Below are positions 1 through 64,000 of a stretch of DNA of 64,000 nt, in pieces (position 1 is the first letter of the stretch; every line of letters begins with the position of its first letter). Made by a program: the position numbers and the translations under genes. The notes beneath the pieces were generated by a model. That model was not told the origin of the DNA. It was given only the letters and a program-made list of their open reading frames with translations, and made no database searches. Source of the stretch: Carcharhinus amblyrhynchos (taxonomy: Eukaryota); assembly GCA_965287045.1 (NCBI GenBank), contig OZ336874.1:85312001-85376000 (forward strand), given 5' to 3'.

Positions 1-1379
1 CAGAGAATCAAGCCAGAGACACCAGTGTCTGAGAACATTGTGTGATAGATACTGGTACGTGTTATTGTTCCTACTCTCTTGCAGCATGTCCTACACATGC
101 TTCTTGTGCATTCCACCGCAAAACAGTCTTTCCTTTAACTCTACATAATCGTGTAATTTTGTACAGACTTTTTCTTAAAAAGTGATAAACAAGAAGACGT
201 GCAAATTATAAACACACCATTCATAGGAAAGCAGGGCTGTCATAGTAGGCTGTGAAATCCCCCCTTTGTACTGCCAGATTTGGTAATACTACTATGTAAA
301 GCATGATGGTTGTATTGTCGGCAACATTTCCCATGTTTTAAAATGCGTTCTAATGAAGGCAACATAAACCTAGTTATTGGAGGTTTGAGGTTTGTTCGAT
401 TTTCTTTTGCAAAATAGCACTTAGTGGATTTTAAAATTCCAATTTGATTTGTGCATACACATTTTGTACACACATTTTGTATACATATTTTCTGTGCACT
501 GCCCAGGTTTGGGAACATTTTGTGGAACAGACAAGGGGCCAGATTGAGCTTTCTTTCAGGAAAGGCTCTGGAACAATTTGCGAATGCTTTAATTTATATG
601 CTTAGAAGCCACATTTTAGCGTATGAATTAATAAAGTAAAATAGGAAGTTTGGGTCACGACCCAGCACTTGGACAGCATCCAGAATAAGAGGTTGAAAAT
701 ACCATCCGGAAACCGAAGGTAAAACCACAACAAGCCTCCTGCAAGCTTCAGTAACTTCCAGCGGCCCTCACAAACAGGCCAGCGAGAAAGAAAATGGCAA
801 GAAAAACACCCTCTCGATCATCCAAAGGCTGCCTGCTTTGGAAAACTTGGACAGCTTTGAGAAAGGCTTCCCATGAATTCCCCTCTGGCTAACAATCAAA
901 ACAAGTTTGGTCAAAACTGGAAGGTGGGGGGGGGTGGGGTGGGGGGAGGAGAGTGCAATGTTAAGCGTTTGAACAGACGCATATAACATCTACTTTTCTG
1001 CTATAATCGCATTTTGTGTCTCTCCCCTTGTGATTGTTGTATTTACCAACAGTTCTCTCGATAAAGGAATAATTTATCAAGATTTGGGGGCTGTTGAAAA
1101 GACAATTAATTTATAATTTTACTGATCAATTTCCAATTGATTTACATCAGATTATGTCATTTAATAAAACTCTCCTGCTTAAAATAAATCATTGTTATAG
1201 CACTTGACTAATACCACCCTGTACATAAATAAGCATCAGCCGCCCAAACCATCCATACCTGCTTTCCCATGCACTCTTACTGCACCGAGCGAGCAACGTT
1301 TTATTGATTTAGATCCAATTTGCCCAACTTTCTGTCCCGTTCGCCCCCTCCCCCTGCCGTCCCTCCTTCCCAAAACCTA

Positions 1380-1979
<600 letters not shown>

Positions 1980-2617
1980 TCAGAAACGCATCATTTTAAA
2001 AAAAGCACTATTTTAGATTTTTTTCAAGATCACAAACAATCACTTCAATTCTCCATAAAATTACAATAAAGGACATTATAAAAAATAGGCACATTAAAAA
2101 AAGGAAATAGAAAACACAGTTTTACCCCTCAGAGCGCTCCACATTGTGTCCGTTTAAAAAAAATCCAAAACACACAATATTGTGGGAAGAATTGCTGGAT
2201 TGCAAAAAAAAACTCCCCCAAACTGCAACACCCACCCACGGTTACAATTGGAAAATTCTCCAAACATCTAATGCATGAATGCAAACGATTAACTTACAAT
2301 TACAGGGGGGAAAAGACCGATGTATTAACCATTTGAATCCACAAAAAATATGCAGCCATGCTTGTAATTGTTAAACTCTCTCAACTTTGAAGCTGCGGAG
2401 TTCGATTTTTTTTAGGTTAAGCGACTTTTTTTTAAAAAAAGACGCGTTTTAAGAATTGGCAACTAACGTTTTTCTTATTTTTGACAGGTTTCAATTAACC
2501 GATTAGAAGGATTTTCACAACAGAAGCATTTGTTCAGATTCGAAGCAAAATCGCGCAATGAGAGATTTGGAGCTCATATCTTCTCACATTTACAGTGATG
2601 CTTAATAAAATATTCAC

Positions 2618-3065
2618 CTTCCCGCCTCATCCCAACTTTGAGGCATTTCTTCAGGCGGCAGTACTGACACTGATTGCGGTGGTGCTGGTCTATAGGACAA
2701 TTCCGGTTCGCACGACATGTGTACGTTAAGTTTCTCCGAACACTTCTCTTGAAGAAACTTTTGCAGCCCTCGCATGTGAACTGGCCGTAATGCTTGCCGC
2801 TGGATTTATCCCCACACACCACACACTCGATATGCTGCTGCTGCTGACAGGGCTGTTGCTTCTCGCCGACAGGCTGGACGCTCTGACTGCTGCCTCCGAG
2901 CGGAGTGGAGGGCGGCCCGGGCTGCCCTGGGGTCTGCGGGGTGTGGGGAGCACCCGATGCCGCCTGCTGCTGCTGCTGGCCCGGCTGCGTTTGTGCAGAC
3001 TGGCTGCCCTGAGCTCCGGCCACGTCCTCCTGAGGATCTCGCCATGTACTAACTACCATTGCCAT
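2618..3065 (-). CDS. NR2F2: COUP-TF (NR2F2-like) coding exon 1: N-terminal A/B region plus two-zinc-finger DNA-binding domain
   Basis: ATG at 3065 gives [12 protein letters not shown]...[72 protein letters not shown], the NR2F1/NR2F2 DBD. Phase-1 donor GAA G|GTGAAT at 2618/2617. Family call is near certain; the NR2F2 versus NR2F1 assignment is only about 0.65. Confidence 0.95.
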
Positions 3066-3818
3066 AATCTCGGGCCCAAAAAGTGCGGGAAAACAAGTTG
3101 ATCGCACGGATTTTTTTTTTGTCCTGTTGGTAGGGAACAGAGTTGGATGGTGGTAACAGAAAATGAAAAAAAAAGGAAAGAGAGAGAGAGAGGGAAAGAA
3201 AGGAATGAAACTGCGATCAAAGCAACGCACACAGACACACACACATAAGGAGCAGTGAATGAATGAGTGAGTGTTGATCAACAGTAACCGAAACAAATGA
3301 GGACCAAAAAAAATAGGATAAAAAGGAAGAACCCGATCAGGGTACGCAAGTGTCGGGAGGCCAGATCCAGGGCAACACGCAGTCAGCCATTCAGGAAAGC
3401 AATCTAGGAGGGAACGAGGGGTTAAAGATTATAGGAGTTGGGGAAAAAGAGACGACCTCAATTCGAAGGAACACACACACACAAGAGAAAAATAACCACG
3501 CGATCCGAAGTAAAGTATGGCGAGTGTTAAATCCCTTCTTCTCCGGAGAGGAACAGAAAATAGAAGATCTGAATTGTCAGAGAGAAAAAAAAACTCACCA
3601 GGACAAAAAAAAAGGACGGTCGACGTTAAAGCGCCCTATTTTCACCTCTCATGCGGAGTGGAGACAGAAAGAGAGGAAAGAAAAAACAACTAATAGAATA
3701 TGCAAGGGGGAGACAAAATGAATGCGTTTAAACGGGAAGACTAGCGGAGCAATTTTTCCGAAAGGGGGATCTGCGCGAATGTCTGTATATAGTGAACTTT
3801 GACACTACTATTGAAACT
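3066..3818 (-). other. Predicted 5' UTR (about 750 nt, pyrimidine-rich, three uORFs)
   Basis: Lies between the predicted Inr +1 (3818) and ATG 3065. Upstream ATGs at 3652, 3390 and 3246. The TSS is inferred from motif spacing only. Confidence 0.65.
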
Positions 3819-3975
3819 GACACGTTTCTATGGAGATCGCTGCCTTATATGGAGCTCATGTCAAGGAGCCAAGAGAGGGGCTGTTGGCAACTGATAATCA
3901 AAGGCGACTGGTCATAGCCCTGAATCGGGGCTGGGGAGGCTAAGGTTAGCCAGCCTCCTGCACACTATTGGTTAG
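3793..3975 (-). promoter_or_regulatory. Core promoter: CCAAT box, CArG/TATA, Inr and downstream DR1 element
   Basis: Minus strand: CCAAT 3971-3967; CCATATAAGG 3852-3843 with TATAA starting 31 nt before the A (3818) of Inr TCAGTTT; GTGTCA-A-AGTTCA DR1 at 3805-3793. A DR1 near the TSS is established for vertebrate NR2F promoters. Confidence 0.8.
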
Positions 3976-5260
3976 CCGTCTTATTTATTACCTACGACGC
4001 TCTGACAAGCAAAATTTACATTAGATCTCCTGCGCTGGTATTTACTTTGAGACCTTATTAGTATGGGTCGCCTGTGGTCACCACAAAAAAGCAACACGAG
4101 GACCCTGTGCTTGTAATAAAACAATGCAGCGAGCTGCCTCGAAATTTCAGATTATGCAAAAAAAAGTTAGTTGACAATGAAACTTTCTTTTCGGCATTTT
4201 TTGATGGATCATTGTTTAAAAATAAATAAATAACACGGGCAGCTCATCCCTTTTGTGTCAAAGAGAAAAAAAACCACAATGTTTTTGCTGTTGCAATATT
4301 AATTCGGTGAGCGACTGTTTTTTTACATTTCATTTTTATTCTGTTTCGAATTATCCTTTGATGCCTCGCTACAATGCCGGTGAGATTTCAATTGTGATTT
4401 GCAGAGGACGGAAAGTTGCCATTGTGTTGTAGACTGGGGAGCTGTGCTTGTAACTGTAGGATAAGTCCAGCAGAAAGTGCGGAGGCTGTTAACGTGCCTT
4501 GTATTTGACGCAAATTAAATCTCAGAACAGCTGTATCCGGCTGCCATCTAGCGTACAGTAGACAATTATCAAATATAATACACACCCAGCTGGATAACCC
4601 ACCAGATGGGCTTTTATTGAGGGATTTGTTTAATGCGAATAATTTATTGAATTTTAAAGTAAGTATTCTAAACTATTAATCCCAATGTTATTAACCCTAA
4701 AATTTCAGAATTAATCATTACATTAGTGGATCAAATGAAAACTGTGAATCCACCGCCCAGATCATTATTCGTTTCACTAAATTCTGGGTTACTGCTCTAC
4801 ACATATTGCAGCAATGTTTGAAACTTGAAGATGTAATGTTTATCGCCTATTTTCTACAAATCAGCCATGACAAAAAAACTTAACTGTTATAAAAGCAAAT
4901 AGATTCTCAGTGACAAACAGACCTAAGTAAGACAGTATACTTACTGTCGGTATGATTAATATATGCATTGCACCCATTCCTTCTAATATTTAGTTTGTTC
5001 AAAAACAAAGCGTAAACTCAGCGTGGCTAACCTTCATAATTGGTTAGATAACTTAAAAGAATACACAACAACGGCCTTTTGCACCATTCAACGTACACAT
5101 ACGCACACGAATTTGATTAACTAGTTTAAGTTTAATGGAATGAATTCGACTCTAGCATGTTGCCTTGACTAAGCACAGTTTACAATCGGTTGCCATCCTC
5201 AGCCACCCCTATTGTATATGCATTGATGAAGCGCCGTTATTATGCAACAGTGGATCTCGC

Positions 5261-5312
5261 CTCTCTCTCTCTCTCTCTCCCCCTCCCCCTCCCCTTCTCT
5301 CTGTCTCTCTCT
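5261..5312. repeat. (CT)n / CCCCT polypyrimidine microsatellite
   Basis: Directly visible simple repeat. Confidence 0.9.
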
Positions 5313-8300
5313 GGCTTCTTAAATAAAGTCTCGGTCATGTCTTATGATCAGTGAAAAGGTGAAACGAATAAGATTAAAGGGAACAAAGAGAAAATTCTGT
5401 AAGTGTATCATCAGGGTTTTCCTCCTTAGAATGGGGGCAGAGTGGACAGTGGAAGGGAGGCTGCCGCTTCTCTTCTAGCAACTTGCTGGAAGTGTGAAGA
5501 GCTGAAAGCAAGCACCTGTAACAGACGAGAGCGAGAATCGTCAAAGCACGCCAGGCAGGCAAGTAACAACTTTACTTTCATTATCTGTATTATGCTTCAA
5601 TTTTAGAAAAAAAAACGCTCAAAATAGCCCGCCGCTCCCTGAAACACTCAATTCTTTAAACACGGGGCTGACATGCTGTGCTACCAAATATCTTTGACGT
5701 TCTGCTTGTGTCTTCTAATGCTAAGGAAATTATTATTGTATATCATAGAATATGTGTTGCAATGGTAAGGCTGTTCGCGACCGAATATTTTCCCTACGGT
5801 CGCGGCAACGTTGTCCCAGAGCCATTCTAATGTGTAAAACAAGGAGTAACGCTGGATTTATTAATGTGTGCGTATCTTCTGATTACTATTGTCGCCAATC
5901 TTAGTGTAACTAGATTATAGACATTCGGTATATGTAGTATAGCGCACAAGAGGCAGGAATCTTCCTCCTACCCCCATGTTCCAATTGATATGTTCTTGTT
6001 AAAAAAAATCAAGAGCGGCGTCAAGCCAAGGTATACCCAACTTGTAAGCTTCAGAAAGTAAGCTTCTCACCTGCCCTATTTGTTGTTTGATCACCTAATG
6101 AAAAGATCGATTGGCCAATGTTTGGCTAAGTGATAGTGTCAACAGATAAAGAAACAGCAAAATGATCGACTGGCCCCGGAATACAGACACACAATATACT
6201 CTGCTGCCCGAGCCCTCAGTCACTCTTCGCCCACTCTCTCTCCCTTTCCCTGGTCTTACAGTTCCCCTTCTCCATTTCAATAAATACGGTAGTGTTTTGA
6301 CAGAAGGTACTGCGAAAGTAGTTAGAACAAAGCAACAATCCTGTAAGTGAGTGTAAGAGAAATTGCGGGATTCATTATGTGCTGTTCAGAGACGGAGAAA
6401 AGGGGGGAAAATTATCTTCAGCGGGAGGTCGGATCTTTTCAGGCCGGGCCTGAGATAGAGAGAACCGGTGGCAAAATGATATGGAGTCGGTCCCTCCCAA
6501 CCTTTCTGTTTTATCCTCGAGATATTTTGGAATGAATGACCGTACCGACATGGTTCAACTGCATCTATGCCATGCAGTTCAGTTGACTTTTTTATTCCTG
6601 TACTTTTTAGACTCTGAGTTTAAGAGCTGCATTTCTAGGTACACTCCCAAACCAAACTACTTCATCCGTATTCAATTCCCATCCTGAAGAATACACAGTT
6701 ATCTGATTGCAGTTTTAAGTTATTGTATCTTTTTCTGCCACAGATATTTTGTCCTGTAAATTAATTTCCACCTAGCTGAAAAAGTGGCATTGCTTTAGCA
6801 GGTTGCAGATGTTACTTGAATAGCCTTGAATTTATATCAACATGCTGCAGGCTTCTTTAGATATTTCAAAACACAATCTTGTAAATTTAAAACAAAGATG
6901 CATGTTGGTAATAGTGGTTATAACATAGCCAGAGTGAAGATTTTCCAGTGAGAATTAATGCATTTTGTCCCCCGATTTCTGCAGCCAACCCACCCACTAA
7001 GAGCATCTGGTTTGTAGACTTTTGTAAATCTTGGAAAAAAAATGGCTGGTCTTTCAGTCAGATCTCCTCCCTCCTGTTAGGGCCGCTGACCTGCCCCATT
7101 ACCCAAGGTTTTTTTTCGCAGAGTTCCCGAGGGCAAAGAGAGAGAGAGAGAGAATTTTAACTTTTCCAGCTGTATCGAGTCAGCCACGGTGCAAAACTTT
7201 TTTTTACACGAGACATTTTCTTGCACTTTCTCCACTCAAATGCAAACATGAGCCGCGAATTCTTTTTGAAAGCTAAGGAATCGTGTGTCTGACCCTTAAT
7301 TTGCGCACGAAATCTTAATGGCAACCAAAATGCACAACCAAGAGAAACTATGAAATAAGCACAAAGGCAACACACTCATTCTCTTCCCAATTCACTGCAG
7401 TATTTTATCTATGCCCTGCTTTCGACTCAACATATAAAGTTACCCAACTGAGCATTGCCCTGGTCTTACTGAGATCTCTCTTTGACTCCCGGTCGCGCAG
7501 GGATAAATGAATGAAACAGAAACACTTCATGGATTCATCGCGTAAAACGTTATTTTATTTTTAGGTTCCAACAGCTAACACTCACTTGATTTAATCGGCA
7601 ATAAATAAGGTGATTAAGTGACTAAGATGATCCCATCCAGAGGTTAGTTCCACTGGCATTACTGAGAATGGCTGAATCCTGCAGCATTTGGTGTTAGATT
7701 CCTGTGCCTCGGCCTAATTTGTCTAAAGAAAGTTATCTTTTATCCCACAGCCACCAGTAAGGGGGTATGCTAGTGACAGATGCGGATCACTTTAGCTGTT
7801 TATATAAGCAATACCGGCTTTCTGGATATTTTTACTCAACTGTAAACAGGCACGGAGAACTTTAGGTCACATCCTACGTGTGATAATAACAGACAGATGT
7901 TTAAAACACGTAAAAATATACACGAAGCATTTTTAAAGCTAACTCTCGTTCTTTAAGTCTCTTGAAGCGTCAAAAAGAAGAGGAGGGGGTTCTTTGTCCG
8001 AATTCATCCCTGGCTATTCTGGGGGTGAATTTGGTGTGAAAGGGACGAGAAGGTCACTTGACATCGCCTTTTATCTACTGGCGTTCTCTCTGTGGATCAT
8101 CGGATCTGAATAGACACATCTAATCGCACTTAATGGAAACTTGGCGAGAAAGCGAAAACCCGCCTTTACCTGCATTTACCGTTAGAATCAGCGCAGCTAA
8201 TTGCCTCACCCCTCTTCTTTAATGTAATCTCAAAACAAATCGAAAGCCTTAGGAATTTTTGGAGGCCTTATAATTGGCTTGTAATAAACCCACATTTTAA

Positions 8301-11300
8301 CTCAATCCCCTCTCATTGACATGTCTGGGGTCCTCCACTTGAGCAAGTTTTTAATGAATGTGTTAGATTTATATAATAGTTGCATTGCGGATGACAAAAC
8401 AGTTCAGTGTGAAAACTTTTTTTCCCCAATAGTTTGCTGCTATCAGTTCCTCAATACGTGCGGTCTGGTTTCATCAAAAACAATTTAACGCAATTATTTT
8501 TTTTCTAATCAGGACCCATAAAGCATTCCATTCACGAATTTGCTGCTAGTTTGGGCCTAAAGGGAGTTTGTTTGAATATTTAATTTTCCTTTCACTGTAG
8601 GTAATATGGTAACATATTGCAAACCAGGTAGCAGAAATCTTTAATTACAACAGAGGTAAATCTTTAATTGCAAAGAGGTAAAGTTACTGTATTATATGCA
8701 CTTATCTGGAATCTTAACAACGTATACAACATATATTTACCGCGGTCATTAGGTGTGTAATCCCAATAGCAGATTTAAAGATCACATTTAAAGGTAAAAC
8801 AAATGTAAACCTTCCAGTCTGCTCCCACTTAAACCCCCTATCGCGGCGCATAAAAGACCAAAACAATTCAATATACTTAATTAGGAAGGATGCGCCTTTT
8901 CAAATTGGGGAATACGGTGGATGTAAATGAAATAGACAATGAGTGTTCGTTGTATAAAATGTGGACTAGTGGACTAGCAACAAGAAAAAAACAGCTAAAA
9001 GACGAACAGTACTAAGAAACATTCCGGACCATATGAATGAAATACATATCTGACCATGTTCTGCATTAGCAAAATAGCCTCAGCGTGCGAGCCAAACGTG
9101 CAGGTCGGATGAAATTACAAATTAGATCATAAAAGGACAGCTCAACATCAAAACTTTTGCAACATGTCAATGGGAATCATTTACTTTGGATTGCTTAGCA
9201 TCGCCTCTGAAGATACCTTCAAAACAGTGGTAGTTTGGGAGTTGATTTTTTAGCAGGACACTGATGCTTAGATTACTTTTACGATTAGACGGTGGTTGGA
9301 TCTTCTTGGAAGGACTGTCAGCCCCAGCAATGGGTAATTGCTTTATTGCTCACAAAACCGCCATCTATTTAGAACATACATGCTAATTACGGCGAATGGG
9401 CGTATAAGCAGATATCATAAATCTATTAGCATCAAACAAACCGACGGTTTAACTAAGGACTCCAAAGGATTCCATATATTACTTGTGATCAGAGTCCTAT
9501 GATCAGACTCATCTCACAGCATTAAGTAAACGCATGCCCTGTTGAAGCGTGCTCGCTCCGGGCATGGACGTTCGAAAAGTACACACAAACTTTGCCCCCG
9601 AATCCTTTTCTACGCAGTTCCCCTTGAACTCGTGGAGAGACCCCAAGCTGTTCTGAGTAAAGTGAATTTTAATGACAGGTAATTTCAATTGTTTAATGAG
9701 TAAAAGTTTGCAAACTTTCCCCAACACCGCAGTAATAATCCTAGCTTTTCATTCCATGCTTTGCACAGGCGGGCATTACCCATGTAAAAAGTAATCACAT
9801 TTCTCTGGTAGTAATAACTATGATTTCAATACAGTTTTGGACTTAATTGTGAGTTTGGTATTAACACGGGTTTGTTTCCTTTACTCGTCGCTCTTCTAAG
9901 GGGTCGGGTTGTGATTTCTGCACGAATTCTCTTCCCTTTCATTTCATTGCCTTCATATGTCTTTATTTTCACATTCCTGTATCAAAGTTTAATTATGCAC
10001 AATGGACTCAGAAACTTAAAGGGAATACAGTTTTGATGAAAGAAAATTTATTGGGGCTAGCAGTCTAGTCATTCTGATGTTTGATATAATCATAGTATTA
10101 ACTGATCAGTTGCGATTAAATAGTGATTTGATCTTGGCTGCTTTTTAAGAAAAAAGTACGTGGACTAAAGCCATAATCGCTGGAATGCCACGAACCATCA
10201 AGTAGAATTGAATCTGACGGGACTGTGCTAGCCTAGACAAGATGTAGGGACCAGAAGGAAAGAAAACAATTAACACCGAATGACAGTTCATTGGGACTTA
10301 GAGTATTTCACCGAACCCAATATCAACTGTTTAAATCTAACTCCTGGAGTCGGCATGGATCTATTCATTGAAGTGACCACCAGCTCCGATACAACGGACT
10401 GTGGGCATCCCATTGAGAAGCAAATAGCCCCCGTGAATGAAAAAAAAGAAAATGATGCACTTCCAAAGTGCACAATAAAGTCATAAATGTATATTTAGTA
10501 ATAACCCTCCCGAAGCATCAAGAATCATAATGCACAGCAAATATTTGTCTATTGTGGTATGAGGATAGCAACTATTTATTCGTTTTCTTTCCCAAAGGCA
10601 AACTGCTTAAATTATGGAAGATATCTTTCTTACACACTTAGAGTCGAGGCCAATCAGCCGACCCCAATAATCCTCTGGTTGGACAACTGACATTTAGAAG
10701 GCCAATTCTAAAGGCAACCTACATATATTTAATGGTGAATCCATAAGAAGGACCAATTCCCTTACATCTTAAGAATCAGGCTGGAAAGTGTTAATAATTT
10801 AATTGAATTTTCAATCGAGCAAGGGTGACTAGAACCATATTATCCTGGTCTGTAACTCAAATATGCATTTAACATTATTTGTATGGACTTCTAGCTAATA
10901 TCATTATTAAAGTTCCCACAGCTCAATTCATATATAGATTAAAGTCTGATCAAAAGGAAGCGTGATTGAAAGTAATCTTTAATCTATAATTCCAGCTCCA
11001 CTACATTTTGTTCCAATAGATACGTGACTACTGATTTGGATCACGTGATTTCTAATCTGCTGAAGAGTGCGTAGCATTTGAATCAATATCAGTGATTTTT
11101 TTCTCCTTTTCTCTGAGAAACCATCTCATCTCACATAACATATCCTACCGTGATTTATACAGATTTCTGACTAAATAATAATTTGTATAATTAACGCAGG
11201 ACGATAAGACGATCACGATGCCCAATATTGTGCTCACAAATAATATTGCTCGTCAAATGAATCGACAGCTTTTTTAAATGATTTAAATTAAATGCTATGT

Positions 11301-14300
11301 TTTCTCTATGTAAAATGTCAAACACATGCACCCTTCTGTGAGTCTACGTGAGGATGGGGGAGGGGAAACGTCTGGCATGTGAGAAGCCAGAAGTGGGATA
11401 TGCATTAACAGTTATATGAATGTCATTGGAGCCTAGCTCATGTTTCCTTGTCTATGGCTTAGAGGGAAAAGTGAGAACTTTCGTAGAAACGATTCAATGA
11501 AAGATTTCACCTGTCACAATTTGAGCACGGTGCCATGGGGGCGGGAAGGGGGGGATAGCTGTTTGCAGCAAAGTCAAACTCCAATTGGTTACATGTTTAT
11601 CTTTTCCAACTCAAATTCTGTTCATATTAAATATATAAATGATGTTTTCATTGATTTGTTTGAGCATAATACATGCAGAAAGAAGGCACTTAGGGAAGCG
11701 TGCAGAAGGTCGAAAGACCTCTATGCTATATGTGGAAGATGGATATTGGAGTGAGGGATGGACGGTGATCGCGTTCTGCTGTGAGCTCCCTCTGGAAGCA
11801 GGGAGTGAAATTGTTCCATTACAGGGTTTTACAGCCCTCACATCTCACATCTCAGGTGTTTGCTCAGCTTCTCCTTAGAGCTTCTCCCACAAAACTGACA
11901 AGCGCAGAGAGAAAATGTGCCTTAATCGTTTCATTCGAACTGGGGGAAATTGGACCACGTCTTATTAAAATAAGTGGGAGGGGCGGGGGAATTTGAAAGC
12001 ACTCGTTACCAAAACCCATAAATTAGCAATGAAACGCAAGGTGTAGAGCACCAACAGCAAGTGACATTGGTATTTCAGCTCCCGTTGCTTTATGATACAT
12101 TTTCAGATAGCTTATCAATCAGATTAGATGATGACGTGAGCTGAAGTGGTTTGCTGCTTCATCAAAGCCTACATCGTATTTAAAAGTCCTTTCCATTAAA
12201 AAAAGTTTTTGTTTCCTACAGAAAGACATGACATTTTGAAATGAGTGCGGCAATTTAAGAAAACTGAGGTTAAAAGTTTATTTTGTTAAACTGCCACGAT
12301 GATTTAAAATGTCAACACTTTTGTTGCAATATTTTCGCGCTCTTCTTTCTGAGGGTATGTAATTGACAAGAGATTTCCCGCCATTCTCAATACAGCGTGT
12401 TATTTTACAGTTCGTCTTATTACAAGTTTATTCAATAGAAAATAATTTAAAAAAATAACAGCAACCCCACCAGACAGTATTTTTAACAGAAAGAAGTTAC
12501 GGTCTAGATCTATAATACAAGACGTAGCAACATTTACTCTCGCGAATTAAGATCCGGAATTACAAACCACCTTGAACACATCTTCTAGAGCAGTTTACCG
12601 CTGAAACATAATTGTATCGCTTGCTATATCTTCAATTATGGCAATCATAAAGTGTTGTCATCTTGGTGCATTCAGCGTTCAGGGGCACTCGGCATCTTCT
12701 GGAGTTAACGCTTTCGTATTTAATGATGTGTATTAAATATTAGGCCAACTCCATGGCACGCACACTACTCGGGAGCACTGACTTAATGTAAAAATGCCCA
12801 CATTTGCACTGCACGACTAAAATTTTCTATTCTATCTATAAGCTATAACTGTGCACGCACTGTAATAAATGCCACTGACTATTCAGTTGGGCCCAATTAT
12901 TAATAATAACTTCTTAGTTGTCTTGTGTCTTTATTTCTAACTTGGCAAAGCAGCTTTTATGTAATATAATCTTCATGAAACAGCTTATTGGTTAGAAATA
13001 TCGTTGCATTAATTTTGATGAGGCACTTCTATTTTAACTCAGTGAGGATTTTAATTCAGTACTTCACAGTGTCTATATCACCAAGTGGTTGTTATATTGC
13101 TGCCGGCTTTGAACCCAACTGACCAGGAGCAATTGAAAGTAAAACGCACAGAACTGTTCACTTCATTCACATTATAGCAATGGTCCTAGTCAATAGGACT
13201 AGGACCTCACTGAAACACAGTTATCTGTTTACCTATCTGATTGATATGCAATCTATGGCAAGATGCTAAAAAGTAGATTGTAGGGAGATAAAGCACGGAT
13301 ACTCAATCGGCACCTGTAACAGAATCTGATTCTGCATGGTTCATGCCACGTTTTCCTGAGTTAGGTTTGCATTCAAGAAGATATCTTGTGTAGTCTGTGA
13401 AGTGTGGCTGAAATATCTACATTAATGGAATAAGACATAAGGCTTATGAGAGTCGGAGCTCAACACTGGCAGGCGGGCGCGGGCTCCACATACTAACATA
13501 AAATGATCAATATTTTAAAGGGTAGTAGCGGATGATGGTTGGGTCACATCGGATGTAAACGGAAACTTCTACCCGCCGTCACTACCTTTGCGTGTACTTT
13601 TTGCTCACTTGTATTTTAGGAAGACAAATGGTTGCTCAAGTCGACTTTTTTCAACGTTCTATTTGTAATTATTTACTTTGTGGGGCAGCGAGCCCCATAT
13701 TCATTAAGCCACGCCAGGGTCAAGTTCTTATTTATTTGTTCATACAATTAAGTATAATTTCCAGTAATTTTGCACCTCGCAATAAATGTCCATTTAGCCT
13801 TGGGTGCATACCTTGGGATCAGTATTTAACTCATTGAAATTATTAACATCGGACAATCAACTCAAAACGTAGCGCAACCAAATGAAATGATTCCCTAGGT
13901 TTTTTTTGCAATATTTTGTGAGTGAGTGTCTATGGTATCCCCCAGGGCTCTTTCTCCCTGCCTGCTCCCTGATTTCGTGTATAAAAGCAGCTCTGAATGA
14001 TGGATTACTGTGTCATTGCAGCCTGCGAAGGATTAATTTGTTTCATTGATTTCTCTTTAGGCAGAATGCCAGGATTCGCTGCTTCCCACCTTTACAGGAT
14101 ACTTCCAGCAGTAATAGACGGTAATAGCCTAAGACAAATCAGCCCATTCTTGTAAAAATAGAACCACAAAGCGCAAATCTCCCAGTTGACTGCGAGGATG
14201 CACCTTTTCTGCCGCATTCCAAGGACATTAATAAATAAGCTTTCTTGTACAGGTATTACTAAGATTCTTTGATTTCTGTATAAACAATGAGGAGAGCAAC

Positions 14301-17300
14301 CTTTCTAGAACTGCTCAGTTATTGTCTAATAAAAAAAACTTTGGACAGTTATACCATTCGAAGGGAGCTACTAGCCTTGAATACTTTTGTGCAAAACTGC
14401 CCATATGGATAACACATTGACTAGGATTATTCCAATATGGGAATAATATTTGAATATTAAAATGCATATTGTACTTTTTATATAGCTTCATTACCACAGT
14501 AAAACAAGCTATCATTCAGTGTTACTGCATCTGTTAATGCAAATAAAGCAATCCCTCTCTATGGCATTTAGTTCTACTTGCAGGTAAAGACAAAATAGCT
14601 CACAGCTGTACCAATTCTCTTCTTAAAGTTATTTTCTCCGTAATTGATGAAAATATTCACTTTTGAAAACTGTAATATAGAAAAATGTACTGAATATTTA
14701 TCTAACTAGAATAGAGTCATAGAAGGATATACATTTACAATGTATCTGCACATAAATTGTTTAAGTATCTATCCAAAGATTACGTAATAATATTTAATAC
14801 AATGATTGATTTAAGCATGTCTGAGTGGTGAATTGAAAGTTTTAATATGCATGCTTCTTTAAGATATATTTTATAAGTTATGATGCAGTATAGTTAAAGA
14901 ACTTTTTCTAAAAAAAATTAATCAGTAGACATTATTTGCCAGTTTCACTGTTTTTGGAACATTTGTGCACAGGAAAACAAGTAATCTGTTTATTCTATTC
15001 AATCAGGAATCAAAAAATGCATCAGATCATGACAGAAACATTTATGTATATTGAAACAATTTTATTTATAATTTTGTTTTCTCTGGAGATTTTGCAAATG
15101 CAGTAATAAAGTTGGGGTAAATTCATTTTGGCAACAAAACGCTATTCATTCCAATAAAGTTATATCCATTTGCAACTGAATTTCCCAAAATTACTCATTA
15201 GGTTAATTTATTTCATCATTTCAACTCCCAATTGCTTTTAGTATATCATCTTTGGACTGGAAATATTTGATTTCTTTTTGTTGAGTCATTATTTAAAAAA
15301 ATAATGAACATATTTTGATTTCATGTCAAATCACACAGATACCAGCAACAGTCTGTCCATTTTGAATAAATTAACCATTAGGAGCACTCCAAAACTGCTA
15401 ACACTAAACCTGAATAAACAGTCACGATTTTTTCAGTTACTTTGATCTAAATGAAAAATATTCAGAACTTCCTCAGTATAGATAAATGAAAACAGATGCT
15501 ATGAAGCCACTAATAGCTTGCAAACAAATTGGACAAATTTCCCAGTAGTTGTAGAGCTACAGTACTCCTCACTCACTGCTCAGCCTGCATCACATTCATT
15601 ATTAGCTTTTCCAAAGCAGTCCATAGTTTCTAAGTTTCCTGTGTCACTGACCTACCAACAACAGTGCAACTTTAAGTGTTTTTATTGTGTTGCTATTGTT
15701 AAAGTTTAGAATAACTGTAGGATTTTCATTGCTGTTTAGTCATATATATAGTATATTTACATGCTTTATGTAATATCGAGCTTTCTCTGTAAGAAATACT
15801 TATAAAATAACTTTACTGTCTTTTTAAGATTGGAATGCCTTTCAATTCTTTTGGAATAGCTTCCGTATATAAATCTTCTTTCACACATCAAGTGGATAAG
15901 GAAAAAGTAAATATGCAAGGCCAAGATCAGTCCATTTTTCTTTGCTGGGAAATATATTATTTCATCAATACATTGATCATTACTGTAGGTTTAAAACCAT
16001 ACATCAAAATTAAATAATATATTAAGTAATATCAATAAAACTGTCATATTGTAAAACATAAAACTGTAAAATCCTTAGGATTTGAAGAAGGAACTGTCAT
16101 TTAGATCAGTGTAATGAAAGAGTAATTGAAATACAGTTCGATCATAATTATTGATGCTGTCAGAGAAGTTTGATTGGCAGGATGTTAAATTTGTTTATAT
16201 CCCAGAAATAATATTCGGAGCAAAAATGTTTTTGCATTGATGCATATTTAAAATAGCAGTATGCATGAAATGCAGCTGCACAGTAATGCTGAACAAGTAT
16301 TTGTTACTATCCTGCACATCATAATTGCAGCATTTCAGAACTTGTCTTACTGTATGACAAATAACAGCCAAGCTAAATAAAACAGATCTCACTTTCCTCA
16401 TCAGGCTGTTCTAATAGTAACTTTATGAAGAGATATTAAAACTACATTGCATCCCATATTCAGGTGCTATTCTTCCACATTCTGATATTTCTGTAAGATA
16501 TTTCCTGTCTTTTGGCCTGTACGCTCGCTTTCTGGGGAAAACTGGATACATTTAAAGTGTTTCAAAGCATTAATAGTCAGTCAACATGAAATGTACACTA
16601 CCTGAGTTTGTGGAAGTGTACAGAAATTAGATCTTGAAACTTTCCTTCAATTCTCAATTCAATTTACTGCAAGGCCTTGCTGTTATTTTTAGATGAGAAG
16701 TTTGGCACTGATTTTTTTTCCCCAAATTCACTTTGCAAAATTTTCTGTCGAACTATGTCAGGTATCAAATCTGTATAACATTTCAGAACATTAGTAATTA
16801 TCAACATCTGTGATGTGAAAATGTTTTCTGTTAGCTAATTTTGTTTAGATTACAACTATTTTCTGTGGAAAATATGTTCAATTGTCTTAAGATCATCCTG
16901 TGGTATACATCATTGGCTTGCTAAGAGGGCAAGCAGCCAACCTGCTCCTAAAAATCTCCTAATGACCAAACCCCTGGGTAGTACTCAAGAGCAGCCCAAG
17001 GTGACTTGTTGTCTGGTTCTCCACTCAGTCTCTGTGAGTGGGTACTGCGGCAAGGTGCCGTTGCACTTTCACTTGTCATTTAATAAAAGTCTCCTTTGTT
17101 TAATTTAGCAATGCATTAGGGGCCATGGTAATAATTTGCAGAATTGCAACCGAATTTTGAAGCATGGGAAATTATAATTATTAACTTCACTGATGAGACT
17201 CAATTCTACTAAAAGTTATTTTAGCATGGTGACAAAATGTACGTTCGTAGCAGTGATGGCATCCTGGCCAAACATTTGCAGGAAATAGAAGGAATCGCAT

Positions 17301-17492
17301 CTCCTGCTGGTGAAACGAAAGTGTTACAAACTGAATTTTTTGACAACAGAACAGCAAATCAGAAAACCTGACAGAATGTTTTATTTCTGACTAAAAAAAA
17401 GACCTTTTTTTTGGAAATTGAAGACAGTTTTTTTAAAGCTATAAGTACTATGATATTTTGTTAATTAATATAGCGCTTTAACTGATTGAATG

Positions 17493-17505
17493 TGACCTTT
17501 GACCA
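17493..17505 (-). promoter_or_regulatory. Near-consensus DR1 nuclear receptor site
   Basis: TGACCT-T-TGACCA on plus equals TGGTCA-A-AGGTCA on minus. Function untested. Confidence 0.45.
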
Positions 17506-18217
17506 CCAGCTGAAGGTAGCTCTTAAAATAATTAAAAAAATTGACCACCTTTTGGCTCAGAATTAAAAGTTTAATTCAGATTATATGTGCTAAAGAGGCA
17601 GAATTTCTGTCTTATTTTGTCTAGAATTAAAAAAAGAGGTTTCTTGCATACTGCAATCAATAATTCGAGGAATTATCCCTTTTTAGAGCTCTTCTAATAT
17701 AATTTTTGATCAAACCCCTCAAGGATGTATAACAATAGTGGACCTCTGTGTATCTGCCTTTAATGGGCCTACTTTTTTGTTTATCACTCTCGTTCTCTCT
17801 AGTATATCTATAAAAACCTTTTCTGTTAGCTTTAATATCCTTTGTAGTGCCTTATTCATCTTTTTTTTATCTCTCCTACTTTCTTTGTATTGCTTTTGTG
17901 TTTTTGTAGCACTATGTCCACTGGGTCGCTTCTTCTCTTTGTATTTGTGTAATTATTTTCTTTAACTTGTTACTGTCCCTTATTCCATTAATTGAGAATG
18001 TGCATAACTAAACAAGTGAAGGCTTTGTCCATTCGGTTATGTACTCATTTTGCACTGCACCAAATAATTCTTTTGACTATTTCCCTTGGTCTGTAAGTTC
18101 AGCCATTAATGTTTGAGCCATATACTCTGCTTAATTAATTTTTCATCCCTTTAAGGTTTGCATTGCTGAAACTTAAACTTTTGATTGTTACTCTCCCATC
18201 TCCCTCTCAAGCTTAGT

Positions 18218-19271
18218 GGGTCAGATTTTGAGACCTATGGTGAATAAATGGTGTCAAGCATTCATTTGCACTTACATATCCCATAGTTTACTCTGGAATT
18301 TTGCATGAGATTTTCCAGTCAGCCAACTAGTTAGAAAGCATAGTGCCCACTAAAGGACATCCGGAACTGGTGTGAAGTAATTGGAACTCCTTAACCAATC
18401 AGATTGAAGAACATTCATGAGTCGCGCAGAGTCTGAACCAGGAAACATCAATTAAAAGATTGAATTCAATGTCAAATCAAACACAGTGAAACAAATAGAG
18501 ACAAAGAGAGTTGGATAAAGAGAGACAGATGAAAGAGGTAGAAAGAAAAATTCAAAAATGTATTTTCTTTAAAGATCTCCAACCATAATCTGTACTTTTT
18601 TTTCTTTTATAGGATGTGGGTGTTGCTGACAAGCCATTTTTTGCTCATCCTTAATTGCCCCTGAACTGAGTGGCTTGCCAAGCCATTTCAGAGGGCATTT
18701 CAGTCAACCACATTGCTGTGGGTCTGGAGCCACTTGGAGGTCAGACTGGGTAAGGATGGTAGATTTCCTTCACTGGAGGACATTAGTGAACCAGATGGGT
18801 TTTTACAACAGTTGATGATGGCTTCATGGTCACCATTACTGAGACTAGTTGTATAATCCAGATTTATTAATTGAATTCTAAATCCAACAGCTACCATTGA
18901 GAGAAGTGAATCAATGCCCCCAGAATATTCACCTGAACCTCTAGATTATTAGCCTAGTGACATTACCACTACCACTGTCTTCTTTCGATGTTATACTTAA
19001 TTTTCAGAGATGTTGTTTGGCAGTAAATAAAACTTTTTTGGTGAATTTATTTCATATATACGTTTAGTACAGCATCTTCATGCTATTCTATGCATTAAAA
19101 TTGCGAGACTCTCAGTGAGGCACAATTATAGTGCAGCTTCTGGAGGAGCAGGACATCTTGGAGAGCATCTTCCTGGTTAATGTATGTAACTATGTATAAG
19201 CAGAAGTTGCTTTCCAATCCACATATTAACAATGATGAGTGCTGTTCAATTCTTCATGCAAAATCCAGCCT
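18218..19271. mobile_element. Old non-autonomous DNA-transposon-like element with a nested SINE
   Basis: Imperfect terminal inverted repeats GGGTCAGATTTTG ... CAAAATCCAGCC, similar to other MITE ends in the window. Confidence 0.4.
18596..18980 (-). mobile_element. tRNA-headed SINE, group B (non-V core)
   Basis: Reverse complement aligns with 46150-46512 (shared AAAACCCATCTGGTTCA, CATCCTTACC, CAGCAATGTGGTTGAC-like core and GGCAATTAAGGATG tail with A-rich end). Confidence 0.8.
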
Positions 19272-20939
19272 TCAATGAAATTCAATCATAGTATGGCCAT
19301 TATTTACAAGGAAGAAAATATGTGTAGAACTTTGAAGTTAGTTTTCTTTATCTAAAACAATGCTGGCAGGTTATCTTTTGAAAATTGTTGTCCAAATATT
19401 TATAAACAAAATATGATTGAACATCTCTTTAATTATTTTGAGAATGTTTCAATACGTAACAATACATACATTTTATTTTCACTGCCAATAAATAAAACCA
19501 GCCACAACTTGCAAAATGGACACTACACATTGTTTGATGTTAATGGTTTTTTAAATCTGATCTAGGGAAGTATCAATGTTTTCACTTTCGATCACACACC
19601 TGCGGTGTTTGTGTGTTATATGGTTTGCTGTTACTCTGTGGGGTATTTTTTCATAAACTGCTTCACACAGACATGCAACCCTATGCATTGACCCTCTAGT
19701 TATTCAGTTACTTACTTTCTGTAAAATCATACGTGGAGTAGCTATCATCCTTCAGCCAAATTGCTGCACTTTAACTTTCATTTTCTCATGCTGTTCCACC
19801 ATTATTTTCTTTATTTTTGCTTGACTGTGAGATTGTGGTGAGTATAATGTCAGCACTGGAACCTTGATATTATGCAGTTGTGCTCACTTTGTGCAACTGG
19901 ACTGAATTCAGGTGCAATTGTAAATTGCAGCCTTAAGTTAGAGCCCTCAAACTTGTTTGGGGCTACTGTTCTGTTTGTGGGGTATTTAGATTATGGGTCC
20001 TTTTGGGTTTTTGATTTTATGGGCATGAGTAATAGTGTAGAATTGAATAAATATAACTGTCTGATTTTTTATCTGTAGTTTTAAATGCTGCAACTGGGTA
20101 AATTATCAAAGTTTGCTAGTCCCAAAGTGATATTGAAATAATCTCTGCCAAATAATGCAATTAGTGGACTATGCTTGACAATGTATGATGCTAGTAAGTG
20201 AAAGGAGTCAAGAAACAATAATTAGTGCAACTTTTTGAATTATATAAAAGGGCTTCCTTCCATACAGCATACCATATATATCATCTGTAGAAACTACTCA
20301 ACAGGACAGATTTATCTATCAAGTTGCATTAATCTATTGCAACCAGTTATTAAAATGTTGTTCCTTAATGTTTGAGTAGTAAAGCAATCTAAGATCTCTG
20401 TTCAGAAATAAAATGAGTTTTAGAAACTAAAGTATACGGATAATGTTGATGGTGACCTAAGAACAAGTCTGTACAAATCCAGAGCTGTTTTTGTTTTCAT
20501 TAGTCTTTTGGCTTCATTTTTGAATGCCCTTTTTAGTGACTTCATCCATCAGCTAAATTTCTCTGGCCCCTTGCATCCAAATTCTCTGTCCGTTGTTCAC
20601 TTTCTAATTCACCCTGCATATTACATGAGATCTCATTAACTTTGATGTTTTGATAAGTGATCAGGTCATCTCTGATCACTTTCATGTTTTGCTCAATGCT
20701 CATATCTTCCTATTTACATCTAGCCAGACTACCATTACCATCTGTCTGTGGGAGAAAAAACACATTCCCCGTCAGCACATACTATAAATGCTAATTCACT
20801 GTCATTTGATTCTTCACTTTGCATGACACTACCTCCTCTATTACCTGCTCAGAAACTCCCTGTTTCACTTTTGATTTCCTCAGTCTACCAATGGCTCACT
20901 CATGGCATATCATCTATTTCACATATAGCTTCTAATCAA

Positions 20940-21620
20940 GAGAACATAAGAACATAATAGAATCAGAAGTAGTCCTTATGATCCATTGAGCTTGTTTTGT
21001 CACTCATTAAGAGAATGGCTAAACTTCTACATTAATTCCACTTTGTCATCCTATTCTCACACCCTTTGATTCCCTTCATGCCCAAAAACATGGGGTGGGA
21101 TTTTACGGCCTTTCTTGTCCCAAAACTGTAAAATCACACCTGAGATCAGTGGATATTTCTATGGTCTGCTCCTTGCTCGCTCCAATTCCCGCAGCAGGTG
21201 GGCCACTATAACTCCGGCCATAATGCCTTGAATAAACTGATCAATTGAGAGCCCTGGGGGGTTACACCTCATCTCTGTTCTAAGTCATCTAAGAATATGG
21301 CCTATAGCTCTATCTTTCCAGCCAAAAGTAAAAGCCCCTCAGAATCTAATTTGTCAAACTCTCTAAGAATTCCAAATGTTTGAAGAGATCACCATTCATT
21401 CCTCTAAAGTCTATTGGCTCATGTTGCTCAATTCCTTCTCATTAGACATCACTTTCACCTACAAATTAATCTAGTCAATTTTTGCTCTGCAACTTCTAAT
21501 GCAAATATATCTTTCTGTAAGTAAGAAGACTAAAACTGTACATAGTACTCCAGATGTGATTTCAACAAAACTTGTAAAATTGCAGCAAAACTTTATTCTT
21601 CTACTCCAACCTCCTAACGA
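20940..21620 (-). mobile_element. Old CR1 LINE 3' fragment interrupted by a MITE
   Basis: AGAACATAAGAACATAA tail repeat; decayed similarity to the CR1 copy at 23147-24086 (e.g. AAAACTGTACATAGTACTCCAG). Confidence 0.75.
21092..21219 (+). mobile_element. About 130-bp MITE, family M1
   Basis: Similar to 34010-34137, 39923-40057, 40061-40183 and 55609-55717; GGGTGGGATTTT start and CCGGCC end. Confidence 0.65.
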
Positions 21621-21821
21621 TACATTTATGCACTGTCAGTTGTGAAACTTGCTGACTTGAGGGAGTCTGGTACATAAAATGACTCCTTGTCCACCATCAG
21701 TTCTGGTTGAACTTCCTCAACTGATAAAACTCATCTATCTCCCTCCAGGATCACTTACTGGGTATAAACAATCTCATATTCCTTTGCCCAATAGCTAGCT
21801 ACGTCCTGTGAAACTATTCAT

Positions 21822-22078
21822 GGCTTCACAGTGCCAGGGACCCATGTTCAATTACCAGCTTGGGTCACTGTCTGTGTGGAGTTTGCACGTTATCCCTGTG
21901 TCTGCGTCACCTCCAGGTCTTCCGGTTTCCTCCCACAGTCTGAAAGATGTGCTGGTTAGGTGCATTGACCCAAACAGATGCTGGACTGTGGCGACTAGGG
22001 AAATTTCACAGTAACTTCATTGCAGTATTAATGTAAGCCTTGCCAGTTGCTATAAATAAACTTTAATTTTTAACTTTG
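21822..22078 (+). mobile_element. HE1-like V-SINE, 5' truncated, tail type B
   Basis: Partial tRNA head, V-core TCCGGTTTCCTCCCACAGTC, tail TTTCACAGTAACTTCATTGCAGTATTAATGTAAGCC...AAATAAACTTT. Confidence 0.85.
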
Positions 22079-22374
22079 ACTTTTTTCTGTTCTTTCCATT
22101 CTCATCTGGAACACCAAAAGCAAGGAGTTTATGATTTTTTTTTGTCTCCAAGATTGAGGTTATCTGCTTAGGTATCTTTAACTCCTCCCATTTATCTTAC
22201 CTCTCAATCACTCCATTACCCCAATTCATCTCATATTTTATTGTTTCACAAATGCTCTGCTCCTCTGAACCCAACCATTACAAGGATCTTCTGGTCAGTA
22301 ATATCCTGGCCTTTCAATCCATTCATAACCAAACTCTTGACTTCACCTTCTCTTGTTCAAATGCTGTACGTAAG

Positions 22375-22820
22375 TGAAAATGAAGAGAGATTGGATAAAC
22401 AGGTGTTGTTTTCTTTGGAGCAGAGGACACTGAGGGGACATCTTTGAGATGTACAAAATTATGAGGGGTATAGGTAGTGTTGATAGGAAGAAACTTTTCT
22501 CCTTAGTGGAGGGGTCAATGACTAGGCAGCATGGATTTAAGGTGAAGGACAGCAGGTTGAGAGGGGATGTGTGGAAAAACCTTTTCAACCAAAGGGTGAA
22601 GGGAGTCTGGAACTCACTGCTTGAAGGGTGGTGGAGGCAGAGACCCTCATTACATTTAAGAAATATTTAGATATGCACTTTCAATGCCAAGGAAAACAAG
22701 GCTGTGGGCCAAATGGTGGAAAACGAAATTAGAATAGTTTGGTGGTTTGTCCTTGATCACAGCAGACTTCATGGGCCAAAGGAGCTTTTACTGTGCTGTT
22801 TCCCTCTATGACTCTATGAC
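22375..22820 (+). mobile_element. CR1 (HER1-like) LINE 3' fragment
   Basis: ORF2 C-terminal remnants (EERLDK, MYKIMRGIGSVDRKKLFSLVEGSMTRQHGFKVK, WNSL) and CTCTATGACTCTATGA tail. Confidence 0.85.
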
Positions 22821-23145
22821 CATCCTGTCTAGATCAAAAATTCTATTTCCTAGGCCCTGTCTCCATTTCTTTGCAGGATTGATTTCCCACAAAACAAAAC
22901 AGAATCCTTAGAGTCTTGTTTGACACTGAGCTGAATTTTAAATCTCACTTCCACTACTTAATATCACCCAGTTCTGCCTTTACCTAAACTCTATACTTGC
23001 GTATTTTTAGGCATGCTTTAGCTATTTTTAAACCCAACTTTCTAACTGTCTTCTGAGAAGCATCTCAAACTCCAAGTAATATAAATTTATGCAAAACACT
23101 GCCACCTTAGCCACCAAGTCAGTAGCTCCAATTCTGAATTCTATT
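22821..23145 (+). mobile_element. Possible ancient L2-type LINE ORF2 fragment
   Basis: Decayed motifs LRVLFDTELNFKSH and QNTA resemble L2 ORF2 (NLGVxFDxELSF; QNxAA). Further pieces may lie between the younger insertions at 20.5-22.4 kb. Confidence 0.4.
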
Positions 23146-23146
23146 T

Positions 23147-24086
23147 CATAAGAACATAAGAACATAAGAAATAGGAGCAGGAGTAGGCCATCTAGCCCTT
23201 CGAGCCTGCCCCGCCATTCAATAAGATCATGGCTGATCTGTTGTGGCTCAGTTCCACTTTCCCGCCCTCTCCCCATAACCCTTAATCCCCTCTCTTATCA
23301 AAAACCCATCAACCCGCTTCTTAAAAATATTTAGCGAGGCAGCCTCCACCACTTCAACGGGCAGAGAATTCCAGAGATTCACCACCCTTTGAGTGAAGAA
23401 GTTCCTCCTCAACTCTGTTCTAAACCGCCTCCCCTTTATCTTGAGGCTGTGCCCCCTAGTCCTACTGTCTTTTTTGAGCGGGAAGAGTCTCTCCACCTCT
23501 ATCCTATCCATCCCATTCATCATCTTATACGTCTCAATGAGATCTCCCCTCATTCTTCTAAACTCTAGCGAGTACAAGCCTAGTTTATTCAGCCTCTCCT
23601 CATAGCTCAACCCCCTCAACTCCGGTATCAGCCTAGTAAACCTCCTCTGCACTCCCTCCAGGGCCAAAATATCCTTGCGTAGGTGCGGCGCCCAAAACTG
23701 CACACAGTACTCCAGCTGCGGCCTCACCAATGCCCTATACAGCTGCAGCAAGACCTCCCTACTTTTATATTCAATCCCCCTCGTTATGAAGGCCAGCATC
23801 CCATTTGCCTTCCTGACCACCTGCTGCACCTGCAAGCTGGGTTTTTGCGACTCATGCACAAGGACCCCGAGGTCCCTCTGCACCGTCGCCTGCTGCAGTT
23901 TTTCGCCCCGTAAGTAATAGTCCTTCCTACCATTCTTCCTACCAAAGTGGACCACCTCACACTTGCCAACATTAAATTCCATTTGCCATTTCCTGGCCCA
24001 TTCGCCCAGCCTATCTAGATCCTTCTGCAGACTCTCCACACCCTCCGCACAATTTGCCTTTCCCCCAATCTTGGTGTCATCAGCAT
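23147..24086 (-). mobile_element. Young 5'-truncated CR1 LINE; ORF2 C-terminus uninterrupted
   Basis: ORF 23248-24114 from ADDTKIGG through LEYCVQFWAP, RTRGHSLK, NLWNSLP to YGERAGKWN stop; 3' UTR and (CTTATGTT)n tail. Confidence 0.95.
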
Positions 24087-24199
24087 TTCCCAATAACAAT
24101 TCTAAAAGCTCCAAAAATGCAGCATAACTGACATATTACTTTATGTCAACTGTTGCCTTGGTGTCTGAGTTGAAACACTTTAAGAGAAGTTTGACTTAT

Positions 24200-25800
24200 T
24201 GATAAACATGATGAAGAGGTAGTAGTAAAACTTGAGTAGATATCGAGACATTTTTGGACATTCGAACAATACAGAACTATTTGTCCTTGTACAGTCCCTC
24301 AGTTCATGTTTTGCAGGTGCGTTGCCTTGTCAAATGCTCCTGTGCAATATTCCCAAATGATTGCAGCGTGGCTGGTGGAAGACAGTTGATGTTTAGTTGG
24401 GGAGACTCCAGATTACCTTGCAGAATCAAACAACTCTGGACCTTGAGGTCTTGTTTGGATCTTATCACCACATCTTGAGGGGTAGCAACCTGGGTTGGTT
24501 GGTTAACAATAGCAAGTTGAAGAGCACTGATTGAGTGGCAATAATAGGAGTGCAGATGCTGTCCTTTTGAGAAATTATTGCGTGATGGAATGAGAGATTA
24601 TTGGACTGCTGTAAGAGCATACATTGCCCCATTAAACACTGGTACTTTAAATCATGAGTTGTCTGAACCCACTTAGCTTCAAGTTGGGCTTACATGGCAA
24701 CAAGCATAGATCTCATGACCTCTGTCTGAGCTTCTACTTCAGTACTTAGACAAAAGGTAGCTTTGCCTTCCGGTCAATAGAAGCTGAGCTGTCAGCCATC
24801 ATATTTGGGTCTGTATCACAGCTGTGTCCACAAATGTTGTCATAGAGTTGGCAAACACTCCCACTTTGGAAAGGAGGGACTCTAAGCTCTGCATGAAACC
24901 CTTTGCCAAGTTAGAGCTGGGCTCATTCATGCTCTTCGCCAGTGACAACATGTTCCGTGGCAAGCCTACTAAGTGCACCAAGCACCTTGTTGCACATGCT
25001 CATCAGTTTTCTCCATTACACAGCTCCATTAACGTTATTTCAGTCCTCTGCTGCAGAGTTCATCTGAACCTTCGCCCATTATGGGCTGGCACATTTGCTA
25101 TCCCTTCTGTGACTTGGCGACAGCCCACTTGTACCTGGGATTCACCACGTGGAGATTTTGCTTCTATGCTTTGCTCTAAAGTCAATATTTGAGTGGGTGG
25201 CTGTTGGAGCTAAATTAAGTGATGGTGTTCATTCATCAGAATTGGGTTCTTGCTGAGGCCCTTCAGTCTAAAGCTACATCGGCTGGTCAAGTGGCAGATC
25301 TTAGATATTTGAAACAAAAATGCAGATGGCAAGGTTGAGATGATGGAGGAAGAATGAATGGAAAGTAAAATGACCACATTCATGCAATCTGAACCGTGCA
25401 TTTCATGCCAAATATTGAAGTAGCATTTGGGATGGTGCACTAAAAAGGAACATACCAAAATCTTGGATATTTTCAGGACACCAATTATAATGGTCTCAGT
25501 CACTGTTGACCCATTAGCCTGCAGAACTGCTTCTGTAAGGGCTCAAGCGATGCCGGCAAGCTTGTTTCCCGTCAGATTTCTGTTGCAGCCTCCTGCTTTG
25601 TGTGAACCTGTCCTGCAAGAGAGAGGAAACCGTCAGTGGATATTTTGCAAAATGTTTATGTGATGTACTTGTACTGGTTAAATAGTTGAACTATGTGGAA
25701 GTTGCAAGATCTGCCTTGAGGGTCTCCTGGCCTCCTGAAGAAGTCCTCCTTTTTACATCCGGGGCTGAGGCTTCCAGCATTGCATCGGAGAAGCTAGGAA
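24200..25800 (-). mobile_element. Possible highly decayed non-LTR retrotransposon, clade uncertain (Vingi/I-like?)
   Basis: Only weak motif-like remnants, such as PTNPG...R.RSRV near 24430-24500; no clear RT catalytic motif. Confidence 0.2.
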
Positions 25801-25974
25801 CCATATATTTGGCCTTCTGTTCTATTGACAGCCTTAGGGTGTGACCTTACTGCTGTTCATGCCACGCTTCTGCTGCAGTGAGGTTGGAGAATTTGGCGAT
25901 CAGCCAAATCTCCAGTCACTGCGGCAGGATGGGTAAACTCTGCTGTCATGAATGGTGGTAAGATTCCAGATTCT

Positions 25975-26310
25975 TTTGCTGAAACACTTTTGGAGACAGT
26001 TCCATCAGTGGCGAAATACAGAACTAGGGGACAAATAAAGGACCTCCCATTTAAGATGAAGAACAGGGTGAAATTCTACTTTCAGAGAATCACTAATTTT
26101 TGGAATTCTCTACCTCACAAAGCACTGGTGACTGAGTCGATAAAAATATGAAAAGCCGAGTTAGACAATTTCTTGATCCCTAAGGGAGTCAAGGAGTTTG
26201 GTGATAGGTGGGAAGGTGAAGTTAATGCCAAATCACATCAGTCATAAACTTTTATTAAATGGCAAAGCAGACACGATGGGCCAGATGGCCTACTCCTGTT
26301 CTTATTTTAC
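25975..26310 (+). mobile_element. CR1 3' fragment
   Basis: RTRGQ...FQRITNFWNSLPHKA remnant and GATGGGCCAGATGGCCTACTCCTGTTCTTAT tail. Confidence 0.8.
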
Positions 26311-27005
26311 ATGGGAACATAAGAATTTTGGAGCAGAAGTAAGCAAATTCAGCCCTTTGAGCCTGCACCACCATTCAATCAGATCATGGCTGATCTCTCC
26401 CTGGTCTCAAATCCCCTTACCCACCTGTTCCCCTTATCCCTTTTTCTCTTTTCTTTAATTAGAAATATGTCTATCAGCTCCTGAAATCATTCAACGATTC
26501 ACACTTCACCATGATATGGGGCAGCCCTTTCCACAAACACACTATCCTTTGCAAGAAATAGTTCCTCCTCATCTCAGTTTTAAATCTTTTAAAGTTTTTC
26601 AAAGTTTATTTATTAGTTACAAGTAAGGCTTACATTAACACTGCAATGAAGTTACTGCGAAATTCCCCTAGGTGCCACACTCCAGTGCCTTTTCAGGTCA
26701 GGACAACAGCGCATCTTTCAGATCGTGGGAGGAAACTGGGGCACCTGGAGGAAGCCCATCCAGGCACAGGTGCAAATTCCACAAAGGTAGTGACTCAAAC
26801 TGGGAATCGAACCCAGGTCCCTAGTGCTGTGAGGCAGCAGTGCTAAACCACTGTGCCACCATGCTGCCCTGCCTCTACCAGTTCTCAACCTATACTTGCG
26901 GTGTCCTGTTCTAGATTGCATCATAAGAGGAAACATTTGGTCTACATTTACTTTATGAATCCTTTATAAAATTTTATATACCTCAATCAGATCCTCTCTT
27001 ACTTT
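26311..27005 (-). mobile_element. CR1 3' fragment, tail-to-tail with the previous copy and split by a V-SINE
   Basis: GAACATAAGAA tail and GAGCCTGCACCACCATTCAATCAGATCATGGCTGATCT; CR1 similarity resumes after 26870. Confidence 0.8.
26588..26869 (-). mobile_element. V-SINE, tail type B
   Basis: Minus strand head GGGCAGCATGGTGGCACAGTGG (A box) and GGTTCGATTCCC (B box), V-core, tail B. Confidence 0.9.
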
Positions 27006-29119
27006 TTTAAACCGGTGTTACTGTTCTTTGACATACTCATAATGCTCACCACAATAACACACTCAAAAATCTATTTTTTAGAGCATCTCTGGCACGTCAA
27101 TGCGGAAAGGTACAGATTCTCACCTGGCTTTGAATTCCTGTGTAGCGTGAAGAGAAAAGGTGAGGCAGTTGATCGAGAGGTGCAGATCGAATACAGGGAG
27201 ACGAGCTGAACTTTACATAAATGCCTCAAGAAGTGACATTTGGGCAAAGTTCTGATTCTGCTCGTAAACTAACACTTATCCGCAACACAGACACTTTTAA
27301 TTTCATCAACGCTGGTTTGTGACGGATGAAAGACATCAAGCCATTTGTAAGTTAACTCTTTTCTCCCATACCTGACTGCAGAATCTCTTTTGCTTTTCAA
27401 CCATTCATTTGGCTGGATGTTGTGAATGCTGGATGCTGTCAGAAGCCTGTTCTTGCCGCAAGTGGATCAGATGATGAGGCATTGTGGTCTGAGTTGTTTG
27501 CCACAACAGTGGCTTGCTTTGTTTCTGGAGTAGTCATTAACTGAGATGAGACCAATGCGTTGTGGGTGCTATCACTCACCCCTTGCCTTAAGGCAGATGG
27601 TTTGAATTGGGCCTCTTTCACAGTCAGGAAAAAAACATATGGAGAGTGTCACCCAGTTGGTATATACTGGAGTAAAGTTATCACCGCTCCTGTCAACTTA
27701 TTATGGATTGGAACAGTTCTTGCACATTAACTCTTTGAGGACTATTACTTGTTTAACTCTGAGAAGCGCAGTGACATTTCTGCATCGAATCAGAAATGTT
27801 ACAAGGCATATTTTTTATTGCATAAATTCCCAAGGTTTTGTTGGCAGTCCCAGCAGGAAGGAATTTGGAGGATGGGGAGGATGTTGGGATGTGTGGCAGG
27901 GAGGTCAAACAATGCTGTTAGGGATACCATCAGGTAGCAGTAGGAATTTTCCTGTGAACTTTAAGGAACTGAAGTTTTGGGTGGGACTGGATCATTTAGG
28001 ATGGGACTTGGAGGGAGTAAATGCAGTGGAGTTGAAACACCCAAGGTGAGCCTGAGAGGAGGATGTTTCAGAACTTGAAGATTCAGGATGATGGACCTTG
28101 GACAAGCCAGAGATTAAGCAGAGCGAATAAAATGCCTAAAGTGGAGAATTAAGGAGGGAGGGAATGTGAAATTATCCTGACAACTGAAAGTGGCTTGATT
28201 ACACTTCCCCCTGTCCTGAACATTTTGATTTATCTGTCATTATGTGGTTAGTGTGAATTAACATTGGGTTTTGATTAGTATATGGCATCACACATTAGCG
28301 ACTTGCCACAATATTACAATGCAATATTACAAAGGCTAGATTTTAAATTATATAAATTTGTCAAAGGAAACTGAATCAGAAACTACCATTTGTTTGCATT
28401 GTTTCAATGATATTTTGATGCACACCATCGAGGTGTTGAAAATAATCATTTTTATATTATTCTATAAAATAAAAAGTGCAAATATAATAACTATCATGCA
28501 TCAACCATCCTAACACGCACACTCACCAGTACACTGCTTAAGACTTAATCATGCAACTTTAGCATAGGGGTTGTATGATACTTCAACATAGTTATGTTGC
28601 ACTGGTGGCCTGAGAACAATAACTGTAGAGATTTAAATATTTTACTGCAAATCTCACTCTGCTAGTCGGGGAGAGTGCTGTCCATGTGCAAACAGCACAG
28701 CAGCCAATAATGTTTTTTATTGGGCAGTTGGGAATATCCAGTTAGGCTGCCTAAGTTTGTATTAGGCTCAGTTTCATGCTACACTAAGTTCTATTTCATA
28801 TGGTGCTGAATCCAAATTGTGGGGAGCAGCATTCTCATGGGAACTTCGTATTGCTCAATTTGTATGCATTGTGCAATGAAAAGAGGACCCAATTCTGATG
28901 CCATGCTGCTACTTAGTCATCAATGCATATGCACTCAAAACTGTTGCAAATTGGCATAGAAGTGACAGAAAAACTGCATCTTAATAAACATGTCATGTCC
29001 AGATGGTGGATGTTTGACTGATGCTCCTTAATATGTGAACCGAATTTAAAACCTACGTTAGTCACAATTCTGCTATTTTCCATTTACACCGATTCGAGAT
29101 CCAATTTTTGTTTCTTTTA

Positions 29120-29530
29120 CTTATCTCACAACCATCTCTTTCTTCCTTGTACCACCACCCTCTTGGTTACTTCTGCCTTCCACTTCATCAAAGACCTTCC
29201 CTTTTGTCCGTCCCTGTCCTCTCCACTCCGGACTTGCTTCAGTTACCCCCCTAACTCCTTCAACATCTGACAAAAGATCATCAACATGGGATGTTGGGCA
29301 GGATTCTCCAATCTTGTCCATTCCCATCCTGCTGCCAGTGAGAATGGAGAATTTGGTGCTCAGCCAAAACTCCATTCGCTGCAGCGGCACTGGAGAATCC
29401 CAGTCGCGGCCAAAGTTGGAGGTTTTCGATGGTTAACTCTGCTTTTCTCTCCAAATATGCTGTCTGACCTGCTGAGTATATCCAACATTCTCAGCCTTTT
29501 TTTTCAGATTTCAAAATTTCACAGTTTTTT
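29120..29530 (+). mobile_element. Penelope-like terminal repeat remnant with decayed hammerhead, split by a MITE
   Basis: CTGACAAAAGATCATCAACATGGGATGTT / AACTCT followed by TGCTGTCTGACCTGCTGAGTATATCCAACATT. Family assignment is from recall of shark repeats and was not verified. Confidence 0.45.
29296..29431. mobile_element. Palindromic MITE, family M2, with 3-bp TSD GTT
   Basis: Central hairpin GAATGGAGAATTTGG-TGCTCAG-CCAAAACTCCATTC; GTT at 29293-29295 and 29432-29434; related copy at about 25860-25968. Confidence 0.65.
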
Positions 29531-30124
29531 TTTCAACAATCTTTTATTTTAAAGTTAAGACAATGATCTTGAATTTGCAAAGCTCATACTTTCGGATTAT
29601 TTCAGATTTCACCGAATTCTAGAGTGGTCACAGCACAGAAAAGGGGACATTTAGACTGCTGTTTCCATGCCTGCCCTCTGCAAGGACAAGTCTGCTCTTC
29701 ACATACCCCTGCTTTTTCCTGTAGCCATTCAAATCCTTCCTATTGAGATAAATATCCAATACCCTTTTGGAAACTATGAATAAGTTGCCTTCCTTCCAAC
29801 ATCTCCAGGATTCTATTTCTGCCCTTTCGCACTGAGTATCCCTTACTTAGTGTAACTGTTCTATTGGATGGTTTCATTGTGCACCTCTGAATATCTCTCA
29901 CTTCATTCATTTGTAAGAAATGTCTCACTGATTGCTTTCACCTCCATCAAATTTCACTTATTTAGAATGACAGTCACTGATATTCATTTAAAAAGTAACA
30001 TACTTTGAAGTGGCTCACCTTTTTATTCAATAAATCTCACAATTTTATAAATGATATGTCTACTTGAAAGCTTTTCCCTTCCTGATCCATGCCCTTGATT
30101 TGCAAGCTTTTGAATGTTTAAGAT

Positions 30125-30640
30125 GCTTTCTCAGATGTGGGCATTTCTGGCTAGGCCAGCATGTATTGTTTATCCCTAATTGCCCTTGAGAAGTGGTGGT
30201 GAGCAGTCTTCTTGAACCACTGCATTTAATGTGCTACAGGTACACCCACAGTACTGTTCGGGAGGGAGGTCTATGATTTTGACCCAGTGATGGGTGAAGG
30301 AATTGTGATATATTTCCAAGTCAGGATGGTGAGTGGTTTGGAGGGGAACTTGTGTTCCCATGTATCTGCTGCCCTTGTCTTTCCAGGTGGTAGAGGTGAC
30401 AGGTTTGGTAGCTGCTGTAGAAGGAGTTTTGGTGAGTCGCCACAGTGGACCTTGTAGATGGTACAACAGGCTTCCACAGTTTGTCAGTAGAGGAAGGCAT
30501 GAATGTTTAAAATGGCAGATGGGTTCCAATTTGGAAGGCTGTTTTGTGTTGGATGCTATCAAACTCCTTGAGTGTTGCACGGATCTAGGTAAGTAGAGAT
30601 CATTCCACTCCACTCCTGAGTTGTACCCTGTAGGTGGTAG
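30125..30640 (-). mobile_element. LINE 3' end (second CR1/L2-group family; shares its tail with group B SINEs)
   Basis: Homologous to 61555-61880 (FPSKPLTILTWKYI versus FPSKPHTILTWNYI); tail AAGGGCAATTAGGGAT...ATGCTGGCCTAGCCAG. Confidence 0.8.
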
Positions 30641-31099
30641 ATGTCATGTTTTGATAATAATAAAAGGCAACAATCATTCATTAATGATTGGATAAATATG
30701 TTTTCAATTCATTTATTGAAACTAGGCATATGAGAACATATATACATAGGTAGAAAACATGAAGATATCAGCAGAGCTGTGTGATGTGTTCTGCTCACAG
30801 GCTAAAAATAAAATTGAGGCTGGATCACTTGACATATCCCTTAAAGGCATCTCACAACAGTGGACAGTATTTTGGAAGCCAAAAGGTGAGATATATCTTG
30901 CAGAATTCTTAGCCTCTAACCTGCTCTTGTAGCCACAGTGTGTCCAACAAACTACTCTTCTAAACTGTGTCACAATTAATTTGTAAATGAATGCCAAAAT
31001 TAAAATTAACTTCTTGACTTCTTGTGTACCTACAAGGTATTCTTCCTAGAATGGTACAGCTATGCTGTCACTCCTTCCATACACCAATTAAGAGGCATC

Positions 31100-31760
31100 A
31101 ACACTTTCACAGAATTACATACAGTGTTCAATGCAGAAATATGCCTTCCAGCCTCATGGATCCACTATTTACACTCTATATAAGCCTTCTTCCACCCTTC
31201 TTCATCTAATCTGATCAACGCAACCTTTCTCTGTCATGTGGTTGTTTAGCTCAATATTGTGATGTATTGGGTACCATTCCTGCCTTTGAGTCAGAGGCTT
31301 TGTCTTTGCATCCCAACTTGATAGCCAAAGAAGGTGCATTCATAATGTGACCAAATATATTGATTATCAACTTTCAACTCCTTTTTATGCAGACCATGTG
31401 ATGAAAAGAAGTTGGAGCCTCCTCCATCAGCATCCATAGCTGCAGACTATAAAATCATGTTGCCACAGCAACTTGGACTCCCTGAGTGATCTGTAGCACA
31501 CCACCATCAACAGTGTCAATGTTATTTGCCTCAGCTGTTCCATGCGGTAGCAAGTTCCTGCTTCTAATCATTCTTTAGGTAAAGAAGGGTCTTCTGAATT
31601 TGCTACTTGGCTTATTAGTGACTGTTTTATGTTTATGCCCTCGAGTTTTGGACCCTCCACAAGTGAAACATATTGCTCATTTCCAGCATTCATAATCTTA
31701 AAAATTTCTATCCAGTCACCCTCAGTCTTCTGCCTTATAAAAATTAGCATTGAATACTAA
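31100..31760 (-). mobile_element. Old CR1 3' fragment, probably with an inserted SINE-like segment (about 31250-31500)
   Basis: Remnant RQKTEGDWIEIFKIMN...SLVEGPKLEG at 31568-31750; tail-like sequence near 31110. Confidence 0.5.
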
Positions 31761-33204
31761 CATCCAAAGTTCTGAGTTTTACAAGCTCTGAAAATGACGA
31801 TTTCCACTTCACTTCTTCCTCAGTGCTCCTTGGTGTTGCAGCTCTGTGCTGTGGAGTAAAAGGATGTAGATTTGCGTTTGCAATTCCTCATGTGCACTGT
31901 TGGAGACTTAGCTGAATTCCTAATGGGAAACAGAAAAAAGAAATCTGATGCTAAACTTATACTACGAATTTTGACCTTAGGCCAGTATCCTTAGACTATT
32001 GTCAGCTGAGTTTTTCTGTCAGCAGCACCTAACATAGAATTTAGAAATAAATGCAAATGTCTGTTTGGATAAACATATTGTGCACTGTTCCCTCATTTTT
32101 AATGATAGAAAAGCAGTGGTTGAGGGCATCCAATTTCACTTAGTCGTAGAAAAAGATCACAATGCTATTAGATTTTTAGCACTTGGCTTTGATGCACTTA
32201 GCAGTCAACTTCACAACACAACTGCCTCTTTCACATTGATGTACACTATAATTGTTTTATATTGATGCAACGGTAACAATCTAATACATTCAGAGATTTA
32301 GCATTCCTGCTGGGCTGACCTACTAATGGAAGAGTTATGGAGCAGAACCTTGATCTTCCTGTCGAGTAACAAGTGTACCCAATTCCAAATTTCAGGGATG
32401 GGGTCATTTATGTAATCAGGGTGGGCTGCCAAACAAGGCTGCTTCAGTGGTTCTTGGTCAATAACACAGAGCCGCTCACAGCCTCTTCACCGTAAGTTCC
32501 CTGAGGCCCTCCTAGGCCTAAGAAAACATAGAAAAGAATATTTTTTTCTCTGAAAGGAGCCATTTGCTGAGACAAACAAGGTAATCAATCCCATCTGGGA
32601 TCAATTGCCTTTGGCTGCAGAGCTCCTAGGTCCTTCAGCTGGTGAGGGTTCCACTGAAGCTTCATTAGGACATAGGGGGTTAGTAAAAGATCCAACAGCG
32701 TAACCAATATACATTCTGCTTTGCAACCTCCGGTCTGGAGATCTGCTAGCATTCTACCTTAACCATGATCACAACTCTGGCACTTCATTGTTTCTGTGTA
32801 TTTTCTCTTGGTTTATACTTCTTATCTTGGCTGAGGGAATTGTCAGGTGAGCTGCCTGCCATATGTGACTGGTTGAACTAAGAGCTGAGTTCATATGATG
32901 CTGTATTATCGCAGTGTAGTGAAAATCTATCACATTATAACATTCCAAAAAAGATGAATATTCTTAATGGAGTTCAGTAAGGTGTATTTTCACATGTCTC
33001 TAAACTAGAGCAGGATAAAAAGAAACAAATTATGAATAAATTGGTAATGAGCTCAGTCAACACTCTGAAACACACTTGTAATTCTAAGAATTTGTTCTGC
33101 AAATATTACAGAACATAGTCAGCCATCATTCAGCTACCAATGGAAAGCTTTACTGGGTAATGGTTATCAGAGCATGCACGATAATTTGTGATGTTACCTC
33201 TATA

Positions 33205-33360
33205 GATATAGTTCTTAGGACTAAAGGGATCAAGCGATATGGGGGTGGGGTGGGGAGGCAGGATCAGGATATTGAATTTTGACGATCAGCCATGATTAAA
33301 ATGAATGGGGAAGTAGGTTCAAAGGGGCTGCTCCTGCTTCTGTTTTCTATGTTTCTATGT
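33205..33360 (+). mobile_element. CR1 3' UTR fragment
   Basis: AAAGGGATCAAGCGATATGGGG...CAGGATATTGAATTTTGACGATCAGCCATG...TTTCTATGTTTCTATG tail. Confidence 0.85.
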
Positions 33361-34009
33361 TACCAATACTCAACAAAAGAGCAATTAAAGCATGCCAAAG
33401 AATATGAAGCGAGTATCTGAAGGGAGTTTATATGTACCTGTAAATAGTAGCTTTGTGGGAAAAAATCTTCCACAAAGCTCCATTGGATTTTGACATCACT
33501 CTTCTGATTTTGTGAAGTCCACACAACCTCACTGGCAGATTTTGAATGTATAACTATTAGACGGGCTTGTAAAGAATCAGGTTGGAGAGCTACTAAGAAG
33601 GGAGGGATTGTGCGTACAGAATAATTGCATGATGTAGGCCACTGTTACATAGTGTTACACTTATTAGCTTCCTCGGTTTACTCTAGACATCAAATGATAA
33701 TCATCCTTGTTGCTTTTGTTGGAAGTGTCTGAAATTACACTTAACCACTTTGCTGGGTTGCTATGTGTAATCAAACATTCTGATGAGTGTTTAGATTATT
33801 TCATGGCACAATCATGTTTCCACACCATTTATTTGTTGTAGGACTGATGTGTTTTTTTTCTAAATTTGTTAAAGTCTTAGCTGAGCTTGAACTGTTTATT
33901 GTCCTTTGATTAACACAGATGGACCATACACTTTGCTCACTTTTCTGAAGGGAAGAGTCTACACCAACAGAAGTTTCAATATAGGGTGGAATCTTTTGTT
34001 CTGGAGACT

Positions 34010-34137
34010 AACGGCAGGAATTTCCAGCTGTGTCCGCCCCAAAATTGGAAAATCCAGTCTGAGGTCAATAGACCTTTGTATGGTCTGCACCTCACCTGCT
34101 ACGATTCCCATGGCAGGCAGGATGGGAAAATTCCCCC
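34010..34137 (+). mobile_element. MITE family M1
   Basis: Shares GAAAATCC...GAGGTCAA...TGGTC...CGATTCCC core with the other M1 copies. Confidence 0.65.
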
Positions 34138-34833
34138 TTAAATGTGATGCTGGGTGGGAAATTCCACACTATTCCTGCTGGGGGGGTAGGGTGGGTTCTC
34201 GTGGCAGAGCTTCTACTTTTCATGTTATTATTATGCATCAACAAGGGGATCATTAAATCTCATGGCAGGGTGAACACTGATCTGCCTGTCCCACTGTTAC
34301 CTCAGAGGGTCAAAGATCCTGTGCCAAAAATTAAACGGCACCCACACAAACATTCATTCTCTGTGGCGAGTTGTGTTAGGAACTTATTGTCCATGACGCC
34401 TAGATGAACAAAACCCTCTACTCCAGAATTCAGCGAGACATTGCTGGAGAGACCCCTCCAGGTTGACTAGGACAGCAGAAGGTAGTCATCCAACATGGCC
34501 ATGCCATCCTGGGAGGAGGCCACCGGTGAGGTCAGTACCTGTGGTCCCCAAAAATAAATTGCCCTGTGAATGATCTCATCTGGTCTGCCAGCATAGGTGA
34601 GCCATCTCCTCACTCCAAACTCATGCTCTCAGCAGGACATTCCATCATTCAAAGGGTTACAGTCCACAGGGATGTCGCATACTCCCAGCAAATGCGACAT
34701 CAGCACTGATTGTTTTACAGCTAATTTAACTTTGCCATCTCTGTACAATCCTGCACAAATGGCATCTTATTAATATATAGATGAGAAGCAGGCCCTCAAA
34801 CATGTCAGTCATTCATGAAGACCACATTCCCAT

Positions 34834-35082
34834 TATTATAATGTGAAATAATACGATGAGGAAGCCTTAATTCACAATGATCATTTATTGAACGATAGTG
34901 ATAACTACATACAGACAAGCTCAGTACAGGTCTAGTCCCACCTGCTCCCAGGCTCACATTGCATGTTCCACCTACCTGGACCTGCCCCCTATAGGCTGAG
35001 GTTCACACCCTCCATTCTGATAGGCCCAGGAGGGTCATGTGTCCACAAATGAGAGACTCCTTAGAGAAGTCATAAAATTACA
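34834..35082 (-). repeat. Gypsy 3' LTR
   Basis: Begins TGTAAT on minus immediately after the polypurine tract AAGGAGGAGAAA (35094-35083). Confidence 0.85.
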
Positions 35083-36065
35083 TTTCTCCTCCTTAACTTC
35101 CCTTACAAAAAAACTCATATACAATTGCATACAGTCATAGCAGACTCTCCAGAATGCTGGCCAGTCGGCAAAGTTCATAAGTCAATCAATTTGGGGATTT
35201 CTGAACTTTTGCAGACCGTTGCATCTCCGTTACTGGGTTCTCCAGGCTGGAGGTATCAGAGTCTACAACAATGGTTGGTGTGTTGACAAATTCCAGTTTT
35301 GAGCTGGGGTTGATGCCTTCCTCCTCTGTTTACGCTGACAGACGAGGCCCTCCTTGGGAAACATTTGGTTCTGCTGGTGCCAAGTCGGCAGCAGACACAC
35401 TAGAAATTACTTCTGGATCTAGATCACTGGACGGAAGGCTCTACTGCATTTAGCAATTCTCACTATGGCTCACTACACTGTATTTCTTTCTCTTTTCCTG
35501 GCCAATACATGTAGCTCTTGGCCAACATCTTCATCTTGGGCTACACAGGATGTGCGCCTTGCAGCTCCTGAAGAAGTGGCTGTCGCCCGGGGGGGGGGGG
35601 GGTGGGGATGGTACTATCACTTGACTCCCCCACAAAAGCACCCCATCTTCACACCTAATATCACTCCTACAAGTGCAAGTTGGACCAGATTTGTTCGGAT
35701 TTGTCCAAATGCCAGCTGGTTAAAACTATTCTTTTAACCTTTGATAGAACTGAGTCGCTCCGGGTCTATGTCTTGATGTGGGCCAATAAAATGGGCAGAA
35801 TGTCGGAAAAATTCAAAGCATAGACAATCTCCTGTCATACTGGAGGTGAAGATACTGTCCCTGGAGGTGAAAGCTGACTTAGAGCATTGGCATTGGAGAT
35901 CTGTGCCCCTGGTTTGTGTTGAAAAGTGTAACTACAAGCAGCTAAAAGTAAGACCCATCCTTGTACGCTGACTGGGTTATCTTTGCAGAGCAGCCCTAGT
36001 AATGGTTTGTGGTCCGAGATGATGGTGAAGTGGCGGCATAAACATATTGGTGGAATTTCTTGAAA

Positions 36066-36966
36066 TCAGGAGGGCAGGTCCTCCCATCTGACTGTGCTGC
36101 TTTTGTTGTGTTGCCAGCCGAGAGACACAAGCAGTGGCTGTTTACTGGGTTTCCTGCTGGGTGCCATAGCCTCGCTGGCTATCGGATTTCCAGCATCGTC
36201 AGCCAGAAATCAGCACAGAGCTGCATAAATTATTAAAATCAAAATTTGCATCTGAATAGCAAGCACAGGACTGAAGTCTTTCCCACCTCCCCCCACCCCC
36301 ATGTCACCAATGGGGTTTACAATAGCTCCCACTAATGGAGACCCCAACCCTGCTGAAGTGAAGGGTGGCATGTAGGCATCCCAGGAGATCATGGGGCAAG
36401 GGATGTGCCCCCTGGATATTGCCAGCTTGGCAGTGCCAACCTGCCTCCCCAGCACTGCCCAAAGGGCAAAGTGGTAATGCCAAGGGGCACCTTGGCACTT
36501 CCCTCCTGGCATTAGGCAGGGACAGAGATTTGGGAATGCGAGGCTGGATTGGGGCTGCCAGTGGGAGGGTGGGGAAGATCGAAGCAGGTGGGAAGGAGTG
36601 TCGAAGCTGGCCTGGACACATCCAGGAGGCCAGCTATTGGGGCGTGGGAAGGGTCGGAGGCAGCATTGCAGCATAGCAGGTTGGCCAGCGATTGAGCTGG
36701 ACAGCGATTGGGAAGCCAGCAGTGCAGGGCTACTGCTCATGTGCCCGCCTCAGCACTGACAGATCAGCGCATGCTCAATGGCCTGCTGAGTGCTATGCTG
36801 CCAACCTCTCCAGCTCACTTTTTTAAATGAGATTCACGCTAGAGCACTCTGCAGTACATATTGTGGGAGATTCATTTAGAAAATGCCACTGGAAAAACAA
36901 ACGTGATTTACTCCAGTTTTTAAGTGGATTTGACATTTAGAATTTTTTTGGGAGAATTCCACCCCA
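36066..36966. mobile_element. GC-rich non-autonomous DNA-transposon-like element inserted in Gypsy RNase H
   Basis: Splits ESLAIRYGV from KKFHQY. Right end TTGGGAGAATTCCACCCC and internal GGCAGTGCC/GGCACT repeats are shared with 56125-57256. Confidence 0.7.
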
Positions 36967-38992
36967 TATCTAATTGCCAGACTTTCTTCATCAATCTATG
37001 AACTTTTTCTTTCGGCATCTGACAAAGTCCTGGAAGCAAAAGCAACAGGTTGCCATTTTCCATCTTAAGAGAAAGTACAGCCCCTATGCCATCAGGTGAT
37101 GCATCACACGTCACTATGATCTGCTTGCCTGGGTCAAAGTGATTGTGGGACTTGTTTTCCTCGGTGAAAGGCTTTTCTCTAAGAATCCTACTATTGTCAA
37201 CATTCATTTTTTTTTAGAAGTTGGTGCAAGGGTGCCAAAATGGTGGACAAGTTTGGCAAAAAGTGGCCACAATCCCTTAGAAAAACTTCAACACTGCTAT
37301 GTTCTTTGGTGCAGGTACCTCTTTTATTACCTTTACCTTTTCTTCTAGCAGGTGTAACCATTTTGCATCGACTCTGAATCCTAAGTATGTGACCTAATTG
37401 GCCTGAAAAGTACATTTTTCTTTTTCCAGCTTCTTTGAATCTTTTGAGGGCTGCCTTCAAATTGGCCCTACGCACTTTGGGTGATGCCCCTGTTACTAAG
37501 ACATTGTCCAGATACACAACACCTCTTGGGATCTCTTTGAGAAGGCTTTCCATGGTGCATGGAAAGATAGAGCATGAAACATCAAAGGGTAACCTTGTAC
37601 ATTGGAATAAATACTCATGTGTATAAATGGTGACAAATTTCCTTGAGTCTTCCTCTGGCTCAAACCGTTGATACTCATGACTTAAGTCAAATTTCATCTA
37701 CTTGAGACCTCCTATCAGTTTTGTGTAAAGGTCTTCTATCCTAGGGTTAGGATATCTATCTATTTGGGCAACCTTATTCATGCTCAGCTTGTAATCATCA
37801 GAAATCCTCACTGTGCAGTCTGGTTTTAACACTGGGCCTATTGGTGCAGCCCACTCTGAGAGCTGTACCGGTTTAATTACTTCTAGGGTTTTCCAGTTGT
37901 TTCAACTCCACCTCAACTTCCTCGTGCAGAACATAAGGCACAGGCTGGGCTCTAAAAATGTTGGCATTGATCCAGGGTTCACATTAATTTTGGCCTTAAC
38001 TTCTCATATGCACCCCAGATGTCTCTGAAAGACTTCTTGATACTTGTCCAGGAATTACTGGAAAACTCTGTCTGTGATACAGAATTTTTCCAGCCAATTC
38101 AATTTGATTTGCCTCAGTCAGCCTCGTTTCATAAGGCTCGGCCTCTGCCCTTTTATTGTCATCAGAGGTAGCTGGGCAGATTGGTGCTGGTAAGACACCA
38201 GTGTTGACATCGGGCCCAAACTCCTCAGTGCCTCCACTGTCTTGGTTGCCAACTTGGCTGTTGTACTGCTCGGCTTCAAGGTTGCAAACCTCCCTGTAAA
38301 TACTTGTATGCTTACAGTCCTATTACCATGGCTGAAGTGCCTGTGTCAACCTCCACAATTAATGGATACCCGTTAACAATAAAGACTATTTTAAGGAACG
38401 TTTTTTAAATTTAACTTTACAATGTTAAGCTTATAAACTTCAAACTGCTTCTGAATCTTCCTCAAGCCTATTCATTGACATCCTCGTTTTTTTTCTCTGG
38501 GAACTAGGCACCATCTATTTGACTCTGCATCTGGCTTTAATGTGACACTTCCTATTGCATGTGAAACAAATGAACTCTTTACACTTGCATTTGTCTTGGG
38601 GATGGTCTCCTCCATAACAAAAACACTTGACAAACTCATGTGGCTCGTGACTTATCTTCCTTTTTTCAGGCTCTGCTGTGCTCTCAGTATGGGTATTTCG
38701 AGCAGCCATCATTTTAATTTCCCTTGCTTTGAACAGCTTTCAGATCAAATGTGTTCTGTTCTGTACTTTCAGCCATTGAGTCAATTCAGCACCTTGTCCA
38801 GGGATATTTTAGTTTCTGCCAACAACTTCTTCTGAATGTTCCAGTTAGTAATATCATATATGAGACTATCATGTAACACATCAAACTCAGTGTTCAGCCA
38901 TTTGGCAAAGCCTGGCAACCAAACAGAAACTGTCTTCCCTGCGTCCCTCACCACAGAATGGAATTTATATCACTGCATAATAATGGAGGTCA

Positions 38993-39186
38993 TGATGTGG
39001 AGATGCCAATGTTGAACTGGGGTAAACATAGTAAGAAATCTCACAACACCGGGTTAAAGTCCAACAGGTTTATTTGGTAGCAAAATCCACTAGCTTTCAA
39101 AGTGTTGCTCCTTATGAAGAAAGCTAGTGGATTTTGCTACCAAATAAATTTGTTGGACTTTATCCTGGTGTTGTGAGATTTGTTAT
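38993..39186. mobile_element. Penelope-derived foldback element in Gypsy gag, with about 15-bp TSD
   Basis: 62-nt inverted arms 39037-39098 and 39119-39180 (58/62 complementary). TSD TAATAATGGAGG(G)TCA at 38978-38992 and 39187-39202. Homologous to 55183-55370. Confidence 0.75.
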
Positions 39187-39568
39187 TAATAATGGAGGGT
39201 CAGGGATTGTTGTGATCCCTCACTGAAGCGACTAGCTGGTCAATGGATTTTATATCAGGTGCCTCCGAAGATATAAGGCTTCTTACAAGATTCTATGTTG
39301 TGGCCACAAACTGTGAGCAAAATAATTCTCCGCTTTTCTTCGGAAGTTATTTCATTGGCCGCAAAAATGTATCAAAGCCTTTCAATACATTGACCCAAAT
39401 TTCAATCTCTGAATCAAATGGATTGATGTTCCTGAATAATGGCATAACTATTCAACTATGGTTGGCACAATGACTTGTTACCTTCCTTGCAGTTTTTGGG
39501 GACTCACCCTTCTCCCCTCTAAATGTTGACATTTTTACAATTCTAGGTCAACTTATTCTCTTCACCAA

Positions 39569-39802
39569 TATTACAGCACAAATAAATCTGAGAAAGCCTT
39601 AAATCACAATGGCAATTTATTGAACTATAGTTATAACTCCATATAGAACAGCTCAGTCCTAGTAGAGGCCTAGTTCCCCCAACTCCCGGGCTCACATTGC
39701 AGGTTCCACTTATCTAGACCCGTGCCCTAACACCTGATAGGCTGAGGTTTGTGCGCTCCACTTCAATAGACCACCACCCTTTAAAGGAGCCATGCTATTA
39801 CA
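39569..39802 (-). repeat. Gypsy 5' LTR
   Basis: Begins TGTAAT on minus; aligns with 34834-35082 (AAGCCTTAA.TCACAATG, ATTTATTGAAC, GGCTCACATTGCA.GTTCCAC, ATAGGCTGAGGTT). Followed by TGGTGAAGAGAAT (39567-39555), a 10/13 match to the tRNA-Ser(GCU) PBS TGGCGACGAGGAT. Confidence 0.85.
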
Positions 39803-40405
39803 CTTACCTACTCCCTATAATTTTTACCGGTTGTGTATCAATAATCTATCTACCTCTGCCTTAAAAAGATTCAATTATTTTGCTTCCACTGCCCTTTGAG
39901 AAAGAGACTCTGCAGACTCACTGACCAAAATTCTCCCATTCCATCTGCCACAGGAATCATAGTGGGCGGGAGGCAGGGGGAGGAGTGGGGGACCATGCAA
40001 ATGACCTCGGGTGGGATTTCCCAGTTTTCGGGCAAGAACAGCTGGAAAATCTCACCCACTGGGCATGATGTACAGCCTTCCTTGAGCGGGACCAGAAATT
40101 CCCGCCCAAGGTCAATGGACACTTCCATTGTCTGCCTCTTGTCTGCTCCGATTTGTGATGGGTGGGGCGGTAGAATTCCGGTAACTGTCTTTGAAAAAAA
40201 ATCTCTTAACCTCTGTCTTAACTAGGTGACCTCTTATTTTGTAACAGTGACCCTGAGTTCTAGATTCTCCACGAGAGGAAATATTCTTTCCACATCCACC
40301 CTGCCAAGAACCCCTTCCCAGGATCCTAAAGGTTTCAATCAATTCACCTCTTGTTCATCTAAACTCCAGTGGATATAAACCTAACCTCTCTGACTTTTCT
40401 TCATT
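39803..40405 (-). mobile_element. CR1 3' fragment hosting the MITE pair and probably the Gypsy
   Basis: Remnant MIETFRIL...GESRTQGHCYKIRGHLVKTEVKRFFF (ORF 40112-40342); the tail end appears to continue at about 34772-34833. Confidence 0.75.
39923..40183. mobile_element. Head-to-head pair of M1 MITEs with triplicated ACT target
   Basis: Units 39923-40057 (minus) and 40061-40183 (plus); ACT at 39920-39922, 40058-40060 and 40184-40186. Confidence 0.7.
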
Positions 40406-42158
40406 TCTTACTTGGAGGACTCAGCACAAGCAGCAGGTACGCATGCTCCTGACCTGCTTTTTCATTTGTCAACCAATCTGTGTTGATGCAGGACGGGATC
40501 TCCCACAAGAGGGAGAGAGCCAGGACCTGCCAGGGAGTTGCTGCAATTGAGGACATTTTCCCCTTACAGGGAGCAGATGGCAGAACTGACTGGAGATGAG
40601 AAGGATCATTTCTGTGTGGAGGACAAGATTGGCCTCTCCCAAAAAGCCAGTGGGGTCTATCCGGTATACCTTGGCCTCACGTGGACAATGACTGTGAGTG
40701 ACTTATAATATAGCTGCCTGTCTAGTCAATCACTAATTCAGTGATTCCCAATCTCTTATCTGTCACAGCGCACCATTATACTGTAAAGATCCTGAGGCAC
40801 ACCTCCAATATTCTCTAACTGAGCAGTTCAAGACAACGGTTGGGGATGGCACTAACACAGTCATCAAAGTACCTGGGAACATAAGAATGATTACAAGCAA
40901 TAATGGTCAATATATCTTGCACAAAGATGAGATAGATATCACACATGCAGGCTCTCTCAGAATGTGAGTGTGGAACATCCCTATGTTTACAGCCGAGGTC
41001 TGCACATCCACTTTTTACAGGTATCAAGATGACGAACATATGAGGTTTTTCATTCCTAAATCAGAAGCTGTGAGGAAGAAGCTTTTTTCACATGGAATGG
41101 AGAGTGAATGAATGATTCAGTTCCAAATGGGCCCTCGTGATTTCCCAGGAACAGACAATGGGCGAGGATTGGCTGTGAAACAGCCTTCTGATGTCAGTCA
41201 GGGAAGTATCCAAACTCTGTCTATTTAAGGACATCTCAGATTTTACTGGACTTTGGGCCAGAGAGGGAAAAGCTGACATGGACAGAAATGGAAATGAACT
41301 TCTGGAGCACAGTTCTGAGCTCAGAAAGAAGTGAATTGTGTTGTTGGACAGTCAGGGCAGAATGAATCAGTTAAGAAGCATTCAGAGCCTGAAGAAGGGA
41401 GAGAGATATGCGAAGGGAGGAATTAATGTTCCATATAAGTCAGAAAATATTCAAACCGAAAGCTTACACAATTTATGTCAGATATTTGATAAAGTAAGTT
41501 AAAAGAGCCTAAAACCTCCAGTTTGGATGGATTGCATCCAACCACGTTGAAAAAATAGAGGGGGCTACAGCAAGCATTCTATTATCTGTATTATTAATAA
41601 TAATCAGAACATTATCAAATGACTGAAAGACAACTTATGTTATTTCTGTATTTAAAACATCAGATAGAACAAATCTAAGAATTACTGTTTTCTCCTGGAA
41701 TGTCACCATTTGAAAACTGCCGTTGTCTTTAAAAATTTGTTAGCATTTAAAAGGGACCCAATGCATGTTAAATATGAACACCATTGCTGTGTGAATTGCC
41801 TGCATGTGTGTATTAATACAGACAATATTTTCACTTATCTCCTGCGACAAACTGACTGGGCCACTTTTAGTGGTGGGCTCTGTAGGATTGTAGAAGACAT
41901 CCTAGGAGGTAGACTAGTCTTGGTGCTCCAAATGAGTGAGTGAATGCTATTGGCAGGCAAAATGCAACTTGTGCTCCACAGCCCTGGTAGCCGAAGCAGA
42001 GTTATTGGATGTGAAAAAGAGATTAACATATTTCAATCTGATCTAGAATGGTTCCATAAAGCTTTTGAATAAAGACAGGATATGGACAATTGTATATTTG
42101 TTTGATTTATAAATTTATAAACTTATTTGTTTGAATTACCAGATAGAGTTTCTTTTCG

Positions 42159-42242
42159 TAGAATCATAGAATCCCTTCAGTGCAGCGAGAGGCCATTCAG
42201 TCCATCAAACCTACACCGACAACAATCCCACCCAGGCCCTAT
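42159..42242 (-). mobile_element. V-SINE tail-A fragment
   Basis: Matches the 3' ends of 44053-44345 and 60606-60894 (GAATGGCCTC...GCACTG..GGGATTCTATGATTCTA). Confidence 0.75.
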
Positions 42243-43169
42243 TTTGTTTTAAATGCAGCTGATGTGAGGTGATCACGTTGGAATTGGCAGGGATTGGTCT
42301 TGAATAGTAAACTGGAGACTGTTCTGTACGTAGCTGGGCATATGCCCCTTTAAGAGAATGGTTCAGATAATCTGGGGCACAAACTCCACCCTGGGTGGAG
42401 CTTGCTAGGACAGTCTTGTATTGAATTTGCTGCTGACACGACATTATATAACGTTCCTGTTTGTTTTAACCTACTTACCTTGTGGTCTCTTTATAGTCTG
42501 TGATTAGACATCCTACACAATAGAAACCATTTAAACAGATTCGTGGGAATACAGAGGAACACATAGACCAGGTTAACCTGGCTGAAGGGAATTTACTCCA
42601 AATGACTGGGGTTTGTCGGATGGTTTGATGAAAGGCTGTGTGTGCAGGATGCCAGCAGTTGCGGCACTCTTGCACTCTTCTCACCAGTGTGCTATGGCAC
42701 AGTGGTTGAATACCACTGCACTAATTATTTTCTGTATTCCAGCCACCAGCAAGAAAGGGCAAAAGGAGATCACCAGCCAGTACATCAAACCCAGCCCCCA
42801 GACTACTTTGGATGAGAATCCTGAGGAAAAGTCTGATGAAGACCCGTCATTGCGTTCACCTGAAACCTCCACAAATGTGGGTGCTCAGACTTTGGTAAGT
42901 CCTGGTTCCTAGGTTCAGGTCATTCCCTGGTGATCGCCTCACAGACAAGTGTCCACAGTGGGTAAAGGCAGTGCCAACTGACGTCTCTGACACTTGGAGG
43001 ACTGCTGGAGATTAGGCCCCTGCTGAGCCTGAGTCGATGATGAGCCTCTGGAATCAATCCTGAGAGAGATATTGGAGCTGCAAAGGCAGGTAGGAAAGTA
43101 TCAGGCAGGGTAGTCAGAGGCCATCAGCAGATTGGACTGAAGGATGGAGTAGTCCATTCCTAGACTTCT

Positions 43170-43520
43170 AGAGTTAAATTAGGAGGAGAGAATATAGAAG
43201 GTTAAGGGTTGATTTAATCAAAGCTTTCAAAATATTAAGGGGAACAGATAAGGTGTATAGAGACAAAATATTTCCATGGCTTGGGAACATTAACCTTTGA
43301 GTACTGAAATTAGGAAACACTCTTGCATGGGAAGCAGGTAGAAATATTGAATTGCCTTTTGCAAACAGCAATTGTGTTAGATCAATTATTAATTTTAAAT
43401 CTGAAATTGATAACTTTTGTTAACCAAAGGTAATGAGGAATGTAGGGCAAAGACAGGTATATGCAGCTAGGTGGCAGATCAGAGAGATGAATGGCTTACT
43501 CCTGCTTCTATTTTCTTATC
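43170..43520 (+). mobile_element. Old CR1 3' fragment
   Basis: RRLRVDLIKAFKILRGTDKV remnant and GAATGGCTTACTCCTGCTTCTAT tail. Confidence 0.7.
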
Positions 43521-44052
43521 TATTTGGAAATGGAGGAAAAATAAGTTGGTTGATGATTGTTTCTTGGAAGCATTCATTAAAGAGGGAAACACTGGCTTAC
43601 TATTCGATTACAGCCCCACCATTTATGTTGGAACATTTGTGTTAGTGCTTTCTGTCCACTGTATGAGGAGTGCTGTAAAGTCAGCAGCAACAGTAGGGTT
43701 TGGAGATCCTGGCGCTATACAAGATCATATTGGTTCATCTTCAGCAGTTCATCCATCTTACTTAGGAGGTCAGTTTTCATGCTGAGGTTCATCACTTTCC
43801 TCTTACCAGCCATGTTTTTTGCTGCAGTCAATGCTGATTAGTGTGAGATTTATCCCGATAACAGTGACAGGAGATTAAGTAGCCAAGGTAATCACACTTA
43901 CACAAGGTATATGAACTGCTGATTGAACAGCTAAGTCTGCCTGGAATAGCCGATGCATTTAATATGGTGCAACTTAGTGCCACTCTGAGTAACTCCTATC
44001 GGAATGGCAAATGGATAGTGTTAATTCCCCAATATGAATGTTTGCCTACATT

Positions 44053-44345
44053 GGCATGGTGGCACTACTGTCTCATAGCACCAGGGATCTGGATTCAATT
44101 CCAGCCTCAGGTCACTGTCCATGTGGAGTTTGCATGTTCTCCCTCTGTATGAGTGCTTTTCTTCCCACACTCCAAAAATGTGTGGATTGGATGGATCAGC
44201 CATGCCACATTATCCCTTAGAATCTGGGGGATTAGCAGCATAAATATTTGGGGTTACGGGGTTAGGGTCTGGATGGATTTGTGTCAGTGCAGGCATGATG
44301 GGTTGAATGGCCTCCTTCTTCACTGTAGGGATTCTATGATTCTGA
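44053..44345 (+). mobile_element. HE1-like V-SINE, tail type A (CR1/HER1-derived)
   Basis: tRNA head, V-core CTTCCCACACTCCAAAAATGTG, tail GAATGGCCTCCTTCTTCACTGTAGGGATTCTATGATTCT. Confidence 0.9.
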
Positions 44346-44494
44346 CTAGGATGGAATTGTTTTAATTGGGGATGCTAAAAGTGATGAGGACTGTATTGTT
44401 GGACAAATAGAGAGATAGGGGAGCAAATCTACAGAGGAATGACAGAGATGTGCAAGAACTGTAGATACTGTTGATATTGGGTGACTTTGATTCA

Positions 44495-44712
44495 GAAATA
44501 ATGTTCCGGATGATTGGGAAGTCCAGAGCTAGGGATCATAGTTTGAGAATAAGGGGTAAACATTTAGAACTGAGGTGAGGAGAAATTTCTTCACCCAGAG
44601 GGTGGTGAATGTGTGGAATTCACTACCACAGAAAGTAGTTGAGGCCAAAATGTTGTCTGATTTCAAGAAGAAATTAGATATAACTCTTGGGGTTAAAGGG
44701 ATCAAGGGATAT
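44495..44712 (+). mobile_element. CR1 3' fragment (host), resuming at 46079-46128
   Basis: RRNFFTQRVVNVWNSLPQKVVEAKMLSDFKKKLDITLGVKGIKGY; the 3' UTR CAGGATATTGAATTTGATGATCAGCCAT resumes after the inserted copy. Confidence 0.85.
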
Positions 44713-46068
44713 AAGAACATAAGAAATAGGAGCAGGAGTAGGCCAACTAGCCCTTCGAGCCTGCCCCGCCATTCAATAAGATCATGGCTGATCTGTCGTG
44801 GCTCAGTTCCACATTCCCGCCCTCTCCCCATAACCCTTAATCCCCTCTCTTATCAAAAACCCATCAACCCGCATCTTAAAAATATTTAGCAAGGTGGCCT
44901 CCACCACTTCAACGGGCAGAGAATTCCAGAGATTCACCACCCTTTGAGTGAAGAAGTTCCTCCTCAACTCTGTTCTAAACCGCCCCCCCCCCCCTTTATC
45001 TTGAGGCTGTGCCCCCTAGTCCTACTATCCTTTCTGAGCGGGAAGAGTCTCTCCACCTCTATCCTATCCATCCCATTCATCATCTTATACGTCTCAATGA
45101 GATCTCCCCTCATTCTTCTAAACTCTAACGAGTACAAGCCTAATTTATTCAGCCTCTCCTCATAGCTCAACCCCCTCAACTCCGGCATCAGCCTAGTAAA
45201 CCTCCTCTGCACTCCCTCCAAGGCCAAAATATCCTTGCGTAAGTACGGCGCCCAAAACTGCACACAGTACTCCAGCTGCGGCCTCACCAATGCCCTATAC
45301 AGCTGCAGCAAGACCTCCCTACTTTTATATTCAATCACCCTCGCGATGAAGGCCAGCATCCCATTCGCCTTCCTGACCACCTGCTGCACCTGCAAGCTGG
45401 GTTTTTGCGACTCATGCACAAGGACCCCGAGGTCCCTCTGCACCGTCGCCTGCTGCAGTTTTTCTCCACGTAAGTAATAATCCTTCCTACCATTATTCCT
45501 ACCAAAGTGGACCACCTCGCACTTGCCAACATTAAATTCCATTTGCCATTTCCTGGCCCATTCGCCCAGCCTATCTAGATCCTTCTGTAGACTCTCCCCA
45601 CCCTCTGCACAATTTGCCTTTCCACCAATTTTGGTGTCATCAGCAAATTTCGACACCCTACACTCGGTTCCCTCCTCCAGATCATCTATATAAATGGTAA
45701 ATAGCTGAGGCCCCAGCACCGACCCCTGGGGCACTCCACTAGTCACCATCCGCCAATCCGAATAGCACCCATTGACCCCCACTCTCTGCCTCCTATTTGA
45801 CAACCAGTCCTCTATCCACGCTTACACCCTACCCCCAACTCCATGCCCCCTGACCTTCTGCAATAACCTCTTGTGAGGTACCTTGTCAAACGCCTTCTGA
45901 AAATCAAGAAAGACCACATCCACCGGCTCTCCTCTATCCACCGCCCTAGACACATCCTCATAGAACTCCAGTAAATTTGTCAGACACGACTTCCCTTTAA
46001 CGAAACCGTGCTGCGTCTGCTCTATCAAGCAGTTCCCCTCAAGATGCCTCGCTATTTCCTCCTTGATG
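44711..46068 (-). mobile_element. Young CR1 LINE, 5' truncated within RT; sister of 23147-24086
   Basis: RT motifs QHGFVKGKSCLTNL, DFQKAFDKVPH, GVPQGSVLGP, FADD; one in-frame TAA (45824-45822) and a poly-C frameshift near 44983-44994. Confidence 0.95.
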
Positions 46069-46149
46069 ACGGATTGGCCAGGATATTGAATTTGATGATC
46101 AGCCATAATCAAAATGATTGTTTCTATGAACTATCCCAGCAGATCTTGT

Positions 46150-46512
46150 TGGGGAGGTGATGGCCTAGTGGTATTATCGCTTGACTATTAATCCAGAAAC
46201 TCAACTAATGTCCTAGGGACCTGGGTTTGAATCCCACCAAGGCAGATGATGGAGTTTAATTTCAATAAAAATATATCTGGAATTTAGAATCTTCTGATGA
46301 CCATAAACCACTGTTGATTGTCGGAAAAACCCATCTGGTTCATTAGTATCCTTTGAGGAAGAAAATTTGCCATCCTTACCTGGTCAGGCCTACATGTGAC
46401 TCCAGAGCCATAGCAATGTGGTTGACTCTCAACTGCTGTCAGGCAACTAGGGATGGGCAATAAATGCTGGCCAGCCAGCGATGCCCATGTTCCATGAATG
46501 AATAAAAAAAAA
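46150..46512 (+). mobile_element. tRNA-headed SINE, group B, near full length
   Basis: A box TGGCCTAGTGG, B box GGTTTGAATCC, tail GGCAACTAGGGATGGGCAATAAATGCTGGCCAGCCAGCG...AATAAAAAAAAA. Confidence 0.85.
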
Positions 46513-46736
46513 CAATTTAGAGGCAGTATGCCAAAATTAAGTGAATTGAAGACTAAGAAATTCCTTTGGCTGGAAGTGTACTAGAGAGAAATTTGTGGAG
46601 AATGTGGGAGGATGGGGAATTTTCCCATCATCCCATTGATTGGAAGTCAAGCATATATAGCAACTACAGATAAAAAATGAAAATAAATCCAGCTGGGTTA
46701 ACTGCAGAGCCCTGACATCACCATCAAGTTAAATGT

Positions 46737-46880
46737 GCTGGTTAGAAGCACTGACCACGCTAAATTCTCCCTTAGTGTACCCGAACAGGTGTCGGAGTGT
46801 GGTGACTCGGGGATTTTCATAGTAACTTCATTGCAGTGTAAATGTAAGCCTACTTGTGAGACGAATAAATAAACTTTAAA
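46737..46880 (+). mobile_element. V-SINE 3' half, tail type B
   Basis: CCGAACAGGTGTCGGAGTGTGGTGACTCGGGGATTTTCATAGTAACTTCATTGCAGTG...AATAAATAAACTTTAAA. Confidence 0.85.
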
Positions 46881-49800
46881 AACTATAAAATACTATGAAG
46901 TAGGTTGCAGAGCAGCTATTTAGCAATACTTAATAAAAACATCAAGGGGAATTTGTAACAACTTCCTTAACTTTTATGAAGATTTTACATATCATATGAG
47001 GGACTACTCATTGAGAGACTACTAATAGAAATAAAATGTTTGGAATTGGGAATGTGGAACGGATCTGTTGCTCAGCCTTTTCTTTGTAACCAGTTAATAC
47101 GAGGTGAGTGAAGGAGAGAGAGGAAGACCAAGGGTGATTTGCCTCTTGTTTATTTGTCTTTCCTCTCTGCAGGAAAACACTATATCCTCTGCTCGGCACG
47201 CCTGAGATTCAGAACCCAATGTTTGGAACACTGGTCAGTGTGATTTTTGCAGGATAAACAAATAACTTAATGTTTGTGACGCTCATGAGACCTGAAACCA
47301 AGTAAAATCAATTAAAAGTCTTGAGTGAAAATCTTTCCCTATTTAGACAGGGGATGTTTGCTATCAAGAGTTGTTAGAAGTCCCTAATGGCCAGAAGAAA
47401 CTGATATCCATTACAGGTTTCTTTTTGGGTCATAACATTATCTGTCTGTCATTTTCATGAAGCCTCTTACATACCTTATGCCAATCTGTGGTATGTGTGC
47501 AAAAAAATACATTTTGGTGGAAATATGCATTGATCTTCAGCCACTGTGAGTATCAAGGCTGCCCATTCCTAACCACAGCTCCAAACATGTGTTGCTAGTC
47601 ATAGCTATGCTATCTAGTAGAGATAGTTAGCAGGTGCCAGGCACTTTTCCACCACAAACAATTTTAGCAATATCAAAGTACAAGGCATCCTGCCATACTG
47701 GACACTGATCATGGACTTTGGACAGATAATGTACTGAAGCCGTTAGCCAGGCAATGATGCAGAGCTTATACAGGAGAGAGAGAACAGTTAAATATCGGGT
47801 AAAAAAGACATTTAAAAAAGAGTGGCTGACCCAACCCCACAAAATAAAAGCCAGCTGATCTACAATTCCACACATGTGTACCAATAAACCAAAGCGGTTT
47901 GATTTTCATTCCACTTATTTACTAGCCACTACTGAATTAAAGATGTGGGCTTTGTCCTTTAGTTATTGCAAACTGCACTGCATGACTTCAACATTGGCAT
48001 GAACTTTTCATATTTTCTCTTACACCTTTGGACCTCTAGGTTTAACTCATTTTCCCTACCGAAGTCATTTCAGTATAGTTTATGAAATAATCAATAAATC
48101 CTTTGCAGGTATGCCCCACCTCTAATAATGCATGATGCATCTGTACTGGAAAGGGAAGGCAGCGATGGTCGTGGTAGTTGTGGGGTGGTGGAGGGGGGAG
48201 GGAGGACTTGTTTCATCCCCTTTTTCCTAATAAAAAAGAAAATATAGAACAGATGTGCAATAAATTCTTTTGCACTCTCCAGAAAGGTTATCATATGAAA
48301 CCAATAAAGACATATATTCAAGAACGTTAAAGACATATTTTTATTTGCATTGACATTTAAAGGAAAAGGTTGATATGAAATTATGACTTACACATATGAA
48401 TTCCATTTCAGTACATATTATTTTACGTTTGCTTTTCATAGGTGTATTTTCATTTGAAGAATGCATTTTTATTTATAATCACATAATTAAGAAAAAAACC
48501 AGAATACCTCTATTATCTTAATTGCATTTAAGAATTAGTACACCAACAGGTCCTCAAAAATTTACATCTCACAGGTTTTATGAAAGAAAATATAATTTGT
48601 GATCAACCTCACTGTTCTAGGGCAGAGCAGGAGAGATGTAGGAGAGTCCACTACTCCGCCATTGCAATGTTTCGCAGACCAGTAGGATCGTTTTCTCTCT
48701 GTAATTCCTCATACACAGAGATCCTGATCTCATGTTTGCTGTAAAAGGAAGATACTGGACATTTGATGAGTTGTTTCCCCAAATGGAATGTAAAAAGAAA
48801 ATCAGAGGACAAATCACCCTAAGCTATTCTTGCTTTCTCCCTGGCAGCCAGCTCAGAATTACTACTATCAGACACCAAGACATTAATCACTCTCCGAGGT
48901 GGGGGTGGAGGGGGAAGGTGGGGGGGTGGGCAGTTAGGAGGGCCTAAGCAAATGAAGAGAGTAAAGTAACACAGGCATAAAAGCAATAAAAAGTGAGAAT
49001 GAGAAAGATTGCTATCTGTCAAACTAAGCATGATTGTTACATGGTAAAGGTGAGATTTCAATACTCAAGTTGTATTTTTATCTTGGCTTTTCATTATTTT
49101 TTAGCTACGATCATTCTGGCTGTGGGCTAACATAATATAATGCCATATAATGCCACATTATAATAGGGTTCTTGGACTTCTGGAGCATCAAGTAAGAGAT
49201 CTGAGACCATATTGCAGTTATAAGTGAAGGAAAATCAAGATGGCATCATTTTGTGTATGGTTGTTAAATAATACATACTTCTGATGTTTGTGAAAGTTAA
49301 ATTAATTAAATTCATTCTTCACTAATTTCTGCAGCAAGAAAATTGACCCAACATTTTCAGGAACATAGGGTATTGAGACTACAGAAGGCATTATGTAAAT
49401 GTAAGTTCTTTCTTTCTAGTGGGTCTTGCTGAATAGGTACAGAATAATAACCAGTTGACATCAAAAAGCATTTATGTGTTGTAAATTAGTCTTATACACA
49501 AATCAATAAATATGTTCGCATAATATGTGCACTATTGTTCACATGACATTTGATAACTTTTTTTAACAACACAGGAATAGAGTTAACAGTTTAGTAAGGG
49601 CATACATAAAGAACTAACATGCAACAAAAGTGTAATCATGTATATTTAATCAACTGCCCAGCAGTAAGATGCATCTTGTATAAAATCTTGGTCATCTGCC
49701 AAATAAGTGATGAAGGTACACAATGAGCACATCTCAGTAATCATGTCAAGGTGCCTCTGCCACTCCCTGCTACCCCCACACCCCAGTGGGGTAAATGTGT

Positions 49801-51688
49801 TTCTGAACCACACCCCATCTGAGCAGTTCCAAGCTGGTGAAACTGAATCAATGCAGCTCAGCAAATACTAGTGATAAATAGCTTTGTGATTTAGATAGTC
49901 AAGCTTCACTTAATGCTGAAATTTGAACTGTTTGAGGTGCTGGACTATTGTACACATGACTTACACTTTTAATTGAAGGGTTAGTTATAATAGTTGGAGC
50001 ATTAAAATACTTGGAGTAAGATTTTATTTGTCCTGCTTGGACAGCGGACCACTTGTCTGTTGGGGTGCCCACCTGAAAGTAAGATGAATTCTGCAATGGG
50101 TAGGCAATCTGCTCTGCCAGCTTACTATCCATATGCTGAAGATATCCCTTGGTATTGGTTCAAGGACTTCCCCAGCCTTTTAGTAAGTCCTATCTGCTTA
50201 ACTCAAACCTCTTTCCAACATTTCTAATCCTCCTTGTGTGTAGGTTTCCTGGTTGAGAGTAACAGTATTTTGCTTAATTTCCCTACTCAAATAAAGAACA
50301 AAGTCAACAGGACATGACAATTACAGATGGCATTCACCACATGGAACAAGCACACCAGAAAATCCCACCATTTTATCAGAGTCCATTATTCGCTCATTTT
50401 CTGTCAAGAGTTTGTGATTACAGATTACTTGATTGACTCACTGGACATCTGCAAAGTGAATTCCAGAACAGGTTTGTTTCACCTCACAATTATCAGACCA
50501 TGTTGCAATTCCTCACAACAATTGAATGCCTATAGCAGAACAAATTATAAATTAAGGTCTTGGTTTGTTTGCAATATACATTTTTAAGCATACAATTCAT
50601 TTCAATTACAAATAATTATTTATTTGCCAAAGAAGAAAACTTAGGTACAGAATGTCTCCATATTTAGTTACTTCTCTTCTTTACTCATTTTTGTTGTAGA
50701 TTGTCTCAGTGTGAACTTCCTGCAATAGTCATCGTTAAACCATTCATGATGGGCAATGCTAGATTAACACACTGAGTTTTTGTTAACAAGACACACACGT
50801 TTAATCATCTCAGTCATGGCACACCTGGCTTTTGCATAAGATTTAATTGTCTAGCTCAAAATGATCATTTTTTTTAACCTACCTGGATTCAATGTGCCGT
50901 CTACTGATAAGCACCACAAAATGCAGGAATTTGCTACATGTAAAACGCAACGTGTAGTAATCCTCATCCAAGCTTGTGGTGTATTTTACTTTGGTTATGC
51001 ATTAAGAAGTTAATAAGAAAAGAAGAATTTCACTTTATCCCCGTGACTCTGTAGAATTTCAGGAATCTTCATTGTTTTCAACACTGCCGTAGTTCCTTGT
51101 CTATGGAGGTCCACAGATCAATTACTTCAACCTCACTGTACTGCAGGCACCACAAAGCACCAGGTAAAAGCTTTCTGCAAATAAAAGTCGACTCCAAACT
51201 GCATTGCTGAAGCTCCATTAAAATTCTATCCTTGAAGCCAGCCCCCCTTTACGTTGGAGGTTCCAAGATGCAACTGGGGATGTTATTTTGGATTTATAAA
51301 CATGTGTAATGTTGTTTACCAATCATGCCTGTGTTACCCCAATTATTGGGATATCTGTGTATAGCTCTAATTAACTAAGAGTAATCTAGTTCAAAAGAGA
51401 CAATGCTAAATGCTCAAAGAAAGTATATATTTTTTGTTTCCATTAACATTGCAAAATGAAAACTTATTTGAGAAAGCCTGCCACTGTCAATAATTAAAAG
51501 TAATTGCTTCATAAATTTGTGGTTGCCAGCATTTTCTAAATCATTAGAGGGTGACTGAAATCAAAAACTTTAAATTTACACAAGACAAAAATTTCCATTT
51601 TTTAAATTTAATTGAGATCTTGGCTCCGAAGCTTATAAAAGATGAAAGAGGCAACATATTTTAATAAGGTTAAAATCCAGCATTTACA

Positions 51689-51921
51689 AAGTCAAAGGTT
51701 ATACATGTGCTGGTCCAGAGTTTAACTGCAGGATGAGTTAAGGTTCAGATGCTTCTGTGACAACACAGGGTCAGGCGACTTGGATACATCTTTCCAAGCT
51801 GTTCCTGAAGAATAAATGGGTTGTTTGCACACAGGGCGGCTAGCTATCTTTTCTGTTGATTTCAAGTCCAAAATGAATTGAGTGCCAGTGTCACAGGTCA
51901 AAGGTGAGAGGTGAGGGGTCG
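51689..51921 (+). promoter_or_regulatory. Candidate distal enhancer with clustered DR1 nuclear receptor sites
   Basis: GTGTCA-c-AGGTCA-a-AGGTGA-g-AGGTGA-g-GGGTCG (51888-51921), AAGTCA-a-AGGTTA (51689-51701), GAGTTA-a-GGTTCA (51735-51747), GGGTCA (51768-51773), in non-repeat sequence. Confidence 0.55.
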
Positions 51922-54114
51922 TCCTGGGCCTTCCTTTATGCACGCTTATGGATTGCACTCCGGATTTGTTTCTTGTATATAGGAAATCTCCACCAGTTCT
52001 TGAGTGAAGTGAACTACGAGAAAAGATGGGCAGGGATCCATCTGAAGCACTTTTGGGACAATGTATTTCTTTACCATATCTCTAGAATACAAAACAAAAT
52101 ACAAATGTGTCAGTGTATCAGTGTACTATTTTGTTTTAAATAACAACATGTTACCTAAACAAAAACACTTGTTTGCATTGCTGTTAACAGAAAACCGGTC
52201 ATGAATTTCCAGTATGTGTTGCTGGCAGGCAAGACTTCCTGCTGGCAACACACACTTGTAAAACTACCACTACAGAGTAATGGACACCATGCAGTGAGCA
52301 GCAATGATATAATCAAGACCATTGCCTTACAGCGACTGAATAAGTTTTTAATCACATGGGATTTTGGGATTTTTTTAATTAATGGGTTGAGGATTATATC
52401 CTGTGAATCTGTTCATTTATAATTAGGGCCTTTGGTTTATGGCGACTGAAGTAGTTATTTTTCATTTTATTACAAGGTTTTCAGGATTTTCTTTCGTTGG
52501 TCTTCATATCCTATGGTTTCAGCCATAGTTTTGATCTCAGCTATGATCTAATTGAGCCAATTTAGCTGATATCATAAATCACTACACCAGGGTCAGACAT
52601 TAAATTTTTGGCTTTAATTCACTCCTCACATAGAGCTAGATTTTTCACCCATTGACTGCAAATGTGGTTTTTTTGTGTTGCAAATTAAAGCTGGAATATT
52701 TCACATCCTTTAAGAATTTCAGTGTCTCACTGATGTACAGGCTTTAGGTCTTTTTGTGATGAGCAGCATGAGTTGATAGAATCGTATATTTTAAAATTTA
52801 GCAAAGATGTGAAGTAAAGTTGTCAGTAATCGTTTTGAGATTTGATATTAATGCAGCAATTTCCATTTCTATGGAACAGGTGTATTTTGTGCTGCATTAG
52901 TCAATTCACATTTGAAAGTTAGACACTCCTGTCTTTCACAAGGGGTATCATAATTATTTATGATGTTCTACCTCGAGCAATTTAAGGACTGTCCACTTTT
53001 AGTTCTTTAAACATCAGGACAAGAAAGGAGGTTACTTTGCATTGAGATGTCTTGTACCTGCACCTATGTACCAGAGATACCTATAAACCTTTGGGTGTCA
53101 CACATTGGAAGCCATAGCTCTAGGGCAGAACAATATAAAATTTGCTTCAAAGCAAATAAACTGAACCAAAGTTTCAGAAAACAATTGAAGTAATATTTGC
53201 TCTGACAGTTAATAAGAATTGTAATTACTAAAATATAAACTTGCCTGTGTCTGCAAAGACCCACTCATATCCGGACAAGTTTTTGACACATTCATCAGAG
53301 ACTTATATGGACCTTTGGTTCATTTAAAAAATACTTGCTTCTTGCTATTCAAAATCCTATATTATATTTGCTATAAATCAAGAGGCACTCCTTACATCAA
53401 AAAATATTTTTAGAAAATATATAAAATGACTAGAATTGCTAGATTTGATGTAGCACTGAGGAAATGCACTGCCTTTAAACTCATATTAAATAAAAAGATT
53501 TTTATTTCTATAACGTATGGTTTCATGGATGGGCAGATGTGACCCTTGTGCTTGTAAGTCCCATTAGATGAGTTCCTGATCTCCCTTTTGGTGTCAGGGA
53601 TAAGCAATGAGCAGCGAAGACATGGTTCCCCACATGGAGGAAGGAAAATCACCTCAGCTATGTTTCCATTCCTCAAGGCATTGGGAGAGGAACGAGAGCT
53701 ACTTGTCTGTCACCCATTATTGCTCATAGCAGGGAAGCATGGGGAAAATGAAATGGAACAAAGGAGGCAGAAATGCATTTTATAAGATGGACAAGTCTCA
53801 ATGTTTGTTAACTTAAAGATTTTATAGAGCTAAATTATTGTTGGATCACTCAAGAAATTCCAGGCTCTTCATATTTAAATCCTACAGAGGTGACCCTACC
53901 TGCAATAATCAAGGGACTCCCCATGAGAGGGTCTCTGATAAAGAGACATGTTAAAAGGGGCACTGGCAAAGTGGATTGACCTCCTGACCATGGAAGATGC
54001 ACATGTGCTAATTGAAGCATGGGAAACAAAGAAGATGAAATTATTCAAAGTCAGGAGCATGAACTAAGTTCACAGAAATTGGCTGCAGGTTTGATAAACT
54101 TTCCAATTTACTTA

Positions 54115-54415
54115 TAAAGTTTAAAGTTTATTTAATAGTGTCACCAGTAGGCTTACATTAACACTGCAATGAGGTTAATGTGAAAATCCCTAAGTCGACA
54201 CATTCCTGTGCCTGTTTAGGTAGACTGAGGGAGAATTTAGCATGCCCAGCGCGTCTTTCGGAGTGTGGGAGGAAACTGGAGCACCCGAAGGAAACCCATG
54301 CATACATGGGGGGAACATGCAGACTCTGCGCAGACAATGATCCAAGTTGGGAGTCGAGCCTGGGTCCCTGGCACTGTAAAGCAGCAATGCTAACCACTGT
54401 GCCACCGTGCCACCC
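54115..54415 (-). mobile_element. V-SINE, full length, tail type B
   Basis: Head GGGTGGCACGGTGGCACAGTGGTTAGC, V-core, tail B ending TAAATAAACTTTAAACTTT. Confidence 0.9.
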
Positions 54416-55182
54416 ATGGCATTGGTCTATTGACACAGTCCAAATTTCTTAAGCTGTTAGGAAACTCAAGAATTGGATGGAGTGGCTGGCCTTCAGAGAG
54501 GAATACAAAGTGACATAGGCTGTTACAGGTCCTGTGGGAATTAAATGCTCTGAATAGGGTCAGTTCTGGAATAGTGGTAGCCATGCTTTTGCTATAAATA
54601 TTAGCATTCAGTCCAGGGATATTGGGGATGCAGTTTCCTTTGAAGTGCTGCGCAAGTTTTGGGCAATTTTAAAACCTCAGTAAATATAGGGGGTGGGAGA
54701 TTCTCCAGCCCCATCAGACAGTCCACATGAATCCTTAAGCCCCCACTGAATGGGTTGTTGGCTAAAAATCAGAATTTTGATCTTGCATGAAGGCAATCAG
54801 GATTCACCCAACCCACTCCACTGTCCCCAGACCAGCTGAGAACCCGAAAATTATGCAAACCAGCCAATCGTAATGCATTAATTAGTGAACAGGGTGGCCC
54901 ATTCAGTGGCCACCCACCATGCACCCACCTCCCCAGTGGAAAGTGCACCGGGCAGGCTTTGGTGACAAGTGTGACCAACATGGACTTGGCGTGTTGGACA
55001 ACAAAGAGGGTTCAGTGTTCATGTGCCTTCTGCCGCTACCAGTCTCCAGACGGAGGGTTCCCCAAGGGTCCTGGGGATTGGTGATCTTGGGCTGGGGGCA
55101 AGCCGTTGATCTTGGTACTGTGCCCTGGGATGGGGATCCTGTGGCTAGACTGCTCTTTTTAGCCCTGGCAAGCCAAAGATCA

Positions 55183-55370
55183 TGATGTGGAGATGCCGAT
55201 GTTGGACTGGGGTAAACACAGTAAGAAGTCTCACAACACCAGGTTGAAGTCTCTGATCAAAGTCTTCTCTGATCAGAACTTCCACACACCTGACGAAGGA
55301 ACAGTGTTTCTGAAACCTTGTGGGTTTACTATCAAGTAAACTGGTTGGACTTTAATCTGGTGTTATGAGA
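55183..55370 (+). mobile_element. Penelope-derived element with hammerhead ribozyme core and 10-bp TSD
   Basis: Same start as 38993 (TGATGTGGAGATGCC.ATGTTG.ACTGGGGTAAACA). TSD CCAAAGATCA (55173-55182) / CCATAGATCA (55371-55380). Confidence 0.75.
55287..55322 (+). ncRNA. Minimal type I hammerhead ribozyme motif, probably degenerate
   Basis: CAC-CTGACGA-AGGAAC-AGT-GTTTCT-GAA-ACCT-T-GTG: conserved CUGAnGA and GAAA boxes, 6-bp stem II, CAC/GTG stem I. Confidence 0.55.
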
Positions 55371-55608
55371 CCATAGATCACCCCTGGCATGGAGATTTCA
55401 TGTAACTCCAGGATCAAAAACTTCATTCCTGTCTGGCATCTGTGAAAAGTGGCCTTGTGAGTTTAATCTCCATTTCCCTCTAAACACCTGAAAGGCTTTT
55501 AATTCACAGCAGCATTGCATTCTGCACCAGGAATTTCACTTCCTCTCTGTCAGAAGCTGCTAGTGTAGGCAGACACCTATGAAGCCCTCTGATAGAAAAG
55601 AGATGTTA

Positions 55609-55717
55609 GCCAGAATTTTACCGCCACGTGTGGGTGCGACTCACAGAATGAAATTCTCCGTTGGCCTCAGGCGGGATTTTATGACCTTGCTATGGCAAGG
55701 CTCATAAAATGCCAGCC
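55609..55717 (-). mobile_element. MITE family M1
   Basis: Reverse complement carries ATTTTATGAGCC...TAAAATCCCGCCTGAGGCCAACGGA...GGTAAAATTCTGGC, like the other M1 copies. Confidence 0.6.
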
Positions 55718-56124
55718 ATTACCTTCATTGGGGGAGGTCCCTTCACTACAGCTGTTCACTCAATCCCATTCTGTTCACATAGCTTTTATTTGAAGTTCCT
55801 GAGCCTTTTTGAAAGTTCAGAGTCTTTGAAATATCTTCCAACCCTTTGAGAGCCTTTATTTTTATTCAATCTCAGAGAAATGTTTTTCACTTCTCTGAAA
55901 AGCCAGGCTGGCTAGCATTATTTGCAGGCTGCATGGATTTGCATCCATTAGGTGGGATTTCCAGATGCTGCCAGTGCCAGCTGGAAACGCTCTTGTTTCC
56001 CACTGGTGTGGGCACCCATGCCAATTATGGTGAATTGGGCCTATAGTGTACAGGAACAATTGTTCGGGGGCCAATTTAGGGGGTGAATTTCATCTTGGGT
56101 CTGCCCTGCTGTACTGCTTAATAC

Positions 56125-57256
56125 TGGCAGAAATCCTGTCTGTGGTTCTTTCAACTTTCTGTCGAGTTGCAGTGGGAGATGTGCATCTTCAGCCTTGAAC
56201 AGGAATTTGCGTATGCACCAGGAATGCATGCGCATCTCCCAGAGCCAGTGAACAGTCGCCGGTCAGACCATGCTGGAAACCGGCGGGAAGGCAGGTAAGT
56301 AATTTAAATCTTTTTAAAATATGTTTTAAATATATATATTAGTTCATTATCAGGACATTTCATGTCCCGATTGAATCTCCTACCCCGCCAAGAGTACTTC
56401 ATTTCGGCGGAGTTAGACTAGCTCCCCAAGTTCAGGGAACTAGTGGGAGATACTGCCAGAATGAAGGGGGTGGCACTCGGGGCCCCCAGGGGGTTGGGTG
56501 GCAGGGTGTGGTGCCTCCCTGGGCATTGGCACCCTGGCAGTGCCAGCCTGTGCCCCCTAGCCCTGCCCAAGCAGCAAAGTGTCCATGCCGAGGGAGCACC
56601 TTAGCACTGCCCACCAGCATCGGGCAATGCCAAGGCAGTGGGGCCTACTGTGGGTGGGGCCTTGGGGCAATTGCTGGGGTGGGGGGTCCTGCTGCCACTC
56701 TGCAGACAGTATCAGTCTGTGATAGAGGGAGGGCAATGATTGGGGTGGGCTGGGGGGAAGGGGTGGGGCTACCTCCAGGGAATGGGGTCTGACCCTGGGG
56801 GTGGGTCAGCTGGGGGGAACGTCAGCCAGGATGAGGGGGATCACCACTGCTAAGGGGAGTGGACTGTGTATCGCGGTGCTCTGGGACACGGTGGCAGGTG
56901 GGGGAGGGGGCAGGTCAAGGCTGCTGTAGGAATTGTCCTGGGGGCTGCAATCGGGCCGTGGCAGGGAGGGGGGTATGGGGGGTTTGGAGGGGCAGCATTT
57001 CTGGGGTGCCGGGCCGGCCAGCGATTGGGCTGGCCGTCAAATAGGGAGTCTGACAGATCAGGACCAGTGTGCATGCGCAGAGTTTCAGAACTGCCAGACT
57101 CTGGTGTGAATAGGCCCCGTCTAATGAGATTCATGACTGGGACCTCTGCAATGCACGGAGTGTGGAGATTCAGGTGAAAAGCTGAACAGACAAAACAGTC
57201 AGGATTTAGCTCAGTTCTCCCACCAATTCAGCACTTTTGGGAGAATCGCGGCCCCC
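56125..57256. mobile_element. GC-rich non-autonomous DNA-transposon-like element, relative of 36066-36966
   Basis: Right end TTGGGAGAATCGCGGCCCC; shared GCATGCGCA, AATGAGATTCA and GGCAGTGCCA motifs. Confidence 0.65.
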
Positions 57257-59439
57257 GATTCCGTGTGTTAATGTGGCCTTCATCATATTTACAGCTGCAA
57301 GGTGGGAGAAACCCTGAGAAAATTCACTTTTATTGTTTGTTGCATTCATTCTCTTCAGCGACAGTTACCTCGGTGTTACATTGTGACCACAAGTTGGACG
57401 AGTTGTTCGGCAAGTGCAACTTCTGCAAGGCATGTTGAGTGAGCCCTAAAACAGGTAGGATTCCCTTGTTTTTCTCCTCTGTTTGTGAACTTCCTTTCAT
57501 GTCCGTAAGTGATTGTATCGAGGTACAGTACTGCTTTCTCTGCAACTGCTTCCTTCTGGGCAAATAAACCACTCTGGATTTGTGTTGTGCCAGGAGTGAA
57601 GTGTTCTTTTCCTTCTGTTGTTCTTTCTCATTCCCAACTGTAAGTGATGACTGGAAGTTCCCAGCATCTCTTAAATTATGTGAAGATTGAATGCTCAAGT
57701 TCACAGAATTGTCGTTCTTTTTAGGTTCATCCATGCAGTTAGGATACTCTGTCAAGGTTACACACTGCCATGGATTTCCTTGCCCATGTTGAATGGCTGA
57801 CTGAAAATTTTCCAGATATTTTTTGGTGTTTTCCAGTTCTGTTGCCCGAATCTGAAAATTTGAACATACTTACCATGAAACATAATTTGCACATGTAACA
57901 AAAGATTTATTTCCTACAAAGAATGGCCATTAATAAGCCCCTCTCTCTGACCAGACGGTTATTTTAAGTTTCCCAGCATCACCCCCCTTCATTCCTTCTT
58001 ACTAACAAATTAATTAGAATATGTTATTAGACCCCCCAAGTCAAGCCCAGAACTATAAACCAGACAGGCATTTCTCATAATTACTAATTTCAAACACCTA
58101 TGTTTAAAGTTTCACATCTGTACATATTTCCCATCTTCAAAACTTAATTCCTATTGTCACATTTTTTACCACTTGTTTTGCCACCCTTCTATCAAATGTT
58201 TCTATTATATACTCCTGCACACAGATTTAGAATGAAAACTGGCTATGTAAACTTGTCATGTTGTGATTACACTCTTTGGTTAGTGGTGGCACTGTAGCAC
58301 TTCAGTTTTGCATCTTCTGTATAGTACTTGTTATGAGTAAATACTTTGGCTCAGATTTGATTTTGTTTTTTTCCAACAGGGCATTCAATCTTCTTGGATG
58401 AAAAATTTGAAGATCTCACTGATGTTCCCAAATTTTCTTATTGATGATTGTAACAACTACTTTGAATTGCAGGATATAAATAGTTTGTGATCTCGTTAAT
58501 TGAAAAGCAACTACTAAATAACAATCAATGGAAAATGTCAGTGAATACTTTTTGTACACTTTCCTATAAGTGCTCTAGCAGTGTTACAACATGGGATTAG
58601 ACTGATGCCAATCCCCTTTGAGAAACTTTGCTATCTTGTTTGGGGGGATAGTTTTCAGTTCTTGTGGGGCTGGCAGGATCTTCATTGCTAGGGGGCAGTC
58701 CGAGGCAGCCACAGGATCTGCTAGCTGATGAAAAGGCCCAACGTGGTGCCTTGTTCTAGTTACAGTAAAAACAGAAAGTGCCTCCAGCCCTCACTCCTAA
58801 TAGTCTCCCAATCCCATACACTTCTTATGCCCCATCCATGCTACCTCATGGCCCTTCACCCACCCTCTTTGACCCCATAGCCCTAAGTCATAGCCCCTTA
58901 TACCCTCATTGCCAAGCTATATCCCTCCATCCATTCCCTCCATGGCTTCTCATGCCCCCTATGCCAAGGTACGGAACTTGCATGCCCATTGAACCAATAC
59001 ATATTATTTAGAATCAATTAATTCTATACATGTATGAAAACAGCTTTTTAAAAGTAATTCATGCATTATTTTCCAATATGTTAAAAAAATAGAAGTTTCA
59101 AACATCCAGACCATTTGAAATATCACTAACAGAAACACCAAGCCCTTGAAACCACTTAGCCATGTGTAAGTAAACATTGTGGAATTGAATGCAGAGATCA
59201 GACAGCCTTGTTGTCAATCAATGTTTTCCCTGAGATGCAGCTGTTTCAACAAGTGTAATTGTGGGCCTGTGACATCCCTCATATAAGTCTAGACATCTAT
59301 TACTCTTGTTGAAGATTTGATGAAGACCCCAAAAGAAGAAATTAATACTTACCCTTTCTGAAAAAAGAAACACAAATTAGGCAATAATCTCAATTGGTAG
59401 AGTTCTTAGGTGAAGTACCAAGCAACATTGGTAATGCGA

Positions 59440-59628
59440 AATCTATAGATATGGTATTTTTGGATTTCCAAAAGGAATTTGATAAGGTGCCAGATCAAAG
59501 GCTACTTCAAAAATAAGAGCTCATAATGTAGTAGGTAGAGGATTGGCTAGCTAACAGGAAGCAGAGACTAGGGATAAAAGGCTCATTTTAAGGTTGGCAA
59601 GTTATATTAGTGGAATGACACAGGATCT
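59440..59628 (+). mobile_element. CR1 RT internal fragment
   Basis: IDMVFLDFQKEFDKVP and DWLANRKQRLGI remnants. Confidence 0.8.
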
Positions 59629-59629
59629 C

Positions 59630-60410
59630 TTCATTCTTGCTGGATGGTCATTGCCTACCGCTTGTGTGGCATGAATGTTACTTGCCATTTTTCAGCCCAA
59701 GCCTGAATGTTATCCAAGTCTCGCCACATGTGGACCTAGACTGCTTCAGTATCTGAGGAGCAGTGAATGGTGCTGAACATTATACAATCATCAGCAAACA
59801 TCCCCACTTATGATTTTATGATGGAGAGAAGAACATCGATGAAGCAAGCTGAAGATAGTTGGTCCTAGCACACTACCCCAAGGAATTATATTCTGGGACT
59901 GAGATGATTGATCTTCAACAACCATGACCATCTTCCTTTATGCTAGCTATGATTGCACTCAGTGGAGACTCATCTCTCTGATTCCCATTGACTTCAGTTT
60001 TCCTGGGACGTCTTGATGCACACTCATTCAAGGGCAGTGGCTCTCGCATCACTTCTTGAATTTAGATTTGTTATCAATGTTTGGACCAAGATAGTCAGGA
60101 GCTGAGTGGTCCCGGTGAAACACAAGCTGAATGTCAGTGAGCAGGCCATTGCTGTGCAGGTGTCATTTGATAATTCTGTCCACCGCTTTCCTGATAATTG
60201 AGAGTAGGTTGAAGGGGCGGAAATTGGCCAGGTTGGTTTTATCCTGCCTTCTGTGTACTGAACATACCTGGGCAATTTTCCACTTTGCCCATAAGATTTA
60301 AATGCTGAGTGTACTGAAACAACTTGGCTCGGGGCAAGGCTGGTTCTGTAGCACAAGTCTTCAGCACAGTGCTGGAATGTTTACCAGGGCTGACCGCCTT
60401 TGCAGTATTT
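59630..60410 (-). mobile_element. LINE RT internal fragment, probably the second CR1/L2-group family
   Basis: IPWGSVLGPTIFS and VGMFADDC (FADD at 59798-59787) on minus; WPISAPSTYSQ region in ORF 60024-60356. Confidence 0.8.
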
Positions 60411-60605
60411 GGCCCCAGAACAACTGTCTCTTTCCCAATCTCCTGCTCTTTTCCAAGTACCAGCCTAAAGTCGTCACCCCCTCGATGCCTTGGGATGTCT
60501 AATTTATGTATCCAGCCACAATCATACTGATGGGCTCCAAGGTCCAATTCCCTAATAACTCTATAATAACCTTCTAATCTGCATTCTGAGCATGTGATTT
60601 ATCGG

Positions 60606-60894
60606 ATCATAAAATCCTACAGTACAGAATTCAGCCCATGGAGTCTGCAGTGACAACAATCTCACCCAGGCCTATCCCTGTAATCCCGTGCATTTACCCT
60701 AGCTAGTCCTCTGACACTAAGGGGTAGAGTCAATCCACCTAACGTGCACATCTTTGGACTGTGGGAGGAAACTGGAGCACCCATAAGAAACCCACACAGA
60801 CACAGGGAGAACATGCAAAGCCCACACAGACAGTGACCTAAGTTGGGAATCGAATCTGGGTCCCTGGTGCTAACCACTGTGCCACCGTGTCACC
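60606..60894 (-). mobile_element. V-SINE, tail type A
   Basis: Head ACGGTGGCACAGTGGTTAGC, V-core CTCCAGTTTCCTCCCACAGTCCAAAGATGTG, tail CTGTACTGTAGGATTTTATGAT. Confidence 0.9.
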
Positions 60895-61019
60895 TTGCAA
60901 CCAAGATCAACTCTTTAACTGAACTGTTTAACTGCAGGTTTCTTTGTAGCATTTGAAGGACATGATTCAGATTTGAACTATTATTTCTCCCTCCAAAGTA
61001 TTGTGTCTTTTTAATCCAA

Positions 61020-61470
61020 AATCACTGAATCACAGAATTGTTATAGTACAGAAGGAGGCCATTTGTTCCATCATGTCTGTACACCAGCTCTCCAAATAAG
61101 CATCATGGCTTAGTGCCATTCCCCTGCCTTTTCCCCATACCCCTGCACATCGTTTCTATTCAAGTAATCATCTAATGTCCTCTGGAATGCCTCAGTTGAA
61201 TCTGCCTCCACACTTCCAGGTGATGCGTACTAGACCTGAACCACTTGTGTGAAAAAAAATTTTCACACATCACATTTGCTTCTTTTGCAAATTACTTTAA
61301 ATCTGTGCCCTCTCATTCTTGAATCTTTTTACTAGTGGGAATAGTTTCCCCTTACCTACTCTATTCAGCCGCCTCATGATCTTGATCAAGTTCTCTCTTA
61401 GCTTTCTTCCCTCCAAAGAAAACAGTTCCAACTTCTCCAAATCATTCTCATAACTGAAATTCTCCCAACT
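61020..61470 (-). mobile_element. CR1 3' fragment
   Basis: Tail GAATCACAGAAT...ACAGAAGGAGGCCATT and decayed ORF2 end (ELFSLEGRKLRENL). Confidence 0.8.
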
Positions 61471-61554
61471 TGAAAATTTTGGGCCTTAAATTTGGCTTGG
61501 GTCACAACTCTTGTGTTCAAATTAACTTGCAGCTAGTTTGTTCCGCAAATGCTG

Positions 61555-61880
61555 TTTTCTCATTCTTTCATGAGACTGGGTGAGGCCACAATTTATTACC
61601 CATCCTTAATTGCCCTTGATAAGGTGATGAACCTTCTTGAATCACTGCGGTCCATGTAATGTAGTTACCTCCATTGCTAAGGGGGGGGTGGGGGGTGGGG
61701 GGTGGGGGTGTAGTTCCAGGATTTTGACCCACCATCAGTGGTAGAAAAGTTATATAGTTCCAAGTTAGGATGGTATGTGGCTTGGAAGGGAACTTTCCAG
61801 GTGGTGGTGTTCCCATGCATCTGCTGCCCTTGTCCTTCCAAGTGGTAGTGGGCATGGGTTTGGGAAGTGTTGTACTTGGC
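61555..61880 (-). mobile_element. LINE 3' end sharing its tail with group B SINEs
   Basis: Homologous to 30125-30430; tail AAGGGCAATTAAGGATGGGTAATAAAT. Confidence 0.8.
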
Positions 61881-62210
61881 ATGAAGATAACTTCTTTTTA
61901 AGATAAATGCAAATTTTGTCCTCATTTAAATTTTTGTATGCCTACCAAACTGAAAGTTGAGAGCAAAAGTCGTGCCCACTCTACTCTCTGTATGCAAGAT
62001 TTGTACCATGTAGCAGCATAATTCCAAGAATCTCAAGCACTTGCACTTGAGTCGCTTTTGAAAGTTTTGAAGATCAGATAGCAGGACAAAATACTGGACA
62101 CTGACGTGCTCAACCAAGCAGGCATGTCATGTGTCCACATAATATTGAGACAGTCACAACTGAATTGGATTGGTCTGGTCAAGTAGCCAGAATTCCTGAC
62201 ACTCCCTTTA

Positions 62211-62992
62211 CATAGAAGTATAGAAACTAGAAGCAGGAATAGGCTATTCGGCATGTTGAGCCTGCTCTGGCATTCATTTTGATCATGACTGATCATCAAG
62301 TTCAGTATCTCAATTTCCCCTTCTCCTCCATATCCCTTTAGCCCCAAGAACTATGTCTAATTTCTTTTTGAAATCATACAACATTTTGGCCTCAACTACT
62401 TTCTGTGGTAGTGAATTCCACAGATTCACCACTCTCTGGTGAAGAAATTTCTCCTCACCTCAGTCCTAAAAGGTTATCCTTCCCTTATCCTCAAACTATG
62501 GGGCAGCACAGTGGTTAGAACTGCTGCCTCACAGCACCAGGGAACCAGGTTTGGTTCCTGGCTTGGGTCACTGTGTGGAGTCTGCACTTTTTCCACGTTA
62601 CTGCGTGAGTTTGCTCCAGGTGCTCTGATTTCCTCCCATAGTCTGAAAGACATGCTGGTTCGGTGTTTTGGCCATGCCAAATTCTCCCTCAGTGTATCTG
62701 AACAGGCGCCAGAGTGTGGTGATTAGGGGATTTTCATAGTAACCTCATTGCAGTGTTAACGTAAGCCTTCTTGTGACACTAGTAAATAAACTTAAAACTT
62801 ATGAACCACAGTAATGACTCCCCCACCAATCAGGAGCATGCTTTCTCAATCTGTCTAATCCTGTTAGAAATTTGTAAATTTCTCGGAGATTCCCCCTTTC
62901 ATCTTTCTAAACTCCCAAGAAATAATCCTAACTGACTTGGGTCTCTCCTCATATGACAGAGCAGCCATCCCAGGAATCAGCCTGGTAAACCA
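62211..62992 (-). mobile_element. CR1 3' fragment split by a V-SINE
   Basis: Same subfamily as the 44495 host (ATTTTGGCCTCAACTACTTTCTGTGGTAGTGAATTCCACA); resumes after 62800 up to CAGGAATCAGCCTGGTAAAC. Confidence 0.85.
62500..62800 (+). mobile_element. V-SINE, tail type B
   Basis: Head GGGCAGCACAGTGGTTAG, V-core, tail B; flanked by AAACTATG / AAACTTATG (possible TSD). Confidence 0.9.
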
Positions 62993-64000
62993 ATTTGGCC
63001 ACAGAAAGCTGGAGTTCAGGCTGCACTCTTAAATTAGTCAAAGGAGGTAATACAAGAAAACTCTGAAGTCTTCATTTTAGAGTTTTAATATCAACATCAA
63101 ATCCTGGGAGAAGCTCACCCAGGATCACTGGACCTGGCACAACCAAATGAAGAACAATACTGCCTCCCTCAAAAACATGCTGGAGGGATAGAAAGAGGAA
63201 GCAGAGAAAATTCCAAGCCAGTAACTCATCCAATATCTTTGGTATATCAATATCTTTGGTATCCTTTCCTATTTGCATCAGAACCTTCTGGATGTAGATT
63301 GCCTGAGCAGTCACCTTTATTTATCACCGGAACCCTACTAAACACCGAAACCAGATCAAACAGCACAGATAATAAACATGGCCATCTTCACCACAAATGA
63401 TTAACAAGGAGTTTTTATGGCTTTATTAATGTCAATCTAAGACTTCTAGAAGGACGCAATAATAAAGTTTCAAAATATTCTGTGAAATTTTCACTTAATC
63501 AGTGGATCTCATCATGCACAGTTTGTGTGTATTTATTAATACTGTTTTGGGAAGGGAGTTGAGAATAGTAGGTGATTGTCCTTCAGAACAAAGTTTCCAG
63601 CAAATTAAATGAGGACCAAATTACCTTGGCATTTAAGTAGACACCCATTCTAACTCCTGTGAGAATTGTGTGGAAACCCGAAAACAGACTGGCACCTGGA
63701 TAATCTTGGCCTACGTTTTGATTCTGTGTTAGCTGTATAAGGGTGGAAATGCTGCTTATCATTCACAAAGGCTACTGGCAGGCAGGCACACATGAGGTGT
63801 ACTGAACAGTAGAAGGATATTCGTGGAGATTGGGCAGGGAGCTAGGAAAACGTCTAGGCCAGAGAAGTTACTATGTTCCCCAGAAATTTAGTCCTGGGGC
63901 TGGATTGAGGGATCAATCATTTTTGGGGGAGAATTTTGCTTGTCTTTAAATAGCTTTGTGTGATTTCTAAGTACATGATAAAAGGTAGATGGAACTTTGG

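Follow-up and report, generated by a model that had tools for sequence, protein, structure and literature searches.

Five AGGTCA-like repeats with 1-bp spacing make up the rat CRBP-II RXR response element. RXR has been described to bind repeated half-sites as trimers to pentamers (review PMC5303745), regions bound by RAR/RXR often contain composite elements with more than two half-sites (PMC4446430), and COUP-TF prefers DR1 sites with half-sites of the form RGKTCR (PMC10345098). A conserved promoter DR1 has also been described for the COUP-TF genes NR2F1 and NR2F2; in zebrafish, the DR1 of the nr2f1a promoter is bound by RAR/RXR in EMSA and ChIP and is by itself insufficient for a response to retinoic acid (PMC6377147). 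Retinoic acid induces nr2f1a (PMC8608873), a response for which distal elements are considered necessary (PMC6377147, PMC11563408). For zebrafish nr2f1a, the enhancers 5'reg1, which lies upstream, and 3'reg1-4 have been reported (PMC11563408). PMC4890907 provides general background only.

Here, we analysed an array of five nuclear-receptor half-sites in a stretch of DNA of 64,000 nucleotides (the window). The array resembles the CRBP-II element in its five half-sites in DR1 register, but only one of them is perfect (two in the related organisms G and H), the array lies at a distance from the gene, and not every relative has kept half-site 4. With the promoter DR1 it has in common the gene, the first half-site GTGTCA and the 1-bp spacer, whereas it comprises five half-sites, sits on the other strand at a distance of 48 kb and is absent at NR2F2 (PMC6377147 for the promoter DR1). 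It is similar to RAR/RXR composite elements including DR8 in grouping more than two half-sites around a central one, as half-sites 1 and 3, 2 and 4, and 3 and 5 each form a DR8; the characterised DR8, however, is a DR2 plus a DR0, whereas that of the array would be a DR1 plus a DR1 (PMC4446430, accessible part). The zebrafish nr2f1a enhancers, which show tissue-specific activity, are likewise conserved non-coding elements close to the gene; parts of the two 5'reg1 primers had no match in the window, which proves little about identity with the element described here (PMC11563408).

Half-site array and neighbouring gene

The features of the locus are listed in Table 1. The earlier note had claimed five half-sites in a 7-bp register forming four overlapping DR1s, and all of them were found in their places on the plus strand. 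They are RGKTCA-type half-sites in direct repeat with 1-bp spacers, and the array is thus built of DR1s. Its spacers are c, a, g and g in this order, so that it combines four different half-sites with three different spacers. The DR1s starting at 51888 and 51895 carry one mismatch in total each, the remaining two carry two each; four of the five half-sites bear a mismatch in the window and three of five in organism H. The GGGTCG of half-site 5 fits the COUP-TF half-site consensus RGKTCR. Neither strand of the window holds any other stretch in which at least three half-sites follow each other at period 7.

Table 1 Features of the locus, with positions counted from the first base of the window. 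Mismatches refer to RGKTCA.
Feature	Position	Strand	Remarks
COUP-TF gene, coding exons 1 and 2, most likely NR2F1	1383-3065	-	
Promoter DR1 GTGTCAAAGTTCA	3793-3805	-	identical to zebrafish nr2f1a DR1 probe (PMC6377147, accessible part)
Exons of spliced RNA	about 47173-47233, 49105-49260, 50409-50471, 51055-51088, 53888-53997	+	from one contig of organism G, in a run guessed to be RNA
Moderately constrained single-copy non-coding element	51660-51968		limits are those of the tested stretch, not mapped edges
Weak DR1-like pair AAGTCA-a-AGGTTA	51689-51701	+	2 mismatches in total
Weak DR1-like pair GAGTTA-a-GGTTCA	51735-51747	+	2 mismatches in total
Isolated perfect half-site GGGTCA	51768-51773	+	unchanged in E and H
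Half-site array, four overlapping DR1s	51888-51921	+	five half-sites, 7-bp register
Half-sites 1-3 (GTGTCA c AGGTCA a AGGTGA)	51888-51907	+	two overlapping DR1s, also DR8; likely functional core; invariant in E, G and H
Half-site 1 GTGTCA	51888	+	1 mismatch
Half-site 2 AGGTCA	51895	+	0 mismatches, middle of core
Half-site 3 AGGTGA	51902	+	1 mismatch
Half-site 4 AGGTGA	51909-51914	+	1 mismatch; exact copy of heptamer 3
Half-site 5 GGGTCG	51916-51921	+	1 mismatch; GGGTCA in G and H
Neighbouring, more strongly conserved element	52139-52395		differences H 4/257, G 3/190; no such array

Two further DR1-like pairs and a GGGTCA had been noted within 200 bp in the same orientation; they are present, the pairs with two mismatches each. 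A single DR1 with at most two mismatches occurs in 510 of 5880 strand windows of 200 bp (8.7%), and the combined criterion for the upstream motifs, which was chosen after these had been seen, is met by 51 of 5880 (0.9%). By themselves, the upstream pairs are weak evidence.

The gene downstream most likely is NR2F1, and its copy on contig C28 most likely NR2F2. This assignment follows from three observations: among named proteins, exon 1 is closest to COUP-TF1 with 73-79% identity, compared to 68% for the one named COUP-TF2; the window gene encodes HCYL where the C28 copy and the solved COUP-TF2 have HSYL; and the N-terminus of the window gene outscores that of C28 against four of six proteins named NR2F1 (with one near-tie and one lower score). 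On the HCYL/HSYL difference and the N-terminus scores, the reverse assignment of the window gene as NR2F2 was rejected. Pfam PF09757, used to check synteny, gave no hit here or in the controls, so this check is uninformative. Two further COUP-TF copies in the genome, which is probably that of a cartilaginous fish, are presumably NR2F5 and NR2F6. The distance of 48 kb between array and COUP-TF gene given in the earlier note agrees with our measurement from the promoter DR1, and the hexamer GTGTCA is indeed the same in half-site 1 and in the promoter DR1. A near-perfect single DR1, TGGTCAAAGGTCA, was additionally observed at 17493-17505 on the minus strand, about 14 kb upstream of the gene.

Copy number, abundance and conservation

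The array, both upstream pairs and the isolated GGGTCA all lie inside the 309-bp element. A genomic search with 51550-52050 that skips very common words gave one match, the region from 46.9 to 54.1 kb had no cross-match against 400 kb of other DNA, Tandem Repeats Finder did not call the array, and Rfam had no match at the element, its only hit being a sub-threshold one at 48098-48247 (E 0.51). The region is therefore repeat-poor as previously described, and the element is not the multi-copy repeat that had been allowed for; the array itself belongs neither to a microsatellite nor to a transposon-derived repeat. Elsewhere in the window, broken retrotransposon reverse-transcriptase fragments were recognised by eye from the list of open reading frames at 23248-24135, 44964-46130 and 37197-37697.

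We also searched for a paralogous copy of the element across the NR2F genes. Using blastn, 51401-52500 had no match in 230 kb at the NR2F2 locus or in 100 kb at the NR2F6 locus, and in 70 kb at the NR2F5 locus the only match was a 30-bp AT-rich one far from the array, so that a copy at these three loci was rejected. Other elements are common to the window and the NR2F2 locus on C28 with order and orientation kept, namely 13990-14076 (86% identity), 31562-31630 (74%) and 3646-4035 (74%). None of the non-coding elements shared with NR2F2 is near the array.

Under an order-3 Markov null, a run of five half-sites at period 7 occurred in one of 2000 simulated windows and a run at any period from 6 to 11 in two of 2000. 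Scaled to 2.9 Gb, the Markov rate corresponds to about 20 loose five-runs per genome, so that the array is rare for a single window but would not be unique in the genome. The four NR2F loci, 600 kb of further DNA from the same genome, held no other five-run and one four-run. The real genome holds more such arrays than any Markov model predicts, as three RGKTSA units at period 7 had 35,092 genomic matches compared to 479 for the reversed pattern. A five-unit pattern tailored to the array had 146 genomic matches and its reversed control 179; among the first 100 matches listed, those on large contigs fell in seven chromosomal loci. The window array was the only mixed-sequence locus among these seven listed, with a pattern that had been written to fit it, while the six others among the matches listed were all uniform microsatellites or slippage products, or satellite. 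A general excess of DR1s around NR2F genes was not clear, with none in five other stretches: the DR1 count was 8 in the window compared to 2-6 for other spacings, and 28 upstream of NR2F2 compared to 11-27.

The stretch was found in seven other organisms, of which four (E, F, G and H) were compared and three (B, C and D) left out. The sequencing runs had been chosen for words shared with 51300-52300, which favours conserved stretches; six runs are guessed to be RNA, and none was listed as RNA on record. Differences were counted in pieces with at least 80% identity among the matches listed, Fisher tests compared the element with nearby non-exonic pieces, and the comparisons with E, G and H all share the window's own branch. 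Organism E differed at 4 of 309 positions of the element compared to 170 of 4129 nearby (p = 0.005), and overall at 174 of 4438 positions over 49611-54048. Organism G had 6 differences in the 188 bases of 51781-51968 and 58 in 589 nearby (p = 0.0016), with a step from 6/188 to 21/184 in the adjoining bases of one contig, and organism H had 16/309 compared to 106/1100 in four other pieces (p = 0.007). With the neighbouring 52139-52395 element included in the background, the p-values weaken to 0.013 (G) and 0.057 (H). Substitutions in the element are thus two- to three-fold fewer than in nearby DNA in all three comparisons, and none of the three showed an indel in it. Organism F had no difference over 51581-51830, where its coverage ends before the array. 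The element is single-copy, non-coding and less diverged than its neighbours.

Within the array, half-sites 1-3 showed no difference in E, G and H and are part of an invariant block (51882-51910); if 12-20% of sites are assumed to vary in neutral DNA, three unchanged half-sites would be expected with a probability of 0.08-0.01. Half-site 4 is unchanged in E and H and is broken in G by 51911 G>A, a change in one contig at depth 3.5 that may be an error. In the two more distant organisms, G and H, 51921 G>A turns half-site 5 into a perfect GGGTCA. Among the upstream motifs, 51691 G>T in H (at the K position) leaves the first half of the 51689-51701 pair at one mismatch, and the only difference of the 51735-51747 pair in E and H is the spacer base 51741. 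Three of the four changes that touch listed motifs (51691, 51741 and 51921) are hence harmless or improving, and one (51911) is breaking. The array holds 2 of 10 variable sites in 34 of 175 bp, with 1.9 expected, and therefore appears constrained as part of the element and not beyond it; the bases 51781-51880, without any listed difference in G, hold no array. The earlier note had tied its reading to conservation of the half-sites beyond close relatives. This stands for the element, which is kept in relatives about 4% and 10% diverged, and for the invariant half-sites 1-3, but neither for half-site 4 nor for an array constrained more than the surrounding element. Metagenomes were scanned for orthologues from vertebrates; one scan had no match, and the 101 matches of another are due to chance, with flanks of 26% identity.

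The neighbouring element (Table 1) is about 1.6% diverged in G and H. It contains an inverted repeat with 24-bp arms at 52206-52261, of which region a 58-bp, 83% copy lies at C16:24449383-24449440, and other contigs of E and F have short matches to the element. These matches suggest an old repeat-derived element.

An 843-base contig of organism G, from a sequencing run guessed to be RNA, joins five pieces in order on the plus strand between about 47172 and 53997, and AG or GT dinucleotides occur in the window no more than 2 bases from where the pieces end. The array lies inside the intron 51089-53887 of this divergent RNA and is skipped by the spliced contig. The loose end before 47172, which is upstream and common to G and H, had no counterpart in the window even when up to 3 mismatches were allowed. 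The spliced RNA runs away from NR2F1 and is likely the counterpart of the mammalian lnc-NR2F1 (NR2F1-AS1), which, in the accessible part of the source, is also spliced and transcribed away from NR2F1 through the upstream region (PMC6380841), whereas the counterpart here is known from one contig of a run guessed to be RNA.

Possible functions of the array

NR2F1 dosage matters in human neurodevelopment. In our preferred reading, which we consider evenly poised between right and wrong, the array would be a composite site of overlapping DR1s in a distal NR2F1 enhancer or silencer, with half-sites 1-3 as its core, tuned by COUP-TF and retinoid receptors. This reading builds on what was observed directly, namely the register, the single copy, the position, the reduced substitutions in the 309 bp and the invariant half-sites 1-3. 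The core GTGTCA-c-AGGTCA-a-AGGTGA would offer two mutually exclusive DR1s that share the perfect middle half-site, plus a DR8, for which COUP-TF homodimers may compete with RAR/RXR or RXR dimers. Retinoic-acid signalling would then raise and NR2F protein lower NR2F1 transcription, a scheme already put forward for the promoter DR1. Half-sites 4 and 5 probably arose by heptamer duplication and may offer room for one more dimer, bound more weakly and not strictly needed. As a constrained multi-DR1 site, the array would be a concrete candidate for the distal elements thought to be needed besides the promoter DR1.

Several observations count against this reading: the array is not constrained above the element, organism G has a broken half-site 4, conservation is stronger in the neighbouring element, which lacks such an array, and the element is absent at NR2F2, NR2F5 and NR2F6, even though the NR2F2 locus has other elements in common with the window. 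Against a retinoid role in particular speak, in the accessible parts of the sources, the report of only one promoter-proximal RARE for Nr2f1 in mouse trunk (PMC7259794), a ChIP-seq analysis that placed neither RARg nor RXRa at Nr2f1 (PMC3905905), and the lack of an nr2f1a row where RAR sites within conserved elements are tabulated for zebrafish (PMC8608873 supplement).

Quite possibly, even if we consider it less than probable, the roughly 300-bp element is a real enhancer in which the array is incidental, an ordinary DR1 or half-site having been extended by slippage under constraint from other overlapping factors; TALE or T-box proteins, for example, could bind the words TGTCA or AGGTGA in the array. 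The equal constraint of array and element would be expected in this case, as would the array-free 51781-51880 with no listed difference in G, the identity of heptamers 3 and 4 and the wealth of slippage arrays elsewhere in the genome, seen in the excess of three-unit matches and in the six other listed chromosomal five-unit loci. Less easily reconciled with an incidental origin are the mixture of half-site and spacer types, unlike the uniform repeats elsewhere, the perfect half-site 5 in G and H, the extra same-strand half-sites within 200 bp with changes that spare the match, and the neighbouring gene, which is known for DR1 regulation. It is quite improbable that the DNA is neutral, with array and low divergence both accidents of sampling. 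About 20 loose five-runs are expected per genome, few species were compared in runs whose selection favours conserved stretches, and an unrelated four-run lies 44 kb from NR2F6; however, the two- to three-fold reduction in all three comparisons, the sharp step within one contig of G and the lack of indels are difficult to explain in this way.

A role at the RNA level, in which 5' splice-site-like motifs in the array, AAG/GTGAGA (after 51903) and GAG/GTGAGG (after 51910), close an alternative exon of the divergent RNA, is very improbable. Both motifs match the donor consensus, the first is invariant in E, G and H, and a spliced plus-strand RNA, in a run guessed to be RNA, crosses the region. 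Yet the spliced contig leaves out the array, passing directly from 51088 to about 53885, and G lacks the second GT. The G and H contigs continue through the array with no joint, and the one good acceptor upstream (AG at 51865-51866) is CA in H, which makes a splicing role unlikely.

Returning to the composite site, the earlier note had proposed a distal regulatory element able to load several receptor dimers or an RXR oligomer. The single-copy conserved element is in line with the first part of this proposal. A five-site RXR-oligomer platform is unsupported over a simpler element of two or three half-sites, because the constraint on the array equals that of the element, half-site 4 is broken in G and slippage easily makes heptamer arrays. 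We regard it as improbable that all five half-sites act together with the motifs 150-200 bp upstream as an ancient platform in jawed vertebrates, where RXR oligomers would compete cooperatively with NR2F1 dimers, giving a not yet described switch-like distal feedback within the intron of the gene's own divergent RNA. DNA bound by RAR/RXR often carries composite arrays of half-sites, and the array would be an ordinary composite site of a well-known type and is a fair candidate for a distal NR2F1 element. The literature searched on NR2F1/NR2F2 DR1s, RAREs and enhancers, with most subscription papers outside its scope, held no description of the element, and the exact array words led to one paper, an unrelated one.

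Other repeats in DR1 register

Further repeats in this register were observed elsewhere in the genome. Four half-sites at period 7 lie at C26:9741112-9741138 (+), about 44 kb upstream of the NR2F6-like gene, outside detected repeats and with flanks that show no similarity to the window element. Five near-perfect half-sites at C18:50902312-50902345 (-) and seven at C3:42776599-42776646 (+) are in DR1 register and have the look of slippage repeats. A G-rich satellite with 7-bp units such as GGGTCAG and GGTTCAG occupies C17:129854-266900 and contigs C60-C188 and yields long runs of perfect DR1 half-sites. Variant telomeric repeats bind COUP-TF or TR2/TR4-type receptors in ALT cells, and by analogy this satellite could be a candidate binder of such receptors.
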